Shown here one piece after another: positions 1 through 64,000 of a stretch of DNA of 64,000 nucleotides. Location of the stretch: NCBI GenBank assembly GCA_965208665.1, contig CBDBPH010000001.1, positions 16,408 through 80,407 of the forward strand. The letters are read 5' to 3'. Position 1 is the stretch's first letter. The number at the start of each line of letters is the position of its first letter. Under the pieces are notes generated by a model that was not told the DNA's origin, made no database searches, and was given only the letters and a program-made list of their open reading frames with translations. Source of the stretch: Dehalococcoidia bacterium (GTDB lineage Bacteria > Chloroflexota > Dehalococcoidia > Bin125). Position numbers and translations under genes: made by a program.

Positions 1-837
1 CATCGATTCGTCGACCGAGCTGCCGCCGCCTGCGACCACGCCGTCGACGGGAATCTGCTCGCCGGGCCGCACCCGCAGGCTGTCGCCGGAGCGGACATTC
101 GAGGCGGGAACGTCGCGCTCGACGCCGTTCTCCACGACGCGAGCCGTCTGCGGAACAAGCTCCAGCAGCCGTGTCAGAGCCGTCGCCGCCCGCAGCCGAA
201 CTCGGGCCTCCAGAGCCCGCCCGAGGCTGACAAAGCCAACGATGATCAGCGCGGTGTCGAAGAACACATCGCGTGAGGCGTCCGCACCTTCCAGAGCGCC
301 CGGGGCCAGTGCCGAAACGGTGCTGTAGCCCCATGCGGCGGCCACACCCAGGACGATCAAGGTGTCCATGTCCGTGGACCGGCGGGAAGCCGCGAGCGCC
401 GCCCGCCGAACCATCGGCCACACTCCCCAGGCCAATGCGGGCGTTGCGATGACGAAGAAGATTGGGAAGATGAGGTCTGGATTCCAACCGAACTCAGCCC
501 AGCGATTCGCCTGCATCGAGACGAAAATGCCCCAGCCGAGGACCAGGGCCGGCAGCGCTCGGCTGAGCTGCGGAGTGATGTCCACAGAGTCGGCGGTGGC
601 CCCCTCAGCCTGCTCGTCGACCAGCTCGTATCCCGCGCCGCTGATAGCGGCCGTCACGCCGGGCTCGTCCAACGCGCCCTCGACCTCGATGATTGCGCGT
701 CCGGAAATGAAGTCTGCGGATGCCTCCGAGACGCCGTCAACCTTGACCAGCGCGCGCTCCACACGGCGCACGCAGGCCGCGCAATGCATGCCTTCGATTC
801 GCAACGTCTGGGTCCGAGGCTCCGCCGCCGTGGTCAT
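1..837 (-). CDS. copA: Heavy-metal (Cu+-type) P1B ATPase, N-terminal part; runs off the window edge
   Basis: Manual translation from ATG 837: MTTAAEPRTQTLRIEGMHCAAC (HMA domain), MDTLIVLGV, FFDTALIIVGFVSLGRALE, LRVRPGEQIPVDGVV, VDESM (actuator domain). Absent from the ORF track because there is no stop in the window. Confidence 0.88.
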   Translation of the reverse strand, partial: MTTAAEPRTQTLRIEGMHCAACVRRVERALVKVDGVSEASADFISGRAIIEVEGALDEPGVTAAISGAGYELVDEQAEGATADSVDITPQLSRALPALVLGWGIFVSMQANRWAEFGWNPDLIFPIFFVIATPALAWGVWPMVRRAALAASRRSTDMDTLIVLGVAAAWGYSTVSALAPGALEGADASRDVFFDTALIIVGFVSLGRALEARVRLRAATALTRLLELVPQTARVVENGVERDVPASNVRSGDSLRVRPGEQIPVDGVVAGGGSSVDESM

Positions 838-880
838 GATCCTCAGCATATGTGTCGTGGGTTGGCGATAGTCTGGATCC

Positions 881-2104
881 ATGCCACGCGTCATGTTGCT
901 GATCCCGACCGCTTCATACCGTGCCCCGGACTTTATGTCGGCTGCCGACAAGCTGGGTCTTGATGTGGTGGTCGCTTCGGACATCGACCAGCCGTTGGCC
1001 GACATGTATCCGGGGCGCTGGCTGACGCTGCCGTATCACGACATCGAGCGAGGAGCGCAGGCTGTCGCGCGCTATGCGGACCGCTTCCCGCTCGATGCAG
1101 TGGTGGCTGTCGACGATCCCGGCACGATCCTGGCGGCCCATGCCAGCTCCGAGCTCCAGCTCTCCGGAAACAGTCCGGAATCGGTCCTTGGCACGCGGGA
1201 CAAGTCCGAGCTACGGCGAGCGCTGGATGCAAACGGCGTTCGATCGCCCAGATGGCAGGTCTGTCGATTTGCCGACGCGCCGCCTACTGATTCGCTGCAG
1301 TTCCCCGTCGTCGTCAAGCCGCTTGGTCTCAACGGCTCGCGGGGAGTGATGCGCGCAAATGACGAAGCTTCGTTCCGCAATGCGGTCGCCCGCTTGCAGC
1401 GCCTGCTTGGAACCAGGTCCGCGGCCGAGGAGTGTGGAGAACTCGCCGACCGCTACCTCGTCGAGGGATTCATCCCCGGAGTCGAGGTTGCAGTCGAAGG
1501 CCTATTGACGGATGGCGAGTTGCACACGCTGGCCGTGTTCGACAAACCAGACCCGCTCGATGGACCGTTCTTCGAAGAGACCATCTATGTCACGCCGTCC
1601 CGGTTACCGGACGAGCAGATTCAGGAGGTCGTCGAGACCGCGCGGCGTTCGGCAGAGGCGCTCGGACTGCACGATGGACCGTTACACGCAGAACTCCGGC
1701 TCAACGAGGATGGCGCCTGGCCAGTTGACGTAGCGGCCCGCACGATTGGCGGGCTATGCGCCCGGACCCTGCGCTTCGGGGCTGGGATGTCGCTCGAAGA
1801 AATCGTCCTGCGACACGCGATCAATGCGCCATTGGAGACGCTCAATCGCGAGGCGCGCGCCGCCGGCGTGATGATGATGCCCATCGTCGGTCGTGGCAGA
1901 ATCAAGGCGATTCTCGGCCTGGACGAGGCCGCCGCCGTGCCGCTGGTCGAAGAGATCGAGATGGAGGCGAGGGTCGGCAACATGCTGATCCCGCTGCCCG
2001 AGGGCGCAGACTATCCCGGCTTCATATTCGCCAGGGGCGAAGACCCAGCCGAAGTAGAGTCGGCGCTGCGGCAGGCCTGGTCGAAGATCGAGTTCGTCCT
2101 GTAG
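881..2104 (+). CDS. ATP-grasp domain protein (amino-acid-ligase-like)
   Basis: RDKSELRRAL, FPVVVKPLGLNGSRGV, LVEGFIPGVEVAVEG, HAELRL...DVAARTIGG ATP-grasp motifs. Confidence 0.85.
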   Translation: MPRVMLLIPTASYRAPDFMSAADKLGLDVVVASDIDQPLADMYPGRWLTLPYHDIERGAQAVARYADRFPLDAVVAVDDPGTILAAHASSELQLSGNSPESVLGTRDKSELRRALDANGVRSPRWQVCRFADAPPTDSLQFPVVVKPLGLNGSRGVMRANDEASFRNAVARLQRLLGTRSAAEECGELADRYLVEGFIPGVEVAVEGLLTDGELHTLAVFDKPDPLDGPFFEETIYVTPSRLPDEQIQEVVETARRSAEALGLHDGPLHAELRLNEDGAWPVDVAARTIGGLCARTLRFGAGMSLEEIVLRHAINAPLETLNREARAAGVMMMPIVGRGRIKAILGLDEAAAVPLVEEIEMEARVGNMLIPLPEGADYPGFIFARGEDPAEVESALRQAWSKIEFVL

Positions 2105-2109
2105 TCGAC

Positions 2110-3486
2110 TCAGGCCTCCTCCTGGCCCTCGCGCTGCGGCGCCGGTCGTGTGACCAGCGGGCTCACCGCCCGACCGAGGACCGCCTTCGGCGGCTTGGCA
2201 AAGTACACAGGGATGATCGCGGCGAAGGTGAGAATCGCGACGAGGGTCAGAGGAGCCTCATACGAGCCGGTCACATCTTCAAGTGCTCCAATCATCAATG
2301 GGCCGAAGCCGCTGGATATCTGCGTTGCCATCGCGATCAGGCCGTAGATCGCTCCAAAGCTGACGTAGCCGAACACATCTGACGTGAGTAGCGACTGCAG
2401 CATGTACACATTGCCGATGGTGAAACCAAAGATCAGGATGGCCACGTAGGTCACCGCGATGTGATCAACCTGGATGACGACCAGAGCTGCCGCGCCCTGA
2501 ACCAGGAACATGATCACCGTGAGGATGCGCAGGTCGACGCGATCGGCGAAGTAGCGCCCAACGACCAGCCGCGCCACGATGCTGCCGAACGCGATGATCG
2601 AGAGACTGGTTGTCGCCGCAGTGAGAGAGCCGACCCGCTCCTGCACGAACGCGGTCTGGTGCAAAATGAAGCCGGTCTGGGCCAGCAGCACGATCACGAA
2701 GCTGATCATGATCGACCAGAAAGACAGCGTCCGCGTCGCGCCGCGGATGCTCCAGCGCCGAGTCTGGTTGGCAACTGATCGAGCCACGCTCGCGCGTTGA
2801 GGAGTGACCGGCTCCAACCCATCCTGCGGCAGACCCATCTGACGAGGATCCCAGACCAGGACGAAAGCCACGATCGGAAGTCCCACCAGCAAGATCAGGC
2901 CGGCCATCGCAGGGGTAGCGACACCGAGTCCGAACTGTTCGATCAGCACGCCGTTGACCGGAGACAGGACCACCCCACCCAGCGACACACCGGTGGACGA
3001 AACAGCCATCGCCCAGGCCCGTCGATGAACAAACCAGCGCGCGAGGGTCGCATTGACTGCAACGCCGGCGCTCATGCCCGAGCCGAGGGCCATGACGATG
3101 TAGGCGAGATAGAGCTGCCACAGCTCCGTGACGTGCCCGATTGCCGCGGCCGCCGCGATCAGCAGAATCAGGCCGGGCGACATCCACTTGCGTGCGCCAT
3201 GCCGATCGATCAACGGACCGACCAGCGCGGAAGTGACCCCCGAGAACACGAAGTACATACCGGTCGCGAGCGACACATCGCTGTTCGACCAGTCGTGCAG
3301 CTCCCTCAGCGGCCCCAGGTAGACCGCAATGCCGTAGTAGCCCACGCCGACCGAGACGAACAACAGCCCGGCGCAAGCGAAGACGATCGCCCAGCCGTAG
3401 TAGACGTTGGCCGGCAACAGACGCGCGGCCAGCGGCCGGTGGGGCGGCAAGTCGAAGGAGTCACGGGAACTCGTCTGACCGGACAA
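2110..3486 (-). CDS. MFS transporter (OFA/MCT-like)
   Basis: About 12 hydrophobic segments, YYGW N-terminal motif, GPLIDRHGAR motif A, ARWFVHRR. Confidence 0.88.
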   Translation of the reverse strand: MSGQTSSRDSFDLPPHRPLAARLLPANVYYGWAIVFACAGLLFVSVGVGYYGIAVYLGPLRELHDWSNSDVSLATGMYFVFSGVTSALVGPLIDRHGARKWMSPGLILLIAAAAAIGHVTELWQLYLAYIVMALGSGMSAGVAVNATLARWFVHRRAWAMAVSSTGVSLGGVVLSPVNGVLIEQFGLGVATPAMAGLILLVGLPIVAFVLVWDPRQMGLPQDGLEPVTPQRASVARSVANQTRRWSIRGATRTLSFWSIMISFVIVLLAQTGFILHQTAFVQERVGSLTAATTSLSIIAFGSIVARLVVGRYFADRVDLRILTVIMFLVQGAAALVVIQVDHIAVTYVAILIFGFTIGNVYMLQSLLTSDVFGYVSFGAIYGLIAMATQISSGFGPLMIGALEDVTGSYEAPLTLVAILTFAAIIPVYFAKPPKAVLGRAVSPLVTRPAPQREGQEEA

Positions 3487-3588
3487 AGCCGATTCAGCAT
3501 ATGACCGATGCCGCGCCGTCCTGCATCGTGTAGCTGACTAGACTGCCAGCCAGTCAGGGTTCCAGCACATGATTTGAGGGAGTTGGAC

Positions 3589-4716
3589 ATGGCCGAACGA
3601 CGCACGGGATGGGTCTACCACGAGTCCTACATGTGGCACGACACGGGTCGGACGCGGGCCTTCGATCCCGAACTGAGACGTTGGATGCAGGCCTGGGAAC
3701 ACTGGGAGAATCCCGACACGAAGCGCCGATTCAACAACCTGCTGGAGGTCTCCGAATTCTCCGAGGAGTTGGTGCCGCTTAAGCCGCGCCCAGCGAATCT
3801 CGAGCAGGTGCTCCGCTTTCACACGCCCGAGTACGTCGATCGAGTCCGCGATTTATCCGCAGGCGATGGCGGCGACGCGGGAGAGGGCGCGCCATTCTCC
3901 CACGGCGGCTACGAGATCGCATTGCTCGCCGCGGGCGGCACGATCACAGCCGTAGACGCCGTGCTCGACGGTGATGTCGACAACGCCTACGCGCTCGTGC
4001 GTCCGCCCGGACACCACGCCGAGCGCGATCGCGGCCGAGGCTTCTGCGTCTTCGGCAACGTCGCGATCGCGGGAATGCACGCCCTGGCGGAGCGCGGGAT
4101 CGACCGGGTGGCGACGCTCGACTGGGATGTCCACCACGGCAACGGCACGCAACAGGCCTTCTACGACCGCAACGACGTGCTGACCATGTCGATCCACCAG
4201 GACCAGTGGTATCCCCGAAACAGCGGCGCCATGGACGAACAAGGCGACGGTGACGGAGACGGCTACAACATCAACATCCCGTTGCCGCCGGGCAGCGGTC
4301 ATGGAGCCTATGTCGAGACGATCCAACAGGTCGTCGTGCCGGCGCTGCAGGCCTTCCAGCCTGACCTGATCCTTGTTCCGTCTGGATTCGACGGCGGTAT
4401 GTACGATCCGCTGGGTCGGATGATGGCGTACTCGGAAACCTTCCGCGAGATGACGCGATTGCTGCTGGAAGCGGCGGACGATCTCTGCGGCGGTCGACTC
4501 GTACTGAGTCACGAAGGCGGCTACAGCCCGACCTACGTCCCCTTCTGCGGCCTCGCCGTCATGGAGGAACTCAGCGGCAAGCGGTCGATCGCGGGAGACC
4601 CGTTCGAGGACAACTCGGCTACCGCCGGAGGTCAGGATCTACAGCCACACCAACAGTTGGTGCTAAACGACGCAACGTTGCTGGTCGATCGGTTGAAGCA
4701 GCTCGAGGGCGTTTAG
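3589..4716 (+). CDS. Class II histone-deacetylase-family Zn amidohydrolase
   Basis: RPPGHHA, GFC, DWDVHHGNGTQ, NIPLPPG, SGFD and EGGY motifs; ATG 3589 follows GAGGGAG. Confidence 0.92.
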   Translation: MAERRTGWVYHESYMWHDTGRTRAFDPELRRWMQAWEHWENPDTKRRFNNLLEVSEFSEELVPLKPRPANLEQVLRFHTPEYVDRVRDLSAGDGGDAGEGAPFSHGGYEIALLAAGGTITAVDAVLDGDVDNAYALVRPPGHHAERDRGRGFCVFGNVAIAGMHALAERGIDRVATLDWDVHHGNGTQQAFYDRNDVLTMSIHQDQWYPRNSGAMDEQGDGDGDGYNINIPLPPGSGHGAYVETIQQVVVPALQAFQPDLILVPSGFDGGMYDPLGRMMAYSETFREMTRLLLEAADDLCGGRLVLSHEGGYSPTYVPFCGLAVMEELSGKRSIAGDPFEDNSATAGGQDLQPHQQLVLNDATLLVDRLKQLEGV

Positions 4717-4779
4717 CCAGAACGTTCCGCCACTTCGCGTCCTCCTCTTCTCCGAGCAGGTGGGAGCGATGGAGGGTCG

Positions 4780-6159
4780 CTAGAGCTCGGTCACACCGAT
4801 TGAACTGACCGATTGATCGGTGCCGAAGGGAGCCAACTGGTCCCCTGTCGGCTCCGCTCAACAGAACCAGTCTTCGGTCAGGCCCGGCCGATGGACATGC
4901 GGCGCCGCCACATCAGGCCAGGGTTCCGCTTCGAGCCATCGGCAAGCTGCAGCCTTGATCTGCGAGAGCGATGCCTGGCGCTCCGCCAGGCCCGCGATCT
5001 CGGCCTGCAGATCGTCCATCCGAGCGTCTTCGTGCTGCCAGTTCCAGGTGAGGCCGTCGCTGTCGTACGCCACCAGCGAACCCAGCTCGCGCATCGGATG
5101 GACCAACGGAGAGTCAGAAGGAACGAGCAGACGCAGCCCCAGTTGCACCGGCGGCGTCACGTCCACAAGCTTCCGAGTCTCTACGAACCGAACGAGATCA
5201 AGGAAGTGTGCCGGCGAGGTCCAGGGAGTGAACGGGAGCCACGTGGGCCTGAGGGCGACTCCTGACCGTTCGGTGAGTTGCAGCACGAGATCGAGGTCGT
5301 CGGCGGTATGGCCCTTGTCCAGAATCTCGAGCAGGCGGTCATCCACCGACTCAAACGCCGAGGTGATGAACGTGACCCCGAGTTCGGCCATCTCGGGCAA
5401 CAGTTCCTGATGCTCGATTAGGTGCTCAACCTTGATTGTGGCGTCAAAGGTGATTCCCGGATGCTGACCCGACGTCTCGCGCAGCAGATGCATCGCCAGA
5501 TCAGGGGCATTGAGGAAGTCGGGGTCACCAAAGGTGACGTGTTCCGCTCCGGCCGCGACTTGCTGATCGATGTCGGCAAGCACGGTCTCTGCCCCGTTGA
5601 GCCGCAGTCGTCCCGCGTAGATCGGCGTTAGCGGGCAATGCGTACACCGATGCGCACAGCCGCGCGTCGCCTCGACATAGCCGGCGAGGTGAGAGTTGCC
5701 ATCAGCATCCCGATAGCGCGCGTACTGTTGGAGTGGCGGCAACACCGAACGAATAGGGACAGGACGCGATTCACGGTCGAACAACGGCACGTTTGATATG
5801 TCGTCACCGCCAGCAAGCTTGACGAGCTGCAGATCGGTGTCGCCGCTGATCGCTCGGCCCAAACCGAGATCGTGGAGTGAGTTGGCCGCGAGACCGTAGA
5901 AGACGATCTTGTCGGACATCTCCCGTAGCTGCCCGGCAATGCGAATGCCAAGTCGGGCGGCCGTGTGCATCGGCGTCGAGATGCCGATCAGGTCCGCTTC
6001 AGCAGCAGCGGCAAGCAGTCGATCAGAACTCACCGATTCCACGGCAAGGTCGAACGCGGAAACCTCGTGTCCCGCTGCGATCAACGCCGCGGCCGGCGCG
6101 GCAATGCCGAGCGGCTGGTGGCCTTGCTCGTACGTGGAGATCAGGAGGACGCGCGCCAT
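4780..6159 (-). CDS. CUAEP/CCAEP-tail B12-binding radical SAM selenoprotein; in-frame TGA at 4858-4860 read as Sec
   Basis: N-terminal cobalamin-binding-like domain (LLISTYEQGHQPLG), radical SAM motif RGCAHRCTHC, and a tail TEDWFC-TGA-AEPTGDQLAPFGTDQSVSSIGVTEL-TAG followed by a hairpin after the UGA. Confidence 0.88.
4829..4855 (-). promoter_or_regulatory. Putative bacterial SECIS hairpin
   Basis: mRNA UGA-GC-GGAGCCGAC-AGGGGACCA-GUUGGCUCC: a 9-bp stem (one G-U pair) with a G-rich apex, starting 3 nt after the UGA. Confidence 0.7.
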
Positions 6160-6187
6160 CGGACGCCTGTCCGGCTAATGATCAGGG

Positions 6188-6796
6188 TTACTTCTTCGAC
6201 GGCTGGTAGTACGGATTCTCCCCGGACTGATGATCGGTGATGTCGATCAATTCGTCGATCTCCGGGAGCTGTTCCTTGACCGCAACCTCAATGCCCTGCT
6301 TGAGCGTCACGTTGGCCATGCCACAGCCCTGGCAGCCGCCGCCCATCTCGATGTAGGCCTTACTGCCCTGGACATCGAGGAGCTGGACAAACCCGCCGTG
6401 TGCGGCAATCTGCGGATTGACCTGTTCGTCGAAGATCTTCTGGATCGCGAAGGCCAACGGATCCCGCCACACCGGATTGGGATTGTTGAACTCAAGCCCC
6501 GAGACATTCGGTCCCTTGAACTCGTAGTGGACGGACGTGCCGCGCAAGTCCTCGAGCCGCTCGCCTTCGACGTAGAGGACGAAATCCGGGTACTCGGCAG
6601 TGGCATCTCCATCCGGTTCGTATCCCTTTTCGACGATCGTCAGCACGTGCTCGAAACCGTCGGACGTGCGTCCGGTGATCTTGAGCCGCAGTCCGGCCAC
6701 TTCCTCCGGATAACCGGTCAAGACCTCAACCAGTTTCGACCGGGCAATCTCGGAAAAGGTGATCCCCAAATCGCCCGTCGGTGCGTCGGTCGTCAT
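6188..6796 (-). CDS. nfuA: Fe-S biogenesis protein NfuA (degenerate A-type domain plus Nfu domain)
   Basis: Cys-less HesB-like N-terminus ending in FNNPN; VNPQIAAHGG...MGGGCQGCGMANVTLKQGIE...DITDHQSGENPYY. Start taken at ATG 6796 (the track start is 6829). Confidence 0.88.
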   Translation of the reverse strand: MTTDAPTGDLGITFSEIARSKLVEVLTGYPEEVAGLRLKITGRTSDGFEHVLTIVEKGYEPDGDATAEYPDFVLYVEGERLEDLRGTSVHYEFKGPNVSGLEFNNPNPVWRDPLAFAIQKIFDEQVNPQIAAHGGFVQLLDVQGSKAYIEMGGGCQGCGMANVTLKQGIEVAVKEQLPEIDELIDITDHQSGENPYYQPSKK

Positions 6797-6855
6797 CGGA
6801 TTCCCCCGTCCGGTTTCGTTTCCTAGCATAGCGTTCGGCCAACGTTGGATCGTGA

Positions 6856-8601
6856 ATGGAGCACGACATGACAGTCGAACGAGTAGTCGTCGAGAAGAAC
6901 ATCGAGATCCCGATGCGGGACGGCGTCATCCTGCGCGCCGACCTGTACCGACCGGAGGATGCCGACCAGCCCGGCAATGCCGTGCCGGGCATCGTGACCC
7001 GAACGCCGTACGACAAGGAGCAATCCGGCGCCGGACTGGTTGCCGTGATGCCCAGCGCGCTCAAGCTGGCAGAGCGCGGCTATGCGGTCGTGGTCTGCGA
7101 CTGCCGCGGTCGATACGCCTCCGAAGGCGACTTCAAGCCTTTCCACCAGGAAGGCGCGGACGGCTATGACACGATCGAATGGATCGCTGCACAGCCCTGG
7201 TGCGATGGCAACACCGCGATCTACGGCCCCTCCTACGTCGGGGCGACGACCATGCTGGCCGCCCGCGAGCAGCCGCCCTCACTTCGCTGCGCCATCCCGA
7301 TTATCACCGCCGACGACTACTACGACGGCTGGACCTATCAGGGCGGCGCCTTCCAGCTTGGCTTCATCGGCCTCTGGGGCAGCGGTGTGGCCGCGACGGG
7401 ATATCTCCAACAGAATCACACGCGGCCGATGGACGCGGCCGATGAGATGACCGAGGCCGTAATGGGCAACGCGTTCCGCCTCTTGGGCAACCGACCACTG
7501 AGCACGATGCCCGGCATCTCGCAGGAGGGAGTGGCCAACTACTGGCACGAGTGGATCGAGCATGAGACGCGGGATGACTACTGGGAATCCGTCAGGCACT
7601 CAGCCGACTATTCGCGCTTCCAGGTGCCCATGCTGCATATCGGCGGTTGGTTCGACATATTCGGGATCGGCACGGTGCGCAACTTCCGCGGCATCCGCGA
7701 CGAGGGCAATCCCGATCAGAACCTGATCATGGGGCCCTGGGCGCACACCAACTATGACCGCTGGTTGGGCGAAATGGAGTTCGGCCCGACCGGCGCTGCG
7801 GCCGCAGCCAACGTAATCGCCGACATCAACGCCTTCCTCGATCGGCACCTCAAAGGCGGCGACCAGGAACTCCCTGACGTCCGCTGGTTCCTGATGGGCG
7901 CGAACGAGTGGCGCACGGATGAGTCGTGGCCTCCGACCAGCGCCGAGGAGCGATCGCTCTACCTGGCCTCCGACGGCGGCGCGACCATGCACTACGGCGA
8001 CGGCCGCCTGGTCGACGATCGCCCCGAGGACGACCACCGCTGGGACGAGTTCATGTACACCGGATACAAGCCGGTGATCACCGAAGGCGGCTCGACGTTG
8101 CAACAGGGAGTCGGTCTGCCCGGCCCGCGTGATCAGTCGCGGACCGAGAGCCGAGACGATGTGCTCTGCTACACCACCGAACCACTAACCGAAGCCCGAG
8201 ACGTCGCCGGGCCGGTCGAAGTTGACATCTGGTTCGCCAGCAGCCAGCCAGACACCGACATCACGGCCAAGCTCGTCGATGTGCATCCCGATGGCAAGCC
8301 GGTGTCGCTGGTCGACGGGATCATGCGAGCGCGATTCCGCGAGGGATTCGATCAAGAGGTCCTCATGACGCCCGGCGAGGTGGTCAAAGTGACCGTCGAC
8401 CTCGCTTCACTGGGTCACCGATTCGAGGTCGGCCACCGAATCCGGCTGGAAGTGTCGAGCAGCAACTACCCTCGATTCATGACCAACTCCAACGACGGCG
8501 GCTCGGTCAACTCGTCAACCGAGATGCAGCCGGCGATCAACTCCATTCGGCGCGGCGGAGAGTATCCGTCGGCCGTGCGTTTCTACCAACTGAAGGACTG
8601 A
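6856..8601 (+). CDS. CocE/NonD family serine hydrolase
   Basis: IPMRDGVILRADLYRP, RTPYDK, DCRGRYASEG, GPSYVG nucleophile elbow, GWFD, GPWAH. Confidence 0.92.
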   Translation: MEHDMTVERVVVEKNIEIPMRDGVILRADLYRPEDADQPGNAVPGIVTRTPYDKEQSGAGLVAVMPSALKLAERGYAVVVCDCRGRYASEGDFKPFHQEGADGYDTIEWIAAQPWCDGNTAIYGPSYVGATTMLAAREQPPSLRCAIPIITADDYYDGWTYQGGAFQLGFIGLWGSGVAATGYLQQNHTRPMDAADEMTEAVMGNAFRLLGNRPLSTMPGISQEGVANYWHEWIEHETRDDYWESVRHSADYSRFQVPMLHIGGWFDIFGIGTVRNFRGIRDEGNPDQNLIMGPWAHTNYDRWLGEMEFGPTGAAAAANVIADINAFLDRHLKGGDQELPDVRWFLMGANEWRTDESWPPTSAEERSLYLASDGGATMHYGDGRLVDDRPEDDHRWDEFMYTGYKPVITEGGSTLQQGVGLPGPRDQSRTESRDDVLCYTTEPLTEARDVAGPVEVDIWFASSQPDTDITAKLVDVHPDGKPVSLVDGIMRARFREGFDQEVLMTPGEVVKVTVDLASLGHRFEVGHRIRLEVSSSNYPRFMTNSNDGGSVNSSTEMQPAINSIRRGGEYPSAVRFYQLKD

Positions 8602-8613
8602 GAGGAACGACCG

Positions 8614-8940
8614 ATGATCTACGAACTTCGCATCTACACGGCGCATCCGGGCAAGATGGGCCACTTGATGAAGCGCTTCCGTGACCACACGATGGAGCTG
8701 TTCGAGCGCCACGGTATCCACAACGTGGGCTACTGGACCAACTCGGTCGGCGGCCGATCCGACGAGCTCTGGTACATCGTTAGCTTCGAGAGCGCCGGCC
8801 AGAGGGACGAAGCGTGGAAGAACTTCGGCGCCGACCCAGAATGGCAAGCCGCGCGAGCCGCCTCAGAGGAGAACGGCCCCCTGGTCCACCACATCGAGAA
8901 CCGGATCCTCCAGCCAACCGAGTGGTCGCCGATGCCCTAG
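8614..8940 (+). CDS. NIPSNAP family protein
   Basis: IYELRIYTAHPGK...HGIHNVGYW...W..F.ADPEW...ILQPTEWSP. Confidence 0.9.
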   Translation: MIYELRIYTAHPGKMGHLMKRFRDHTMELFERHGIHNVGYWTNSVGGRSDELWYIVSFESAGQRDEAWKNFGADPEWQAARAASEENGPLVHHIENRILQPTEWSPMP

Positions 8941-8984
8941 CCGCCGTACAGTAACCGCCCTTCAACCAAGGAGAGCACCTAGCA

Positions 8985-10565
8985 ATGAGGACTGTAGCAG
9001 CTTGGTCACTAACGAAGAAACTTGAAGATAGAGAGGAAGCACAACGGGCTTTTGCTCGACATCAGCAAGCGACGACCGATTGGCTGTTGAACAAAGGCAT
9101 TCAGGATGTAGAACTTGCAGAGCAACAGATTGCACTCACGAACGGGAAGCAGGCATCATTCTCACACAGCCGCTTGCGGGCGGAGGAAGGCCATATCTAC
9201 GCTTTCTCGTTGTTGGAACCTCACGACGACACCAACGAGTGGGAGACGCGATTTTCTCTCGCCGTAGGGGACTCAGAGTTGGCCTTGTTCTGCCAAATGC
9301 GGATTGGAAATCGACAAGCTGCCGTCGGCAACTTGCGCTATGACCCTAGATGCCCACACTTTCTGCGCGAGATCATTACCGATGGCCAATGGTACGCAGG
9401 ACCAACTGCAGTTTCATCCTCTGCCGCCAGTTATCTAGGAGGCCCCCAAGCCAATGAACTTGTCAAGTTGATCTGGAATCCCAATCGCAAGCTTCCAGTC
9501 GTCATCGTCTCAGAGTCAGACGGTTTCACATTGCATCCTGACATACTGGACCGTCTCGCCTATGACCTAAGCGGCATTGCCCATGTGGGACTCATTGATA
9601 CCGATGCTGCCTGGCGGATTACACAGCTAAGAGGTAAGGAGTGGTCCTGCTTCTGGGGGGCAGTTCGCCTCTATTGGCCGATGTCAGGTCAGGATGCCAA
9701 TCCAAGACATCATCCATTCTGGGCTCCGAGCCATGTCCTCAAGGACGGAGTAGATACCAAGCTGGCGGCTCTGCGCATCCGCAATAGCATACGAAGGAGA
9801 ATCCTGACGCAATCGACCGCCCTAACCCAACCCGGTCTGATATCTGTACTCCGTGCAGCACACTGGGGAGAGATAGCAAAGCAGGCGGAAGAAAGCCAGG
9901 AGAATCAGGCTCTCTTTGAGCTGGCGGCGTCTGCGGAAGCACAGCTGAGAGAGGAAGTCATTCAGTTGAAGGAGGATCTTGAGGCTGCGACCACAGAAAA
10001 TCTCCATTTGGAGAGGAAGAATGACGAACTAACAGCGCAGCTCGAGCAGATGAATGTAGCGATGGCTCATGCAGGTCGTCAGAGCGACGCGTCCGATACC
10101 TCCGACGCCCTTCAACCCAATGACATTCCTCAGCCCACGACAGTTGCCGAAGTGGTTGTACAGGCGCGCAGGAGTTGCGCCAATCTAGAGTTTGGTGGAG
10201 ACGTTGACGAGGGCGTGAGCGGACTGGCTCCTTCCGCTGGGCCTCCAGACGAAGTGTTGCGATATCTCCAAGAGTTGAACAACATGGCAGCGTTGATAGT
10301 CGACGATGGAGAAATCGGCGAGCATCCTCATACGTGGCTCGAGAAGCGGAATGTTGTCTCTTCAGGAGAGACAAAACGCACCATGAGCAGCCGATCGGAA
10401 CAACAGAGGAGAACTTGGGACACAGGATTCGGTGATTCGGATATCTACGAGTTCCACTTGAAGGTCAACGAAAGTACAAATCCGGCGAACTGTGTGCGCA
10501 TTTACTACAGACTAGGCGAACCTGGCCAGCGTACTAGTGTCGGGTGGGTAGGACGCCATCCCTAA
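8985..10565 (+). CDS. Hypothetical protein, low GC, with a central coiled coil and a C-terminal HLK..RIYY..GWVGRH domain
   Basis: 526-aa ORF with AAGGAG upstream; many A/T-ending codons, unlike its neighbours. Confidence 0.75.
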   Translation: MRTVAAWSLTKKLEDREEAQRAFARHQQATTDWLLNKGIQDVELAEQQIALTNGKQASFSHSRLRAEEGHIYAFSLLEPHDDTNEWETRFSLAVGDSELALFCQMRIGNRQAAVGNLRYDPRCPHFLREIITDGQWYAGPTAVSSSAASYLGGPQANELVKLIWNPNRKLPVVIVSESDGFTLHPDILDRLAYDLSGIAHVGLIDTDAAWRITQLRGKEWSCFWGAVRLYWPMSGQDANPRHHPFWAPSHVLKDGVDTKLAALRIRNSIRRRILTQSTALTQPGLISVLRAAHWGEIAKQAEESQENQALFELAASAEAQLREEVIQLKEDLEAATTENLHLERKNDELTAQLEQMNVAMAHAGRQSDASDTSDALQPNDIPQPTTVAEVVVQARRSCANLEFGGDVDEGVSGLAPSAGPPDEVLRYLQELNNMAALIVDDGEIGEHPHTWLEKRNVVSSGETKRTMSSRSEQQRRTWDTGFGDSDIYEFHLKVNESTNPANCVRIYYRLGEPGQRTSVGWVGRHP

Positions 10566-10596
10566 CTCTAGATTACGTTCTCGACAAACCAGTAAA

Positions 10597-11415
10597 TCAG
10601 TGCGTTCGGTGCCGCAGCCTGGCCACCATCACCGGTGGGATGTTCGGCATGTGATCCCAACTCAACCGACCTTCAGCGTCTCCGTCTCCTCCGTCGGTGA
10701 TCGATGGTTCCCGGATACCATCGAGGGCCCAGCCCCGCTCGAAGGCCGTGCTGAACAGCTCCGTCAACGTTCGGTCGAAGTACGGCTGAATTGACGGCTG
10801 GCCTTTGACTGCGATTCCATAGTTCACCCGCGTGTCGAGGTAGTTGGTGATCTTCACGCCTGCTTCTTCGATGAACTGCCCGTCCTCTGTCTCGATGCGT
10901 TCGCGAAACAGGCGGACCTGCGGTCCGGGCCGAAAGACCGGATGGAGCACGGAAAACACAAACGGCGCGTCCTCGGCCAGGGCGAGTGGGAGCATGTCGA
11001 AGAGTGGCGTGATCTCGGCGATGTCCATCAGCGCCATATTGCACACGGCTGCCCCGAACGGCGCTCCTGCAGCCCCGGATAGTGCCGCCAGCGCGGATCG
11101 GTCCGTGACATCGACACGAATCCACTGGATCTTGTCGCCGCCGGATCGTTGTCGTGCGCCTCTGAGTTGCCCTTCAGATGCGTCGGTGGCCGTGACAGCG
11201 ACGCCAAGCCCCGCCAACTGCCGCGCAAAGTTGCCGTTGCCGCAAGCCAGTTCGAGCACCGTGGTCGGTAGCGGCTGGAGCAGCTCGAGCGTGCTGGGAA
11301 ACACCAGCGTCCGCTGCCAGTGATTGCCCTCGTCGCCCTGGGCCTCGTCCCAGAACTCGGCGTTCGCTTCCCACGCCTCAACCGATTCGGCGTTGTAGTC
11401 CGGGTAGTCGACCAT
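10597..11415 (-). CDS. Class I SAM-dependent methyltransferase
   Basis: VLELACGNG motif I, TDASEGQL, CNMALMDI, FVFSVLHP; start taken at ATG 11415 (MVDYPDY). Confidence 0.88.
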   Translation of the reverse strand: MVDYPDYNAESVEAWEANAEFWDEAQGDEGNHWQRTLVFPSTLELLQPLPTTVLELACGNGNFARQLAGLGVAVTATDASEGQLRGARQRSGGDKIQWIRVDVTDRSALAALSGAAGAPFGAAVCNMALMDIAEITPLFDMLPLALAEDAPFVFSVLHPVFRPGPQVRLFRERIETEDGQFIEEAGVKITNYLDTRVNYGIAVKGQPSIQPYFDRTLTELFSTAFERGWALDGIREPSITDGGDGDAEGRLSWDHMPNIPPVMVARLRHRTH

Positions 11416-11497
11416 GTCGGGCTCGGTTTCGTTGGTACCGTAGGCGCAGACTGTCGAGATTATCACCGTATCTCGATTGCGTGCAGGGGGGATCACC

Positions 11498-12457
11498 ATG
11501 AGCGCACCACTTCCGGTCATCATCCAGGGTCTCGGCCCGATTGGCCTGCGAATCGCCGAGGCGGCTCAAAACGACTCCTTCCTCGAAGTCGTCGGAGCAG
11601 TTGAGATTAATCCCGAGATGGTTGGTCGACCGCTAGCGGACTTCGTTGACGGCGCCCCTGAAATCACCATCCGGCAGTCGATCGCCGCGGCGCGGGTCGA
11701 CTCCCGCTCGGACGGCGGAATCCTGATCCACTGCACCGGGTCCTACCTCGAACAGGTGTCGCCGCAGATCGAAGAGGCGTTGCGGCAGGACCTACATGTG
11801 GTCTCGACCTGTGAGGAACTCGCATTCGCCCAGGCGCGCCACCCCGAGATCGCGGCCGGCATCGATGTGCTGGCCCGGCGGGCCGAGCGAACCGTGGTCG
11901 GAACCGGCGTCAATCCCGGATTCCTGATGGATGCGTTGCCCGCGTCGCTCTCGTCGATTTCGCACAGCATCAAATCGGTCTCGGTCAAGCGAGTCCAGAA
12001 TCCCTCGCGGCGTCGGGTCCCGTTCCAGCAGAAGGTGGGGATGGGCATCTCAAAGGCACAATGGCAAGCGAAAAGCGACGCTGGCGGATTTGGTCACGTG
12101 GGACTGGTCGAATCGGCGAGATTGCTGGCCTACCCGCTTGGCTGGAAGTTGGTCGACTGGCAGCACGACATGGTTCCCTGCGAGGTGCCCGGGCAGGAGC
12201 TGGTCGCAGGAACGCTGGAGACGCTGCAAGGATCGACCTACGACGGCCACACCGTCCGCCTCCACTTCGAGGCCAACGCCTCGGTCGAAGAGGAGTATGA
12301 CGAGATCGTCGTTGAGGGCACGCCACCGCTCAAGCTGCGATTCGAGGGCGGCGTCTTTGGCGACGACGCCACCGCAGCGTCGGTGTTGCGCGCTGCCAGA
12401 GTGATCCCGCACACGCGGCGCGGATTGATGACCGTGCTGGACCTTCCCCTGCGTTAA
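11498..12457 (+). CDS. NAD(P)-dependent amine dehydrogenase of the DapB-like/Ord (2,4-diaminopentanoate dehydrogenase) family
   Basis: GLGPIG Rossmann motif, HCTGS, VVSTCEEL, GTGVNPGFLMD, GDDATA. Confidence 0.8.
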   Translation: MSAPLPVIIQGLGPIGLRIAEAAQNDSFLEVVGAVEINPEMVGRPLADFVDGAPEITIRQSIAAARVDSRSDGGILIHCTGSYLEQVSPQIEEALRQDLHVVSTCEELAFAQARHPEIAAGIDVLARRAERTVVGTGVNPGFLMDALPASLSSISHSIKSVSVKRVQNPSRRRVPFQQKVGMGISKAQWQAKSDAGGFGHVGLVESARLLAYPLGWKLVDWQHDMVPCEVPGQELVAGTLETLQGSTYDGHTVRLHFEANASVEEEYDEIVVEGTPPLKLRFEGGVFGDDATAASVLRAARVIPHTRRGLMTVLDLPLR

Positions 12458-12507
12458 ACTGGGCATCCGCCCGATACACGCCGGGCGAATGCCGAGAGGG
12501 GATCGAA

Positions 12508-13017
12508 ATGGACTTCGACGACCGAGAGTTCCGCAATGCCTTGGGCATGTTCCCGAGCGGCGTCACCGTGGTCACGACCGGCACCGACCCGAACTTCGTC
12601 GGTATGACGGCGCAATCGTTCTCGTCTCTCTCCCTTGACCCTCCGCTTGTCCTGGTCTGCGTCGACAAAGGCGCGAGCGTGTTGCCCCTGCTCAAAGACA
12701 CCGCTGCGTTCAGCGTCAACATCCTGCCCGATACGGCAATGGACACCTCCAACTTCTTCGCCAGCAGCAAGCGACCGGCGCCGCCGCACCAGTTCGACGA
12801 CCACGAGCACGTGCTGGGTGAGACCGGTCAGCCGCGGCTGGCCAGCGCCACGATGGTCTTCGACTGCACGATTCATTCGGTGCTCGAAGGCGGCGACCAC
12901 GAGATCATCGTCGGCGAAGTCAAAGCGTTCGAAAAACAGTCCGACGACGAACCGATCCTGTTCTACGGCGGCAACTACCGCAAGATGGGCCCGCCCGACC
13001 CGTCCATGAGCTGGTAG
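12508..13017 (+). CDS. Flavin reductase family protein
   Basis: FRNALGMFPSGVTVVT, SFSSLSLDPPLV, GDH. Confidence 0.92.
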   Translation: MDFDDREFRNALGMFPSGVTVVTTGTDPNFVGMTAQSFSSLSLDPPLVLVCVDKGASVLPLLKDTAAFSVNILPDTAMDTSNFFASSKRPAPPHQFDDHEHVLGETGQPRLASATMVFDCTIHSVLEGGDHEIIVGEVKAFEKQSDDEPILFYGGNYRKMGPPDPSMSW

Positions 13018-13036
13018 CTGCAGGACGCCGACCCCG

Positions 13037-13594
13037 ATGTGCGTGCAGGAGATGGACGATCGACCTCTTTTGGCGACCGAACCGCCGCTGCCTGCCGACG
13101 ACTTCGTTCCCGCGCTCTGGGTCCCCCTCACCAGGGCGTTACGTGCGCGCCGTCGATTGATTCAGATGGTCGAGGTTCTTCCGGCGGAGCGTTGGCTGCA
13201 GGAGTCCGCTGCACCCGCCTGGTCACGCCGAGACGTACTCGCGCATCTCGCCGCATCCGATCGTCGCTATCACGACGTGTTGAACGCGGTCCTCAACGGA
13301 TCGCCGTTGGAGCACTGGAAGCCGGATCCATCCATGCCAAGCCCGGAATTGGATCTGGCGAACAGCCTGGGCGCCGAACGCTTCCTCGGGCAGCCGGTCG
13401 GCGCCTTGGCGGAGCAACTGGACGCAGGCGCCGAGAAGTCCACCATGCTGTTGTCGGCACTGACGGAGGACCAGGTGTTGATGCGAATGGGATTCGCCGC
13501 GAACGCACTCTCGCTCCTGGAGGCCTGGGCTGCCCATGACAACGCTCACGCGGACGACATCATTAACGGGCCGAAAATGATGCGATCGTTGTGA
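13037..13594 (+). CDS. DinB/maleylpyruvate-isomerase N-terminal-like protein
   Basis: WSRRDVLAHL and a C-terminal HDNAH metal-binding pattern. Confidence 0.65.
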   Translation: MCVQEMDDRPLLATEPPLPADDFVPALWVPLTRALRARRRLIQMVEVLPAERWLQESAAPAWSRRDVLAHLAASDRRYHDVLNAVLNGSPLEHWKPDPSMPSPELDLANSLGAERFLGQPVGALAEQLDAGAEKSTMLLSALTEDQVLMRMGFAANALSLLEAWAAHDNAHADDIINGPKMMRSL

Positions 13595-13651
13595 CTTGAC
13601 TCCGTCACACCCACGGTTGCCGGGGCCATGACAGTAATATGTGGATTCTCG

Positions 13652-14479
13652 CTACTTGGCGATGCGCAACCGCGCCTCCAGCAGCCGTTCCACCCTCGAC
13701 GCCTCCAGCCGGTCAACGAAGGCGTCAACGAGCGCATTGGCGACCGAGTCGGCCCCCTGAGTCATCAGCATCTGCAACAGACCGCGTTTGGGCCGGACCA
13801 GCGTGGTGCGCTTCTCGATGCCGGCTGCCTCGGCGGCCCACTCGACAGCGTCGCTCAGGTCACCGAGCCTGTCCACGAGTCCAAGTTCATGGGCCTCGGC
13901 ACCGGTGTGAATCTCACCGGAAGCGAGTTCAGCTACTCGATCGCGGTCGAGCTCCGGCCGTCCCTCCGCCACGATGTCGACAAATCGCTCGTAGACGGAG
14001 TGGATCAGCGCGTCCAGCTTCTCGTCCTCTTCGGGGGTCGTCTCGCGGAAGAGCGAGCCCATGTCCTTGTATTCTCCCGCCGCGCGAGTGCGCATCTTGA
14101 CGCCGACGCGATCGAGCGCCTCGGAGATCATCGGCGCCGTCCAGATCACGCCGATCGAGCCCACAACCGAGGTTGGCAAGGCGAAAATCGGGTTGGCAGC
14201 GCAAGCGATCATGTAGCCACCCGAGGCGCCGACTCCGCGAATCGCCGCCGCCACCGGCTTCTTGTCGGACAGCCGTTTGGCGGCCATGTACAGGGCCTCC
14301 GATGCCGCTGCGCCGCCCCCCGGCGAGTCGATGTCGAGTACGACCGCTGGGTAGCGGGGATTCTCGGCGATGCTGCTGAACGTGCGAGCCAGTTCGCGCG
14401 GATTCAGGCGGGCGCCGATCTGCCCGGCCACTTCGACCACGGCGACGCGAGGCGGAAAGAGATACTGCTCAAAGTCCAT
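13652..14479 (-). CDS. sppA: S49 family signal peptide peptidase
   Basis: IDSPGG, ASGGYMIA, GSIGV, GEYKD, GLVDRLG. Confidence 0.88.
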   Translation of the reverse strand: MDFEQYLFPPRVAVVEVAGQIGARLNPRELARTFSSIAENPRYPAVVLDIDSPGGGAAASEALYMAAKRLSDKKPVAAAIRGVGASGGYMIACAANPIFALPTSVVGSIGVIWTAPMISEALDRVGVKMRTRAAGEYKDMGSLFRETTPEEDEKLDALIHSVYERFVDIVAEGRPELDRDRVAELASGEIHTGAEAHELGLVDRLGDLSDAVEWAAEAAGIEKRTTLVRPKRGLLQMLMTQGADSVANALVDAFVDRLEASRVERLLEARLRIAK

Positions 14480-14631
14480 CACTGACCATCCAATCTTCAT
14501 CGACACTCGCTCAGTGTACGAGCGCTTGCCCTGTGCGTTGACTGTGTAACGGCGTCAGGCGATGATCTGTCACACTGGCCGCAGAGCAACCATGATGTCT
14601 TTGCGAGCCTTACCTCGCAGGGGAGGCCAAC

Positions 14632-15009
14632 GTGACCGAAACCGCCGTCTGTCCGCTGTCGGAACTGCCCCCCGGTGAGGTCACCGCCGCTGATCTCGAC
14701 GGTACACGGGTGTGCGTCGCCAACGTGCATGGCGAGATTTTCGCAGTCCAGGACAAGTGTCCCCACCTCTTCGCGCCGCTCTCCGTCGGAGACCTGAAGA
14801 ACGCGCACATCGTCTGTCCCTGGCACGACTCCGAGTTCGACATGCGCACCGGCCAGACCAAGTCCTGGCTGCCCAACGGCATGTGGAACCTGATCCACAA
14901 ACTGATGCCCCCGCCCCCACCCTTCATCAAGAACAAGATCGAGCCCGAGTACATCCAGACCTTCAGGACCCGCATAGACGACGGGACGATCTACGTCTCA
15001 GACGAATAG
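14632..15009 (+). CDS. Rieske 2Fe-2S ferredoxin
   Basis: CPH...CPWH ligands, FDMRTG; GGAGG ribosome-binding site. Confidence 0.9.
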   Translation: MTETAVCPLSELPPGEVTAADLDGTRVCVANVHGEIFAVQDKCPHLFAPLSVGDLKNAHIVCPWHDSEFDMRTGQTKSWLPNGMWNLIHKLMPPPPPFIKNKIEPEYIQTFRTRIDDGTIYVSDE

Positions 15010-15037
15010 CGCTTCTCTTTCATCCTGACAGCTGATT

Positions 15038-15128
15038 CCGTCGTGGCCTCGCTTGCCGCGGCAATCTCGATGAGCGTGCGCCGGCGGTGGTCACGGCGAG
15101 ATACCCGCGGCGAGCGCGGGCATGACGG
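15038..15128. repeat. Inverted REP-like doublet between convergent genes
   Basis: ccgtcgtggcctcgcttgccgcggcaatctcg versus the reverse complement of cgagatacccgcggcgagcgcgggcatgacgg: 26 of 32 positions match. Confidence 0.7.
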
Positions 15129-15160
15129 CGTTGATCGCGGTGGAGCGTCCGCTCTCTTGG

Positions 15161-15955
15161 TTAACCTCGGTCCTGGATCCAGCCGTTAACCGAGGTCATG
15201 CCGCCGTCGGCGGCGATGCATTGCCCGGTGATGAAGGAGGAGTCGTCACAGGCAAGGAACAGGGCCAGCGTGGCGATTTCTTCGGGGTCGCCGCTGCGGG
15301 CCATGGGGGAGATGCGGGCTCCGCGTTCTCGGCGGGCTCTCAGGTCTTCCTCCGTTTGCTCGGCGTCTGAGGGCAGGGCGAACCGCGTGGTGATCGCGCC
15401 GGGGATGATGCAGTTGACGCGGATGTTCTTGGACGCGACCTCGGCCGCGCAGGTGCGGGTGAGCGAGTGGGCGCCGTACTTGGCGGCGGAGTAGGGGCCG
15501 GTGGTGGGAATGCCCTGCAAGGCGCCGATGCTGGAGGTGGAGATGATGCTGCCGCCGCCGGAGGCTTCGATCAAGGGGATGCCGAAGCGCATGCCCAGCC
15601 AAACGGCGGTGAGGTTGACGGCGATGGCCTCGTTGAACTCGTCCAGCGTCAGCTCGTGCAGCAGCCTGGGGCCGGTGAGGCCGGGGCCGGCGTTGTTGAA
15701 GACGACGTGCAGCGCGCCCCACTTCTCCATGGCGGCGTCGAAGGCGGCGCCCAGGCGCGTTTCATCGCGCACATCGGCTTGGAAGGGGAGGCACTTCTCG
15801 CCAATCTCGTCGGCGGCGGCCTGTAGGCGTTCCTGATTGCGGCCGACGATCACGACGTTGGCCCCTTCTTCCACAAAGAGGCGCGCTGAGGACAACCCCA
15901 TGCCGGCGCTGGCGCCGACGATGATGGCAGTTTTTCCTTCGAGTTTTCCGGGCAT
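15161..15955 (-). CDS. SDR family oxidoreductase
   Basis: GASAGMG, NNAG, YSAAK, DGG; GGAG ribosome-binding site before ATG 15955. Confidence 0.92.
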   Translation of the reverse strand: MPGKLEGKTAIIVGASAGMGLSSARLFVEEGANVVIVGRNQERLQAAADEIGEKCLPFQADVRDETRLGAAFDAAMEKWGALHVVFNNAGPGLTGPRLLHELTLDEFNEAIAVNLTAVWLGMRFGIPLIEASGGGSIISTSSIGALQGIPTTGPYSAAKYGAHSLTRTCAAEVASKNIRVNCIIPGAITTRFALPSDAEQTEEDLRARRERGARISPMARSGDPEEIATLALFLACDDSSFITGQCIAADGGMTSVNGWIQDRG

Positions 15956-16066
15956 GGACTCTCCTGCTGCATGCGACCGCCTCCGTTGCGGCGACCGACC
16001 TCGCGGCAGCATATACCGCCTGGCGTGCGCTGCAGGGTGCCCGCCAGCCGCAGCAGCAGGGCGCTC

Positions 16067-16873
16067 TTAGAAGCCCCGGAAGTTGGGCTCGCGCTTTTCG
16101 GCGAATGCCTTGGGGCCTTCCTTGGCGTCCTCGGTCGAGCGGGCGATGACCATTGCGTGGTCGGCCATTTCCAGCGATTCGTGCAGGCCGGTCTCGGCCG
16201 AGCGGTAAGCGAGACGCTTGATCATCTGGACTGAGACTGCGGGCATCCTGGAGATATGCCCAGCTAGCTCGAACGTCGCCGGCATCAACTCGTCATGCTC
16301 GACGACCTGGCTCACATAGCCCATCGCCAGCGCTTCCTCTGCCGTGAAGATCTTGCCGGTCCACATGAGCTCGAGCGCCTTCGACATGCCGACGATCCGC
16401 GGCAGGTAGTAGGCGCCGCCGTCGCCGGGGATCAGCGCCATGCGCACGTAGGCCATGCCGAACTTGGCACGGTCGGAGGCGATCCGCAGATCGGCCATCG
16501 AGGCCATATCCATGCCCGCACCGACGGCCGCCCCATTGACGGCAGCGATGTACGGCTTCTCGCAGTTGAACAGCGCCCGCGGAACCCGCTGAACCGAGTT
16601 GCGCAGCGAGTTCCGATTTGCGGCGGGAGCGTTCGGGTCGCCGCCGAGCACATCGGCCCCGGCTCGCTCGCGGCCGACGTCGGCGCCGGAGCAGAAGCCG
16701 CGTCCCTCGCCGGTGACGATGATCACCCGCACGTTCTGGTCGACAGACGCGCGCGTGATCGACTCCTGCCACGCGTCGAGCATCTCGTTCGAAAACGCGT
16801 TCAGCTTCTCCGGACGATTAAGCGTGATCACGGCGATGTGATCCTGGACGTCGTAGAGCAGTTCTTCGGTCAT
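16067..16873 (-). CDS. Enoyl-CoA hydratase/isomerase (crotonase) family
   Basis: ITLNRPEKLNA, FCSGAD, AVNGAAVGAG, FAEKREPNF. Confidence 0.92.
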   Translation of the reverse strand: MTEELLYDVQDHIAVITLNRPEKLNAFSNEMLDAWQESITRASVDQNVRVIIVTGEGRGFCSGADVGRERAGADVLGGDPNAPAANRNSLRNSVQRVPRALFNCEKPYIAAVNGAAVGAGMDMASMADLRIASDRAKFGMAYVRMALIPGDGGAYYLPRIVGMSKALELMWTGKIFTAEEALAMGYVSQVVEHDELMPATFELAGHISRMPAVSVQMIKRLAYRSAETGLHESLEMADHAMVIARSTEDAKEGPKAFAEKREPNFRGF

Positions 16874-16890
16874 GGCGGGGAAACCTGCGC

Positions 16891-16990
16891 TTTCTGTTCG
16901 CTCGTGTTCGAGCCTGTTCGGTTCCGTTCGGTTGGAATCGGCTCGGCGGCGTCCGAATTTGTCCAGATCTGTCCAGATTCGTCCGGATTT
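16891..16990. repeat. Phased 10-bp direct repeats (GTTCG x4, GTCC x4)
   Basis: tttctgttcg ctcgtgttcg agcctgttcg gttccgttcg, then gtccgaattt gtccagatct gtccagattc gtccggattt. Confidence 0.75.
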
Positions 16991-16994
16991 CGGC

Positions 16995-17786
16995 CTAATT
17001 CATCCGCATGCCGCCGTCAACGTTGAGCGACTGTCCCGTGATGTTCCCGGCGTCATCGGACGCGAAGAACACGGCCGCCTTGCCAATGTCTGACGGCGTC
17101 TGCTCGCGCGCGAGCGGCATGTTGGCCGCGATCACCGCCTCAAAGCGCTCGCGTCGGTCGACGACTTCCTCGGTGTGATCGCCGGCGAACATGCCTTCGA
17201 TTTGGCGCCAGAGATCGGTCCAGAGCAGGCCCGGGCAGATCGCATTCACGTTGATGTTGAAGCGTCCGAGCTCGGCCGCCTGGGATTGGGTGATGCTGAT
17301 AGCCCCGGCCTTGGAAGCGGAGTACGCGGCCATACCGCCCCCGATTCGGCCGGCAATCGAGGCAATGTTGACGATCTTGCCGCCGCCGCGCTCCTTGAAG
17401 TGCGGAGTAACAGCCGAGGTGACCTTCCAGATGCCCTTGAGGTTGACTTCGTAGCAGCGGTCCCAGTCTTCCTCGGTCTCGTCGTCGCCGAAGTTGTCCG
17501 GAGGCACGCCTGCATTGTTGACGAGAATGTCGATTTGGCCCATCTCGGCGATCGCGTTCGCGACGTTGGACGAGATCGAGTCCTCGCTGGTGACATCCAT
17601 TTCGAGTGCCAGCACTCGGACATCGTGGCTACTCTGCAGTTCTCCGGCGGTTTGGCTGGCAACGTCGATCAACACGTCGGCGACGATGATGTCTGCGCCC
17701 TCCTTCGCCAGCTCAGTCGCAATGCCTCTGCCAATGCCTCGCGCGGATCCAGTGACCAGCGCAACCTTGCCGTTCAATCGTCCCAT
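16995..17786 (-). CDS. SDR oxidoreductase (tandem paralogue 1)
   Basis: TGSARGIG, NNAG, YSASK. Confidence 0.92.
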   Translation of the reverse strand: MGRLNGKVALVTGSARGIGRGIATELAKEGADIIVADVLIDVASQTAGELQSSHDVRVLALEMDVTSEDSISSNVANAIAEMGQIDILVNNAGVPPDNFGDDETEEDWDRCYEVNLKGIWKVTSAVTPHFKERGGGKIVNIASIAGRIGGGMAAYSASKAGAISITQSQAAELGRFNINVNAICPGLLWTDLWRQIEGMFAGDHTEEVVDRRERFEAVIAANMPLAREQTPSDIGKAAVFFASDDAGNITGQSLNVDGGMRMN

Positions 17787-17986
17787 TGTTGGGCTCCAGT
17801 TCTAGTACCGCTCAGCCTAACGGGCACCTGCGTAAGCGACCCAGCAGGTGCAGAGCGCACTGGTCACCATCGACGCGCGCCTGACGCCGGCCACCATGAC
17901 GAGCGCGTTGAGTAACGTTTCTCGGCGAGGACGCCAGGCCCTACGTGCTGATGTTCGGATGTGTTTGGACTTGTTCGAGTTTCGCT

Positions 17987-18778
17987 TCAGTTCATCCGCA
18001 TTCCGCCGTCAACATTGAGCGACTGACCTGTGATGTTCCTGGCGTCGTCCGAGGCGAAGAACACGACGGCCTTGCCGATATCTTCCGGCGTCTGCTCGCG
18101 GCCGAGCGGCATGTTGTTCTGGACTGCGGCCTCGAACGCTGCGCGTCGATCGACGACCTCATCGGCATCGTCGCCGACGAGCATTCCCTCGAGCTTGCGC
18201 CACATATCGGTCCAGAGCAGACCGGGGCACACGGCATTGACGTTGATGTTGTGTGGCCCGAGTTCAATGGCCTGCGACTGGGTGAGACTGACCGCGCCTG
18301 CCTTGGAAGCGGAATACGCGGCAATCGTGCCACCCTGCCGAGCTGCGATCGAGACAGTATTGACGATCTTGCCGCCGCCATTCTCAATGAAGTGCGCCTT
18401 CAGCGCGCTGCTGACCTTCCAGATCGCCTTCAGATTGACCTCGAAGCAGCGATCCCAGTCCGACTCGACCTCGTCCTCGCTCAGGTGGTCGGGGGCGACG
18501 CCGGCGTTGTTGACGAGGATGTCGATTCTGCCCATCTCGGCGAGCGCTCTCTCGATGTTGGTCGAGATCGAGTCGTCGCTGGTCACATCCATCTCGAGCG
18601 CCATCGTCGTCACGCCGTGGCGATTCTGCAGCTCACCGGCTGTCTGGTAGGCCAGATCGATCAGCAGATCGGCCACGATCACATCTGCGCCCTCTCGGGC
18701 CAACTCCGTGGCAATGCCCTTACCGATGCCGCGTGCCGAGCCGGTCACCAATGCGACCTTGCCATCCAGTCGTCCCAT
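17987..18778 (-). CDS. SDR oxidoreductase (tandem paralogue 2)
   Basis: TGSARGIG, NNAG, YSASK; colinear with and very similar to 16995-17786. Confidence 0.92.
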   Translation of the reverse strand: MGRLDGKVALVTGSARGIGKGIATELAREGADVIVADLLIDLAYQTAGELQNRHGVTTMALEMDVTSDDSISTNIERALAEMGRIDILVNNAGVAPDHLSEDEVESDWDRCFEVNLKAIWKVSSALKAHFIENGGGKIVNTVSIAARQGGTIAAYSASKAGAVSLTQSQAIELGPHNINVNAVCPGLLWTDMWRKLEGMLVGDDADEVVDRRAAFEAAVQNNMPLGREQTPEDIGKAVVFFASDDARNITGQSLNVDGGMRMN

Positions 18779-18811
18779 GTTCAACATCCTGTTCAGGCGA
18801 ATTCGACTTGT

Positions 18812-20122
18812 CTAGCCGGGGCCAAACTCACGTTTCTGGGGGGCGTTTCGGCTGGCAATCAGATTAGCTGCCAGTTGGGCGATGGGCTTGCGGTGAATTC
18901 TGACCATCAGGATCAACAGCGCCAGCGTCAGCGCGTTGATTCCCGCAATCATGACCAGAACCGGTTGATAGTCGTCGTTCATCAGATCGAGCATCAGCCC
19001 CGCGGCGAACGGACCAATCGCCAGGGCCACGTTGCCCATCGCGGTCTGCAGCGCCATCAGCGTGCCCAAACGCCGTAGACCGAAGACGTCAGAAGCAATC
19101 AACCCCTGCAACGGCATCGTCTGTCCCCAGACCAGCCCCGCGATAATCGCCGAGAGATAGATCCAGAAGATCGGACCGGCCGCCAGCAGCGCCAACGTTC
19201 CCAGCAGCATCACGCCGTAACCGACGCCCAGCGCCGGCCGCAGCCCGAGCAGTCCGGCCATCGGGCCAATCAGAGCCCGACCCGGGATTGAGAGGAAGCC
19301 GCGTAGACCGGTCAAAGCCGCTGCCGCCGTGATCGACATTCCCGCCGCTGTCGAGGCCGGCACGAAGTGGTTGAGCAGCGCGCCCAGGCCGAACGAACTC
19401 GCGATCACCATCGCCAGCATCACCTGCACCTCGCGGGAGCGCAGCGCCTCCCGAACCCCGCTGAAGCCGTGCTGATCTGTCCTCACGCCGCCGCTGCGTG
19501 ACGTGGACGCCTCCGGCGCCGGAATCGGCGGCAGGCGACGAACCGACAACACGGCGGGCAGTGAGATCACGGCGGCCACCACCAGCAGGATCCTGACCGC
19601 CCAGCGCCAGCCGAACTCGTCCGTGAACAGCCCGGTCAACGGCATGAAGATCACCGAAGAGAAGCCACCCGTGGTCACCAGCACCGTCATCGCGGCCGTC
19701 TGCCGCTTCGGGAAGAGCCGTGCCGCGATCGGCATCGTGACGTTGTAAAACAGCCCGGCGATCGTCACCGCCCCGCCCACGGTCCAGAGCACGATGAACA
19801 GCCAGATGTTCTCGGAGTACGAGGCGGCCATCAGGAAGACGGTGCCGACGATGAGTCCGGTCCACAGCACCGGTCGGGGACCGAGAGCATCGAGAACGCG
19901 CCCTGAGACCAGTGAAGCGGCGGCCCCGAGCAGGTACGAGCCCATGAATGCGGCGTTCACTGCCGCCGAGGACCAACCCTCGTCCTCCTGGATTGGGCCG
20001 GCGATAATCCCGAATCCGTACAGCACGAGCCCGTATGCGCCGCACGTCAGGATGCCGAGGAAGATGATTTGTCGCCACGCCCACAACCAATCAGCGATGT
20101 CGCGCGGCGGTGGCAGTTTCAT
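18812..20122 (-). CDS. MFS transporter
   Basis: About 12 TM segments, GRVLDALGPR motif, FGWRWA. Confidence 0.88.
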   Translation of the reverse strand: MKLPPPRDIADWLWAWRQIIFLGILTCGAYGLVLYGFGIIAGPIQEDEGWSSAAVNAAFMGSYLLGAAASLVSGRVLDALGPRPVLWTGLIVGTVFLMAASYSENIWLFIVLWTVGGAVTIAGLFYNVTMPIAARLFPKRQTAAMTVLVTTGGFSSVIFMPLTGLFTDEFGWRWAVRILLVVAAVISLPAVLSVRRLPPIPAPEASTSRSGGVRTDQHGFSGVREALRSREVQVMLAMVIASSFGLGALLNHFVPASTAAGMSITAAAALTGLRGFLSIPGRALIGPMAGLLGLRPALGVGYGVMLLGTLALLAAGPIFWIYLSAIIAGLVWGQTMPLQGLIASDVFGLRRLGTLMALQTAMGNVALAIGPFAAGLMLDLMNDDYQPVLVMIAGINALTLALLILMVRIHRKPIAQLAANLIASRNAPQKREFGPG

Positions 20123-20170
20123 GGCCGCAGGCTAGGTGGTGCGTCGTTGGACGCACGGTACGCTGCGCCT

Positions 20171-20680
20171 ATGCCCAATCAGCCTTCGAGCCGGCCTTCC
20201 AGCCACTCGGTCACCGTCGAGCGCCAGCGCCTTCGATTCGCCGCGGGCCACTTCGCCACCTTCGCCGACGAGCTGGAGCCGATCCACGGCCACAATTACG
20301 ACGTCTTCGTCGAGGTGATCGGCCCCTTGACCGAAGAATCCTGGGTGATCGACTTTTCCCTGCTCAAACGACTCACCCGCGAGGTTTGCGAGACGCTTGA
20401 TCACAAATTCCTCCTGCAAATGGATTCGCGCGCGCTGACAATCACCGACGACAACACCCACTATCTGATCCAGTACCAGGACGAGATGTCGTATCGCCTG
20501 CCGAAACACGATGTCGCCGCGCTGCCGATCGACAACAGCACCGCCGAGCGACTGTCGCAATACATCGCCGGACAACTGATCGGCTCGCTCGAGGTCTCCG
20601 GTCCACCCGGACTGGCCCGATTGAGGGTGGGCGTCGAGGAAATGCCCGGCCAGGCTGCATGGTTTGAGACGGACCTCTGA
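20171..20680 (+). CDS. 6-pyruvoyl-tetrahydropterin synthase/QueD family (PTPS-III-like)
   Basis: FAAGH, EPIHGHNY, IDF, LDH, STAE, VEE motifs. Confidence 0.85.
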   Translation: MPNQPSSRPSSHSVTVERQRLRFAAGHFATFADELEPIHGHNYDVFVEVIGPLTEESWVIDFSLLKRLTREVCETLDHKFLLQMDSRALTITDDNTHYLIQYQDEMSYRLPKHDVAALPIDNSTAERLSQYIAGQLIGSLEVSGPPGLARLRVGVEEMPGQAAWFETDL

Positions 20681-21207
20681 TGGCGGACGACTCGGACAGG
20701 TGCGTGGTGTTGGTGCTCTACGACTCGCAGGGGCTGGTGGCGGAACTGGCGAAGTCGATCGTCGAAGGCGCAGCGTCGGTACACGGCATCGAGGTCTGGG
20801 ACCGACCGTTGGACAACGCCGACAAGGATGAACTGGTCAAATGCGATGCGCTGATTCTTGGCAGCCCCAACTGGACCGGGATCACCGGCCGGCTCAAGCA
20901 CTGGTGGGACTACACCGGTGACCTCTGGGAGACGGGCGAACTGGCCGATAAGCCCGCCGCCGCCTTCAGCGCAGGCTGGAGCCCGTCCGGAGGACTCGAG
21001 GCGACGCTGCTCCAACTCGTCCATCTGTTGATCGGCCACGGGATGCTGATCGTCGGGCTGCCCTGGACGTCGACTATGAATCACTCGGGCAGCTACTACG
21101 GCGCCACGGCGGTGCGCAAGGTGACGGACCTGGATCGGGAGCAAGCGAAGAAGCTGGGCGCGCGGGTGTCGGAGTACGCGCTGCGCCTGAGTGAAGTGAC
21201 CACCTGA
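20680..21207 (+). CDS. Flavodoxin-like/WrbA-type NAD(P)H oxidoreductase
   Basis: YDSQG, DALILGSP, GGLEATL, SYYGA. Confidence 0.8.
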   Translation: MADDSDRCVVLVLYDSQGLVAELAKSIVEGAASVHGIEVWDRPLDNADKDELVKCDALILGSPNWTGITGRLKHWWDYTGDLWETGELADKPAAAFSAGWSPSGGLEATLLQLVHLLIGHGMLIVGLPWTSTMNHSGSYYGATAVRKVTDLDREQAKKLGARVSEYALRLSEVTT

Positions 21208-21656
21208 TGCTCGATTCCTATGACCCCAACGAACTGCTCGGAATCGCGCCCGGTTCGTCGGAGGACGACATCCGCAAAGCGTTTCGCCGCAAGGCCAAGT
21301 CGGTCCATCCCGATGTCTCCGACGCTCCCGATGCCGCCGAGCAGTTCACGCGGCTCAAGGCCGCTCACGACCTGCTGATCGCGCGGCTCAATGATCCGCT
21401 CGCGCCGACTCCCGAAGACCTGTACCGCCCGGCGAGGGCGGTGAGCGAGCAAGAGCAAGAGCTCATCCTTCAGGCGCATCGGCGCAAGCGTGAGGCGGAG
21501 AAGCGTCGCCGCGCGCGCCGGCGGGGAGGGACCAGCGGCAACACGAGGCGAGCGATGCGCGAGAACGAGCGCTTCCGCGCCGAGATGGCCCGCCGTCGCG
21601 CGGCCCACGAAGCACTGCAGCGTGAACAAGATGCGGGGAGCGACCTGGAACTGTGA
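21207..21656 (+). CDS. J-domain protein with a basic helical tail
   Basis: LLGI...IRKAFRRKAKSVHPD...F..LKAAHDLL. Confidence 0.85.
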   Translation: MLDSYDPNELLGIAPGSSEDDIRKAFRRKAKSVHPDVSDAPDAAEQFTRLKAAHDLLIARLNDPLAPTPEDLYRPARAVSEQEQELILQAHRRKREAEKRRRARRRGGTSGNTRRAMRENERFRAEMARRRAAHEALQREQDAGSDLEL

Positions 21657-22531
21657 CCGACTACCAGAACATCCTCGTCGACGTCGACGGTCCGGTTGCA
21701 ACGATCACGCTCAACCGGCCGGAGAAGCTCAATGCGCTCTCCGAGGCGCTGCGCGATGATCTTGCCGCCGCGCTGCGTGAGCTGAATCCCGGCGACTCGG
21801 TTCGCATCGTCCGACTCAAGGCCGCCGGTCGGGCCTTCTGCGCCGGCTACGACATCACCCCCAGCGACAACGATTTCGACTTCACGCCCAGCCCGCGAAG
21901 AGGCGATCACGCTTGGGAACTGGGCGAGTCCAATGTCGCCATGAATCGCGAGCACCTGCGCGACTCGATGGAGCGCTGGCTCTGGATCTGGTCGTATCGC
22001 AAACCGATCGTGGCGCAGGTGCACGGCTGGTGTCTGGCCGGCGGCAACGATCTCGTCGGGACCTGTGACATCATCTTCGCCGCAGAGACCGCCCGCTTCG
22101 GCCATCCCGCCGGTCGGGCGCTGGGTCAACCGCCGACGCTGGGCATGTGGCCCATGAAGATCGGCATGCTCAAAGCGAAGGAGCTGCTATTCAGCGGCGA
22201 CACGATCGACGGCATCGAGGCGGAACGCATCGGGATGATCAATCGCGTGTATCCCGAGGAACAGCTCGATGAACAAACGATGGCCTACTGCCAGCGCATC
22301 GCCAACGTCCCCCTGGACGGCCTGACCGTGCACAAGCACTCCGTCAATCGCTGGGCCGAGCTCATGGGTCTGACCATGTCGGTCTACGAAGGCGCGGAAT
22401 TCAACGCCGTGTTCGCCGAGACCGCCGCCATCCAGGAGTTCGGCAACATCTCAATGACCAAGGGCCTCAAAGCCGCCCTGGAATGGCGAGACGACCCCTT
22501 CGGAGACGGCCGCGGCGCACTGAGGCGCTAG
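21653..22531 (+). CDS. Crotonase family protein (tandem paralogue 1)
   Basis: ITLNRPEKLNA, FCAGYD, KPIVAQVHGWCLAGG. Confidence 0.9.
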   Translation: MTDYQNILVDVDGPVATITLNRPEKLNALSEALRDDLAAALRELNPGDSVRIVRLKAAGRAFCAGYDITPSDNDFDFTPSPRRGDHAWELGESNVAMNREHLRDSMERWLWIWSYRKPIVAQVHGWCLAGGNDLVGTCDIIFAAETARFGHPAGRALGQPPTLGMWPMKIGMLKAKELLFSGDTIDGIEAERIGMINRVYPEEQLDEQTMAYCQRIANVPLDGLTVHKHSVNRWAELMGLTMSVYEGAEFNAVFAETAAIQEFGNISMTKGLKAALEWRDDPFGDGRGALRR

Positions 22532-22598
22532 AGCCGCACTGGGGTTGCGACGGAGTCGCCAAGTAACATTCGATCGATTCCCATTTGAGGAGGCTCCA

Positions 22599-23483
22599 AT
22601 GACCGAATACGAAAACGTCCTGGTCGACGTTGATGGACCAGTGGCAACGATCACCCTGAACCGTCCCGAAAAGCTCAACGCAATATCCGGTGGCCTGCGC
22701 GATGACCTCGAGGCCGCCCTGCGAGAACTCAACCCCGGTGACACCGTCCGCATCATCCGACTCAAGGGAGCCGGACGCGCGTTCTGCGCGGGTTACGATC
22801 TCACGCCCGGCGGAGGCGCCATGAACTGGCGACCCAATCAGCGCACCGGCGACCAGGCCTGGGAACTCGGCGAGTCGCGGATCGCGCTCGACCGCGAGAA
22901 CCTCCGGGTCTCGGTCGACCGTTGGCTCTGGATGTGGGGTTATCGCAAGCCGATCGTCGCCCAGGTGCACGGCTGGTGCCTCGCCGGCGGCGGCGAGATG
23001 ATCGGCGCCTGCGATATCGTCTTCGCCGCTGAATCCGCTCGTTTCGGCCATCCCGCCGGCCGCGCCATCGGCATCCCGCCGACCCTCGGCATGTGGCCGG
23101 CCAAGATCGGCATGCTCAAGACCAAGGAACTGCTCTTCAGCGGCGACACCGTCGACGGCGTCGAGGCCGAGCGGATCGGCATGATCAATCGCGCTTACCC
23201 CGAGGAGCTGCTTGACGAAGAGACCATGGCCTACTGCCAGCGGATCGCCAACGTCCCGCTCGACGGCCTCACGGTCCACAAGCACTCGACCAACCGCTGG
23301 TTCGAGCTGATGGGGCTGCGCGTCGCCGCCTCCGAGGGCGCTGACTTTGACGCCATCTGGCATGAAGCCCCGAGCATCAACGAGTTCGTCAACATTGGGC
23401 GGGAGAAGGGCCTCAAGGTCGCGCTTGAGTGGCGAGACGATCCATTCGGCGACGGCCGCGGCGCACTGCGCCGCCGGACGTAG
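22599..23483 (+). CDS. Crotonase family protein (tandem paralogue 2)
   Basis: Same motifs as paralogue 1; GAGGAGG ribosome-binding site before ATG 22599. Confidence 0.9.
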   Translation: MTEYENVLVDVDGPVATITLNRPEKLNAISGGLRDDLEAALRELNPGDTVRIIRLKGAGRAFCAGYDLTPGGGAMNWRPNQRTGDQAWELGESRIALDRENLRVSVDRWLWMWGYRKPIVAQVHGWCLAGGGEMIGACDIVFAAESARFGHPAGRAIGIPPTLGMWPAKIGMLKTKELLFSGDTVDGVEAERIGMINRAYPEELLDEETMAYCQRIANVPLDGLTVHKHSTNRWFELMGLRVAASEGADFDAIWHEAPSINEFVNIGREKGLKVALEWRDDPFGDGRGALRRRT

Positions 23484-24371
23484 ATGTCGATGCGCCAACT
23501 TCCAACGGCGTCTACGGCCCAGGTCCGCGGCTACGCGCTGCGAGTCTGGGAATGGCCCGCAACAGGCAATCCTGTCCGCACGGCCGTCCTGATTCACGCA
23601 ACGGGTTTCCACGCCCGGACCTGGGATGCCGTCGCTCGACTGCTGCCCGAGGACTGGCGCGTCTTCGCCCTCGACATGCGCGGTCACGGAGCCTCGCAGG
23701 CTCCACCAAACAAGGCTGAGGCGGATTGGCGCGAGATGGCAGCCGACCTCAACGAGTGGCTAGCTCAACGTGATCTGACCGAAGTGGTCGCCGCCGGACA
23801 CTCGATGGGCGGCTGCATCTGCACGATCGCAGCCGCCACTGGCGACCGAATTGAGTCGCTGGCGCTGATCGACCCTGTCTTGGTCAACCCACGCGGGCCC
23901 ATGCCGCCCATGCCTCCCGACGGCCTGGCAGTTGCGGCGCGCAAGCGCCGTCGAATCTGGAACAGTCCGACCGAGATGTCGGAGTCTTTGCTCGGTCGCG
24001 GAGCCTTCACGCATTGGCCGAAGGAAGCGGTCGAGAGTTATGTGCGGTACGGGCTGAAGCCAGGCGACACAGCGGCGGAGTGGGAACTGGCCTGCGACCC
24101 CGAGGTCGAGGCCTGGTGTTTCGAGTACGCACCCACCGTCGATCCATGGCCGGACATGGCCAGGGCGGGACAGCCGACACTAATCTTGCGCGCCGGCGAG
24201 AGCTTCGGACACGGTTCACCGACCGGTCAGAATGCCGTCGAGGTGTTCCCGAACGCATTCGAGACCGTGGTCGAGGACTCGGATCACTTCATCCCCATGC
24301 GCCGGCCCGATGCGGTGGCTGAGACGATTACGACCGTGGCGAGGGACTGCTCAGCAGATAGCCAGGACTGA
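23484..24371 (+). CDS. Alpha/beta hydrolase
   Basis: HATGF, DMRGHG, GHSMGG, C-terminal HFIPM. Confidence 0.9.
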   Translation: MSMRQLPTASTAQVRGYALRVWEWPATGNPVRTAVLIHATGFHARTWDAVARLLPEDWRVFALDMRGHGASQAPPNKAEADWREMAADLNEWLAQRDLTEVVAAGHSMGGCICTIAAATGDRIESLALIDPVLVNPRGPMPPMPPDGLAVAARKRRRIWNSPTEMSESLLGRGAFTHWPKEAVESYVRYGLKPGDTAAEWELACDPEVEAWCFEYAPTVDPWPDMARAGQPTLILRAGESFGHGSPTGQNAVEVFPNAFETVVEDSDHFIPMRRPDAVAETITTVARDCSADSQD

Positions 24372-25152
24372 AGCCGGACTCGCCTTCGCGGATATCGGGT
24401 GCGAGCTGGGACATCAGCACATCCCGCGCTCGCTCGTGTCGTTCGGCATCCCAACAGAACTCACCGGCAAGACAGATTGCCGACTCGCCCGTGCCCGCAC
24501 GGAAGTGTCCGGACGTTTCGACGAACCGATCGACTACAAATCGATGCGCGCCTGTCGCGGCGACCTGCTCGGCGAAGCGGCGAGGTTCCTCGATCGGCAG
24601 CAGCGGCGACATTGTGATCGCGACCGGGATGCCAGCCTCCGCGAGCTCGCACGCAGCATCGAGCCGGTCCGCAATCGGCGGGTTTCTCGGTTCGAACGCC
24701 CGGCGAACATCCTCGGAGTCGGTCGTGATGCTGAGATTGACGCAAACCCGATCGAACGTACTCAGCAAGTCGATATCCCTCGTCACCAGCGGACTGCGGG
24801 TCTGGACGACGAGATGAGCTCCTTTCTCAGCCAGCGTCGGCAGGAGTGATCGGGTCAGTTCTAAACGCCGCTCAATTGGCTGGTATGGGTCGGTCGCGCT
24901 GCTCATGTAGATGGTCTTGCCGTCAAGAGAACGGCGCATTCGCGACAGCTTGAGCGCCGCGTTCCGCTTCACCCGTACCCAGTCGCCCCAACTCTTCTGC
25001 TTGTCGAACGGCGCGAAAAAGGCCGCATAGCAATAGGAGCAGCCAAACGCGCAGCCGACGTACGGATTCAGCGAATAGTCGTACGAGCTAAGGAAGCCGG
25101 CGCCGGGGGTCAGAATCTGGTGGGCATCGTAGGCTTCGACGGTGAGGGACAC
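24328..25152 (-). CDS. Radical SAM protein, spore-photoproduct-lyase-like (SPL/Rv2578c family)
   Basis: NPYVGCAFGCSYCYA, SSATDPYQPIE, QTRSPL. Confidence 0.85.
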   Translation of the reverse strand: MSLTVEAYDAHQILTPGAGFLSSYDYSLNPYVGCAFGCSYCYAAFFAPFDKQKSWGDWVRVKRNAALKLSRMRRSLDGKTIYMSSATDPYQPIERRLELTRSLLPTLAEKGAHLVVQTRSPLVTRDIDLLSTFDRVCVNLSITTDSEDVRRAFEPRNPPIADRLDAACELAEAGIPVAITMSPLLPIEEPRRFAEQVAATGAHRFVVDRFVETSGHFRAGTGESAICLAGEFCWDAERHERARDVLMSQLAPDIREGESGFSPGYLLSSPSPRS

Positions 25153-25158
25153 GACTCG

Positions 25159-26355
25159 CTAGTCAAACGCCCCCGAGACCAGGTGCTCGACGTACTCATC
25201 GTCCGACATGCCCACGATGTCCTTGTAGACGTACTCGTTGTCCTCCCCCAGCAGTGGCGCAGCCTTGGTCAATTCGCCGGGAGTCTCCGAGAGGCGGAAT
25301 GAAGGGCCGTCGTAGGCTCGATGACCCATCGTCGGGTGATCGAGCATCCAGTAGTGGCCTCGGTGTTCGAGCTGTGGGTCGTTGCGCAGATCTTCGGGCG
25401 TTTGCACGACGCCGGCGGGAACTCCAGCCTCCTGCAGTTGCTGCATCAACTCTTCGGCCTGCAGACTCCGAGTCCAGTCGGCAATCGCGACGTCAAGCGC
25501 GTCTGGCTCCATTGCGGTCCACGACGATTGCCCCGCAACATTGGCTAACGCAGCGAGCTCAGCGTCGTTGGTAACCGTGATCGCGATCCAGCGGTCATCG
25601 TCATCACCGCGTGGAGCGCATTGGTAGGTGGCGTAGGGTCGAAAGTCCGGATGTCCTGCCCCCAGCGCATCTTGCTGGCGGCCGTTGACCGTGTAGTCCA
25701 GAACCATCGTCTCGGTCGCGTGGATTGCCGCTTCCATCTGGCCGAAGTCAATGTTCTGCCCCTCGCCCGTGCGCTGGCGATGATCGAGCGCGGCCAGCAG
25801 CGCCGAGGCAGCGAAATGCGGCACGAGAAAGTCGGTGTAAGCAACGCCGGTCCCGATCGGCTCCTCGCCCGGATACGCCGTCACGTGCGAGATCCCGGCC
25901 GCAGCTTGCAGCACATGCCCGTAGCCCTGCCACATCGACCAGGGGCCGGTCAGTCCGTACATCGGCATCGAGATCATGATCAGGTCCGGACGGAGCTCAC
26001 ACAGATCTTCGTACGTCATCCCCCAGGCGCGCATCGCTTTGGGCGTGAACGACTCGGTCACGATGTCGCAGTGCGCGACGATCCGCTTGGCGATCTGCAC
26101 TCCATCCGGATGTTGCAGGTTGAGCGAGACGCATTTCTTGGACGAGTTGAAGTCGGCGTAGTAACCGCTGTTGTCGAGTCCCGGTTCGTCGTTGGCGAAC
26201 GGCGGCGCCCGACGAAGCGGCTCAGGGCGAACAGAGGACTCGATCCGGATCACTTCCGCGCCATGGTCGGCGAGGTACTTGGAGACGAGCGGTCCCACAC
26301 CGACCCAGGCGAAGTCGGCGACCCGGATGCCTTCAAAGACCTTGCTGATGGCCAT
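25159..26355 (-). CDS. CoA-transferase family III (CaiB/BaiF), subunit with the catalytic Asp
   Basis: GIRVADF, GAEVIRIE, NSSKK, AYTDF, RTGEGQ, APLLGE. Confidence 0.9.
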   Translation of the reverse strand: MAISKVFEGIRVADFAWVGVGPLVSKYLADHGAEVIRIESSVRPEPLRRAPPFANDEPGLDNSGYYADFNSSKKCVSLNLQHPDGVQIAKRIVAHCDIVTESFTPKAMRAWGMTYEDLCELRPDLIMISMPMYGLTGPWSMWQGYGHVLQAAAGISHVTAYPGEEPIGTGVAYTDFLVPHFAASALLAALDHRQRTGEGQNIDFGQMEAAIHATETMVLDYTVNGRQQDALGAGHPDFRPYATYQCAPRGDDDDRWIAITVTNDAELAALANVAGQSSWTAMEPDALDVAIADWTRSLQAEELMQQLQEAGVPAGVVQTPEDLRNDPQLEHRGHYWMLDHPTMGHRAYDGPSFRLSETPGELTKAAPLLGEDNEYVYKDIVGMSDDEYVEHLVSGAFD

Positions 26356-26364
26356 GTCTCGCTC

Positions 26365-27627
26365 CTAGATCACACTGTCTGCGGACAGCGCGAGGATCTC
26401 CTCGTCGGAGAAGTCGAGCAGGTTGCCGTACACGTAGAAGTTGTGCTCGCCGATGCGCGGGGCTCGGTGACGAATCGAGATCGGCGTTTTGCTCAGCTTG
26501 GCCCACGGACCTGGATACGTCACGTGGCCTTCCTCGTACTCGACCTCGGTCCAGTAGTCGCGCGCGGCAAGATGCTCGTTCTCGAGCAAGTCCCTCGGCG
26601 TGTTGACAATGCCCCAGCCGTTTCGGATCTGCTGAGCTTCCGAGACCAGTTGCGCTCGAGTGAATTGCTTGCAGAACGCGACGAGGACATCGTTCAAGTA
26701 GTCCCCGTCATGCCCGCTCGGCGGAATCAGCAGACCCTGGGTCGCGTCGAGCTTGGCCAGCCATTCGTCCGAGGTGAGGTCGCCGGCCATCCCGTGATGG
26801 TCGAGCCACTCGATCGTCTGGCGCGCAGTCAGTCCGAACAGTCCGCCGTAGGACAGCGCCGCAACATACCCGTCGGCCGCCTCGTACACGTACTGCCCCG
26901 ATTTGTAGCCGCCGATCTCGCGGCCGTTGCCGGGACGCCCGTTGTTGATCCCGCGGATGTCCCAGGTGGGCGTGGCGTTGTCATGCGTGAACGTCACGGC
27001 TTCCTGCATCGACTGGTCAACGTGCTGACCCTCGCCCGACTTCGTCCGCTGGTAGTGGGCGATCAACGTGCCCACGACCGCCTGCGCAGACGCCTGCGTA
27101 AAGCCCTGAGAGGCCGTCGGGCGAATCGGAGGACGGCCGGGAGCGCCGCACATTGACGACAAGCCGCCCATTGCCGTGCCGACCAGATCCGTCGCCTTCC
27201 AGTTCGCGTACGGACCATCGCGTCCGAAGGGCGTGATCGAGGTGTGGACCAGGCTCTGGTGCGATGCCGCAATGCGCTCAACACCCAGGCCCAGCGCCGA
27301 CGCCGCGTGCGGCGGACACGTTTCGACGAGGAAGTCGGCCGTCGCCAACAGCCGCGTGAACAGTTCCTGACCCCGAATCGATGTGAGATCAAGGGTGGCG
27401 CTCAGTTTGTTGGCGTTGAACGTCCACCAGTGGAGCGAATACTCGGGATCAACGATGTCCCCGCGAAACGGTCCGATAAACCGAGATTCATCGCCGCCCG
27501 GCGGCTCGACCTTGATCACCTCAGCCCCAAGGTCGCCAAGCATCCGCCCAGCGAGCTGGCCGAGCTCGTTGGTCAGGTCAATGACGCGAAATGGCGCCAG
27601 CGGTCCGGCAGCGGTTTGAGTGATCAT
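26365..27627 (-). CDS. CoA-transferase family III, partner subunit
   Basis: LGDLGAEVIKVEPPGGD, NANKLS, ITPFG, SGEGQHVD, APRIGEH. Confidence 0.9.
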   Translation of the reverse strand: MITQTAAGPLAPFRVIDLTNELGQLAGRMLGDLGAEVIKVEPPGGDESRFIGPFRGDIVDPEYSLHWWTFNANKLSATLDLTSIRGQELFTRLLATADFLVETCPPHAASALGLGVERIAASHQSLVHTSITPFGRDGPYANWKATDLVGTAMGGLSSMCGAPGRPPIRPTASQGFTQASAQAVVGTLIAHYQRTKSGEGQHVDQSMQEAVTFTHDNATPTWDIRGINNGRPGNGREIGGYKSGQYVYEAADGYVAALSYGGLFGLTARQTIEWLDHHGMAGDLTSDEWLAKLDATQGLLIPPSGHDGDYLNDVLVAFCKQFTRAQLVSEAQQIRNGWGIVNTPRDLLENEHLAARDYWTEVEYEEGHVTYPGPWAKLSKTPISIRHRAPRIGEHNFYVYGNLLDFSDEEILALSADSVI

Positions 27628-27660
27628 GCGACCGATGATAAACCTCGTCTGGTGGCGAGC

Positions 27661-27721
27661 AGGGCGACCACAAGGGTCGCCCCTACACGAAGGCCGGTAG
27701 GGGCAGGCCTTGTGCCTGCCC
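27661..27721. repeat. Inverted pair of GTAG-family REP elements
   Basis: Reverse-strand gtaggggcgacccttgtggtcgccct (27661-27686) and forward gtaggggcaggccttgtgcctgccc (27697-27721). Confidence 0.85.
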
Positions 27722-27728
27722 GCCCTTG

Positions 27729-28934
27729 TTAGCTTGCCGCCGCCGCGTGGTCTGTCCGACGATGGATGACATGAACGCCTTCCATTGCGGGAATGATCCG
27801 CTCGATCGCATCGCGCAGTTCGTCGAGATTGACCTTCTCTTGCGCCGAAACGGCAATGGGTCGTCCGCCGAGCTGTTCGCCGATCGCTGCCAACACGTCT
27901 GCCAGAGGCTCGTCGAGCACGTCGATCTTGTTGACCACGGTCAAGGTCGGCCGTTGGTCGACACCCAGCTCTCTCAGCGTTCGTCCGACGCTCTCAACCT
28001 GGTCCAACACATCCGGAGCCGTGCCGTCGACAACATGAACCAGCAGGTCCGCCTCTTCCAGCTCCTCCAGCGTCGCGCGGAAGGCGGCGACGAGCTGCGT
28101 CGGCAGCTTCTGGATGAAGCCGACCGTATCGGACAGCAATACGGTGTGCTGCTCCGAGAGCCGGCAACGCCGGGTCGTGGGGTCCAGCGTCTCGAAGAGT
28201 CGGTCGCGGGCACGCACGTTGGCGTTCGTCAGCGCGTTCATCAGCGTCGATTTGCCCGCGTTCGTGTACCCGACCAGCGCAACCAGTGGAATACCGGTGC
28301 GATCCCGCTTGTTCCGGTGCTGTTGACGATGCGTGCGGACACGCTCCAGGTCTTTCTTCAACCGCTTGATCTGGTTGCGAATCAGTCGACGGTCGGTCTC
28401 AAGCTGCGTCTCACCTGGCCCGCGCGAGCCGATTGCGCCCTCCATCCGCTCAAGGTGTTCCCATTGGCCGGTCAGCCTGGGCAGCAGGTACTCGTGCTGC
28501 GCCAGCGCCACCTGGACTACGCCTTCACGGGTTCGCGCACGCTGGGCGAAGATATCCAGAATCAGCGCCGTCCGGTCAATCACCTTGATCCCGAGTCGCT
28601 GTTCAAGCGTGCGTTGCTGAGCGGGAGTCAGTTCGTCGTCGAAAATGGCCACTGTCGCGCGAAGCTCGTCGCGCATCTCGACAATCTGCTCCAGCTTGCC
28701 CTTACCCACGTATGAGTTCGGATCGGGATGACGGAGCCGTTGCTTGACCCGAGCCAGCGGCATCGCCCCGGCCGTCACGGCAAGCTGCGAGAGCTCTTCC
28801 AGCGAAGCGTCGATGTTCCAATGATCGGAGCGGCGGGAATCAACGCCAACCAAAATGGCGCGCTCGCGGGGAGGATGAGTGGGATGTTGTCGGCGGCGTC
28901 CGCCGCGAGGTCGTTTGTTGCGAATGCGAGAAAT
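27729..28934 (-). CDS. hflx: Ribosome-splitting GTPase HflX; probable ATT start
   Basis: GKGKL, DRTALILDIFAQRA, GPGETQLE, GYTNAGKST, DTVGFI, NKID; the conserved ERAILVG motif lies upstream of the track's TTG start at 28853. Confidence 0.92.
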   Translation of the reverse strand: MSRIRNKRPRGGRRRQHPTHPPRERAILVGVDSRRSDHWNIDASLEELSQLAVTAGAMPLARVKQRLRHPDPNSYVGKGKLEQIVEMRDELRATVAIFDDELTPAQQRTLEQRLGIKVIDRTALILDIFAQRARTREGVVQVALAQHEYLLPRLTGQWEHLERMEGAIGSRGPGETQLETDRRLIRNQIKRLKKDLERVRTHRQQHRNKRDRTGIPLVALVGYTNAGKSTLMNALTNANVRARDRLFETLDPTTRRCRLSEQHTVLLSDTVGFIQKLPTQLVAAFRATLEELEEADLLVHVVDGTAPDVLDQVESVGRTLRELGVDQRPTLTVVNKIDVLDEPLADVLAAIGEQLGGRPIAVSAQEKVNLDELRDAIERIIPAMEGVHVIHRRTDHAAAAS

Positions 28935-29059
28935 GACGGTCTCCGTCGCTACGTCAAACGGTTCACACCGTCGGACGAGGTGCAGTCTACTGAGAGCAAA
29001 TGACGGAGCTTACAGGCGCATGTCGACAAAGACCTCCTCTTGAGCTGATTAGCCCAAGC

Positions 29060-30229
29060 TTACTGCGAAGTGAATGCGGCGATCCGTTCGACGCCCTCGT
29101 CAACCTCTTCGTCCGGCAACGTCAGACTCAGACGGATGTAACCCTCGCCCGCCGGCCCGTACCCGTTACCGGGAGTCACCACCACGCCCTGTTCCTCAAT
29201 CAACCGAGCAGCAAAGTCCGCCGACGTATCCCCCTCGGGGATCTTGGCCCAGATGTATAGCGACGCCTTCGGATTCGTTACCTCGAGCCCGATCGAGCGC
29301 AGCGCGGTGACGACCTTGTCCCGGCGCTTCTGAATGATCGCGTTGTTCGCCTCGATCACCGACTGGTCGCCGTCCAGTGCCGCGATCGCCATCTGCTGGA
29401 TCGCCTGCGGAATGCCCGAGTCGATGTTCGACTTGACCCGCAGCAACGGATCGACGAGTTCGGCATTGCCGCAGGCCCAGCCCAGACGCCAGCCCGTCAT
29501 GTTGAACGTCTTCGAGAGCGAGAAGTACTCCATCCCCGCGGCCTTGCCCGACGGCGCCTGCAGATACGCGGGTGCCTCGTAGGCGTCGAACGTGACATCG
29601 CAGTACGCGTTGTCGTGCAACACCGCGATCCCGTTCTCGAGGCCAAACTGCGCAGCCCGCTCGAAGAAATCGATGTCGGCCAGCGCACCGGTCGGATTGT
29701 TCGGATAGTTGAGCCAGAGAACGCGAGCCCGCTCGCGCACTTCGGCAGGAACCGCATCGAGGTCCGGCAGAAACCCGTTGTCCTCGGTCAGTGCCATGTA
29801 GTGAGAGCTGCCGCCGGCGAACATCGTCCCAATCGCGTAGACCGGATAGGCCGGATCGGGCACGAGCGCCACATCGCCAGGATCGATGAAACACAACGCA
29901 GAGTTGGCAATCCCCTCCTTCGCCCCGATCAACGGAACGATCTCCGTCGCCGGATCGAGCGAGACCTCGAAGCGCTGAGCCATCCAGCGAGCGATGCACT
30001 CGCGCAACTCCGGCAGACCCTCGGTCTCCGGATAGCGGTGATTCGCCGCGACGTCGGCATGCTCGTGCAGAGCCTCGACGATATGCGGGTGCGTCGGCAG
30101 ATCTGGATCACCAATGCCGAACGAGATCACGCGGACGCCCTTCTCACGCTGCTCGGCGATCTTGCGCGAGATTTCAACAAAGAGGTACGGGGGAAGATCC
30201 TGGACTCGTTGCGCAGTCCTGATCGCCAT
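29060..30229 (-). CDS. dapL: LL-diaminopimelate aminotransferase (class I PLP)
   Basis: LPPYLF, GIGDPD, NYPNNPTG, DNAY, SLSKTFNMTGWRLG; close to dapF. Confidence 0.82.
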   Translation of the reverse strand: MAIRTAQRVQDLPPYLFVEISRKIAEQREKGVRVISFGIGDPDLPTHPHIVEALHEHADVAANHRYPETEGLPELRECIARWMAQRFEVSLDPATEIVPLIGAKEGIANSALCFIDPGDVALVPDPAYPVYAIGTMFAGGSSHYMALTEDNGFLPDLDAVPAEVRERARVLWLNYPNNPTGALADIDFFERAAQFGLENGIAVLHDNAYCDVTFDAYEAPAYLQAPSGKAAGMEYFSLSKTFNMTGWRLGWACGNAELVDPLLRVKSNIDSGIPQAIQQMAIAALDGDQSVIEANNAIIQKRRDKVVTALRSIGLEVTNPKASLYIWAKIPEGDTSADFAARLIEEQGVVVTPGNGYGPAGEGYIRLSLTLPDEEVDEGVERIAAFTSQ

Positions 30230-31161
30230 TAGAAACGCCCCCAGATCTTGCCGACCTTGACGTAGGTCGTCACCTTGTCGTCGTAGCGCCGTTGCACCTC
30301 GGCCGGGTCGGCAGGGCGCTGATAGGTCAGCTCGTTCGTGACGTGGCGGAAGTTGAACTCCCTCAGCAGCGGCTCACCCGCGCTGTCGCCGGCGACGCGA
30401 AGCGTCATCGCCCGGCGGTTGGCTTCCGCCCCCCGTTGCATCGCCGTCGCGAGCAGAGCCCGCGACACTTCGGTGAAGTCCTGCTCCGGGTCGACAAGCA
30501 GCTCCTCCGCTGCGATCCCGCGTTTCTCCGCCGGAACCGTGCGAATGTAACCAGCCGGCGAGCCCTCCCGCTCGGCGATCCCGACCCACTCGGAGTCCCG
30601 GAAGAACTGCGCAGCCAGCGGCGGAGCATGTGCGCCGTCCCCGGCGGCCTGCTGCTCGATCTGGACGACCGCATCAGCGTCGTCCTCGGAAGCGTCGCGA
30701 ACGCTGATTCCTGTTGCCATCTCCGGCAGTGCCTGGTCGCGTACGTCGCGGCAACGCATCACCGAGACCTCCGACGGCGAAACGAATCCCGCACCGATCA
30801 ACATCGGCTCGACGTAGTGGCGATGGGGGAAGTCGGTGTAGTCGATCACCATCAACTCGGAGTCCGAGTGTTCGGTGGCGAGTTCGCCCATCTCGTTGAG
30901 CAGGTTGGTTAGATGCAGGCGAATGTGATTGATCGTGTCGAACTCGTAGAAGACACGCAGATGCCGCCCGTAGGGAATGCCGATCACGTAACCGTCATCG
31001 CACTGCGTCGAGAGCATCCGCGGTGATCGCACGAGCTCATCGAAGTCGATGTCTGGCTGGTTGCGATACGCCAGTTGCTTCGTCGCCAGCGTTTCGTGCA
31101 GTTCTCGCACAAAGCCCGGGGCGACATCTTGTGCATGCCGCGTGTAGTCAGGTGTGACCAT
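30229..31161 (-). CDS. GNAT-fold protein of unknown function
   Basis: C-terminal half is GNAT-like (VRDASEDD..., AGYI, LLVDPE, LL..A); its stop overlaps the dapL start. Confidence 0.6.
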   Translation of the reverse strand: MVTPDYTRHAQDVAPGFVRELHETLATKQLAYRNQPDIDFDELVRSPRMLSTQCDDGYVIGIPYGRHLRVFYEFDTINHIRLHLTNLLNEMGELATEHSDSELMVIDYTDFPHRHYVEPMLIGAGFVSPSEVSVMRCRDVRDQALPEMATGISVRDASEDDADAVVQIEQQAAGDGAHAPPLAAQFFRDSEWVGIAEREGSPAGYIRTVPAEKRGIAAEELLVDPEQDFTEVSRALLATAMQRGAEANRRAMTLRVAGDSAGEPLLREFNFRHVTNELTYQRPADPAEVQRRYDDKVTTYVKVGKIWGRF

Positions 31162-31207
31162 CAGTTGTCCATTCGCTCATGAATCGGGTCAGCAGAAGCA
31201 AGGATCG

Positions 31208-32101
31208 TCACGTGACGCCCAACAGGTTGACGTCCAGTTGTCCCTCGTAAGAAAAAGACGCAGGTCCGGTCATGTAGACCGAGGCCGACGGATCGTCAAG
31301 ACCGTTCCAGGCGATCTCAAGATCGCCGCCCGGCAACGAGACCGTCGCAGCCGCATCGCAGAGTCCGCGCAGGCGGGCCGCGACCAATACCGCGCAGGCC
31401 CCCGAGCCGCAAGCCAGCGTGATCCCCACGCCTCGCTCCCAGACCCGCATCTTGAGCTGGTCTCGAGCCAGCACGTTGACAATCTCGACGTTCGTCTTCT
31501 TAGGGAAGTCGGGATGCGTCTCAATCAGCGGACCAACCTCGGTCAGCGGGAAGTCGTCGACCTCATCGTCGCTGAACCAGACCGCATGCGGATTGCCCAT
31601 GCTCACGCAGGTCAGGTCGAACGTGCGGCCGTCGACCTCGATCTCGTGATGCAGGATCGGAGCCGGCCCTTCGTGGACCACGGGGATTTCGTCGGCCTGC
31701 AGCCAGGCTCGTCCCATGTCAACGCGAACGCGGTCCACATTCTCGGAGGTCGCGGTCGAGAGATCGGCGTGGAGCACTCCAGCGCCGGTCTCGATCGCGA
31801 GCGCGCCATCGGTCGGCGTCACCCCCGCTCGTTCAACGAGGTACTTCGTAAAGCAGCGAAACCCGTTGCCGCACATCTCACCGTCGGACCCGTCGGCGTT
31901 GACGATCACCATCCGCGCCTCGGCGACATCCGTGTCTTGTGCGATCAGGATTCCGTCCGCGCCGACCCCGAAGTGTCGGTCGCAGATGCGCGGCGCAAGT
32001 CCCGACCAGTCGATCTCGTTCAGGTGGGCGTTCTCGCCCAGCGCATCGATCAACAGGAAATCGTTACCCGCGCCCTGCACTTTGACAAATGGAATGGACA
32101 T
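31208..32101 (-). CDS. dapF: Diaminopimelate epimerase
   Basis: KVQGAGNDF, NADGS..EMCGNG, GNPH, ERGVGITLACGSG. Confidence 0.95.
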   Translation of the reverse strand: MSIPFVKVQGAGNDFLLIDALGENAHLNEIDWSGLAPRICDRHFGVGADGILIAQDTDVAEARMVIVNADGSDGEMCGNGFRCFTKYLVERAGVTPTDGALAIETGAGVLHADLSTATSENVDRVRVDMGRAWLQADEIPVVHEGPAPILHHEIEVDGRTFDLTCVSMGNPHAVWFSDDEVDDFPLTEVGPLIETHPDFPKKTNVEIVNVLARDQLKMRVWERGVGITLACGSGACAVLVAARLRGLCDAAATVSLPGGDLEIAWNGLDDPSASVYMTGPASFSYEGQLDVNLLGVT

Positions 32102-32128
32102 GCAGACACTCCCACGCCTGAATGCATC

Positions 32129-33043
32129 TTACTCAAGCATCGCGAGCGGAACATCAGCCGCCCAACAAATGGCCGGATTGTCGCGCCGAAACCAGGCGCG
32201 CTGGCGTCGAGCGAAACGCCGGGTTGCCTGTGCCACACCGTCGATCGCTTGATCCAGGCTCAAATCGCGCCTCAGATGAGCGAGCACTTCCCGGTAGCCA
32301 ATCGAGTCGAAGCCCGGCGCGTCCTCAGGGACGCCTTCAGCGAGCAGATCGCGCACTTCGTTCACGAACCCGGCATCGAACATGGCGATCGTTCGTCCCA
32401 TGATTCGTTCGTCGAGTTCGTCCAGCGTGACATCTGGAGCGACCGTGAGAGCATCCACCGGCTCGCGCAAACGCTGCCACTCGGAGATTGGCTTGCCGGT
32501 GAAGTGATGGACCTCGAGAGCCCTGATGATTCGGCGGGCGTTGGTCGGGCCGATCTGTTTCGCGGCCGCAGGGTCGATTGCACGCAGCCGCTCGAACAGT
32601 TCGTCGACCGGCTTACGGGACAGGGCCTCGCGGAACTCTGAGTCCTCGGCCACCGGCGGTACCTGCCAGCCGTCGAGCAGGGCCCGCATATGTTGTCCGC
32701 TGCCACCGACCGCGATCGGTCGCTTGCCCCTGCCTCGGATATCGACGATGGCTGCACGGGCCGCTTGTAGATACTCGCCCAGCGAATACCGTGCTGTCGG
32801 CTCGACGAAATCGATGCACCAGTGCGGGACCTCGTTGCGCGAATCCCGAGACGGCTTGGCCGTCCCGATATCAAGGCGCCGATAGATCTGCCGCGAGTCG
32901 ATCGAGACGATCTCTCCGTCGAGATGCCGCGCAATCTGCACTGCCCAATCAGACTTGCCTGAGGCAGTCAGCCCGACCACCGCAATCAACGGTGGGGCGT
33001 CAGGCGCTGTCTGCGATGGCTTGGGTGATGGCGAGGAAGGCAT
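32129..33043 (-). CDS. miaA: tRNA dimethylallyltransferase (start uncertain)
   Basis: GLTASGKS, SIDSRQIY..LDIGTAKP, RIIRALE, IGYRE, RRQRAWF. Confidence 0.93.
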   Translation of the reverse strand: MPSSPSPKPSQTAPDAPPLIAVVGLTASGKSDWAVQIARHLDGEIVSIDSRQIYRRLDIGTAKPSRDSRNEVPHWCIDFVEPTARYSLGEYLQAARAAIVDIRGRGKRPIAVGGSGQHMRALLDGWQVPPVAEDSEFREALSRKPVDELFERLRAIDPAAAKQIGPTNARRIIRALEVHHFTGKPISEWQRLREPVDALTVAPDVTLDELDERIMGRTIAMFDAGFVNEVRDLLAEGVPEDAPGFDSIGYREVLAHLRRDLSLDQAIDGVAQATRRFARRQRAWFRRDNPAICWAADVPLAMLE

Positions 33044-33755
33044 CGGCGTTCAGAGCGGCGCCGCCCACGAGCGCGCCGTCCACGTCGGGCTGGGCCATGA
33101 AATCTGCAATGTTGCCCGGATTGACCGAGCCGCCGTAGAGGATTCGCAGTCCGTCTGCCGCGTCCGAGCCGGCTCTTTCCGCGACGACGGAGCGGATATG
33201 GCCACAGGCCGACTCTGCTTCGTCGGGAGTCGCTGCCTTACCGGTGCCGATCGCCCAGACCGGCTCGTAAGCGATCACGAGGCCGGCAGGCGCGGGCTCG
33301 TCTCCGAGCGCAAGCGAGACCTGGCGGGTCAGCACGGCTTTCGTTCGATTGTTCTCCTGCTCGGCTTCAGACTCCCCGACACAGAGGACCGGGGTCAGTC
33401 CGTGCGCCTCCGCGGCCCGCAGCTTGAGCGCGAGAGCCTGATCGTCCTCACAGAAGAACTGGCGACGCTCCGAGTGTCCCAGGATGACCCAGTCGGCGAC
33501 CTCGGCGAGCTGCGCCGGCGAAACCTCGCCGGTGAATGCACCGGATGGCTGCGTGTGCATGTTCTGGCCGGCGATGTGTACTTCGGTCCCGCACCAGAAG
33601 TCCCAGACCAGCGGGAGTTGCGTAAAGCTTGGCGCAAGCACGACGTCGACACCCTCGATCGCGTCGATTCCCGCCAGACCGCGGCAAAGCGCTCGCGCCT
33701 CCGCGTTGGTGCCGTTCATCTTCCAGTTGCCGGCAGCGATCGGAATCCGGGCCAT
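33000..33755 (-). CDS. tpiA: Triosephosphate isomerase
   Basis: NWKM, GAFTGE, GHSERR, AYEPVWAIGTG, YGGSV. Confidence 0.96.
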   Translation of the reverse strand: MARIPIAAGNWKMNGTNAEARALCRGLAGIDAIEGVDVVLAPSFTQLPLVWDFWCGTEVHIAGQNMHTQPSGAFTGEVSPAQLAEVADWVILGHSERRQFFCEDDQALALKLRAAEAHGLTPVLCVGESEAEQENNRTKAVLTRQVSLALGDEPAPAGLVIAYEPVWAIGTGKAATPDEAESACGHIRSVVAERAGSDAADGLRILYGGSVNPGNIADFMAQPDVDGALVGGAALNADAFLAITQAIADSA

Positions 33756-34966
33756 CAGTCATCACCCCGTTCGTCCTCGGCATCGGGTAGCACTGCGATA
33801 CCGGGCAGCTCAAGTCCCTGCAGATACTCCAGCGCCGCGCCTCCTCCGGTGGAGACGTGAGACATCTTCGCTGTCATCCGGTACTGCGCCACCGCGGCCG
33901 CGGTTTCGCCGCCGCAGATCACCGTGTTGGCGTCCTCCAGCTTGGACAACGCTTCGGCCATCGCCCGCGTGCCACCCGAGAACGCTTCTCGTTCGAACAA
34001 CCCCAGCGGTCCGTTCCAGACAATCGTGTCGCACTCCTTGACCGCCTCAGTGAAGGCCTCGACCGTCGCCGGTCCGACATCGAGAATCTGCCACTCTTCG
34101 GGCAGGTCTTCTTCGCCAAACACCAGCGGTTTCGCGCGTGGCGGCTCGTCCGCGCCGTGGGCGATGACGCAGTCGCTGGGGATCAGCAGGTTGCAGTTCT
34201 CGTCCTGGGCAATAGCGGTGATCTCGTTGGCCGCCTCAACCATCTCCTGCTCCAGCAGCGACGCGCCCGTCGGTAGACCGCGCGCGAGCAGGAAGGTATT
34301 GGCCATGGCGCCGCCGATTGCAATCACGTCTGAGATCGCCGAAAGCCGTTGTAGCAACGCCAGCTTGTCCGAGACCTTCGCGCCGCCGCAGATGAATCCC
34401 AGTTTGCCGGCCTCACCATTGCGAATCGGCTCAAGTGCCGCCAGTTCGCGGTCGAGCAGCAGTCCGCCGGCCGCAGGCAACATCGTGGCGACCGCGTGCG
34501 TGGAGGCGTGCGCGCGGTGCGCCGCGCCGAATGCGTCGTTCACGTAGATCTCCGCAAGGTCGGCGAGTTGCGCCGCGAAGTCGTCGTCGTTCTCCTCTTC
34601 TTCCTCGTGGAAGCGGAGGTTCTGCAACACCATCACTTCGCCGGACTTGAGCTCGTGGGCCATCTGAGTCGTGACATCGCCAATGCAGTCGGGAGCCATA
34701 CGCACGTTCATCCGCAGCGCGCGAGCCAGGCGGATTGCAGCCGGCGTCAGGTCGAATGCTGCATCTCGATCACCCTTCGGCCGTCCGAGGTGTGAACAGA
34801 CAATCACCGACGCCCCCCGTTCGAGGAGGAATCTGACCGTCGGAACAGAGGCACGGACGCGCGTGTCATCCAGCACCCGGCCGCCATCCATCGGCACATT
34901 GAGATCGAGACGGAGGAGGACACGCTTGCCCGCCAGATCGAGATCGCGGATCGACATCTTGCTCAT
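33755..34966 (-). CDS. pgk: Phosphoglycerate kinase
   Basis: RLDLNVP, SHLGRP, NDAFGAAHR, GGAKVSDK, STGGGA. Confidence 0.96.
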   Translation of the reverse strand: MSKMSIRDLDLAGKRVLLRLDLNVPMDGGRVLDDTRVRASVPTVRFLLERGASVIVCSHLGRPKGDRDAAFDLTPAAIRLARALRMNVRMAPDCIGDVTTQMAHELKSGEVMVLQNLRFHEEEEENDDDFAAQLADLAEIYVNDAFGAAHRAHASTHAVATMLPAAGGLLLDRELAALEPIRNGEAGKLGFICGGAKVSDKLALLQRLSAISDVIAIGGAMANTFLLARGLPTGASLLEQEMVEAANEITAIAQDENCNLLIPSDCVIAHGADEPPRAKPLVFGEEDLPEEWQILDVGPATVEAFTEAVKECDTIVWNGPLGLFEREAFSGGTRAMAEALSKLEDANTVICGGETAAAVAQYRMTAKMSHVSTGGGAALEYLQGLELPGIAVLPDAEDERGDD

Positions 34967-35059
34967 CGAGACTCAACCTCTGGGATGACCCGCGCTCCAG
35001 TTGGCTCTGTCCTGCCGATCACTCGCCCCTTACCTGGCGTGTGCGGCGCGTCACGTTGC

Positions 35060-35563
35060 TCAGGCCATGGGCGAAAGTTCCGCCTCAACCTGTCGCTCGT
35101 TCTCTTCGTCTCGAGTCTCGGAGTGCTTCGACTCCACCGCTGCCAGCTTGGCCAGGCGTCGCACGTGGCGACCACCCTCAAACTCCGACTCGATGAAGGC
35201 GTCCACGATCTCGCCCGCCAGCGCGTGACCAATCACATACGAACCAAGTGCGAGGACATTGCAGTCGGTGTGCTGTCGCGCCCGGCGTGCGGACCACGTA
35301 TCGCTGCAGAGGGCGGCACGGGCCCCGCGCACCTTGTTGGCCGCAATGCTGACGCCGACGCCGTTGGAACACACCACAATGCCGAGCTGATGCTGGCCGT
35401 CGACAACCGCCTCCGCCAGTGGCGCAGCGACATCGGCATAGTCCGTCGGGTCGTTGGACCCGGGACCGAAATCACGAACTTGATGACCCTGTCCAGTCAG
35501 TCGCTCGCGGAGTCGTTCCTTCAGCTCATAGCCGGCATGGTCGCTGCCAATCGCGATACGCAC
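35060..35563 (-). CDS. rpiB: Ribose-5-phosphate isomerase B
   Basis: IAIGSDHAG, DY, CSNGVG...ANK, FEGGRH. Confidence 0.93.
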   Translation of the reverse strand: MRIAIGSDHAGYELKERLRERLTGQGHQVRDFGPGSNDPTDYADVAAPLAEAVVDGQHQLGIVVCSNGVGVSIAANKVRGARAALCSDTWSARRARQHTDCNVLALGSYVIGHALAGEIVDAFIESEFEGGRHVRRLAKLAAVESKHSETRDEENERQVEAELSPMA

Positions 35564-35600
35564 CTGTCGCTGCCCCTATCCAGGCATTCAAGCCGTGTAC

Positions 35601-36269
35601 TCAGGAAACCGAGTCCAATTCGGAAAGTCCCCAGTGCCGCATCAGCAGCTCTCCGACGGTTGCACTGAGCATCGGTCCCCGGCGCAGAACGCGCGGCATT
35701 CGGCCCGTGCAGTCCAAGATAGTAGAGGCGGTACCAGCGGGCATCACCCCACCTTCATTCAGTATGTGAAGTGATTCACTATATCTGGACGCTCCTTGCA
35801 TCGATCCGAACTGTCTACCGACGTCGTCGGCCGTGAGCGACGCCGGTTCGCCATGGATGTTCGCCGACGTACCGGTCAGCGGAGCGTCCACCAGGTCGAG
35901 CACCTCCGCCGCTACGGGATGATCGGGGATGCGCAGGGCGATGGTCGCGCCGTCAACCGCGCTCGTGGGCCAATCGGTTCGCTTGTTCACAATCAGTGTC
36001 ACCGCTCCCGGCCAGGCCGACTCCGCCAGCGAGAGCAGACGGCTGTCAAGCGGTTCCGCCAGCTCCTCCAGATGCTCGCGCCAGCGCGCCGGCGGCAGAA
36101 ACACAGGCAGGTTTTCGCCCCCCGGCCGGCGCTTGAGCCAGAACACGGTAGCTACCGCCCGATCGTCGTTCGCGACCCCGCTCAGGGCGTATTGCGTATC
36201 GGTCGGTAGAGCGACCACACCGCCTCGCCGCAATTGATCAACGGCCTGATCAAGTTCACCGTAAGACAC
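35601..36269 (-). CDS. tsaC: L-threonylcarbamoyladenylate synthase (TsaC/Sua5/YrdC)
   Basis: GGVVALPTDT.Y, LKRR, WPGAVT, RIP, TSAN, STILD; start taken at GTG 36269 because the longer ORF would overlap guaA. Confidence 0.85.
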   Translation of the reverse strand: MSYGELDQAVDQLRRGGVVALPTDTQYALSGVANDDRAVATVFWLKRRPGGENLPVFLPPARWREHLEELAEPLDSRLLSLAESAWPGAVTLIVNKRTDWPTSAVDGATIALRIPDHPVAAEVLDLVDAPLTGTSANIHGEPASLTADDVGRQFGSMQGASRYSESLHILNEGGVMPAGTASTILDCTGRMPRVLRRGPMLSATVGELLMRHWGLSELDSVS

Positions 36270-36302
36270 GATCCCAGCATACTCCGCGCATATCATTATG
36301 AC

Positions 36303-37871
36303 GTGAAGTCTGTTGAATCCCAGCACGAATCGATCGTCATCGTCGACCTCGGCTCCCAGACCGCGATGCTGATCGCACGTCGCGTCCGCGAGCTCAACGT
36401 CTACTGCGAGCTCGTGCCCCCGAACGCGTCCTGGGATCGCGTCAAAGAACTGAACCCCCGTGGCGTCATCCTCAGCGGCGGACCCGCAAGCGTCCACGAC
36501 GACGGTGCACCCGTCGCACCCGGCTGGGCCCTCGACGGTCGAATGCCGGTGCTCGGCATCTGTTACGGCATGCAGACCATGGCCAACCAGCTCGGCGGCC
36601 ACGTCGAGAGCGGTCGCGAGCGCGAGTTCGGGGCCGCCCACATCTACCCGCGAGACGAGTCACCGTTGCTCGACGACTTGCCCCGCCCAATGCCGGTCTG
36701 GATGTCGCACGGCGACCGAGTCGGCCAGATGCCGGACGGGTTTCGCACCCTCGCCGGAACCGACAGCATCCCGATCGCGGCCATGGGCGACGACCAACAT
36801 CGCTTCGGCATCCAGTTCCATCCCGAGGTTGTCCACACTCCCCACGGACTCCACCTGCTCAGCAACTTCGTCTACGAGATCTGCCGTTGCTCGGGCGACT
36901 GGGACGCCGCCCATTTCATCACCGAGACGGTCGAAGAAATCCGCCAGCAAGTTGGAGACAACCACGTCATCTGCGGCCTCTCCGGCGGCGTCGATTCCTC
37001 CGTTGCTGCCGCACTCGTACATCGAGCCGTCGGCAACCACCTCACCTGCATCTACGTCGACAACGGACTCATGCGCCTCGGCGAGACCGAACAGGTCGTC
37101 GACGCCTTCGAGCGCAACATGCACATGAACCTGCGCATCGCCCGCTCCGGCGACCGCTTCCTCGAGGAACTGGCCGCCGTCGACGATCCCGAAACCAAAC
37201 GCAAGCGAATCGGCGAGACCTTCATCTCCGTCTTCGAAGAGACCGCAATCGATATCGCCAGGGACGATCACGGCGTCGACTTCCTCGTCCAGGGCACCAC
37301 CTACCCCGACGTCGTCGAGAGCGCCGGCTCCGGCCACGGCTCGGCCACGGCCATGATCAAGTCGCACCACAACGTCGGCGGCCTACCCGACGACCTCCGC
37401 TTCGAGCTGATCGAACCCCTCCGCCACTTGTTCAAGGATGAGGTCCGCGAAGTCGGCCGGGAACTCGGTCTGCCCGACGAGATCGTCGGACGCCAGCCCT
37501 ATCCGGGCCCCGGCCTCGCCATCCGCATCATCGGCCCCGTCACGCACGAGAAGGTCCGCGTCCTCCAACTCGCCGACGCCGTCGTCATGGACGAAATCCG
37601 CGACGCGGGCCTCTATGACCAACTCTGGCAATCCTTCGCCATCCTCACCGACACCCGCACCGTCGGAGTCCAGGGAGACGCCCGCACCTACGGCTGGGTC
37701 TGCGCCATCCGGGCCGTCACCGCCGACGACGCCATGACCGCCGACTGGGCTCGCCTGCCCTACGACGTCCTCGGAACCATCGCCAACCGAATCGTCAACG
37801 AGATCCCCGAGATCAATCGAGTCGTCTACGACATCACCTCGAAACCCCCCGGCACAATCGAGTGGGAGTGA
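36303..37871 (+). CDS. guaA: GMP synthase
   Basis: LSGGP, GICYGMQ, QFHPE, SGGVDS, KSHHNVG, KPPGTIEWE. Confidence 0.97.
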   Translation: MKSVESQHESIVIVDLGSQTAMLIARRVRELNVYCELVPPNASWDRVKELNPRGVILSGGPASVHDDGAPVAPGWALDGRMPVLGICYGMQTMANQLGGHVESGREREFGAAHIYPRDESPLLDDLPRPMPVWMSHGDRVGQMPDGFRTLAGTDSIPIAAMGDDQHRFGIQFHPEVVHTPHGLHLLSNFVYEICRCSGDWDAAHFITETVEEIRQQVGDNHVICGLSGGVDSSVAAALVHRAVGNHLTCIYVDNGLMRLGETEQVVDAFERNMHMNLRIARSGDRFLEELAAVDDPETKRKRIGETFISVFEETAIDIARDDHGVDFLVQGTTYPDVVESAGSGHGSATAMIKSHHNVGGLPDDLRFELIEPLRHLFKDEVREVGRELGLPDEIVGRQPYPGPGLAIRIIGPVTHEKVRVLQLADAVVMDEIRDAGLYDQLWQSFAILTDTRTVGVQGDARTYGWVCAIRAVTADDAMTADWARLPYDVLGTIANRIVNEIPEINRVVYDITSKPPGTIEWE

Positions 37872-38305
37872 GCAGCTTGATCATCACCATCTGCATGAGC
37901 ATGTCACTACGCCATCGCTTGCCCGAAATGTGTCGCATCCTCGAGGCCGCCGGCCACGAGGTGCTGACACCGGTCGACACCCGCGAGTTCGACTACGAAG
38001 GCGCCAACGACCATCAACGCGCCGATCTGAAGCGGGACAAGGACCTGATCCGCACCCACTACGAGAAGATCAAGGTCTCCGATGCCATCCTCGTCCTCAA
38101 CGAGGACCTGCCCGACCGGCCGCGATACATCGGAGGCAACAGCTTCCTCGAAATGGGCTTCGCCCACGTCCTCGACATCCCCATCTATCTCATGCAGGAT
38201 CTCCCGGAGTCCCCTTACCGATCGGAGATGCTGGCTATGGATCCGATCGTGCTCAACGGCGATCTGAGCCTGATCCCGGCTGAGCTTCAAGCGGCGGTCG
38301 GATAG
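37868..38305 (+). CDS. Small hypothetical protein, nucleoside-2-deoxyribosyltransferase-like fold
   Basis: ITIC.S, KI..SDAILVLN, YIGGNSFLEMGFA, PIY pattern; GTG overlaps the guaA stop. Confidence 0.65.
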   Translation: MSSLIITICMSMSLRHRLPEMCRILEAAGHEVLTPVDTREFDYEGANDHQRADLKRDKDLIRTHYEKIKVSDAILVLNEDLPDRPRYIGGNSFLEMGFAHVLDIPIYLMQDLPESPYRSEMLAMDPIVLNGDLSLIPAELQAAVG

Positions 38306-38314
38306 CCTCGCGGC

Positions 38315-39580
38315 ATGCGAGTCCTGATTGTCGGCGGCGGCGGTCGCGAGCACGCCCTGGCCTGGAAGCTGGCCCAGTCTCCGTCCTGCGAAGCGATCTT
38401 CGCAGCCCCCGGCAATGCGGGAACCGCTGAACTGGGGGAAAACCTCACCGTCCACGACTCCGACATCGACGCCATCTGCGACGCCGCTGCCGAGCGCCGC
38501 ATCGATCTCGTCGTCGTCGGCCCCGAAGCGCCGCTCGCCGCCGGACTGGTCGACACGCTCAACGAGCGCGGCATCCCCGCGTTCGGACCCACCCAGTCCG
38601 CCGCGCGGATCGAATCCTCGAAGTGGTTCGCCAAGTCGATCATGCAGGCTGCCAATGTTCCGCACGCCGGAGGCGAACTCTTCGAGACCCCCCAGGCCGC
38701 CCACAAGTGGCTCGAAATCCTCGGCCCCGACGATCTGCCCGTGCTCAAAGCCGACGGCCTCGCCGCCGGCAAGGGCGTCATCGTCCCCGACCACATCGAC
38801 GACGCCCACGAAGCCGTCGATCAGATGTTCGCCGGCGCCTTCGGTTCCGCCGGCGAGCGAGTCGTGATCGAAGACCGCCTCTCCGGCATGGAAGCCTCCG
38901 CCATGGCCATTGTCTCCGGGACAGAAACTCTGCCGCTCCCGCTGAGCTGCGACTACAAGCGAATCATGGACAACGACCAGGGACCGAACACCGGCGGCAT
39001 GGGCGTCTACGCGCCGCCGGGTTTCGTCGGCGACCCAGACGATGTCTTCTCCTCCATCCACCAGCCGGTCGTCGATCAGATGGCCTCCGACGGCATCGAA
39101 TTCCGCGGCCTGCTCTACGCCGGACTGATGCTCGACGGCGGGACGATGAACGTCCTCGAGTTCAACGCCCGCTTCGGCGACCCCGAGACCCAGGCCGTCC
39201 TGCCCCTGCTCGACGGCGACCTGCTCCCCGTTCTCGCCGCTTCAGCTCGTGGAGACGCCCTGCCCAAAAATGCGATCTCTCATTCCGGCCGGGCATCGGT
39301 CAGCGTTGCCATCGTCAGCGGCGGATATCCCGGACCCTACGAGACAGGCAAGCCGATCCACGGCCTCGATGCCGTCGACGACGCGGTCGACATCTTCCAC
39401 GCCGGAACCGCAATCGACGATGATGGACGCATCACAACCGCGGGTGGCCGAGTGCTCGCGGTGACCGCCGTCGCCGATACGCTGGCCGAAGCAAGAGGCA
39501 TCGCATACGACAACGTCCGCCGCATCACATTCGACGGCTCGTTCCACCGCACGGACATTGCCCTGAGAGAACTCACATGA
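38315..39580 (+). CDS. purD: Phosphoribosylamine-glycine ligase
   Basis: GGGGREHALAW, GPEAPL, KADGLAAGKGV, GPNTGGMG, EFNARFGDPE. Confidence 0.96.
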   Translation: MRVLIVGGGGREHALAWKLAQSPSCEAIFAAPGNAGTAELGENLTVHDSDIDAICDAAAERRIDLVVVGPEAPLAAGLVDTLNERGIPAFGPTQSAARIESSKWFAKSIMQAANVPHAGGELFETPQAAHKWLEILGPDDLPVLKADGLAAGKGVIVPDHIDDAHEAVDQMFAGAFGSAGERVVIEDRLSGMEASAMAIVSGTETLPLPLSCDYKRIMDNDQGPNTGGMGVYAPPGFVGDPDDVFSSIHQPVVDQMASDGIEFRGLLYAGLMLDGGTMNVLEFNARFGDPETQAVLPLLDGDLLPVLAASARGDALPKNAISHSGRASVSVAIVSGGYPGPYETGKPIHGLDAVDDAVDIFHAGTAIDDDGRITTAGGRVLAVTAVADTLAEARGIAYDNVRRITFDGSFHRTDIALRELT

Positions 39581-39593
39581 GGGAGCTTCAATC

Positions 39594-39941
39594 ATGACCA
39601 CCCGCACGATCAAACCGAACCTGCAGACCCACGACGACGTCCCGCCGATCGAGATGTTCCCGGGCGTCTCCCGCCGTACGCTCAACGCCGGCGAGCGCAC
39701 CTCAATCCACGAGATCCAGATCGCCGAGGGCTGCACTGTGCCGATGCACACCCATCCGCACGAACAGATCGGATACCTCGTCTCCGGCCGCGTCCGCTTC
39801 GAGCTGGGAGACGAGATCAAGGAGCTCTCCGCCGGCGACTCCTGGATCATTCCCTCCGAGGTCCCGCACGAGGTGACCGCGCTGGAAGACGCCGTTGCGC
39901 TCGACATCTTCTCTCCCGCTCGCGAGGAGTACATCCCCTAA
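39594..39941 (+). CDS. Cupin domain protein
   Basis: HTHPHEQ, PH, DIFSPARE. Confidence 0.88.
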   Translation: MTTRTIKPNLQTHDDVPPIEMFPGVSRRTLNAGERTSIHEIQIAEGCTVPMHTHPHEQIGYLVSGRVRFELGDEIKELSAGDSWIIPSEVPHEVTALEDAVALDIFSPAREEYIP

Positions 39942-41233
39942 TGATCCCCCGCTATCAACGCGCGGAGATGGCCGCGCTCTGGACCGATGACGCCAAGTGG
40001 CGGCGCTGGCTCGATGTCGAGATCGCCGTCGTCAACGCCTGGGCCGACGAGGGCGTCATCCCTCGCGAAGACGCCGAATTGATAGCGAAGAATGCGGGCT
40101 ACAACGTCGCAGACATCGACCGATACCAGGTGAAAATCCACCACGACACGTTGGCATTCCTGCAATCCGTCGCCGACACCCTCGGCCCGGAGTCGCGCTG
40201 GGTCCACCATGGCCTGACCACGTCCGATGTCTGGGACACGGCCTCGGCCCTCCAGATCCGCGACGCCGCGCGGATCATCGAGGACGACCTCGAGCGCCTC
40301 GAAGCCGCAATCACGAAGCGCGCCGTCGAGCACAAGCACACGCTCTGCATCGGCCGCACGCACGGCATCCACGGCGAGCCGACCACCTTCGGTCTCAAAC
40401 TCGCGAGCTGGGTCGACGAGACGCGCCGCAACCGACGACGCCTCGCCGACGCCATCGAATCCGTCGCCGTCGGCAAGATCTCCGGAGCCGTCGGCACCCA
40501 CGCCACCGTGCCGCCGCACATCGAGGAGCGCGTCTGCCGCGAACTCGGACTGGGCGTCGAGGCGATCTCCACCCAGGTCGTGCAGCGCGACCGGCACGCT
40601 CATTTCCTCTCCACCCTCGCTGTGATCGCCGCCTCGCTGGAGCGCTTCGCCACCGAGATTCGCCATCTCCAGCGCACCGAAGTGCGCGAAGTCCGCGAGC
40701 CCTTCGCCGAGGGTCAGGCCGGTTCCTCAGCCATGCCGCACAAGCGCAACCCGGAGAAAGCCGAGCGTGTCTGTGGTCTCGCCCGCACGATCCGGGCCAA
40801 CGCCCTAACCGCGCTGGAGAACGTCGCCCTCTGGCACGAGCGCGACATCTCCCACACCTCGGCCGAGCGCATCGCCATCCCCGACGCCTGCTTCGCCCTC
40901 GACTACATCTCCGACATGCTCGCCTGGATCATCGACGGCCTGGTCATCGACGCCGACCGTATGCAGGCCAACCTGGAATCCTCCTACGGCCTGATCTACA
41001 GCCAGCGAGTCATGCTCGCCCTGACTGAAGCCGGTGTCGGCCGAGACGACGCATACAAGCGAGTCCAGTCCTACGCCATGCAAGCCTGGGATGAAGGAAT
41101 CCAGTTCCGAGAGTTAATCGAGGTCGACGAAGTGATCACCTCCGCCCTCGATCACGAAGCAATGGACGCCGTCTTCGACCCGGGCTACTTCACCCAACAC
41201 ATCGACGCCTCCTTCGCCCGCCTCGGCCTCTAG
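39941..41233 (+). CDS. purB: Adenylosuccinate lyase
   Basis: MIPRY, HHGLT.SD, GRTHG.H.EP, GSSAMPHKRNP, HERDISH. Confidence 0.96.
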   Translation: MIPRYQRAEMAALWTDDAKWRRWLDVEIAVVNAWADEGVIPREDAELIAKNAGYNVADIDRYQVKIHHDTLAFLQSVADTLGPESRWVHHGLTTSDVWDTASALQIRDAARIIEDDLERLEAAITKRAVEHKHTLCIGRTHGIHGEPTTFGLKLASWVDETRRNRRRLADAIESVAVGKISGAVGTHATVPPHIEERVCRELGLGVEAISTQVVQRDRHAHFLSTLAVIAASLERFATEIRHLQRTEVREVREPFAEGQAGSSAMPHKRNPEKAERVCGLARTIRANALTALENVALWHERDISHTSAERIAIPDACFALDYISDMLAWIIDGLVIDADRMQANLESSYGLIYSQRVMLALTEAGVGRDDAYKRVQSYAMQAWDEGIQFRELIEVDEVITSALDHEAMDAVFDPGYFTQHIDASFARLGL

Positions 41234-41248
41234 CCCTCTCCCTACGAT

Positions 41249-41355
41249 GCCCCGCACTTGATGCGGGGCCCATTCCCCATTCCCCTCTCCCCCCGCCCTC
41301 CGGCGGGGGGAGATGCCGAAAGCCTGCCCCCGCGAAGGCGGGGGGCAGAGGGGGG
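41249..41355. repeat. Cluster of nested palindromic REP-like elements
   Basis: Hairpins gccccgca-cttga-tgcggggc, tctccccccgcc-ctcc-ggcggggggaga and ctgcccccgc-gaag-gcggggggcag. Confidence 0.75.
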
Positions 41356-41437
41356 CATCCCCCGTTCCCCACCTGATCGGGGACCTACCCCCTCGCCCCA
41401 CCCTCCGCAAACTCCGACACACCCTCCGCCCCACATA

Positions 41438-41449
41438 GAACACCCGTAC
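41438..41449 (+). promoter_or_regulatory. Possible LexA (SOS) box next to a -10-like element
   Basis: GAAC-ACCC-GTAC followed by GTATATGAT in an otherwise very GC-rich spacer. Confidence 0.45.
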
Positions 41450-41492
41450 GTATATGATCAATCGCCTATCGCCACCGGAAGGACCCCCAACC

Positions 41493-41915
41493 ATGACCGC
41501 CGCCAACGCCATGACCGCCCCGCGCGCCCCCGCCGCCGTCAACCCCCCGCTGCCGCTGCGCAAGGATGCCATCCTCAATCACCTCGCCCATCACGCCACC
41601 AACGGACCCGCCTACGTCCAACTCGGCGCGACCAAGGCCCTCGCCCGACTCACCGGCCTCTACGCCGAAGCCCGCTACGAGGCCCAACTCGCCTTCGAGA
41701 CCGCCCGCGACGCCGTCCGTGAGGCCGCCCACGAGGCCACCGACCAGGCCACCGAAAAGACTCGGACCGCCTACGAACGGGTCACCGAACTCATGAACGG
41801 CGCCGAAGTTACCGAGGAAGACCTCGGCGGCTTCGCCAAATTCGTCAAGCAGCGCGAGGAAGCAGAAGAGGAAGAAGAGCAAGGCTCCGGCAATGACGAG
41901 GACGAACCACCCTAA
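41493..41915 (+). CDS. Hypothetical protein with an acidic C-terminus
   Basis: Host-like C-ending codon bias, GAAGGA upstream, helical core. Confidence 0.65.
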   Translation: MTAANAMTAPRAPAAVNPPLPLRKDAILNHLAHHATNGPAYVQLGATKALARLTGLYAEARYEAQLAFETARDAVREAAHEATDQATEKTRTAYERVTELMNGAEVTEEDLGGFAKFVKQREEAEEEEEQGSGNDEDEPP

Positions 41916-42134
41916 TCCACAGACCACCCGGCAGTTCGCCATCGTCGAGCTGCTGCACGACCGGCGCGGTTTTTTTCCGACCGACCGCCAACGCCAGCTC
42001 TACACGACGCTCCTTGGTACCCCGTCCCCCGATTCAATCGTGGAGCAGCCCCAGGGCCAGGCCGCCGTGCCCCCCGTCCACAGCAGCCGATTATTCTGTC
42101 AACTTGACCTAAGATCGCCTCAGAGGAGTTTGCG

Positions 42135-43046
42135 ATGACCGTGATGATGGAGTCCAACCTCGACCTGCCCAAACACTCGGGCAAGGTCCGCGATATCTAT
42201 GACCTCGGCGACCGGCTGCTGCTGGTCGCGACCGACCGCGTCTCGGCATTTGACGTCGTCCTGCCCAATGGCATTCCCGACAAGGGCTGCGTGCTGACCC
42301 AGATGTCGGCCTTTTGGTTCGACGCCACCGAGTCGGTCGTGCCCAACCACATGATCCGCGTGATCGACTCGACCGACAACCCCGACATCCCGGTCGCGCT
42401 CGGTCCCGAGTACATCGGCCGCTCGATGCTCGTGACCAAGGCGCAGCCGGTCAAACTCGAGGCGATCGTGCGCGGCTACCTGGCCGGCTCGGGCTGGGCC
42501 GAGTACCAGCGCGACGGCACGGTCTGCGGCATCCCGCTGCCAGCCGGGCTGACCGAATCGGAGCCGCTGCCCAATCCGATCTTCACCCCCTCGACCAAGG
42601 GCGAGGTCGGCGAGCACGACGAGAACATCACCTACGAGCAGGCCGTCGGCATCGTCGGCCAGGATGTGGCCAACACCGTCAAGGTCCGCTCGATGGCGCT
42701 CTACACCTTCGGCCTGTCGCGAGCCCAGGAGGCCGGTTTCTTCCTCGCCGACACCAAGTTCGAGTTCGGCGTCACTCAGAACGAGCAGGGTGAGGACGAG
42801 GTCATCCTGATCGACGAGGCCTTGACGCCGGATTCGTCGCGCTTCTGGGACGCCGAGATCTACAAGCCCGGCCAATCCCAGCCCTCCTACGACAAGCAGC
42901 CGCTGCGCGACTGGCTGACCGGAACCGGCTGGGACAAGGAACCGCCCGGACCGCCGCTGCCGGACGACGTCGTCGAGAACATCCGCAGCCGCTATCGCAC
43001 GGCCTACGAGCGCGTCACCGGCCGCGAACTGATCACGGCCGGCTGA
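42135..43046 (+). CDS. purC: SAICAR synthase
   Basis: GKVRDIY, TDRVSAFD, RGYLAGSG, DTKFEFG, PDSSRFW, DKQ. Confidence 0.96.
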   Translation: MTVMMESNLDLPKHSGKVRDIYDLGDRLLLVATDRVSAFDVVLPNGIPDKGCVLTQMSAFWFDATESVVPNHMIRVIDSTDNPDIPVALGPEYIGRSMLVTKAQPVKLEAIVRGYLAGSGWAEYQRDGTVCGIPLPAGLTESEPLPNPIFTPSTKGEVGEHDENITYEQAVGIVGQDVANTVKVRSMALYTFGLSRAQEAGFFLADTKFEFGVTQNEQGEDEVILIDEALTPDSSRFWDAEIYKPGQSQPSYDKQPLRDWLTGTGWDKEPPGPPLPDDVVENIRSRYRTAYERVTGRELITAG

Positions 43047-43057
43047 TTCCGACCCCG

Positions 43058-43333
43058 ATGCGGTACAAGGCCGAAATCCACGTCACGCTGAAGCGCACAG
43101 TCAACGACCCGCAGGGCCTGGCCATCCGAGGCGGCCTGCACTCGCTCGGCTACGACGGAGTCGAGACTGTTCGAGCCGGCAAGTTCATCGAGGTCTGGCT
43201 GGAAGCCGAGTCCGCCGCCGAAGCGCAGCGCCTCGCCGACGAAATGTCGGACCAGTTGCTGGCCAATCCGGTGATTGAGGACTTTCGGGTACAAATCGCG
43301 GAGACTCCCTCTCCCACTGGGAGAGGGAGTTGA
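43058..43333 (+). CDS. purS: FGAM synthase subunit PurS
   Basis: VTLK..V.DPQG, VRAGK, LLANPVIEDF. Confidence 0.93.
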   Translation: MRYKAEIHVTLKRTVNDPQGLAIRGGLHSLGYDGVETVRAGKFIEVWLEAESAAEAQRLADEMSDQLLANPVIEDFRVQIAETPSPTGRGS

Positions 43334-43386
43334 CTTTCGGGTTTCCGTTCCGGTCCCCTCTCCCTCTGGGGGAGGGTTAGGGTGAG
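43304..43386. repeat. Two CCCTCTCCC-N3-GGGRGAGGG REP-like palindromes
   Basis: actccctctcccactgggagagggagt and ccctctccctctgggggagggttagggtgag. Confidence 0.8.
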
Positions 43387-43402
43387 CGCCGCCCGCGTCC
43401 GA

Positions 43403-43990
43403 CTACTCGCTCAACGTCCCCTTGGTACTCGGCGCGCCGGACTCCTCGACCACTCGCACCGCGTCGCGCAGACACCGGGCCAGCGCCTTGAACGTCGCCT
43501 CGATGATGTGATGCTCGTTCTCGCCGGCCAATTGCCGCACATGCAGCGCAAGACGCCCTTCATGGGCGATGGTCTCGAGAATGTGCTTGGCCATCGACGA
43601 GGGCAGTTCGCCGATCATCGGCGCCGGAAACTCGAGGTTGATCGCGGCGTATGGCCGACCGCTCAGGTCCAGCGCAACCTGAACCAACGCCTCGTCCAGC
43701 GGCACCGCGCGGTCGGCGAACCGGGCGATACCGGCGCGGTCGCCAAGCGCCTCGTCCAATGCCCGTCCAACCGCGATCGCCACGTCCTCAGACGTGTGGT
43801 GAGCGTCGACGTGCAGGTCGCCGCTCGCTCGCACGGTGAGGTCGAATCCGCCGTGCCGCGCCAGTTGGTGCAACATGTGGTCAAGCATCCCGACGCCGGT
43901 CTCGACAGATGCATCGCCGGAGCCGTCGAGCTCCAGTTCGACGGAGATCGAGGTCTCGCCGGTCTCGCGTGTGATGGTCGCAGTGCGCAT
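43403..43990 (-). CDS. hisB: Imidazoleglycerol-phosphate dehydratase
   Basis: RETGET, DHML, DAHHT.ED, DLSGRP, NEHHIIEA.FKA. Confidence 0.95.
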   Translation of the reverse strand: MRTATITRETGETSISVELELDGSGDASVETGVGMLDHMLHQLARHGGFDLTVRASGDLHVDAHHTSEDVAIAVGRALDEALGDRAGIARFADRAVPLDEALVQVALDLSGRPYAAINLEFPAPMIGELPSSMAKHILETIAHEGRLALHVRQLAGENEHHIIEATFKALARCLRDAVRVVEESGAPSTKGTLSE

Positions 43991-44093
43991 GCGCCCACTG
44001 TGTCGCAGATGGCGAGCGATGTCCAGTGCCGACCTACACTGGAGTCAAGCACCATCCGTTCGGAGCGGGGCAGAGAGCGCAGGCAGGGAACAT

Positions 44094-44519
44094 ATGGAAC
44101 GCACGGAGCTGATCGACAAACTCAACGTGGATCTCGCTGCGGAACTCGGCGCGATCGTCACCTACATCACCTACGCGGCCCGGGTTGACGGTCCGCATCG
44201 ACCGCAGCTGTCGCAGTTCTTCACGGCCGAAGTCAACGGCGAGCAGGTGCACGCGACCTATCTGTCGAACAAGATCGTCTCAATGGGCGGCGAACCGACG
44301 ACCGTACCGGCCAGCGTGCCACTGCCGCAGGGCAACCGGGCCATGCTCGAAGAGGTATTGAGCATGGAGCGGGATGCCGTCAGTCGCTACACCCAGCGCA
44401 TCCAGGATGCCGAAGCCTACGGCGACATCGCGCTCAAGGTCACCCTCGAAGACTTCATTCGAGACGAAACCAGCCACGTCGAGGAAACCGAAGCAATCCT
44501 CCGCCACTGGGACTTGTAA
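44094..44519 (+). CDS. Ferritin-like (bacterioferritin-type) protein
   Basis: DLAAELGAI..Y, GEQVHA, ERDAV..Y, DETSH di-iron motifs. Confidence 0.85.
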   Translation: MERTELIDKLNVDLAAELGAIVTYITYAARVDGPHRPQLSQFFTAEVNGEQVHATYLSNKIVSMGGEPTTVPASVPLPQGNRAMLEEVLSMERDAVSRYTQRIQDAEAYGDIALKVTLEDFIRDETSHVEETEAILRHWDL

Positions 44520-44529
44520 GGCGCTGGTT

Positions 44530-44562
44530 CCCTCTCCCTGTGGGAGAGGGTTAGGGTGAGGG
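44530..44562. repeat. CCCTCTCCC REP-like palindrome, same family as 43304-43386
   Basis: ccctctccctgtgggagagggttagggtgaggg. Confidence 0.8.
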
Positions 44563-45411
44563 CCGCTCGGTCGAACGCTCTTCGATTGCGTAGAGCTCGT
44601 CCATGCCGGCCATGTCCTGGACTTCGCGATAGAGCGACATGATCTCGTCGATATCGCGGCCCGATGCACCGCTGGCGGCCATGTTGCGATAGGCATCGCG
44701 CATCGCGCCATACGCCGCGACCTGGCCGGTGAAGGGGTCGATGAGGACGTTGAACCCGTGCTCGGCCAACATCGTTCGGTCAAGACGGTCGGCCTGGCCC
44801 ATCAGCGAGAGCGGACCGCCAAGTACCCGCCCGGCCTCCGCGATCTGTTCGGGATCGCCGGTGAAGAGCATCAGCACGTCCGCGCCCGCCTCCCGGTACG
44901 CAGCACAGCGCTCCAGCGCACGCTCAAACGACTCGTTCCGGACCGCACCCGTCCGCGCGATGATGATGAAGTCTTCGTCCCGCCGCACATCGACCGCCTC
45001 GCGCACCTTGTCGACCATCATCTCGATCGGGACCAGATGCTCGACGCCCTTGTGGTGATGGGCCCGCTTGGGCGCGACCTGGTCCTCGATTTCGATAGCG
45101 GCGCCGCCGGCCGCCTCGATCTCTCTGACGGCCCGGGTCGTGTGCAGGGCGTCTCCGAACCCGACGCCGCCGTCGACAATAAGTGGTACATTTGCGCGAG
45201 CAGCGATCTGGCGGGTCAACCCCGCCACCTCGGTGATCGTGAGTAGCGCCTCGGAGACCGAGAGTTGGAATCCGAATCCGCCGCCGGAGAGGTAGGCGGC
45301 TTCGAAGCCGAGCGATTCGACGAGTCGGGCTGAGAGCGGGTCGAGGGCGACGGGCGCGAGGATCGGTTGTCCGGAGCGGACGAGGTTAGCGAATGCCGAC
45401 CGGTCAGTCAT
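44551..45411 (-). CDS. Isocitrate lyase/PEP mutase family protein
   Basis: GFEAAYLSG, PLIVDG..GFG, IEDQVAPKRAHH, IIARTG, EAGAD. Confidence 0.88.
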   Translation of the reverse strand: MTDRSAFANLVRSGQPILAPVALDPLSARLVESLGFEAAYLSGGGFGFQLSVSEALLTITEVAGLTRQIAARANVPLIVDGGVGFGDALHTTRAVREIEAAGGAAIEIEDQVAPKRAHHHKGVEHLVPIEMMVDKVREAVDVRRDEDFIIIARTGAVRNESFERALERCAAYREAGADVLMLFTGDPEQIAEAGRVLGGPLSLMGQADRLDRTMLAEHGFNVLIDPFTGQVAAYGAMRDAYRNMAASGASGRDIDEIMSLYREVQDMAGMDELYAIEERSTERPSP

Positions 45412-46622
45412 TGCGGGACTCCTTCGTCGAGCGAGACGACGCCGGCCTCGGCCAATCCGTCGATTTCTTCGGCAGAACGGCCGATCAGTTCCAGGGCTTC
45501 TCGGGTGTGTTCAGCGATTGCGGAGGCTCCTCGATTGAGGTGGATTGGAGTTCTCGAGAGGTGGACGGGGGAGCCGGAGACTCTGATGGTCTTTTGGGAC
45601 TTGGCGACGGGGAGCTCGGCGATCATGCCTCGGGCGTTGATGTGGGGGTCGCTGATGATCTCGGGGAGGGTGTTCATCGGGGCGGCGATGCAGACGCCTT
45701 CGAGCTCGGCCTCCCACTCGGCGGTGGTTCGCTTCTTGAAGGCTTCGTTGAGGATGGGTTCGAGGTCGGCGTGATGGTCGGTGCGGTCGGGGTTGGTCTG
45801 GAACCGCTCGTCGTGGAGCAGATCGTCGCGCTCGATCTTGGCGCAGAAGAGTTGCCAGTCCTTGACGCCTGCGATCACCATCCATCCGTCGAGAGTCGGG
45901 AATGCCTGGAACGGGGTGACCAGCGGGTGCCGGGTTCCGATCGGGCCGGGCACTTCGTCTGTGTTCGCCGCGCGGACGACGGCGTTCTCAAGCAGGGCGA
46001 CCTGGGCGTCGAGCATGGCGACGTCAACGTGCTGGCCGAGGCCGGAGGACTCCCGCTCATGCATCGCCGCGAGCACGCCGATGGCGGTGTACATGCCGCC
46101 GGCCATGTCGCCGATCGAGTAGCCGGGGCGGGCGGGCGGACCGCCGGGGTGTCCGGTGATGCTCATCACGCCGCCCATGCCCTGGACGATCACATCAACG
46201 GCGGGGCGGTGCTGGTAGGGGCCGGTGTGGCCGAAACCGGAGGTGGACGCATAGATCAGGCGCGGATTGACGGCGGAGAGATCGTCGTAGCCGAGGCCCA
46301 ACCGCTTCATGGCACCGGGGCGGAAGTTCTCGGTGAGGATGTCGATGCCGCCGGCCGATGGGTCGATCAGATCCTTGACGATCTGCACCGCCTCGGGATG
46401 CTTGAGGTCGAGCGTGACCGACTTCTTGCCCCGATTGACGCTGAAGAAGTAGGTCGAAACGCCGTGAACGTATGGCCCTGCACCCCGGTGTCGCTCGTTG
46501 GTCTCGACGTGCTCGACCTTGTACACATCGGCGCCGAGGTCGGTGAGAATCATCGATCCATATGGCCCGGCCAGAGCCCAGGTGAAATCCAGAATGCGAA
46601 GGCCTTCGAGCGGTCCGGGCAT
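45408..46622 (-). CDS. CoA-transferase family III
   Basis: GPLEGLRILDF, NRGKKS, ENFRPG, SGFG.TGP, SIGDMAGG. Confidence 0.92.
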   Translation of the reverse strand: MPGPLEGLRILDFTWALAGPYGSMILTDLGADVYKVEHVETNERHRGAGPYVHGVSTYFFSVNRGKKSVTLDLKHPEAVQIVKDLIDPSAGGIDILTENFRPGAMKRLGLGYDDLSAVNPRLIYASTSGFGHTGPYQHRPAVDVIVQGMGGVMSITGHPGGPPARPGYSIGDMAGGMYTAIGVLAAMHERESSGLGQHVDVAMLDAQVALLENAVVRAANTDEVPGPIGTRHPLVTPFQAFPTLDGWMVIAGVKDWQLFCAKIERDDLLHDERFQTNPDRTDHHADLEPILNEAFKKRTTAEWEAELEGVCIAAPMNTLPEIISDPHINARGMIAELPVAKSQKTIRVSGSPVHLSRTPIHLNRGASAIAEHTREALELIGRSAEEIDGLAEAGVVSLDEGVPQ

Positions 46623-46631
46623 GTCGGTCGC

Positions 46632-47192
46632 CTATTCGATTTCGAGTCCCGGCGTGCCTGCTTCGAGTTGGACGCCGAGCGTGTTGAGCGCCATCGAGAC
46701 CAGGTTGTACTGCCCGGCGGCGAACACCACATCCATCATCTGTTTCGTGTCGTACCGCTCCGCCAGCTCATTCCAGGTTTTGTCGCTCAGGAACGCGTCC
46801 CCGTGAAGCTCGTCGGCGGCTCTCAGGAGCGCGGCCTCGTGGGCGGTCCACGCCCCGTGCTCGGGGCCTTCCTTGACTCGCTCCACCTCCTCCAGCGTGA
46901 GACCCGCCTGCTGACCGATCCGTCGGTGCTGGCCGAACTCGTAGCCCGACCGGCAGTTCCAGCCCATCCGCAGGATCACCAACTCGCGCTCGCGGTCGGG
47001 CAGCGATGAGCCACCGAGGACATGTCGAGCGAAGTAGCCCCAGGCCGACGACAGCTCGGGATAGTGAGCGAGCGTCCTGGTGATGTTGAGCACCGGCCCG
47101 CCCCGCGCTTCGGCCCGTTCGAGCTGTGCCCTCGATTCGCCCTCCGCCGTCTCAATCGTCAACGGCTGCAAACGTGGTTTCGAAAGCCGCAT
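46632..47192 (-). CDS. Carboxymuconolactone decarboxylase/AhpD-like protein
   Basis: RERELVILR...C...YEFGQH, LRAADEL, GQYNLVS. Confidence 0.88.
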   Translation of the reverse strand: MRLSKPRLQPLTIETAEGESRAQLERAEARGGPVLNITRTLAHYPELSSAWGYFARHVLGGSSLPDRERELVILRMGWNCRSGYEFGQHRRIGQQAGLTLEEVERVKEGPEHGAWTAHEAALLRAADELHGDAFLSDKTWNELAERYDTKQMMDVVFAAGQYNLVSMALNTLGVQLEAGTPGLEIE

Positions 47193-47255
47193 GGCGTCCT
47201 CCCGATCTGTGGCTCAGGCATCGCTGAGGCCAAGGCAGGATAGAGCGGATGGCTG

Positions 47256-48371
47256 TCAGAGAATCGATCCCAGCCGCTCCAACAGCGTCTCGAGTTGATC
47301 GGCGCGCGGGATCGAGATGCGCAGGTGCCGCGCGAGCAGTGGATCGCTGTACGTGCGAGTGAACACGCCGACGGCGGCAAGCCGATCGTGAAGTTCCTCG
47401 CCGGTTCCGATGTCTGGATCGACGCCGACCAGGATGTAGTTGGATTCGGAGGGCAACGGAGACAGACCTTCGAAGTCGAGCAAGCTGTCGTAGAAACGGT
47501 CTCGACAATCGCGGACGGCTCCAATCTGAGCGCCGATTTCATCGGCGTGATCAACGGCAGCAATGCCGGCGACCTCGGCAGCCTGATTGACGTTGTATGG
47601 CTGCTTGACCTTGATCAGATCCGCTATCAGATCCGGATGCGCCAGAGCGTATCCAAGTCGCAGGCCGGCAATCCCGGCCCATTTGCTGAAGGTGCGCATG
47701 ATGATCAGCCGTGGATAGTCGGCTAACAGATCCTGCGCCGATGCATCGACGCCAGCGAACTCGATGTAGGCCTCGTCCAGGATGACCGAGGCGCCTCGGC
47801 CGAGGATGTCGCGGAGCAGTTCCTTCGGAACAAGGTCACCGCTGGGATTGTTTGGTGAGGTCAGCACGACGATGCACTCCGCACCCGGGTGTTCGACCGC
47901 ACCCAGCAACGCCTCGCTATTCACTGTGAACCCGTAGCCCCTCGCCACCTCGACCAGCCTGAGCTCATTGACATCGGCGAGAAATGGATACATGCCGAAC
48001 GACGGCGGACACGTGACAATGATGTCACCCGCCTGCAACAGCGAGCGCAAAGCGAGGTCGAGCAATTCGTCGGCGCCGGCACCGGCGACGATCATCGACG
48101 CGTCGAGACCGGTGTAGCGCGAGAGCGCTGCGCGCAGCTCAGTCTGATTCGGGTCGGGATAGATCGAGCCGAAACGCGGATCTGCCATGGCTGCTGAGAG
48201 CGCCGCGCGTACCTTCCGATGCATCCCGTAGGGATTCTCGTTGGCGTCCAGCTTGAGGCAATCCTCGGGATCGAGACCGGCCCGGCGGGCCCGTTCCGCC
48301 AACGGGACAACGGGTGCGTAACCCGGAAGCTGCGCAAGGTGGGAGCGAACCTGCGGAGGCTCGGAAGTCAT
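47256..48371 (-). CDS. hisC: Histidinol-phosphate aminotransferase
   Basis: KLDANENP, YPD, SPNNPSG, DEAY, RTFSKWAGIAGLRLGY. Confidence 0.93.
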   Translation of the reverse strand: MTSEPPQVRSHLAQLPGYAPVVPLAERARRAGLDPEDCLKLDANENPYGMHRKVRAALSAAMADPRFGSIYPDPNQTELRAALSRYTGLDASMIVAGAGADELLDLALRSLLQAGDIIVTCPPSFGMYPFLADVNELRLVEVARGYGFTVNSEALLGAVEHPGAECIVVLTSPNNPSGDLVPKELLRDILGRGASVILDEAYIEFAGVDASAQDLLADYPRLIIMRTFSKWAGIAGLRLGYALAHPDLIADLIKVKQPYNVNQAAEVAGIAAVDHADEIGAQIGAVRDCRDRFYDSLLDFEGLSPLPSESNYILVGVDPDIGTGEELHDRLAAVGVFTRTYSDPLLARHLRISIPRADQLETLLERLGSIL

Positions 48372-49729
48372 CGATCTCGCCGTCGACGTTCGAGCGAGCG
48401 CGCGTGCGCGTCAAGCCCCTCGGCATGTGCGATCAACTCCGCGTCGGCGGAGACTTCGTCCAACAATTCGTCGCTGACTTGCACGACGGTCGTGATCTTC
48501 ATGAACTCGCCGACATTGAGCGCCGAGGCAAACCGCGCCGATCCGCCGGTCGGCATCACGTGAGACGGCCCGGCAACGTAGTCGCCTAGCGCCTCGGGCG
48601 ACGCTTCCCCGACGAACAGCCCACCCGCGTTGCGGACCTCTCCGATGTGCTCGCCTGCATTCTTCACGACCAGTGCGAGGTGTTCGGGCGCGTAGTCATT
48701 GGCGATGGCGAACGCCTCGTCGAGATTGGGGACGAAGGCGAGTCCGCCTCGGTTGCGGACCGCGTTGAGAGCGATCGTTCGCCGCGGAAGATCCGTCGTT
48801 TGTTCCAGCAGCTCCTCCACGACCGACTCGGCAAGCGTCTCGCTGGTCGAGATCAGAATTGGCGCGGCAAAGTCGTCGTGTTCGGCCTGGGCGAGAAGGT
48901 CGGCCGCGACGAGCTCAGGGCTGGCGGTCTCGTCGGCGACGATCAGCGTCTCGGTCGGACCATAGATTGCATCGATCCCGACGACGCCGTAGAGGCGTCG
49001 CTTTGCCGCCGTGACAAAGCGATTGCCTGGGCCGAAGATCTTGTCGACCGCGCCGATCGACTCGGTGCCGTAGGCGAGTGCGGCGATCGCCTGCGCGCCG
49101 CCAACCTTGTACACCGTCTGGACACCGGCAACCTCGGCGGCGACCAGCTTCAGCGCGTGGACATTGGCTGAACCGTCCTCGCTCGGGACCGCTGGAGAGG
49201 CGATCACCACGTCAGGCACGCCGGCGACCTGCGCTGGGATAGCCGTGTGCAGCACGCTTGAGGGATAGACAGCGGCAGTGCCCGGAACGTACAGCCCGAC
49301 TCTCGCGAGAGGCCGAACCAGTTGACCAAGTCCGTCGGCTGTGAACGACTGGGCCGCATGCTCGAGTTGCGTCTCGTGGTAACGACGGACTCGATCGGCG
49401 GCATGCTGAAGGGCCGAAACCAACTCCGGCGAGACCTCGCTCCTGGCCGCGGCAAACTCCTGCTCGCTCACGACCAATGAGTCGGGCGCGGCGCCGTCGA
49501 TCGCGGCTGATATGTCGCGCACGGCCGCGTCGCCGCCGTTCCGCACACGCTCGATGATCCGGCGCACAGCCTCCTCGAAGTCCGGTTCATCGTCGAACAG
49601 ACGGCGCAGAATCTGCCGCTCGATTTCGCTCAGTTCGTCGTCGTCGGGGCGGCGGCGGGAGAGGAGCTGTTCTCGGGTAGCCTCCGCGCCGCGCCAGATC
49701 GGGATGTCGATGTCGGTGGCGCTGACCAT
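48368..49729 (-). CDS. hisD: Histidinol dehydrogenase
   Basis: VGLYVPG, GGAQAIAALAYG, GPGN, QAEH, PEHL, GDY.AGPSH.MPTGG. Confidence 0.95.
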   Translation of the reverse strand: MVSATDIDIPIWRGAEATREQLLSRRRPDDDELSEIERQILRRLFDDEPDFEEAVRRIIERVRNGGDAAVRDISAAIDGAAPDSLVVSEQEFAAARSEVSPELVSALQHAADRVRRYHETQLEHAAQSFTADGLGQLVRPLARVGLYVPGTAAVYPSSVLHTAIPAQVAGVPDVVIASPAVPSEDGSANVHALKLVAAEVAGVQTVYKVGGAQAIAALAYGTESIGAVDKIFGPGNRFVTAAKRRLYGVVGIDAIYGPTETLIVADETASPELVAADLLAQAEHDDFAAPILISTSETLAESVVEELLEQTTDLPRRTIALNAVRNRGGLAFVPNLDEAFAIANDYAPEHLALVVKNAGEHIGEVRNAGGLFVGEASPEALGDYVAGPSHVMPTGGSARFASALNVGEFMKITTVVQVSDELLDEVSADAELIAHAEGLDAHARSLERRRRDR

Positions 49730-50493
49730 CAGGCGGCGCCCATCCATTCGCGCAGGACTGTTGTCGTACGTTCCGCCGTGGATTCAAAGAACGCGTCAAG
49801 CGCCGCCTGGTCTACCCGCGTAAGCGTGTCGTCGAGCAGTTCGGGGATCGTTTCCATGAACTCTCGCAGGCCGGATTCGCTCTCGATGCCGGCGCTCTTC
49901 AGGTGTCGCGATGCAATGAACGAGAAGCGCTCCCAGTCGGGTGGATGCTCGGTCATCGCTGCTGTCGTGTCGCGCCACTGTGTCAGTAACGCACGGTCGA
50001 CGAAACCGGTGTCAATCTCGACGGCCGATCCAAAGAGCGCGTGGCGCATCTGCTGCATTTGCTCGTCCGATTCTCGCTCACGTCGGTCAAGTTCGTACTG
50101 CAGAACCCGATCGAGCAGGTTGGCATGCGAGTTGCCCCCAAGCACCGAGCGCGAGCCGAAGAACGGCCGATATATCTGCAGCACGTACTCCTGGTCCATG
50201 ATCAGGTGCGTCAGGTATCCGGCTACCCAGGCAATGGTTTCGGTCGTCAGATTGGATGGATCGCGGAACATCCGGTGAGCGCCGAAGAAGTTCTCAACGC
50301 AGTCCTGGTGCCCGTCGTCGTAAATGTCGAAAAAGTGAGTCCGCTCCCGATCCCAGCGGGTCAAGACGCGAATGTCCGGTGTCGTGGCGCCCAGCAGATA
50401 GTCGCCGTTCTGCTCGTCTAAACACACGCTCTCCGCATCGACCTGTCGGCCCGCCCGCACGGCGGCAATCATATGCGTCACCAGGGGAGGCAT
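49729..50493 (-). CDS. Zn-dependent phospholipase-C-family-like protein
   Basis: MP..VTH, YLLGA..PD, THF, GYLTHLIMD. Confidence 0.7.
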   Translation of the reverse strand: MPPLVTHMIAAVRAGRQVDAESVCLDEQNGDYLLGATTPDIRVLTRWDRERTHFFDIYDDGHQDCVENFFGAHRMFRDPSNLTTETIAWVAGYLTHLIMDQEYVLQIYRPFFGSRSVLGGNSHANLLDRVLQYELDRRERESDEQMQQMRHALFGSAVEIDTGFVDRALLTQWRDTTAAMTEHPPDWERFSFIASRHLKSAGIESESGLREFMETIPELLDDTLTRVDQAALDAFFESTAERTTTVLREWMGAA

Positions 50494-50528
50494 GTTCGGA
50501 GTGTATCCCGCCTGCGTATTCTTGAAAC

Positions 50529-51887
50529 ATGAGTTGGTTGTTGCGACGTCCGATTCGAGCGCTGGCGTGCGTCCTGCTCGGCTTGGGGCTTGGCTCCGCG
50601 CTGCTCACCGCTTGCGGCTCCGACAACCCGCCCGGCGCGGTCCATGTCTCCGAGATGGCGCAGGAGATCGGGCCCGTCTCGGCCAACTTCGTCGGGCGCG
50701 CGCTCGACCGGGCGGAACGCCAGGACGCCGCTGCCTGGATCCTGATGATGGACACACCCGGCGGACTGATCTCGTCGACCGACGACATCGTGCAGCGCAT
50801 CCTGGCGGCCAAGATTCCGGTGATCGTCTTTGTCAGTCCGGCCGGCGCGCGAGCCGCATCGGCAGGCACGTTCATCACTATGGCCGGACACATCGCAGCG
50901 ATGGCGCCCAACACGCAGATCGGCGCGGCCCATCCCATCTCGGGCAGCGGTGAAGATATCGACGGCGATCTGCGCGACAAGGTCACCAACGACGCTGCCG
51001 CTGACATCCGCGGGATCGCCAAACACCGAGGCCGCAATGAGGAATGGGCTGAGGATGCGGTGCGCAACTCCGTCTCGATCACCGGCGATGAGGCGGTTGA
51101 ACTCAACGTCGTCGATCTCGTTGCCGCCAATCTCAACGATCTGATTTCGCAGATCGACGGTCGAACCATCCTCCTCGATCCAGAAGGCGAGAGCGTCACG
51201 CTCGACCTCTCCGCCGCTCCGATCGTCGAGACCAACTACAACTTTGCGGAATCGGTGCTGGACGTGATCGCCGACCCCAATATCGCCTTCCTCTTCACCT
51301 CGATCGGCAGCCTGTTGCTCCTCATCGAGGCGTTCTCGCCCGGCCTCGTCGGCCCTGGCGTCTTCGGCGTGATCATGCTGATCTTCGGGTTCTTCGCGCT
51401 GGGACCGCTGGACACGAATCCGGCCGGAATCGCCCTGCTGGTCCTCGCAATCATCCTGCTGATAGCGGAAGTCTTCGTGGCCGGATTTGGCTTCCTCGGG
51501 ATCGGAGGGATCATTGCGCTCATTCTTGGCGGCCTGCTGCTGATCGGCGATGCATCTGTCGACGCCGAGAAGGTGTCCGTCTGGGCCCTGATCGTGGGGG
51601 CAGGGCTGATTGGGCTAGTCGTCTTCGGGCTCGGGACATTGATCGCTGTGGATCGGCGGCGGCCGAGGTGGTCCTTCCAGGGTCCCCGTGGGATCGTCGG
51701 CAAAGAGGGCCACGCCCACAACACACTCTCCCCCGAAGGGACCGTCATGGTTGACGCCGAGCTATGGTCGGCGCGGGCGGCAGCGGGCGTCGAGATTACC
51801 GAAGGCGCGACGATCAAGGTGATCGGCATGGACGGGTTGACCGCGATCGTGGAATCGACCGACGCATCAGGAGGTTCAGATGGCTGA
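50529..51887 (+). CDS. nfeD: NfeD membrane-bound serine protease
   Basis: Lipoprotein-like signal (LTAC), DTPGG, AASAG, IGAAHP, TM block, C-terminal OB domain. Confidence 0.9.
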   Translation: MSWLLRRPIRALACVLLGLGLGSALLTACGSDNPPGAVHVSEMAQEIGPVSANFVGRALDRAERQDAAAWILMMDTPGGLISSTDDIVQRILAAKIPVIVFVSPAGARAASAGTFITMAGHIAAMAPNTQIGAAHPISGSGEDIDGDLRDKVTNDAAADIRGIAKHRGRNEEWAEDAVRNSVSITGDEAVELNVVDLVAANLNDLISQIDGRTILLDPEGESVTLDLSAAPIVETNYNFAESVLDVIADPNIAFLFTSIGSLLLLIEAFSPGLVGPGVFGVIMLIFGFFALGPLDTNPAGIALLVLAIILLIAEVFVAGFGFLGIGGIIALILGGLLLIGDASVDAEKVSVWALIVGAGLIGLVVFGLGTLIAVDRRRPRWSFQGPRGIVGKEGHAHNTLSPEGTVMVDAELWSARAAAGVEITEGATIKVIGMDGLTAIVESTDASGGSDG

Positions 51888-52254
51888 GTCAAAGTTCGAC
51901 CAGTACATCGCCGGCCTTGATCAGGCGGAGCGGTCGGTGGCGCTCAAGATCCGTGACGCCGTCCGCGACGCTGTAGGCGGCAACCCCCATATCTCGGAAA
52001 CCACGAAGTGGACCTATCCGGCGTGGGTCTACGACGGCAAACGCAGCAATATGTGCAGCATCATGGGCGCCAACGGCTACGTCCGGCTGCAGTTCTTCCG
52101 AGGCGCAGAACTGCCCGCGGCCCAGTCCCGCCTGGAAGGCACCGGCAAGGGCATGCGCCATCTCAAGGTGTGGTGCGAGGGCGAGTTTCCGGCGAACGAG
52201 ATTCGGCGGTTGGTGTCGGACGCGATCGAACTACACGCCGTCCCCGGCGGCTGA
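51880..52254 (+). CDS. DUF1801/YdhG-like protein
   Basis: E..KW..P, L.FFRGA, LEGTGKGMRHLK. Confidence 0.85.
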   Translation: MAESKFDQYIAGLDQAERSVALKIRDAVRDAVGGNPHISETTKWTYPAWVYDGKRSNMCSIMGANGYVRLQFFRGAELPAAQSRLEGTGKGMRHLKVWCEGEFPANEIRRLVSDAIELHAVPGG

Positions 52255-52255
52255 G

Positions 52256-52630
52256 CTAGTACGAATGAACCGCCCGCTTGGCGTTTCGAGGGCGCTGCGG
52301 AATGCGCGCTGCTCGACCAGTTCGATCACGGAGGTAGTACAACCGCGATCGGCGCACCCGCCCGCGCCGCGTAACCTCAACCCGCTCGATCCTCGGTGAG
52401 TGATACAAGAAGGTGCGCTCCACGCCGATGCCTTTGGTCACTCGGCGAACGGTGAAGTTTGACGACGAACCCTGCTTCTTCCGCCGGATCACGACCCCCT
52501 CGAAGACCTGTGTACGTTCGCGGTCGCCCTCCACGATCACTGCGTGCACGCGCACGGTGTCCCCGGCCTGGAATTCCTCGATATCCGGGTTGCGGTCAAG
52601 GCTCAGGAGATCGCTGCGGTCCATCGTCAA
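52256..52630 (-). CDS. rplS: 50S ribosomal protein L19
   Basis: [33 protein letters not shown]. Confidence 0.96.
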
Positions 52631-52721
52631 CTCCGGACAAAATGCTCAAATCAAACTCTTAGGTTCATCTTACGACCGCATCTCGCTTGCGTTCTAGCCG
52701 TCTGCAGCGGTGATCGGTCGC

Positions 52722-53426
52722 TCAAGTCGTTGTCTTCGATACATCGTCAACGTTAGCGAGCAAATCGGGACGGCGGGCGCGGGTTCGCTCGACCTGCCGT
52801 TCGCGTCGCCAGCGACCGACCGCGCCATGATCCCCGCTCAAGAGGACTTGTGGGACGCGCCAACCGCGAAACTCAGCCGGTCGCGTGTACTGGGGATACT
52901 CGAGCAGACCTGCCGCAAAGGATTCCTCGACGGTCGACTCAGCAGAGCCAAGCGCGCCCGGCTGCAAGCGGACGACCGAGTCCACCAGCACGCCGGCGGC
53001 CGGTTCGCCTCCTGAGAGCACGTAGTCGCCGATTGACACCTCTTCGTCGACAAGATGCTCCCTCACCCGCTCATCTACACCTTCGTAGCGGCCGCAGAGG
53101 ACAATCAGCCGGTCCTCCGATGCCAGTTGCTGCACGAGGCGCTGGTCCAGACGCTTGCCCTGCGGAGTGAGCAGGATGACGCTACCGGGATTCCCCGAGA
53201 CGCGCAGCGCCTCGACCGCCGCGAACCATGGCTCAGGCTTCATCACCATGCCGGCGCCGCCTCCGTACGGGTAGTCGTCGACCGTTCGATGTCGGTCGGC
53301 CGTGTGGTCCCGAAGGTCGTAGACGTGAATGTCGACGATCCCGCGCTCGCGGGCACGCTTGATGATGCTGTGTTCAAACGCGCCCGCAAGCAGCGGCGGG
53401 AAGATCGTGACGACGTCGATCCTCAT
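52722..53426 (-). CDS. trmD: tRNA (guanine37-N1)-methyltransferase
   Basis: [35 protein letters not shown]. Confidence 0.97.
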
Positions 53427-54640
53427 TCGCGTCCGAAGGCGGCGTTCGGATCCCAGCGCCGGTTACCGTTGCGGGTGCCGCCGTTGGCCGAGGCGGCGGC
53501 CTGCCGGTTATGCAGGAAGGCTGGAGTGGCCAGTTCCTCGGGGTTGCGCGGTTCCACCGGGTTGAATGTCAGGCTCTCCAGTATGTCCTGCCGAGTCGGC
53601 GCGGGCGGCGGCGCATCGGGTTGGACAAACGAAGACTGCGTTCCGGCGACAGACGGCGCCCCCAGAGAGGCGGCAGCCCGCTGTTGGTCGAACCCCGTAG
53701 CGATCAGCGTCATCTGAATGTCGCCGTCGAGATCCTCGTCGATCACCGTGCCCATGATGATCTCGGCGTTCGGGTGGACCTTCTCGCGTACGAAATCGGC
53801 TACCTGCGAGAGTTCGAGCATGCCCAGATCCCCGGACGACGTCACGTTGTAGAGCACCCGCGTCGCGCCGTGGATGCTGTCCTCAAGCAGTGGCGAGTGG
53901 ATCGCTTCCTCAACGGCATCGAGCGCCCGGTTATCGCCCGAGCCGTGACCCAGCGCCATCAATGCGTGTCCGCCGCCGCCCATCACCTTCTTCACGTCGT
54001 TGAAGTCGAGGTTGATCTCTCCGGGCACCGTCAACACATCGGAGATCCCACGAACCGCCTGGCGGAGCACGTCGTCGGCCCGGTGAAACGCATTGGTGAC
54101 TGTCAGATTGCGGTCGTTCTTGTCGATCAGCCGCTGGTTGGGGATCACGATGACCGTGTCCGCGACCTCGTTCAGGCGCTCGATCCCGTCCTGAGCCGAC
54201 CTCGCCCGCGGGACTCCTTCGAACTCGAATGGTCGGGTGACGACCGCGATCGTCAGCGCGCCCGCCTGCCGCGCCATCTCGGCGACGATCGGCGCCGCTC
54301 CCGTCCCGGTGCCGCCGCCCATACCGGCAGTGATGAAGGCCATATCGACGTCGCTGAACAGGTTGCGGATTTCCTCGCGGCCGTTCTCCGCCGCGCGAGC
54401 CCCACGCTCCGGATCGCCGCCGACGCCGAGTCCGTCCGATTCCGCGTCGGCGATCCGTACGATCGTCTCCGCCTCGGAGTTCGAGAGCTGCTGATTGTCG
54501 GTGTTGATCGCGACGAACTCAACGCCGCGGATTTTGTCGCTGATCATGCGGTTGACGGCGTTGCAGCCGCCACCGCCAACTCCGACGACGGTGATCGGCG
54601 GAATGCCTTCCTGGCGGCTTCCCTGCTTGCGTCGATTCAT
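53423..54640 (-). CDS. ftsZ: Cell division protein FtsZ
   Basis: [32 protein letters not shown]-terminal TPAFL. Confidence 0.97.
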
Positions 54641-54737
54641 TGGCTCGATCCTCTCTGTTATGTCCGTTGCGTTTCATTCAAGGTCGGTCCGCCAGCAAAC
54701 CGCCGTCCGCACGTTGGACGGCCGGCTCGGTGAACGT

Positions 54738-56018
54738 TCATGAGTTGGGGCTGAACACCCTTGCCAGGCCCGCCACGCCCGAAGCGAGCGATCCCAACAC
54801 GGAACCACCACTCTCCGGTCGCCGGCGCAGCGTGCGCGCCGCGTTGGCGTTCATCGCATCGCCCGAGTCCAGCATCCAGTCAAGCATGCCAACCACGCCC
54901 AGCGCGTCGGGGTTGCGCAGCTTGTCGGTCAGTCCGTGGATCTCGCCGACCACGCCGACCCGGGCCGGCACATCCAGGGCCTTGCTGAACAACAGGTCGA
55001 TCCCGCCCAACATCGCGCCGCTACCGGTCAACACGACTCCGCCGGCGACCGCATGCTGGAGCTGGTGCTCCGTAATGCGACCGCTGATCATGCTGATCAT
55101 CTCGCACACGCGGGCATGAATGATCTCGGCCACAAACGCCGCTGACACGCGATCCGGACCGCTCGAGCTGCCATTGAAGCCGCGCAAATCAATCTCCCGT
55201 GCGTCCTGCGGAACCATCTGCGGCACCGCCAGACCATGAGATTGCATCACCATGCCGGCCTCCTCATTGGTGCAGTGGAGGCCGATCGAAAGATCGCGGG
55301 CAATGTGGGAGGCACCGATCGGCAGGGCCGATGTGTGCGAGATCGCGCCTCCCTCGAAGGCGGTCAGACTGATCGTGCCCGCGTCCAGACCCACAACCAA
55401 CGCGCCGAACTCCTTCTCGTCGTTGCGTACCGCTCGCTCGGCGGCGACAACCGGCTTGGCGGCGATCAGCTCAACGTCGACGCCGGCGTTCTGCACGCAG
55501 TGCGCCGCGTTCTGAATCGCGCTTTGCGATGCCGTAACCAGGTGCATCGAAACGTCCAACCGTTGACCATGCTGACCGCGCGGGTCGAAGGAACGTCGGT
55601 CCGAGTCGACCACGTAGTAGCGCGGAATCGCGTGGAGCAGGGTGCTGACGGTGTTAATCGTGACCGCCCGCCCGGAATCGATCGCGCGGATCAAATCCGA
55701 GTCCCGAATCGGCTCCCCGAACGACGGCAACGCCACCGCGCCGCGGTTGTTGATGCTCTGCAGATGCGCGCCTGAGACGGCGATGCCCACCGACAGAATC
55801 TGTCGTCCGGATGACGCCTCTGCCTGGTCGAGCGAGGCGCGGATGGCGGAAGCCGCGCGAGAGACGTGGGAAATCTGTCCTGCTTCGACGCCAACGGACG
55901 GCGACTGACCAACCCCGAGCACATGCAAGTGGCCGTGTTGGTGTCGCTCCCCCACGACCGTGGTGATGGCGGACGACCCGAGGTCGATGGCGACGCTGGC
56001 AGTAGAAGTTGGCGGCAT
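54738..56018 (-). CDS. ftsA: Cell division protein FtsA (divergent)
   Basis: DLGSS, GVVLTGSG, C-terminal amphipathic helix; lies between ftsQ and ftsZ. Confidence 0.9.
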   Translation of the reverse strand: MPPTSTASVAIDLGSSAITTVVGERHQHGHLHVLGVGQSPSVGVEAGQISHVSRAASAIRASLDQAEASSGRQILSVGIAVSGAHLQSINNRGAVALPSFGEPIRDSDLIRAIDSGRAVTINTVSTLLHAIPRYYVVDSDRRSFDPRGQHGQRLDVSMHLVTASQSAIQNAAHCVQNAGVDVELIAAKPVVAAERAVRNDEKEFGALVVGLDAGTISLTAFEGGAISHTSALPIGASHIARDLSIGLHCTNEEAGMVMQSHGLAVPQMVPQDAREIDLRGFNGSSSGPDRVSAAFVAEIIHARVCEMISMISGRITEHQLQHAVAGGVVLTGSGAMLGGIDLLFSKALDVPARVGVVGEIHGLTDKLRNPDALGVVGMLDWMLDSGDAMNANAARTLRRRPESGGSVLGSLASGVAGLARVFSPNS

Positions 56019-56047
56019 GTGTGCTCCCCGGCTCGCTATCCGTTGCC

Positions 56048-56959
56048 CTATTGCTCGCTGACACTCGCTGTGGCGTGATCCTGAACACGAACGTCACGTC
56101 CGACGTTCAAGCCAATCTCCACACGCGGTCTGAGGCCGAAGCGCAGGTCGGCGAATAACAGTGGTTCGCCGCGTCGATGCGCTTCATGTTCCAACTGCTC
56201 CCAAACGGCGTACTTGTACTCAAGGCCGTCGCTGTCGCCGAACACGATGCGTCCGTGCTCGGTGATGACGACGAGGCCGTCGCTGAGCGACCACTCGTAT
56301 CCAACAAGGCCGGGTAGCGGCAACGGCGCGCCACGCGCATGCAGCTCAGCCGCCATGTTGACCGCGCTGATGTTGATTTGCGCTCCGGCCGTGATCGCCG
56401 GGAGAGCCGAAACCTGTGTCACGATCGGTCCGTGCCGAGCAGGCGCGGAGCCCTCGAGGATCACACCCTCGGAATCAATTGCCCACACTGTGTCGTTGGC
56501 CCGCCACCGGCCCCACGGCGTACGTTCCACTATGACAACATTTATGCCACTCGGCCAGTCCCGGCTCACCGTCACGTCCTTGACCATCGGCAACGCCGCA
56601 ATTCGCTGACGTGCGGCATCCAGGTCGGCCAGCATTACGTGCTCTCCTTTGAGCCCCGCCAGCTGTCTGACCGATGCGGCTGAAACTGCGTCTGCGCCCT
56701 CCACACTGACCGATTTCACCTCCAGCAGCGGCGAGTTCAGCAGCGCCAGCATCACCCCCAGCGCCGCAATCGAGAGCACGACGGCCGCGAAGATCAAGCG
56801 CGGCCAGCGAATCCTGATGCTGGTCAGCACCGGCAAGTGTTCCCGCGAGGTTAGTCGGCGGAACATCCGCTGCCCCCGGCTCAACGGGACCGGCTGAACG
56901 ATCGGATCGTCCGTCGTCTGGATCCCATCCCGCTCCGGGTTGGGTGGCTTGTCGCTCAT
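56048..56959 (-). CDS. ftsQ: FtsQ/DivIB
   Basis: Single TM, POTRA domain (V.RDWP...ERTP), DLRF. Confidence 0.85.
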   Translation of the reverse strand: MSDKPPNPERDGIQTTDDPIVQPVPLSRGQRMFRRLTSREHLPVLTSIRIRWPRLIFAAVVLSIAALGVMLALLNSPLLEVKSVSVEGADAVSAASVRQLAGLKGEHVMLADLDAARQRIAALPMVKDVTVSRDWPSGINVVIVERTPWGRWRANDTVWAIDSEGVILEGSAPARHGPIVTQVSALPAITAGAQINISAVNMAAELHARGAPLPLPGLVGYEWSLSDGLVVITEHGRIVFGDSDGLEYKYAVWEQLEHEAHRRGEPLLFADLRFGLRPRVEIGLNVGRDVRVQDHATASVSEQ

Positions 56960-58065
56960 CGGCGAGCCTCGTGCTCCTCCGACGGACGGGTATGCCGCCG
57001 TCGATGGCGTTCGATGCCCAACTCGACCAGCCGATCGACCAGTTCGCCTAGCGGTAGACCATCCACCTCAAACACACGCGGATACATCGACGCGGATGTG
57101 AACCCCGGAATCGTGTTCAGCTCGCCCAGCCAGAGCTGCCCATCCGGTCCGAGCAGGAAGTCGGCGCGGACCATGCCCTCCGCCCCGATAGCGCGCCACG
57201 CTCCGAGCGCTAACGCCTGCATCTTGCGGCCGACACTTGGATTGATGTGTGCTGGTGCGATCAACTCGGTGTCTGGATCCTCGTACTTCGCCGTGTAGTC
57301 GTAGAACTCACGCTTGGTGCGAATCTCCCCCAAGGAAGATGCAATCGGCGCTCCCTCGCCCTCAGATCCCAGGACGCCGCATTCGATCTCGCGAGCTGAC
57401 GACATTGCCTCTTCGATCAGGATCTCGGAATCGCACTCAAATGCCGCTGCGTAGGCTTCCGCTGCCTCCTCGCGAGAGTCAATCTTGCTAATGCCGATGC
57501 TGGATCCGCCGCGCGAGGGCTTGACGAACTGCGGATAGCCGAACTCGGAGCCGCGCCGCACAACGCCCATCCGGTCATCCCGCCATTCGTCGCAGGTGGC
57601 AACGATCCATGGCGCAACCGGGATCCCGACATCACGCATAACCTGCTTACAACGCGCCTTGTCCATAGCAATCGCCGATGCGCCAACGCCCGACCCGACG
57701 TAGGCGATGTCCAGCGTTTCGAGGAGGCCCTGGAGCACCCCGTCCTCGCCTGTTGACCCATGGATCAGCGGAAAGACCGCATCGCACTCCAGCAGCGCAG
57801 CGACCGTCCCCGGTGCGATTGGCGCTGCGTGGCGAGTAGGAGGCTCCGGGATCTCTTCTGGAGCTCCAAGCTCGATCGCACTCAGAGCGAGTCCGGATTC
57901 CTCTGGCGTGAGCCAACGTCCGGAGCGCGAAACGGCGAACGGCACTGTGAGCCAGCGATCAGCGTCAACTGCAGCCATCACAGCCCGTGCGGAGCGCACC
58001 GAGATTGTGTGCTCCGCCGATGCGCCGCCTAGAACGATACCGAGAATGCGCTGCTCGTTAGGCAA
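56956..58065 (-). CDS. ddl: D-alanine-D-alanine ligase
   Basis: GG.S.EH..S, HG..GEDG, MDK, FVKP..GGSS.G, YDY..KY, ELNTIPG; GAGGAG before TTG 58065. Confidence 0.95.
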   Translation of the reverse strand: MPNEQRILGIVLGGASAEHTISVRSARAVMAAVDADRWLTVPFAVSRSGRWLTPEESGLALSAIELGAPEEIPEPPTRHAAPIAPGTVAALLECDAVFPLIHGSTGEDGVLQGLLETLDIAYVGSGVGASAIAMDKARCKQVMRDVGIPVAPWIVATCDEWRDDRMGVVRRGSEFGYPQFVKPSRGGSSIGISKIDSREEAAEAYAAAFECDSEILIEEAMSSAREIECGVLGSEGEGAPIASSLGEIRTKREFYDYTAKYEDPDTELIAPAHINPSVGRKMQALALGAWRAIGAEGMVRADFLLGPDGQLWLGELNTIPGFTSASMYPRVFEVDGLPLGELVDRLVELGIERHRRRHTRPSEEHEARR

Positions 58066-58990
58066 TGGGCGTCTCCTCACCGATGACCGCGATCTCGGGT
58101 TCGAGACGAACACCCGCATGCCGTCCGACGGAGTGCTGAACATGTTCAATCAGCGCAAGGAAGTCGACCGCCCGCGCACGGGCGACATCGACGTTGAGGA
58201 TGTAGTTGGCGTGCAGGTCCGAGACCCGCGCTGCGCCGATTCGAGAGCCCTTGAGACCGGCGGCCTCAATCAGTTCGCCGGCAGACCTCGAGTCGCCAGC
58301 GGGATTCCTGAAAATCGAGCCAAGCGACGGTCCGGTTGGCGCATTCGCTTTGCGCAGCGACTCAACGCGATCGATCTTCGCCAGCGACGCGTAGGCGTCG
58401 CCGGGGCGGAGCTGAAGGATGAGCGATATCGCGATGTGTCCGACAAGGCGCCCGCCTCGAAACTCCGAATCGCGGTAGCGCAGACCGAGCGCTTCGGCGC
58501 GATGCTCGGCGATCTCACCTGAGGGCGAGATGGTCTTGACGGACACCAGGACATCGGAAAGATCGGATCCGTAGGCACCGGCGTTGGTTGGCAGACCCCC
58601 GCCGATCGCGCCCGGAATGCCCGCGGCCCATTCGAGTCCGGCTAGACCGGCGCGAGCAGTCGAACGGGCCAACGCGGCGAATCGGGCGCCCGATTCCACC
58701 TCGACACGACCTTCACCCAGCTGCCTACAAGCCTTGGACTCGTTCTTCAGCACCACGCCGCGGATTCCGCCGTCGCGGATCAGCACGTTCGAACCCGCGC
58801 CGAGCACGGCCAGCGGCGCTCCCGCACAACGAGCGGCGCGCACGGCAACCATCAACGTGTCGCTGTCGCGAATCGTGACGAACCAGTCGGCGTCTCCACC
58901 CACCTGCACGAACGTATGGCGGCTGAGCGGCTCGCTGCGTCGCGCGGCCAACTCCTGCATCAGCGCCTGTAGCACCTGTGATCTCGTCAT
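58058..58990 (-). CDS. murB: UDP-N-acetylenolpyruvoylglucosamine reductase
   Basis: GAGSN, GLE...GIPG..GG...NAGA, YR.S, GS.F.NP, HAN, LEPE. Confidence 0.93.
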   Translation of the reverse strand: MTRSQVLQALMQELAARRSEPLSRHTFVQVGGDADWFVTIRDSDTLMVAVRAARCAGAPLAVLGAGSNVLIRDGGIRGVVLKNESKACRQLGEGRVEVESGARFAALARSTARAGLAGLEWAAGIPGAIGGGLPTNAGAYGSDLSDVLVSVKTISPSGEIAEHRAEALGLRYRDSEFRGGRLVGHIAISLILQLRPGDAYASLAKIDRVESLRKANAPTGPSLGSIFRNPAGDSRSAGELIEAAGLKGSRIGAARVSDLHANYILNVDVARARAVDFLALIEHVQHSVGRHAGVRLEPEIAVIGEETPIA

Positions 58991-60345
58991 GAACCGCCAC
59001 CCAGGAGCGAAAGAATGAGCGGCCCGGCCGCGTCGATATCGCCCGCGCCCATCGTGATAATCAGATCACCGGCTTCAGCATCGTCCGCTGCTGTCTCGGC
59101 GCTTTGTCCGATCGACCCGGCGTACCGGGCCGTAGGGGAAACGATCTCCTTCGCCAGTTGCTCCGAGGTCATCTCATCGCCGGTCATCGCGCGGGCGGCG
59201 TAGGTATCGACGGTGTAAACAACGTCGGCGCCGGCGAAACAGCTTCGAAATCCGTCGATCAGGTACGAAGTCCGTGTGAACGTATGCGGTTGGAAGAGCA
59301 CCACGATGCGTCGGTCCGGCCAGCGCTGCCGCGCCGCCTCGATCGCCGATGCAACCTCCGTCGGGTGGTGCGCATAGTCGTCCAGCACGACCACATCGTT
59401 GGCTTCGCCGTGCAACTGGAAACGTCGCTTGACCCCGTTGAAGCTGCCCAACGCGTCAACCGACGTCGAGAGATCGAACCCCGCCAAATCGAGAGCGGCC
59501 AGTGCGGTGGCCGCGTTCTGGAGCTGGTATTCGCCCGGCTGGCGCAAAATCCCACCAATGGACCTTGAGGGCGCGCGCAACTCAAAAGCGTCCGCCTTCG
59601 AAACAATCCGATAGTCGGCGTCCGACCGTGAGGAGCACGTGACCACCTGCGCGTCCGAACGCATCAACCGCAGATTGGTGGCAATCTCCGCGGCCAGCGG
59701 TGAATCGACTCCGACCACGAGGCTGCCGTTGGGTTTGACGGTGCTAACGAACCTCAGGAACGCCTCTTCTAGCGCTCGCTGCGTGCCGTAGTAGTCGAGA
59801 TGATCGGGCTCGCAGTTGGTCAGCACCGCGACGGACGGCGTGTAGTGATGAAAGGCGCGACCGTATTCGTCGGCTTCCAGCACGAGCCAGGGGTCCGCGC
59901 CTCGTTTGCCGTGGACGCAGAAGTCCCGCGCCTCAGCGCCAATCACGTAGCCCACGTCTCGGCCCGACGCGCGCATCGCATGAGCGATCATCGCCGTGGT
60001 CGTGGTCTTGCCGTGCGACCCGCCCACTGCGATCACTTCGCGTGCCGCCGCAATCTCCGAGAGCAGCTCCGCTCGCGTCTGAACCGGGATCCCGAGTTCG
60101 ATCGCCCGCGCAACTTCCGGATGCGACTCTGGCACCGCGGCGGTTCGCACAACCTGGGTCGCAGTCGTGACGTGGTGTTCGTTATGACCAATCACGACGC
60201 GAGCTCCCCGCTCCCGCAGCGGCTGCAGAATCGGAGCGTCGGTACGGTCGCAACCGGATACGACCAGTCCGTCATCGAGCAGAATGTGCGCAAGCGCTGA
60301 CATGTGAATGCCGCCAATTCCGACGAAGTGAACGTTCATCGTCAT
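58987..60345 (-). CDS. murC: UDP-N-acetylmuramate-L-alanine ligase
   Basis: HFVGIGG..MS, GSHGKTTT, EADE, DHLD, DDYAHHP.E, FQPH. Confidence 0.95.
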   Translation of the reverse strand: MTMNVHFVGIGGIHMSALAHILLDDGLVVSGCDRTDAPILQPLRERGARVVIGHNEHHVTTATQVVRTAAVPESHPEVARAIELGIPVQTRAELLSEIAAAREVIAVGGSHGKTTTTAMIAHAMRASGRDVGYVIGAEARDFCVHGKRGADPWLVLEADEYGRAFHHYTPSVAVLTNCEPDHLDYYGTQRALEEAFLRFVSTVKPNGSLVVGVDSPLAAEIATNLRLMRSDAQVVTCSSRSDADYRIVSKADAFELRAPSRSIGGILRQPGEYQLQNAATALAALDLAGFDLSTSVDALGSFNGVKRRFQLHGEANDVVVLDDYAHHPTEVASAIEAARQRWPDRRIVVLFQPHTFTRTSYLIDGFRSCFAGADVVYTVDTYAARAMTGDEMTSEQLAKEIVSPTARYAGSIGQSAETAADDAEAGDLIITMGAGDIDAAGPLILSLLGGGS

Positions 60346-60352
60346 CGTTACG

Positions 60353-61462
60353 TCACTTTGCCACACCAACGATCACTTCGGCAATGCGGCGTGCGGAGTC
60401 GGTTCGGCGCAGCCCAATCATCGCCTCGCGCATTGATTCCAGCCGCGGCTGGTCGGCGAGCAGCTCGGTGGTTAGATCGAACAGATCGTCGCCGATCCGC
60501 TCGTCGCCGACGACAATCGCACCCCCGGCGTCCGCCAGAAGCTGCGCATTGAAACGCTGATGTCCACCCGCCTCTCCAAGCGGCGCCAGCACGGCAGGCA
60601 GCGCAGCCGCCGGATACTCGCCCATCACCGATGCGCCCGCGCGCGAGACCGCTAGGTCGCAGGCCGCCATCGCTAGAGGCATCTCGTCCGACATGTACGG
60701 ATAGAGCCGATAGCGGGACCGAAGCGTGGCCGGCAACTCCTCGCGCAACCTCGAAAGACGCTCAAAGTCGCCGGCTCCGGAGATATGAATCACTTGAGTC
60801 CGGCCGAGCCAGTCCTCGAGTTGCCCTGCGATGCAGTCGTTGATCCGCTGCGCACCCCGAACCGCCCCAGTTACGAGCAGTGCAGGACCGCCGTTGAGCT
60901 GGAAGTAGGCACGCGCCAACGGCTTGTCAAGGCTCTCAAAGCCCGACCGCACCGGATAGCCCGTGACAACCGCGAGCCCCCCGCGGTAACGCTCGGTCGA
61001 ACGTTGGTGGGTCACGCAAATCCTGCTTGCCAACGGCGCCAGACCACGCAGTGTCCAGCCCGGTTCGATGTCTGGCTGCAGCAGAACGATCGGCCTCCGC
61101 ATAAGCCACGCGGCGAGCCCGACCGGCGCAGAGACGTACCCGCCGGTCAGAAACACGACGTGCGGTTTGTAGCTCAGCATCAGCGCGAGGGCGTCCAACA
61201 CGCCGGTCGCGGTCGCACCCAGCGAGATCAGTTTGGAGAACAGATTGCGGCCCCGCAGCGCTCGCGCCGCGATCGTCGAATAGCTCAGGTCCGCTTCGAC
61301 GGCCAGCTCGGACTCGACCCCGTCCGCCGTGCCGGCGAAGCGAAACTCGACGCCGTTCCCGTGGTCGGCGACCAGGCTGCGAAGCGCATCCGCCACTGCG
61401 AAAGCGGGAAAGACATGCCCACCCGAGCCGCCCCCGGACAACAGAACCCGTACGGTTCGCAT
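60353..61462 (-). CDS. murG: Lipid II GlcNAc transferase MurG
   Basis: GGGSGGH, TGGYVS, G.PVR, SRAGAS, HQ..NA. Confidence 0.94.
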   Translation of the reverse strand: MRTVRVLLSGGGSGGHVFPAFAVADALRSLVADHGNGVEFRFAGTADGVESELAVEADLSYSTIAARALRGRNLFSKLISLGATATGVLDALALMLSYKPHVVFLTGGYVSAPVGLAAWLMRRPIVLLQPDIEPGWTLRGLAPLASRICVTHQRSTERYRGGLAVVTGYPVRSGFESLDKPLARAYFQLNGGPALLVTGAVRGAQRINDCIAGQLEDWLGRTQVIHISGAGDFERLSRLREELPATLRSRYRLYPYMSDEMPLAMAACDLAVSRAGASVMGEYPAAALPAVLAPLGEAGGHQRFNAQLLADAGGAIVVGDERIGDDLFDLTTELLADQPRLESMREAMIGLRRTDSARRIAEVIVGVAK

Positions 61463-62832
61463 CAGCTGCCGTCTCCGCGCCCGCTGTGGAACGGCGATAG
61501 CGCCGGTTTCTTCGTGTCGCGCATCGGAGCGGCGTCCCGCGTCGGCGACGTGTCGTTGATGGGCGGATCGGCCGGTTCAGGGAATGTGCCGCGCCCATGC
61601 CGCGAAATCGACACGAGGATGCCCGCCGCAGCCATTGATGCGATCAGAGCGGACGATCCGAAGCTCAGGAACGGAAGCGGAATACCGGTCAGCACGATCG
61701 TCCGCATCACGCCGGCGACGTTGAAGAACGCCTGCAACGCGAACCACGCCACGATGCCAAACGCCAGCAACGTCCCAAACCGATCCTCAGCCCTCATCCC
61801 CGCACGGATCCCCCGATAGATCAGCACGCCGAAGAGCGTCAGCACGATCATCGCGCCGAGCATGCCGGTCTCCTCGCCAATGATCGCAAATACGCCGTCC
61901 GTGTGGGCCGAGGGAACGTAGAAGAACTTCTGCCGTGATGCCCCAAGCCCGACACCGGTCAGTCCGCCCGAGCCCAGGGTCGAGACGAGGTTGATGATCT
62001 GGAAGCCGGCCGCCTGGGCCACTTCTTCCGCGTTGAAGAACGTGCGGATCCGCTCCATCCCATAGCCCGCCCCGACCACTATGGCGAACAGCACAGCCGA
62101 ACCGCCGACCAACAGCATCACCATGTGTCGCAGCGCCGCGCCTGCCAAAAAGAACATCACCACGCCCGTACACGCGATCGCGGCAAACGTTCCCAGGTCC
62201 GGCTCCAGCATCAGCAGTCCGCCGATCAGCCCGATGATCATGCAGAACGGCGCCAGCCCCAGCGGAATCCGCTTGATCTCGTCGCCTTTGGCCGCCAGCC
62301 AGGCCGCCACGTAAATGCAGATCGCTAGCTTCGCGAACTCGGAAGGCTGCAGTGCCGGCAACGATCCAATCTGGATCCACCGCGTCGCGCCGTTCTCTTC
62401 ATGCCCGACGCCAGGAATCAGGACCGCGGCGAGCAACAGCAGCGACACCCAGATGATCGGCGAGGAGAGGCGCTGCCAGATGCGGTAATCGAGCCGCGCC
62501 AACAGCAGAAAGGCGACGAGCCCGATGCCGGCGCCGACCAGCTGGCGCACGGCGAAGTGGCGTGTGTTGCCGTGCAACTCCTGGGAGATCGCGAAGGAAG
62601 AGGAGAAGACGAAGATCAGCCCGATGAAGACCAAGGCCATCACCGCGCCGACCAGGACCCAGTCGGGAGGCGACGCCGGTCGCCGCAGCCGATGGACGAT
62701 GCGTCGTCCTACGGCCAGGCTCTCGTCGCCCTCGAGAGGGCGGGTTGAGCGCGGAGAAGGGATCCGGACTTTACCCAGGACGCCGGTCTCGTCCGACCCG
62801 GGTCCCGGCACGGCAGCTCGATTAACCGACAT
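61462..62832 (-). CDS. ftsW: SEDS peptidoglycan polymerase FtsW
   Basis: NGATRW, QPSEFAK, EPDLG, HTD..F.IIGEE, GIPLPFLSFG. Confidence 0.93.
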   Translation of the reverse strand: MSVNRAAVPGPGSDETGVLGKVRIPSPRSTRPLEGDESLAVGRRIVHRLRRPASPPDWVLVGAVMALVFIGLIFVFSSSFAISQELHGNTRHFAVRQLVGAGIGLVAFLLLARLDYRIWQRLSSPIIWVSLLLLAAVLIPGVGHEENGATRWIQIGSLPALQPSEFAKLAICIYVAAWLAAKGDEIKRIPLGLAPFCMIIGLIGGLLMLEPDLGTFAAIACTGVVMFFLAGAALRHMVMLLVGGSAVLFAIVVGAGYGMERIRTFFNAEEVAQAAGFQIINLVSTLGSGGLTGVGLGASRQKFFYVPSAHTDGVFAIIGEETGMLGAMIVLTLFGVLIYRGIRAGMRAEDRFGTLLAFGIVAWFALQAFFNVAGVMRTIVLTGIPLPFLSFGSSALIASMAAAGILVSISRHGRGTFPEPADPPINDTSPTRDAAPMRDTKKPALSPFHSGRGDGS

Positions 62833-64000
62833 CTTTCGGCCTCCTCCCCTGCAGCCGCCGTCCGACCAGCTCGCGGAAGTGCTGCCCACGCGCCTCGAAG
62901 TTTGGATACGCATCGAATGATGTGCCGCCCGGCGACATCAGCACCGTCTCGCCGCGATACGCCGCGGCCGCCGCCTGTTCGAACGCAGCCTCGAAGGTGT
63001 CCGACAGGACGTGATTGATTCGCTGCTCCGAAAGCCAGCGGCTCCACGCCGGCGCCGCCTCTCCAAAGAGCACGACTTCGCGCACATGGCGATCAAGTTC
63101 CGGCAGCAACGGATCGAGCGGAAGCTTCTTGTCGCGGCCGCCCAGCATCAGGACGATCGGTCCGCTGATGGCACGGAGGCCCGCCAACGTGCGCTCGGGC
63201 GTGGTCGCGATTGAGTCGTTGATGAAGCGAACGGCGCCAACCACGGCGACCAGCTCCAGTCGGTGCGGAACGCCCGTGAAGCTGCGAAGCACATCGGCGG
63301 CGATGTCATTGGGCACCAGGTCACCGACAATCGCGAGCGCCGCCAGAGCGTTGCGCAGATTGTGTTCGCCCGGGATCAGCAATTCCTCGACGGCCATCAA
63401 CAGCGAGTCGTTGCGTACGATCTGTTCGCCGTCGCTGAATGCTGTAGCGGCGCAGGGTGATTTCGACAGCCCAAACCAACTTGCAGCAGCCGGAGTGCGC
63501 GTCATCGCCCGCGCGGCGAGTGGTTCATCGAGCGGCAGCACGACCCGATCTTGCGAAGTCTGGTACTCGACGATTCGGTACTTCAGCTCCTGGTACTCGT
63601 CCCAGCTGAACTGGTCCAGATGGTTAGGCGTAATGTTCGTGATCGCTGCAACCTGCGGGCTGCGCGTCGTGCGCAGCAGTTGCGTATGGGAGATCTCGGC
63701 GACGACGGTCGTGTCGGCGGAGATGTCGGGAACTTGTTGTAGTAGTCCATGGCCGATGTTGCCTCCCAGCGCCGTCGGGACGGCGGCAGTCTGAAGCATG
63801 CGATGCACCAGCGTGGTCGTGGTCGTCTTGCCCGCGCTCCCCGTGATGCCGACTACACGGTTGGCCGGACAGCGTTCGAGGAATATCTGCACCGGTCCGT
63901 ACACCGGAACGGAGCGTCGGGCGGCCTCAGCAAGGAGCGGGATGTTGTACGGAACCCCCTGGCTCACGACCAGGCTCTGGACTTCGTCGAGCAGTGAGAA
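62822..64000 (-). CDS. murD: UDP-MurNAc-L-Ala-D-Glu ligase; 5' end outside the window
   Basis: GITGSAGKTTT, GGNIG, NHLD, HRLE, NDSIAT, GG.DK, SPG..SFD...F..RG. Confidence 0.93.
   Translation of the reverse strand, partial: FSLLDEVQSLVVSQGVPYNIPLLAEAARRSVPVYGPVQIFLERCPANRVVGITGSAGKTTTTTLVHRMLQTAAVPTALGGNIGHGLLQQVPDISADTTVVAEISHTQLLRTTRSPQVAAITNITPNHLDQFSWDEYQELKYRIVEYQTSQDRVVLPLDEPLAARAMTRTPAAASWFGLSKSPCAATAFSDGEQIVRNDSLLMAVEELLIPGEHNLRNALAALAIVGDLVPNDIAADVLRSFTGVPHRLELVAVVGAVRFINDSIATTPERTLAGLRAISGPIVLMLGGRDKKLPLDPLLPELDRHVREVVLFGEAAPAWSRWLSEQRINHVLSDTFEAAFEQAAAAAYRGETVLMSPGGTSFDAYPNFEARGQHFRELVGRRLQGRRPKDVG

Follow-up and report, generated by a model that had tools for sequence, protein, structure and literature searches.

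Does a compact group of genes in a Dehalococcoidia genome encode one route to a small molecule, and which of the genes belong to it? The question is raised by a 64,000-nt stretch of DNA from a Dehalococcoidia bacterium (GCA_965208665.1, contig CBDBPH010000001.1, positions 16,408 to 80,407), the whole of which is referred to here as the window. A preliminary description of the window had grouped five genes, coding for an ATP-grasp ligase, an MFS transporter, an HDAC-fold hydrolase, a radical SAM selenoprotein and NfuA, and had suggested that they, beside a copper-type ATPase gene, could form a pathway that ligates, modifies, deprotects and exports its product, or a selenium-dependent metal(loid) transformation system. 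ORF calling confirmed that the five ORFs are real and lie where they had been placed (Table 1). The proposed core of ligase and radical SAM protein, with NfuA as a helper, was upheld by the comparative analysis; deprotection by the HDAC-fold protein, export by the MFS protein and a metal link through CopA were not. What is conserved is a smaller module, in which a radical SAM selenoprotein with the CUAEP tail and an ATP-grasp enzyme of the L-amino-acid-ligase (LAL) type are found together with a helper for Fe-S clusters or iron. This module, and not the set of five genes, is the real unit, and its conserved neighbourhood points to an undescribed small-molecule pathway.

Table 1 Features of the locus, in positions of the window
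Feature	Position	Strand	Basis
Copper-type P1B ATPase (CopA), N-terminal part (HMA and start of E1-E2)	1..837	-	NCBIfam/Pfam-type family matches
L-amino-acid-ligase-type ATP-grasp protein, 407 aa	881..2104	+	Pfam; BL00235 similarity
MFS transporter, 458 aa, oxalate/formate- or lactate-transporter-like	2110..3486	-	MFS_1, 118 bits
HDAH-type (HDAC-fold) zinc amidohydrolase, 380 aa	3574..4716	+	Hist_deacetyl PF00850, 289 bits
Radical SAM selenoprotein, 459 aa with Sec434	4780..6159	-	ORF and read-through; TAG stop at 4780-4782
SECIS-like hairpin, starting at the UGA	4822..4862	-	Folding, -29 kcal/mol, z = -3.55
In-frame TGA read as selenocysteine, codon 434	4858..4860	-	ORF read-through
NfuA-like Fe-S carrier, 213 aa	6188..6829	-	TIGR03341, 100.6 bits (cut-off 269); PF01106, 72 bits
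CocE/NonD family (S15) hydrolase, divergent from nfuA	6856..8601	+	TIGR00976, 442.7 bits

According to the coordinates, the ATP-grasp and MFS genes converge across a 5-bp spacer, the MFS and HDAC genes diverge across 87 bp, and 63 bp separate the HDAC stop codon from the true stop codon of the radical SAM gene. The 28 bp described from the stop codon of nfuA to the start of the radical SAM gene, which lies downstream on the same strand, were likewise read from the coordinates, and these two genes are probably co-transcribed. The ATPase ORF extends beyond the start of the window and is divergent from the ligase gene. The 43-bp gap given for this pair holds if the ATPase starts at position 837; the ORF is open up to 1005, and every same-genus match of the P-type ATPase starts at the 837 start. 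The strand order of the five genes (+ - + - -) means that, as had been recognised, the locus is not a single operon.

The radical SAM selenoprotein

Up to the TGA, the radical SAM ORF spans 4858-6159 and 433 codons. Reading the TGA as selenocysteine (Sec) adds 25 further codons before the TAG stop and produces a C terminus with the sequence ...EDWFCUAEPTGDQLAP..., in which the tail is P-G-L-T-E-D-W-F-C433-U434-A-E-P. The TGA is kept in 24/24 other genomes of the genus, and the corresponding position in 40 loci from other genera is occupied by Sec (27 loci) or Cys (13 loci). The genome contains selA, selB, selD and tRNA-Sec. When the SECIS-like hairpin was compared with shuffled sequences, an equally good fold was found in 1 of 200. 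The hairpin includes a 6-bp stem, conserved across the family, with an AGUUN loop (about 4828-4844), the pairing of which is preserved at 4.98 of 6 positions in 47 Sec forms versus 3.08 of 6 in 13 Cys forms, slid controls giving 1.5-3.9. Compensatory CG, GC and UA pairs occur at one stem position, and 43 of the 47 Sec forms have the AGUUN loop, versus 4 of the 13 Cys forms.

The best match of the protein among the NCBIfam profiles is NF040546 (468.4 bits versus a cut-off of 500), the uncharacterised CUAEP/CCAEP-tail family, which it matches over its full length (model positions 1-467 of 468) and with which it shares the name-giving tail and the alternation of Sec and Cys. Scores of 451-482 bits were obtained for 26 members of the genus (G000, G001-G024, G384), and of 545-778 bits for full-length matches in other Chloroflexota. 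Alignment revealed that the genus forms a divergent, shortened branch of the family, with deletions in the linker between the domains and ahead of the tail, and it therefore falls below the curated cut-off. The structure and function of this family are called 'not well known' in the Haft preprint.

The second-best match is ArsL of arsinothricin biosynthesis (NF040542, the RCCLKC-tail family; 245.3 bits versus a cut-off of 450). Residues 4-387 align with model positions 1-406 of 423, a match that takes in the whole catalytic core and excludes the tail. The two proteins have a common architecture: both begin with a Rossmann-like domain, continue with a barrel that carries the CxxxCxxC motif and end in a short tail with vicinal cysteines. 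In the window protein the N-terminal domain is B12-binding-like and C168, C172 and C175 form a single cluster site; together with C433 and U434 of the tail, these are the only invariant cysteine positions in the alignment. The C433-U434 dyad lies in the motif P.L[TS]E.W[FY]C[UC]AEP. Pfam returned Radical_SAM (PF04055, 46.6 bits) and B12-binding (PF02310, 32.0 bits, 0.1 bit below the cut-off of 32.1); B12/radical SAM families, HpnR and PhpK among them, gave weak NCBIfam matches (<=50 bits). The predicted structure (pLDDT 89.8) is matched best by AprD4, with OxsB, MgmA, TsrM and MiaB also among the nearest folds. Cobalamin enzymes are represented among the structural neighbours by OxsB, MgmA, TsrM, TokK and CysS, and the methylthiotransferases MiaB and RimO are among the sequence and fold neighbours. 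The 'B12' label attached to the protein is the least secure element of its description, since it covers a B12-binding-like Rossmann domain and not cobalamin use, and the accompanying analogy with methylating B12 radical SAM enzymes is poorer than that with ArsL, the nearest characterised relative and one that forms a 3-amino-3-carboxypropyl (ACP) radical, and with AprD4.

Linkage of the ligase and the helper to the radical SAM gene

The ATP-grasp protein has the three-domain LAL architecture of BL00235 and BacD (ATP-grasp_4 PF13535, 109 bits; LAL_C2 PF18603, 57 bits; ATPgrasp_N PF18130, 33 bits), and no NCBIfam equivalog cut-off was reached. The L-amino acid ligase BL00235 (PDB 3VOT) is its nearest solved relative, with a full-length match (residues 15-398, E 2.3e-44); the match to BacD has an E value of about 1e-17. 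Residues typical of ATP-grasp enzymes are invariant across 63 orthologues (K108, K146, E195, E202, D221 and K222, with H269, E271, R273, R287, G290 and G291). On these similarities the gene product is predicted to be an L-amino-acid ligase. Unlike BL00235 and BacD, it belongs to an orthologous group of its own that travels with the radical SAM gene.

Counts within 5 kb were limited to loci flanked by 3 kb or more on either side (20 from the same genus, 34 from other Chloroflexota genera and 45 from other phyla). A ligase orthologue lies <=5 kb from the radical SAM gene in 16/34 loci of other Chloroflexota genera and 23/45 loci of other phyla; orthologues of 39-57% identity adjoin it at 21/40 other-genus Chloroflexota loci and 35/76 other-lineage loci. 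Among these other lineages are Actinomycetota, Acidobacteriota, Planctomycetota, Nitrospirota, Dormibacterota, Gemmatimonadota, Myxococcota and Beta/Gammaproteobacteria. The relative orientation of the two genes differs between loci (upstream, downstream, convergent or divergent), indicating that their proximity outlasted rearrangement. Two single-copy genes of a 3-6 Mb genome would lie within 5 kb of each other by chance in a fraction of a percent of cases, and the linkage of the radical SAM, ATP-grasp and NfuA genes exceeds chance.

The two genes are also co-distributed. Among 401 Chloroflexota genomes, 102 contain both, 3 the radical SAM gene only, 29 the ligase gene only and 267 neither, and the corresponding numbers among 251 Acidobacteriota genomes are 41, 1, 7 and 202; the genomes are related and non-independent, and Fisher p-values for these counts overstate the case. 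The pair is <=5 kb apart in 22 of the 41 Acidobacteriota that possess both genes. Co-occurrence of unlinked copies was observed in a Poribacteria genome (G440) and in two genomes of the same genus, G011 and G021, where the ligase gene lies at distances of 23 kb and 220 kb. The association is not an obligatory one. About half of the well-flanked loci have no adjacent ligase, one radical SAM-containing genome (G175, 97% complete, one contig) has no ligase, and in a Nonomuraea genome the sole counterpart is an ATP-grasp of 30% identity. Five of five ligase-only genomes checked had no NF040546 match at E <= 1e-10. With adjacency in many phyla and co-distribution in two, the designation of the two genes as the core withstood the comparison.

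In the NfuA-like protein a degenerate A-type N-domain is joined to a NifU domain, which carries a CQGC motif. In its two domains, its CxxC motif and the position of its gene directly upstream of a co-directional radical SAM gene, it resembles the NfuA that re-loads LipA and MiaB; it differs from known NfuA in scoring below the equivalog cut-off (Table 1). Its gene is the sole copy in the genome by tblastn, so the protein is probably a general rather than a dedicated carrier. NfuA adjoins the radical SAM gene at 20/20 same-genus loci, 8/34 loci of other Chloroflexota genera and 8/45 loci of other phyla. When NfuA, Nfu and YggX are counted within 5 kb, the figures are 20/20, 28/34 and 22/45, with YggX or an Nfu_N-type Nfu taking the place of NfuA in other lineages. 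The suggestion that nfuA serves the radical SAM protein is supported by these helper neighbours. That radical SAM protein, ligase and helper constitute a single functional module appears very probable.

Candidate chemistry of the module

The best explanation of the locus as a whole is a radical SAM/ligase/helper module with ArsL-like chemistry, a reading that we hold tentatively and put somewhat below an even chance. For the radical SAM protein itself, a selenium-dependent metal(loid) transformation is the favoured candidate. The specific sequence of ACP transfer followed by dipeptide formation, drawn by analogy with ArsL, is a possible but doubtful course. In such a sequence, NfuA would keep the [4Fe-4S] cluster loaded, and the radical SAM protein would split SAM into methylthioadenosine and the ACP radical. 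The radical would then be captured by a soft atom, a metalloid (As, Sb) or a chalcogen (Se, S), chelated by the Cys433-Sec434 tail. The product would be a methionine-like 4-substituted 2-aminobutanoate, which the ligase would join to a second amino acid to form a dipeptide. This coupling is proposed because the closest solved relative of the ligase, BL00235, yields products that include Met-Gly and Met-Met (PMC6920838, Table 2).

The ArsL papers describe formation of the ACP radical and a tail that holds the As(III) substrate, the C-terminal RCCLKC cysteines binding As(III) and being required for C-As bond formation. For the window protein, ACP-radical chemistry is suggested solely by the 245-bit similarity to ArsL, and the tail counts against it: that of ArsL has three cysteines, whereas the FC(U/C)AEP tail offers a dyad of ligands, one of them usually Sec. 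The window protein also differs from ArsL in a score well under the ArsL cut-off, in having no arsM or arsQ neighbours, and in being partnered by an L-amino acid ligase instead of a methyltransferase. De novo clustering of the neighbourhoods revealed no recurrent ArsM, ArsR or ArsC, and an ArsB-like permease is near the radical SAM gene at only 3/40 loci. This lack of a recurring arsenic-gene context also weighs against ArsL-like chemistry.

Alternatively, the protein could be a canonical 5'-deoxyadenosyl-radical enzyme, possibly cobalamin-dependent (class B), that methylates or rearranges a substrate such as the dipeptide made by the ligase, with the Cys-Sec tail acting as a redox or H-atom-donor arm instead of a substrate holder. 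The Cys-Sec C terminus of thioredoxin reductase provides a model for an arm of this kind, and the mere two thiol/selenol ligands of the tail would suit a selenenylsulfide couple. The B12-binding-like domain, the weak HpnR and PhpK matches and the structurally near cobalamin enzymes are consistent with this explanation. However, ArsL is by far the strongest characterised relative (245 bits versus <=50 for the B12 families), PF02310 falls below its cut-off, and AprD4, the best structural match, is not known to bind cobalamin. Cobalamin is moreover unmentioned (0 occurrences) in the accessible text of the ArsL preprint. We regard this explanation as unlikely.

A related scheme, in which the tail bears a persulfide or selenosulfide, or a cluster supplied by Nfu is consumed, and the radical captures S or Se to give (seleno)homocysteine-type products, would account for the persistent Nfu/YggX neighbours and would fit the presence of MiaB and RimO among the relatives of the protein. 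NfuA re-loads the sacrificial clusters of LipA and MiaB. Against S/Se insertion, the invariant positions listed above include no auxiliary-cluster cysteines, no recurrent cysteine desulfurase or selenophosphate gene was found by de novo clustering of the neighbourhoods, and the helpers may merely protect an oxygen-sensitive cluster. The scheme seems quite improbable.

The full five- or six-gene route, in which the ligase and the radical SAM protein build a molecule, the HDAC-fold protein deprotects it, the MFS protein exports it and CopA supplies a metal link, is very unlikely. Within the genus the genes are tightly packed and occur together at 18/20 loci, the HDAC and MFS genes lying precisely between the two conserved partners; counted singly, MFS is found near the radical SAM gene at 18/20 loci, HDAC at 19/20, CopA at 15/20 and CocE at 20/20. 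The HDAC-fold protein matches bacterial HDAH, dimethoate hydrolase and propanil hydrolase at E values of about 1e-108. In the nearest other lineages (L083, L127, L130), NfuA, radical SAM and ligase genes are contiguous, so the HDAC-MFS pair entered the cassette by insertion and may have been recruited. However, tblastn with the window proteins placed HDAC, MFS, CopA and CocE beside the radical SAM gene at 0/40 other-genus Chloroflexota loci and 0/76 other-lineage loci (0/116 combined), leaving the deprotection, export and metal-link steps alike unsupported. A distant MFS might be missed by tblastn, but no recurrent MFS emerged from de novo clustering either. Moreover, the entire ~17 kb from CopA to an Ord-like gene is syntenic within the genus. 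HDAC and MFS are therefore linked no better than the unrelated CocE hydrolase or an unrelated methyltransferase, and the Ord-like gene, also unrelated, is equally 'linked' in this block; the linkage of HDAC, MFS and CopA is indistinguishable from ordinary within-genus synteny. Further insertions part ATP-grasp from MFS and HDAC from radical SAM at other loci of the genus (L024, L038, L041), and the ligase gene is relocated in G011 and G021. The MFS and HDAH genes are genus-specific insertions between ligase and radical SAM, and with CocE and CopA they are lineage-specific neighbours that were at most recruited in the genus.

That the radical SAM, ligase and nfuA genes share no function and stay together through inherited gene order, as their different strands, their location mostly outside one operon, the loci without a ligase and the genomes with either gene alone might suggest, is highly improbable given that the genes adjoin one another in 8 phyla or more, in several orientations, that co-occurrence persists when the genes are unlinked, and that chance proximity should be so rare.

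The module with ArsL-like chemistry would follow the logic of known LAL antimetabolite pathways, in which an unusual amino acid is made first and coupled second. LALs produce the dipeptide antimetabolites bacilysin (BacD), rhizocticin (RizA) and tabtoxin (TabS), and phosphinothricin and arsinothricin are 4-substituted 2-aminobutanoates. The clusters for these compounds are rare and strain-specific. The radical SAM gene is present in 105/401 Chloroflexota (about a quarter) and 42/251 Acidobacteriota (a sixth) among the genomes sampled, a distribution that would suit a physiological role of the module better than production of an antibiotic.

Gene layout and the predicted selenocysteine

The ATP-grasp, MFS, HDAC-fold, radical SAM and NfuA genes named in the preliminary description were all present as described there, as judged by ORF listing, Pfam and NCBIfam, and the latter two upheld the family labels of all genes in the neighbourhood. 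The five genes are separated by spacers of 5, 87, 63 and 28 bp. The distance to the P-type ATPase (CopA) gene is 43 bp given an ATPase start at 837, which is backed by same-genus matches. The G+C content is uniform over 1-8500 (0.61-0.67), and a promoter and terminator scan of 600-7200 returned no promoter-like site, and 5 terminator-like sites versus 3.1 expected.

Features of the radical SAM neighbourhood (positions in the window)
Feature	Position	Strand	Source
P-type ATPase (CopA), running out of the window at left	left end	-	ORF listing
ATP-grasp	881-2104	+	ORF listing
MFS	2110-3486	-	ORF listing
HDAC-fold	3574-4716	+	ORF listing
Radical SAM, 433-aa ORF closed by TGA	4858-6159	-	ORF listing
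Radical SAM, 459 aa including Sec434	4780-6159	-	
NfuA-like	6188-6829	-	ORF listing
CocE/NonD hydrolase	6856-8601	+	ORF listing, right side
526-aa ORF	8985-10565	+	

When the TGA that closes the radical SAM ORF is decoded as Sec, translation continues for 25 further codons to a TAG at 4780-4782, yielding the tail ...HRPGLTEDWFCUAEPTGDQLAP... A hairpin with a folding energy of -29 kcal/mol begins at the UGA (z = -3.55; 1 of 200 shuffles folded equally well). When 60 homologous loci were compared, pairing in a 6-bp stem lying 16-32 nt from the UGA reached 4.98 of 6 positions among the 47 Sec forms versus 3.08 of 6 among the 13 Cys forms; slid controls gave 1.5-3.9, and CG, GC and UA pairs were all seen at one stem position. 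The loop AGUUN occurs in 43/47 Sec forms versus 4/13 Cys forms. Sec and Cys forms were thus separated by the position-specific stem count, and not by the plain minimum free energy of the 48 nt past the Sec/Cys codon (-14.8 versus -15.3 kcal/mol). An Rfam scan of 1-12500 at E <= 1 gave no match, and therefore no catalogued SECIS or riboswitch lies in that interval. The radical SAM gene carries one internal TGA in 24/24 other genomes of the genus, and the same position is Sec in 27 and Cys in 13 of the 40 loci from other genera. The genome encodes Sec machinery (selB, 328 bits; selA, 524; selD, 348.5; a tRNA-Sec with anticodon tca). Taken together, these features make the radical SAM protein a predicted selenoprotein. 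Most database homologues of 4780-6159 are annotated as 433 aa, ending at the Sec codon, and therefore lack the conserved tail, which is probably the substrate-holding part. As a side observation, selD itself, located outside the window (G000:C1:264281-265222 in the window's genome), has one in-frame TGA, and selenophosphate synthetase is therefore also a selenoprotein in this genome.

The best NCBIfam model for the window protein was NF040546, the CUAEP/CCAEP-tail radical SAM (seleno)protein family, whose members are usually selenoproteins. With U replaced by C, the protein scored 468.4 bits over model positions 1-467 of 468; the genome search gave 461.4 bits, and both values are below the curated equivalog cut-off of 500 bits. 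All members of the genus score 451-482 bits, under this cut-off, and are therefore filed as a divergent branch of NF040546 rather than as equivalogs; in the alignment, this branch appears somewhat shortened. Full-length matches in other Chloroflexota reach 545-778 bits. The C-(U/C)-A-E-P tail was found in all 60 loci examined and is invariant in an alignment of 14 diverse members, where cysteine is invariant only at C168, C172 and C175 of the cluster and in the C433-U434 dyad, embedded in P.L[TS]E.W[FY]C[UC]AEP. Five invariant Cys/Sec positions thus correspond to one cluster and a two-ligand tail. The family is catalogued and uncharacterised; among the relevant papers found by our literature searches, it was named in Haft's 2022 preprint only, which, where it treats this family, counts it as one of the few selenoproteins with a CU motif and calls its structure and function 'not well known'.

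The protein contains CxxxCxxC and matches PF04055 (46.6 bits), and a B12-binding-like match to PF02310 falls marginally short of its cut-off (32.0 versus 32.1 bits). Its AlphaFold model is confident (pLDDT 89.8; tail ~70-83), and the nearest solved folds are AprD4 (TM 0.68), OxsB, MgmA, TsrM and MiaB, a set that includes cobalamin-dependent enzymes as well as AprD4. A sequence search of the PDB gave weak matches to MiaB, RimO and Elp3 only.

Conserved proximity of a ligase and iron or Fe-S helpers

To compare neighbourhoods, we fetched ~19.5 kb around the radical SAM gene from 20 same-genus genomes and from 40 genomes belonging to other Chloroflexota genera, and 80 additional loci from a species-representative genome collection (76 of them from outside the genus, in many phyla). 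These were searched by tblastn with the window's ligase, NfuA, HDAC, MFS, CocE and CopA proteins (CopA in the 76-locus set only). An ATP-grasp orthologue of 39-57% identity was present at 21/40 and 35/76 loci outside the genus, NfuA at 10/40 and 13/76, the Fe(II)-trafficking protein YggX (PF04362) at 24/40 and 14/76, DUF169 at 8/40 and 18/76, and a formyltransferase-like protein (PF00551) at 21/40 and 2/76. Under a stricter count, limited to loci whose two flanks each span 3 kb or more and to genes within 5 kb of the radical SAM gene (34 loci in other Chloroflexota genera, 45 in outside lineages), the ligase was found at 16/34 and 23/45, any iron or Fe-S helper at 28/34 and 22/45, and at least one of ligase, helper and DUF169 at 29/34 and 35/45. 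Neighbour order and orientation vary between lineages, so the genes have stayed close despite rearrangement. In the nearest lineages outside the genus, NfuA, radical SAM and ligase genes are contiguous in that order (loci L083, L127 and L130).

NF040546 occurs in 105/401 sampled Chloroflexota, 42/251 sampled Acidobacteriota and many other phyla. We searched the same 401 Chloroflexota genomes for NF040546 at E <= 1e-80 and for the window's ligase at E <= 1e-40, and tallied both genes likewise in the Acidobacteriota, the phylum of the Bryobacteraceae genome behind locus L149. Because related genomes are not independent, we give the tables rather than leaning on p-values.

Co-distribution of the radical SAM and ligase genes
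Phylum	Genomes	Both	Radical SAM only	Ligase only	Neither
Chloroflexota	401	102	3	29	267
Acidobacteriota	251	41	1	7	202

These tallies include four genomes flagged as unpublished, one with both genes (G077) and three with the ligase only (G210, G380 and G464), and the conclusions are the same without them. Of the 41 Acidobacteriota genomes with both genes, 22 carry them no more than 5 kb apart. A radical SAM gene without the ligase is rare, as in genome G175 and in a Nonomuraea genome with a merely 30%-identical ATP-grasp. Five ligase-only genomes were checked, and all five lacked an NF040546 match at 1e-10; in ligase-only genomes the ligase still tends to adjoin NfuA or the formyltransferase-like gene. 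Together, the cross-phylum linkage and the co-distribution bear out the earlier proposal that ligase and radical SAM form the core of the locus, and we consider it very likely that radical SAM, ligase and helper constitute one functional module. A literature search combining ACP, radical SAM, selenocysteine and ATP-grasp returned nothing on this cassette, and no publication retrieved in our searches describes a fixed partnership of the NF040546 family with a LAL-type ligase and iron or Fe-S helpers.

The product of 881-2104 exceeds the Pfam cut-offs for the domain set of L-amino-acid ligases (LAL): ATP-grasp_4 (109 bits), ATPgrasp_N (33.1) and LAL_C2 (57.1). Residues K108, K146, E195, E202, D221, K222, H269, E271, R273, R287, G290 and G291 are invariant in 63 orthologues, and we take them to be typical ATP-grasp positions for ATP or Mg binding. 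The protein matches BL00235, a solved L-amino acid ligase, over its full length (E 2.3e-44), and BacD at E ~1e-17. By these likenesses it is an LAL-type L-amino acid ligase, with dipeptide synthesis as its predicted activity. A table in a review lists Met-Gly and Met-Met as BL00235 products (PMC6920838).

The product of 6188-6829 has a NifU domain above cut-off (72.4 bits), a CQGC motif and a TIGR03341 match across two domains (23-208 versus 1-190), and falls short of the NfuA equivalog cut-offs (TIGR03341, 100.6 versus 269 bits; NF008392, 76.7 versus 268). It is accordingly classed, on domain content, as an NfuA-like Nfu carrier. At further loci a second Nfu type (Nfu_N plus NifU) adjoins the radical SAM gene.

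Many other Chloroflexota (20-odd loci) have a co-directional yggX preceding the radical SAM gene, with a divergent Fmt-like formyltransferase gene alongside, e.g. L056:6451-7413 (-) and L081:9369-9701 (-). The formyltransferase-like gene also occurs by the ligase where the radical SAM gene is elsewhere or not found; identity with Fmt itself was rejected (110 bits versus the TIGR00460 cut-off of 201). The window's genome has no orthologue of yggX or of the formyltransferase-like gene.

Relation to ArsL and proposed chemistry

The second-best model for the window protein was ArsL (NF040542), matched through the core at 245.3 bits (model 1-406 of 423). B12/radical SAM families scored at most 50 bits. 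The B12 radical SAM analogy first drawn for this gene is wrong or at least unsupported. The ArsL score lies far below the 450 bits required for ArsL membership, and the tail reads FCUAEP instead of RCCLKC; by sequence, then, the protein is not an ArsL, and it may work in an ArsL-like way. Published accounts of ArsL describe cleavage of SAM to an ACP radical, with As(III) held by the C-terminal RCCLKC cysteines, and present it as the only canonical-fold radical SAM enzyme so far reported to form this radical. Because of the homology and this literature, we infer by analogy that the window enzyme would cleave SAM in the ArsL manner, at the C-gamma-S bond with methylthioadenosine as product.

In the mechanism we propose, the Nfu or YggX helper would maintain the cluster of the radical SAM enzyme, which would, in the manner of ArsL, generate an ACP radical. 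This radical would be trapped by a soft atom that the Cys and Sec of the tail chelate, and the Met-like amino acid so formed would serve as the ligase's substrate, giving a dipeptide. This sequence of ArsL-like ACP transfer and dipeptide formation is the likeliest reading of the module's chemistry, proposed here with low confidence. More doubtful still is a wider reading, in which the cassette would be a widespread, unrecognised route to carbon-heteroatom bonds. Here an ACP-radical transferase whose Cys-Sec tail presents Se, S or a metalloid (As, Sb) would make a new organo-selenium or organo-metalloid amino acid, and a dedicated ligase would convert it into a dipeptide. Rather than a rare antibiotic, this dipeptide would be a physiological metabolite in at least eight phyla, made by many bacteria of soil and groundwater and by sponge-associated ones. 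The module is common, and a physiological role therefore fits better than an antibiotic one. A large sister family of ArsL would show how general ACP-radical chemistry is and what its other uses are. With the conserved ligase as partner, this uncharacterised NCBIfam family could be approached through a concrete two-enzyme assay, for which the alternation of Sec and Cys supplies natural, easily expressed Cys forms.

The module loci have little arsenic context. In 3/40 Chloroflexota loci (L045:4714-6027 (+), L048 and L081), an ArsB-like permease of the arsenite/antimonite-pump family is encoded at a distance of 3.5-4.4 kb from the radical SAM gene; the permease has a PF02040 match and an NF011980 score of 265 bits, below the cut-off of the latter model.

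Genus-specific and lineage-specific neighbours

Synteny extends over the whole stretch between CopA and the Ord-like gene in 18/20 loci of the genus, where an HDAH-MFS pair sits between radical SAM and ligase. The HDAC-fold protein belongs with the HDAC/HDAH zinc amidohydrolases (PF00850, 289 bits; E ~1e-108 to HDAH, dimethoate hydrolase and propanil hydrolase) and is closest to broad-specificity bacterial amidohydrolases. Outside the genus, HDAC, MFS and CocE were found by the radical SAM gene at 0/40 and 0/76 loci, and CopA at 0/76. Of the earlier interpretation, the ligase and radical SAM core stands, and the periphery of HDAC, MFS and CopA is wrong or at least unsupported. The HDAH-MFS pair may have been recruited into the pathway in the window's genus, a reading for which genus-level synteny is the sole support, and the same applies to CopA and CocE.

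Some neighbours recur elsewhere. A DUF169 protein is the immediate radical SAM neighbour in 18/76 outside loci (e.g. L130:6444-7148 (-), L150, L166, L168 and L178), several of them in Poribacteria and Nitrospirota, sometimes without a ligase nearby. A PDB sequence search for a solved relative returned chance-level matches only. One preprint's figure legend draws DUF169 beside Nitrospina hgcA and merR, a hint only of metal contexts. ABC ATPase genes (7/34 and 10/45 loci, with an ABC-2 permease alongside in some Acidimicrobiia loci) were set aside as module members because the query was a generic ABC ATPase. We also rejected a cluster of 136-aa ORFs between the ligase and the formyltransferase-like gene, which lacks a Pfam family and is possibly not a real gene, and SDR, UxuA, epimerase, flavin reductase and HIT neighbours, which recur within single lineages only.

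More than half of the words sampled from window 800-6900 were found in runs of three studies, two of them labelled sponge metagenome, which serves as a habitat pointer only. To the right of the CocE gene, the 526-aa ORF has a G+C content of 0.54-0.57 versus ~0.64 around it and no Pfam family. It is patchy among the 20 same-genus loci: L028 has a match of 70% identity, L024, L030 and L033 have matches of ~25%, and the remaining 16 have none. The ORF resembles the PADLOC candidate defence family HEC-07 (E 5.9e-37), its C-terminal part being NsnC-like, and the region is probably a small defence island.

Follow-up and report, generated by a model that had tools for sequence, protein, structure and literature searches.

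Where does the radical SAM gene at this locus really end, and what might its product do? Within the window (the whole stretch of 64,000 nucleotides analysed here), a minus-strand open reading frame begins with an ATG at 6159, runs to ...GLTEDWFC with a TGT as its last codon (4861–4863), and there meets a TGA (4858–4860). The frame stays open for another 25 sense codons (AEPTGDQLAPFGTDQSVSSIGVTEL) up to a TAG at 4780–4782. The initial annotation had described this extension and taken the TGA for a selenocysteine (Sec) codon in a Cys-Sec tail, and its coordinates proved correct. Whereas gene callers give a protein of 433 residues, the predicted product of the coding sequence at 4780–6159 (minus strand, TAG included) is a selenoprotein of 459 residues, in which the UGA at 4858–4860 would be read as Sec at residue 434, right behind Cys433. 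We give about 90% probability to the joint claim of Sec read-through, the position of the Sec insertion element (SECIS) and the family placement described below, judging from sequence comparison.

The in-frame TGA and the residues behind it

The TGA column and the residues around it (GLTEDWFC-U-AEPT) are identical in all 36 orthologues of the genus (window gene included), which are only 70–89% identical overall, and in all 36 a second, real stop closes the frame, although kinship among these genomes means that they do not count as independent observations. Among 75 relatives from outside the genus, the same column holds a TGA in 44 and a Cys codon (TGC or TGT) in 31. The CCAEP-type forms foreseen in the initial annotation exist, and the AEPT..Q pattern after column 434 is kept in the TGA and the Cys forms alike, across phyla. 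At least 9–12 switches between Sec and Cys are needed on the family tree.

The post-Sec tail of 25 residues (4783–4857, minus strand) is conserved over AEPT..Q[LF][AG]P and variable in the rest, with an ...ISLIE[LF] ending in many genus members. Its AlphaFold pLDDT is 66 at residues 431–440 and below 50 at residues 446–459. In 79 family sequences C433, position 434, E436 and P437 are invariant, and so are C168, C172, H174 and C175 of the cluster motif C168-x3-C172-x-H174-C175 (CAHRCTHC; 5635–5658, minus strand), which was read directly from the sequence in a protein scoring 46.6 bits with Pfam Radical_SAM. This agrees with the 4Fe-4S SAM site proposed earlier. C407 was tried as a third conserved Cys near the tail and discarded, being kept within the genus and not across the family.

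All the components for decoding UGA as Sec were found in the genome, each above its cutoff: selA (524 bits), selB (328 bits), selD (348.5 bits, with one in-frame TGA inside it) and a tRNA-Sec (68.2 bits, anticodon TCA). TGA as a general sense codon was also considered. We rejected this reading because the selA and selB matches, like the part of the radical SAM gene 5' of the TGA, are free of in-frame stops, while selD and the radical SAM gene have exactly one in-frame TGA each.

The SECIS hairpin

Folding, pair counts and covariation identified a conserved apical hairpin (4827–4846, minus strand), which begins 12 nt past the UGA. Its outer pairs are A4846-U4827, G4845-C4828, G4844-C4829, G4843-C4830 and G4842-U4831; an A4841/C4832 mismatch follows, and then the pairs C4840-G4833 and C4839-G4834 around an AGUU loop (4838–4835). 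The minimum free energy fold of 86 nt around the UGA (-34 kcal/mol, z -2.25, with 8 of 200 shuffles equally stable) contains this hairpin and not the overlapping one of 9 bp that the initial annotation had named. The latter (4829–4855, minus strand) pairs GGAGCCGAC with GUUGGCUCC (4855–4847 with 4837–4829) by eight Watson-Crick pairs and one G-U, its first base being the third nucleotide after the UGA. It is real here and excludes the SECIS hairpin, but it is fully paired in 3 of the 36 genus orthologues and has at least eight pairs in 12. A SECIS is therefore present, as had been claimed, but the 9-bp hairpin is not the conserved element.

Conservation of this hairpin is visible at two scales. 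Within the genus, 29 of 36 orthologues form it completely in one or the other of two registers, against 0.28 expected from synonymous-codon resampling, and at its stem/loop positions the rare codons GGG (10% of Gly usage) and TTG (11% of Leu usage) are kept in 31 and 32 of the 36 genes, together with CAG in every one. Scored family-wide as at least five contiguous pairs closing an AGUU or AGGU loop at a fixed distance, the hairpin was found in 39 of 44 TGA forms versus 1 of 31 Cys forms (p = 2.9e-12), the TGA forms having 22 different inner stems between them. For 45 Sec sequences, the paired share of cells is 81.6% versus 63.3 ± 1.8% in shuffles, and 66 cells are changed on both sides versus 25.5 (neither value was reached in 500 shuffles), while slid versions of the pairing attain at most 56.5%. 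The RNAalifold consensus of the genus alone gave only 4 bp because two registers coexist, a problem resolved by explicit pair counts and wider sampling. A search of Rfam returned nothing relevant at E values up to 10, and none of its models fits this element. Given its 1x1 mismatch, the stem of the window gene is weaker than in most relatives.

Decoding of UGA 4858–4860 would thus involve SelB and Sec-tRNA(Sec), aided by the hairpin 12 nt downstream, and would place Sec434 next to Cys433, with the conserved A-E-P-T and then a flexible end behind the pair. That the TGA is instead a plain stop, with a 433-residue product ending in WFC and a terminator or regulatory hairpin behind the downstream conservation, agrees with where gene callers stop and with the W[FY]C ending of 110 of the 120 best database matches, but is highly improbable against a downstream frame conserved as protein in both the TGA and the Cys forms of different phyla, Cys codons in 31 of the 75 relatives outside the genus, a hairpin confined to TGA forms, complete Sec machinery and a second stop in every genus gene.

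Since these 110 proteins are cut at the TGA and named only 'radical SAM protein', a whole selenoprotein clade is hidden in the databases. A cultured organism is affected too: Thermomicrobium roseum DSM 5159 has a TGA form, and its RefSeq protein stops at that codon (selA was looked for in the megaplasmid record of this strain and not found there). Such genes could be located and corrected with the family-wide SECIS consensus, which has a stem beginning 12 nt past the UGA and an AGUU/AGGU loop and lies in the codons for T-x-x-Q-[LF]-x-P.

Family placement and gene neighbourhood

With Sec read as Cys, the best family match of the protein is NCBIfam NF040546 (CUAEP/CCAEP-tail radical SAM (seleno)protein), at 468.4 bits and aligned end to end (residues 4–443 against positions 1–467 of a 468-position model). 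The next families follow at a distance, ArsL with 245.3 bits and the third with 49.8 bits. The curated cutoff of 500 bits is not reached by the window protein (461.4 bits in a six-frame search, where all 36 genus genes, the window's included, score 451.6–482.3), and is passed by nine of the ten other members tested, among them the sisters L096 (539.5 bits) and L069 (528.6 bits). On the tree (FastTree only) the window clade sits on a long branch of 0.75, nested within the starred clade of 15 rows among members that pass the cutoff, and the C-[U/C]-A-E-P tail motif is present as W-F-C-U-A-E-P (residues 431–437). These comparisons identify the protein as a divergent, fast-evolving branch of NF040546, the family that the initial annotation had suggested, even though 468.4 bits is below the threshold. 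NF040546 has been named by NCBI and is called uncharacterised in a passage of Haft's 2022 preprint (10.1101/2022.07.06.499078). Our literature search likewise found no description of its reaction, in line with the earlier statement that this was not known. The family itself was already named; two results reach further than the initial annotation, the proximity to ArsL and the link with a ligase gene across phyla.

The nearest neighbour, 28 nt upstream of the radical SAM gene, is an NfuA-like Fe-S carrier gene (6188–6829, minus strand; TIGR03341 100.6 bits against a cutoff of 269, Pfam NifU 72.4 bits). It is probably an operon partner, and 28 of the 75 relatives outside the genus also have an Nfu-like gene at the locus. 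Divergent from it is a CocE/NonD (S15 peptidase-like) hydrolase (6856–8601, plus strand; TIGR00976 442.7 bits; with synteny). On the other side, a histone-deacetylase-family amidohydrolase (3574–4716, plus strand; Pfam Hist_deacetyl 289 bits) is convergent with the radical SAM gene, and an MFS transporter (2110–3486, minus strand) lies between the latter and a ligase gene; synteny of these two was seen within the genus.

The ligase gene (881–2104, plus strand) encodes an ATP-grasp protein of the L-amino-acid ligase type (Pfam ATP-grasp_4, LAL_C2 and ATPgrasp_N). It is single-copy in the genome and 40–57% identical to ligases that adjoin the radical SAM gene in other phyla. Initial clustering of neighbours had placed a ligase in only 27 of 76 loci (window locus included) because in GC-rich DNA the real genes had been masked by long antisense ORFs. 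By tblastn, 35 of the 75 loci outside the genus have it, as do 27 of the 45 that are flanked by 3 kb or more each way; roughly two thirds of these 35 ligase genes are within 100 nt of the radical SAM gene. Five genomes were re-checked and all have a ligase homologue, at most ~2 kb away from the radical SAM gene in four (one of these four being a partial match only). Within the same class but outside the genus (24 genomes), the sole carrier of the radical SAM gene, G046, is also the sole carrier of the ligase, the two genes being ~340 nt apart. This matching phyletic pattern and the adjacency seen in other phyla mark the ligase as a conserved companion of the radical SAM family.

Candidate chemistry and known systems

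By sequence, ArsL (NCBIfam NF040542) is by far the closest characterised family to NF040546. Ten other NF040546 members score 246–340 bits against its model; the window protein, at 245.3 bits, does not reach the ArsL cutoff of 450 and has no RCCLKC tail. Identity to ArsL proteins is 29–32% over ~410–420 aligned residues, ending near window residue 394. ArsL is the radical SAM enzyme of arsinothricin biosynthesis, where it forms an arsenic-carbon bond, and cleaves SAM to methylthioadenosine (MTA) and an aminocarboxypropyl radical; its cluster motif is canonical, yet it cuts SAM at the other bond. The C-terminal Cys tail of ArsL (KRCCLKC at the end of the sequences compared) binds As(III) through all three Cys, as a substrate-binding site and not a redox pair. 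The reconstituted enzyme is active, with no cobalamin among the reaction mixtures listed in the main text of its description.

By analogy, we tentatively favour an ArsL-like mechanism, at odds still below even. SAM would be split into methylthioadenosine and a 3-amino-3-carboxypropyl radical, and the enzyme would attach this radical to arsenic, selenium or a comparable soft element bound on the Cys-Sec tail, giving an unusual amino acid. The co-inherited L-amino-acid ligase could then convert this amino acid into a dipeptide for export by a transporter, and supply or repair of the Fe-S cluster would fall to the NfuA-like neighbour. Against this stand the two conserved chalcogen ligands of the tail, where ArsL has three, and the lack of a ligase in 40 of 75 loci, many of them short contigs. 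The sequence itself gives no indication of which C-S bond of SAM is cut. Arsenic genes (arsM, arsR, aquaporin, arsN), which occur in ArsL-family plasmid clusters, are found neither in the window nor among the 25 commonest families of 117 rSAM-flanking ORFs. ATP-grasp genes are present in five of the six ArsL-family plasmid clusters examined, but their products are only 21–25% identical to the window ligase, which makes this a parallel of gene classes and not of orthologues. Nor do the MFS transporters offer an argument from orthology, since comparing those from the window, from T. roseum and from the ArsL clusters gave no similarity at E < 1e-3.

Somewhat unlikely, in our estimate, is a real selenoprotein with canonical chemistry, in which a 5'-deoxyadenosyl radical acts on an organic substrate (e.g. 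an amino acid or the dipeptide of the ligase) and the Cys-Sec pair serves as hydrogen-atom donor or as a redox selenylsulfide arm. Both roles have precedents: a Cys thiol donates hydrogen in some radical SAM epimerases, and a C-terminal Cys-Sec redox pair is found in thioredoxin reductase. The canonical CxxxCxxC motif and radical SAM barrel fit this view, as do the presence of just two conserved tail ligands and of common neighbours without arsenic or other metal-resistance genes, and the nearest solved folds (AprD4, OxsB, MgmA and TsrM) all act on organic substrates. However, ArsL is much closer than any other characterised family (245 bits versus 49.8 for the next), has an equally canonical motif while cutting the other SAM bond, and uses its Cys tail to bind substrate rather than to redox-cycle.

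A cobalamin-dependent radical SAM methylase, with the Cys-Sec tail as the carrier of a methyl group or as the binding site of a metalloid that becomes methylated, we consider improbable. The protein consists of an N-terminal Rossmann-like domain, the CxxxCxxC [4Fe-4S]/SAM barrel and the tail, and its N-terminal domain resembles B12-binding domains, as the initial annotation had proposed, but its score with Pfam PF02310 (32.0 bits) is just under the gathering cutoff of 32.1. Foldseek with the predicted structure gave AprD4 as best match, along with OxsB, MgmA and TsrM (E 1e-16 to 1e-14, TM 0.56–0.67) and further matches to TokK and CysS, so that the fold resembles cobalamin-binding members as well as AprD4, which is not known to carry cobalamin. 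A sequence search of the PDB produced only weak matches (MiaB, Elp3, RimO) and no ArsL structure. The shortfall of PF02310, together with the activity of ArsL in the listed mixtures without added cobalamin, makes a methyl-carrying arm the least supported of the three functions offered in the initial annotation (redox, metal(loid)-binding or methyl-carrying). The analogy with the RCCLKC tail of ArsL makes a metal(loid)-binding arm the best supported.

Extending the ArsL-like mechanism, the radical SAM enzyme and the ligase might form a widespread two-enzyme pathway of Chloroflexota, Acidobacteriota, Actinomycetota, Gemmatimonadota, Planctomycetota and others, in which ArsL-type transfer onto an element held by Cys-Sec gives an amino acid with a carbon-metalloid or carbon-chalcogen bond that is exported as a dipeptide. 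We regard this as unlikely and speculative. If true, the pathway would represent a second family of arsinothricin-like 'Trojan horse' compounds, and the ATP-grasp genes of ArsL-family clusters would point to arsinothricin-containing peptides too. The sisterhood with ArsL and the link to an amino-acid ligase turn the functional question into assays of the SAM bond, the tail element and the dipeptide, and the answer could reveal new organo-metalloid natural products.

How does this protein compare with known systems? In the SECIS of the E. coli fdhF type, a hairpin within the coding sequence begins ~11–12 nt past the UGA and displays G and U in the small loop at its tip. The element described here has the same in-coding location, a start 12 nt past the UGA and G/U in its apical loop, but differs in stem sequence, which is set by the codons that specify T-x-x-Q-[LF]-x-P. 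The protein resembles NF040546 members in its W-F-C-[U/C]-A-E-P motif, its cluster motif and the order of its domains. Most relatives have ~10–20 residues past the Sec/Cys, whereas the window protein has 25, and it scores below the curated 500 bits and appears in public records as a 433-residue 'radical SAM protein'. Its modelled fold (Rossmann domain plus barrel) is like that of the class B radical SAM enzymes AprD4, OxsB, MgmA and TsrM, but identity to these is 13–18% and none of the four has a Cys-Sec tail.

Like ArsL, the protein combines an N-terminal domain, a barrel and a short Cys-bearing C-terminal tail, and ATP-grasp and MFS genes accompany ArsL in several clusters. Its C-U-A-E-P tail, with two ligands and Sec, differs from R-C-C-L-K-C with three, and the commonest gene families flanking the radical SAM gene include neither ars genes nor ArsM, aquaporin or ArsN. 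C-terminal vicinal Cys-Sec or Cys-Cys arms are also known from thioredoxin reductase and the mercuric reductase MerA, which have an unrelated fold and cofactors and lack the 25 residues past the pair with their conserved A-E-P. The shared placement of the adjacent pair on a flexible C-terminal segment nevertheless suggests, by analogy, a swinging arm that would reach into a buried site and deliver electrons or a soft metal ion there.

A predicted selenocysteine at an in-frame TGA

The minus-strand radical SAM gene (4780–6159) runs from an ATG at 6159 to a TGA at 4858–4860, encoding 433 residues that end in ...GLTEDWFC, and past this TGA the frame stays open for 25 sense codons (AEPTGDQLAPFGTDQSVSSIGVTEL) up to a TAG at 4780–4782. 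The initial annotation had described exactly this arrangement, which is correct as written when the coordinates are re-read, and its main reading was right: the finding is real, and the TGA is very probably read as selenocysteine (Sec434, after Cys433). Four independent lines of evidence point to this, namely the decoding machinery, conservation within the genus, cysteine counterparts in relatives and the SECIS element.

The genome of the window (2.85 Mb, 2 contigs) was searched for the Sec machinery and contains selA (524 bits, cutoff 267.9), selB (328 bits, or 350.8 including a C-terminal piece, cutoff 242.25), selD (348.5 bits, cutoff 125) and one copy of tRNA-Sec (Rfam 68.2 bits, gathering score 47; ARAGORN anticodon TCA), so that all four components named in the initial annotation are present above their cutoffs. 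The selD gene, located outside the window at G000:C1:264281–265222 (G000 being the window's own genome), has one in-frame TGA inside, so that this organism probably makes its selenophosphate synthetase, too, as a selenoprotein.

An orthologue with exactly one TGA was found in 35 of the 36 other species genomes of the genus, the single genome lacking it being 66% complete. The TGA column is identical in all 36 genus sequences (window plus 35), within an invariant GLTEDWFC-U-AEPT followed by x-x-Q-[LF]-[AG]-P, and the proteins are only 70–89% identical overall. Beyond Sec, the tails of the genus orthologues are between about 15 and more than 50 residues long, several frames (among L032, L033, L045, L050, L053, L058 and L060) ending at a second TGA or extending; many tails finish in ...ISLIE[LF], whose penultimate Glu is conserved. 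Outside the genus, 75 loci from other lineages, belonging to many phyla, carry TGA (44) or TGC/TGT (31) at this column and keep AEPT..Q after it in both forms alike, the pattern that the initial annotation had expected from aligned homologues. In a FastTree phylogeny of 79 sequences, with the tail columns left out, there are at least 12 changes between Sec and Cys, nine of them forced by well-supported branches.

Locus L141 is on the megaplasmid of Thermomicrobium roseum DSM 5159 (NC_011961.1, 7935–9440). Read through its TGA, the sequence becomes CUAEPLEDPSGPV..., and the UGA is followed by a 6-bp hairpin with a GUC loop; a cultured organism therefore seems, from its sequence, to carry a Sec form under a truncated annotation. 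It is flanked by genes for a PLP aminotransferase, an MFS transporter and a GNAT-ABC fusion, and a search of the megaplasmid record did not find selA.

The SECIS element and its conservation

The 9-bp hairpin that the initial annotation took for the SECIS (GGAGCCGAC/GUUGGCUCC, 4829–4855) does exist in the window, with 9/9 pairs including one G-U, but of the 36 genus orthologues only 3 have all of its pairs and 12 have at least 8/9. It also competes with a second hairpin, favoured by the minimum-free-energy fold of the window. The SECIS hairpin lies instead at 4828–4845 on the minus strand, where G4845–G4842/A/C4840–C4839 and G4834–G4833/C/U4831–C4828 close the loop A4838-G-U-U4835, and its stem starts 12 nt past the UGA. 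In this position (about 11–12 nt past the UGA), and in having G-U in a small loop at its apex, it resembles the E. coli fdhF type. A search of the region against Rfam gave no matching model.

This hairpin is fully paired, in either of two registers, in 29 of the 36 genus orthologues against 0.28 expected when synonymous codons are redrawn according to the codon usage of the gene, a contrast that overstates independence because sequences from one genus are related. The hairpin is built from rare codons retained against usage: GGG (10% of Gly codons) is kept in 31/36 orthologues and TTG (11% of Leu codons) in 32/36, along with CAG in all 36. Compensatory stem variants, e.g. GCG...CCG and GAC...GGU, also occur within the genus.

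The decisive test came from the wider family. Outside the genus, at least five contiguous pairs closing a 4–5 nt loop AGUU or AGGU at the exact position were found in 39 of the 44 TGA forms but in only one of the 31 Cys forms (Mann-Whitney p = 2.9e-12), and the non-genus TGA forms have 22 distinct inner stems. For covariation, 45 Sec sequences were aligned without gaps and scored for a 7-bp helix with a 5-nt loop, against 500 shuffles. Paired cells amounted to 81.6% (shuffled 63.3 ± 1.8; 0/500 as high), cells changed on both sides to 66 (25.5 ± 5.0; 0/500) and the covariation score to 0.519 (0.199), while sliding the partner by 1–3 columns gave at most 56.5% paired cells. The test is conservative, because sequences in the 4-nt-loop register score as unpaired. 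What is new in the present analysis is the actual SECIS and a consensus for it across the family.

A divergent branch of a known selenoprotein family

In Pfam the protein matches Radical_SAM (46.6 bits) and, slightly under the cutoff of 32.1, B12-binding (32.0 bits). The initial annotation had assigned it to the CUAEP/CCAEP-tail family, and this placement stands as far as the best match is concerned: the top NCBIfam model is NF040546, 'CUAEP/CCAEP-tail radical SAM (seleno)protein', aligned almost over its full length (residues 4–443 to model positions 1–467 of 468), but the score of 468.4 bits falls short of the curated cutoff of 500. The runner-up is ArsL (NF040542, arsinothricin biosynthesis radical SAM protein; 245.3 bits), followed by a third family at 49.8 bits. 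Ten other family members scored 496.6 to 701.9 bits with NF040546, nine of them over the cutoff, and ArsL was second-best in all ten (246–340 bits). Since the sister sequences closest to the window clade are over the cutoff (539.5 and 528.6 bits) and the genus forms a long branch (0.75) in a well-supported Chloroflexota clade mixing Sec and Cys forms, we read its sequences as a fast-evolving branch of NF040546, which also explains the plain public label 'radical SAM protein'. The low conservation of the gene within the genus fits this long branch: comparing the window with L045–L060 (genus loci), it is the least conserved of its block, with 71–89% identity vs 83–96% for the ligase, 86–94% for the amidohydrolase and 81–96% for nfuA.

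Among the best 120 database matches, 110 end at W[FY]C, nine have CCAEP and one is a fragment. Invariant positions in the 79 family sequences include C168, C172, H174 and C175 in the cluster motif, and E429, W431, C433, position 434, E436 and P437 in the tail. C407, considered as a third family-wide Cys near the tail, is conserved in the genus only. An AlphaFold2 model built on the 79-sequence alignment has high overall confidence (mean pLDDT 91.4, pTM 0.90), lower in the tail (pLDDT 66 at residues 431–440, below 50 at 446–459). Its nearest solved folds are AprD4, OxsB, MgmA and TsrM (E 1e-16 to 1e-14); neither a PDB sequence search nor the fold search found a solved ArsL structure.

The kind of protein is thus already known as a named NCBIfam selenoprotein family, and what is new is a divergent clade, systematically truncated in records. 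According to a preprint (Haft 2022, 10.1101/2022.07.06.499078), NF040546 belongs to the small number of selenoproteins that have a CU motif, its structure and function being poorly known; from this and the NCBI naming, the family's selenoprotein status is already on record. The main text of a 2026 review of prokaryotic selenoproteomes has neither accession nor motif, and searchable full-text literature, queried by motif names, returned no description of an NF040546 reaction, in line with the initial annotation. Leaving aside four runs from a single sample, which could be the source, the public runs containing a fifth to half of the sampled words of window 3500–7000 are labelled as sponge metagenome (X5–X8, two studies).

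Gene neighbourhood and possible chemistry

A conserved partner, also new here, is an L-amino-acid-ligase-type ATP-grasp gene (881–2104, plus strand; domains ATP-grasp_4, LAL_C2 and ATPgrasp_N). It lies near the radical SAM gene in 35 of the 75 loci outside the genus (27 of the 45 whose flanks each reach 3 kb or more), within 100 nt in about two thirds of the 35. The window's ligase is single-copy in its genome and 40–57% identical to the linked ligases outside the genus, a divergence similar to that of the radical SAM protein itself. G046 is the one genome, of 24 in the same class but outside the genus, that has the radical SAM gene, and it alone has the ligase, about 340 nt away. The next most frequent neighbours are Nfu-type Fe-S carriers (28/75 loci), nfuA in the window being 28 nt upstream on the same minus strand; some of the loci also share exporters (MFS, ATG22-like, ABC-2), DUF169 or YggX-like proteins. 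The window order, ligase (+), MFS (-), histone-deacetylase-family amidohydrolase (+), radical SAM (-), nfuA (-) and CocE/NonD hydrolase (+), is kept in 16 long-flank genus loci as far as contigs reach, which shows shared descent, not function. A 526-residue ORF at 8985–10565 (+), with G+C 0.54–0.57 vs 0.61–0.67 around it, looks like a variable insert between hydrolase and methyltransferase: something similar (~25% identity) occurs at the site in only 3 of 16 genus loci, and the family search gave nothing beyond a marginal plasmid-replication match (E about 1e-3).

ArsL, the nearest relative that has been characterised, has a canonical CxxxCxxC motif, yet it cleaves SAM to methylthioadenosine and a 3-amino-3-carboxypropyl radical, which it couples to arsenite on its C-terminal RCCLKC tail; all three tail cysteines bind the arsenic, and without the tail the product is lost and SAM cleavage kept (10.1101/2024.02.01.577332; 10.64898/2026.04.29.721666). 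This chemistry, the kinship to ArsL, a mechanistic lead new in the present analysis, and the gene context together favour a model, to which we give roughly one chance in three, in which the radical SAM protein would transfer an aminocarboxypropyl group to a soft element held on the Cys-Sec arm, giving an amino acid that the ligase would then convert into a dipeptide. Against it, the conserved tail ligands are only two, arsenic genes were not found linked among the commonest families of flanking ORFs, and 40 of the 75 loci are without the ligase, many of them short contigs. Canonical radical chemistry, with Cys-Sec as a redox or hydrogen-donor arm, is an alternative only slightly less likely than this model, and a cobalamin methylase is improbable.

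The aminocarboxypropyl-transfer model can be set beside known ArsL-family clusters, where an ATP-grasp gene is present in five of six records (plasmids of Priestia, Bacillus cereus, Alicyclobacillus, Pantoea and Klebsiella), the Pseudomonas arsQ-arsL-arsM cluster being without it. Between their ATP-grasp proteins and the window's ligase, identity is only 21–25% (E 1e-8 to 3e-18), which makes the parallel one of gene class, not orthology. The gene hints at peptide derivatives of arsinothricin; a literature search on ATP-grasp with ArsL found no discussion. These five plasmid clusters (L142, L143, L145, L146 and L147) also contain a CobW-type GTPase near the RCCLKC-tail gene and an annotated GNAT/ArsN1 acetyltransferase, as well as an aquaporin/MIP channel, Alicyclobacillus excepted; MFS and arsM annotations are confined to Alicyclobacillus, Pantoea and Klebsiella. 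The window protein itself is 29–32% identical to RCCLKC-tail proteins over ~410–420 aligned residues, a likeness that ends near residue 394, beyond which its tail is unlike RCCLKC.
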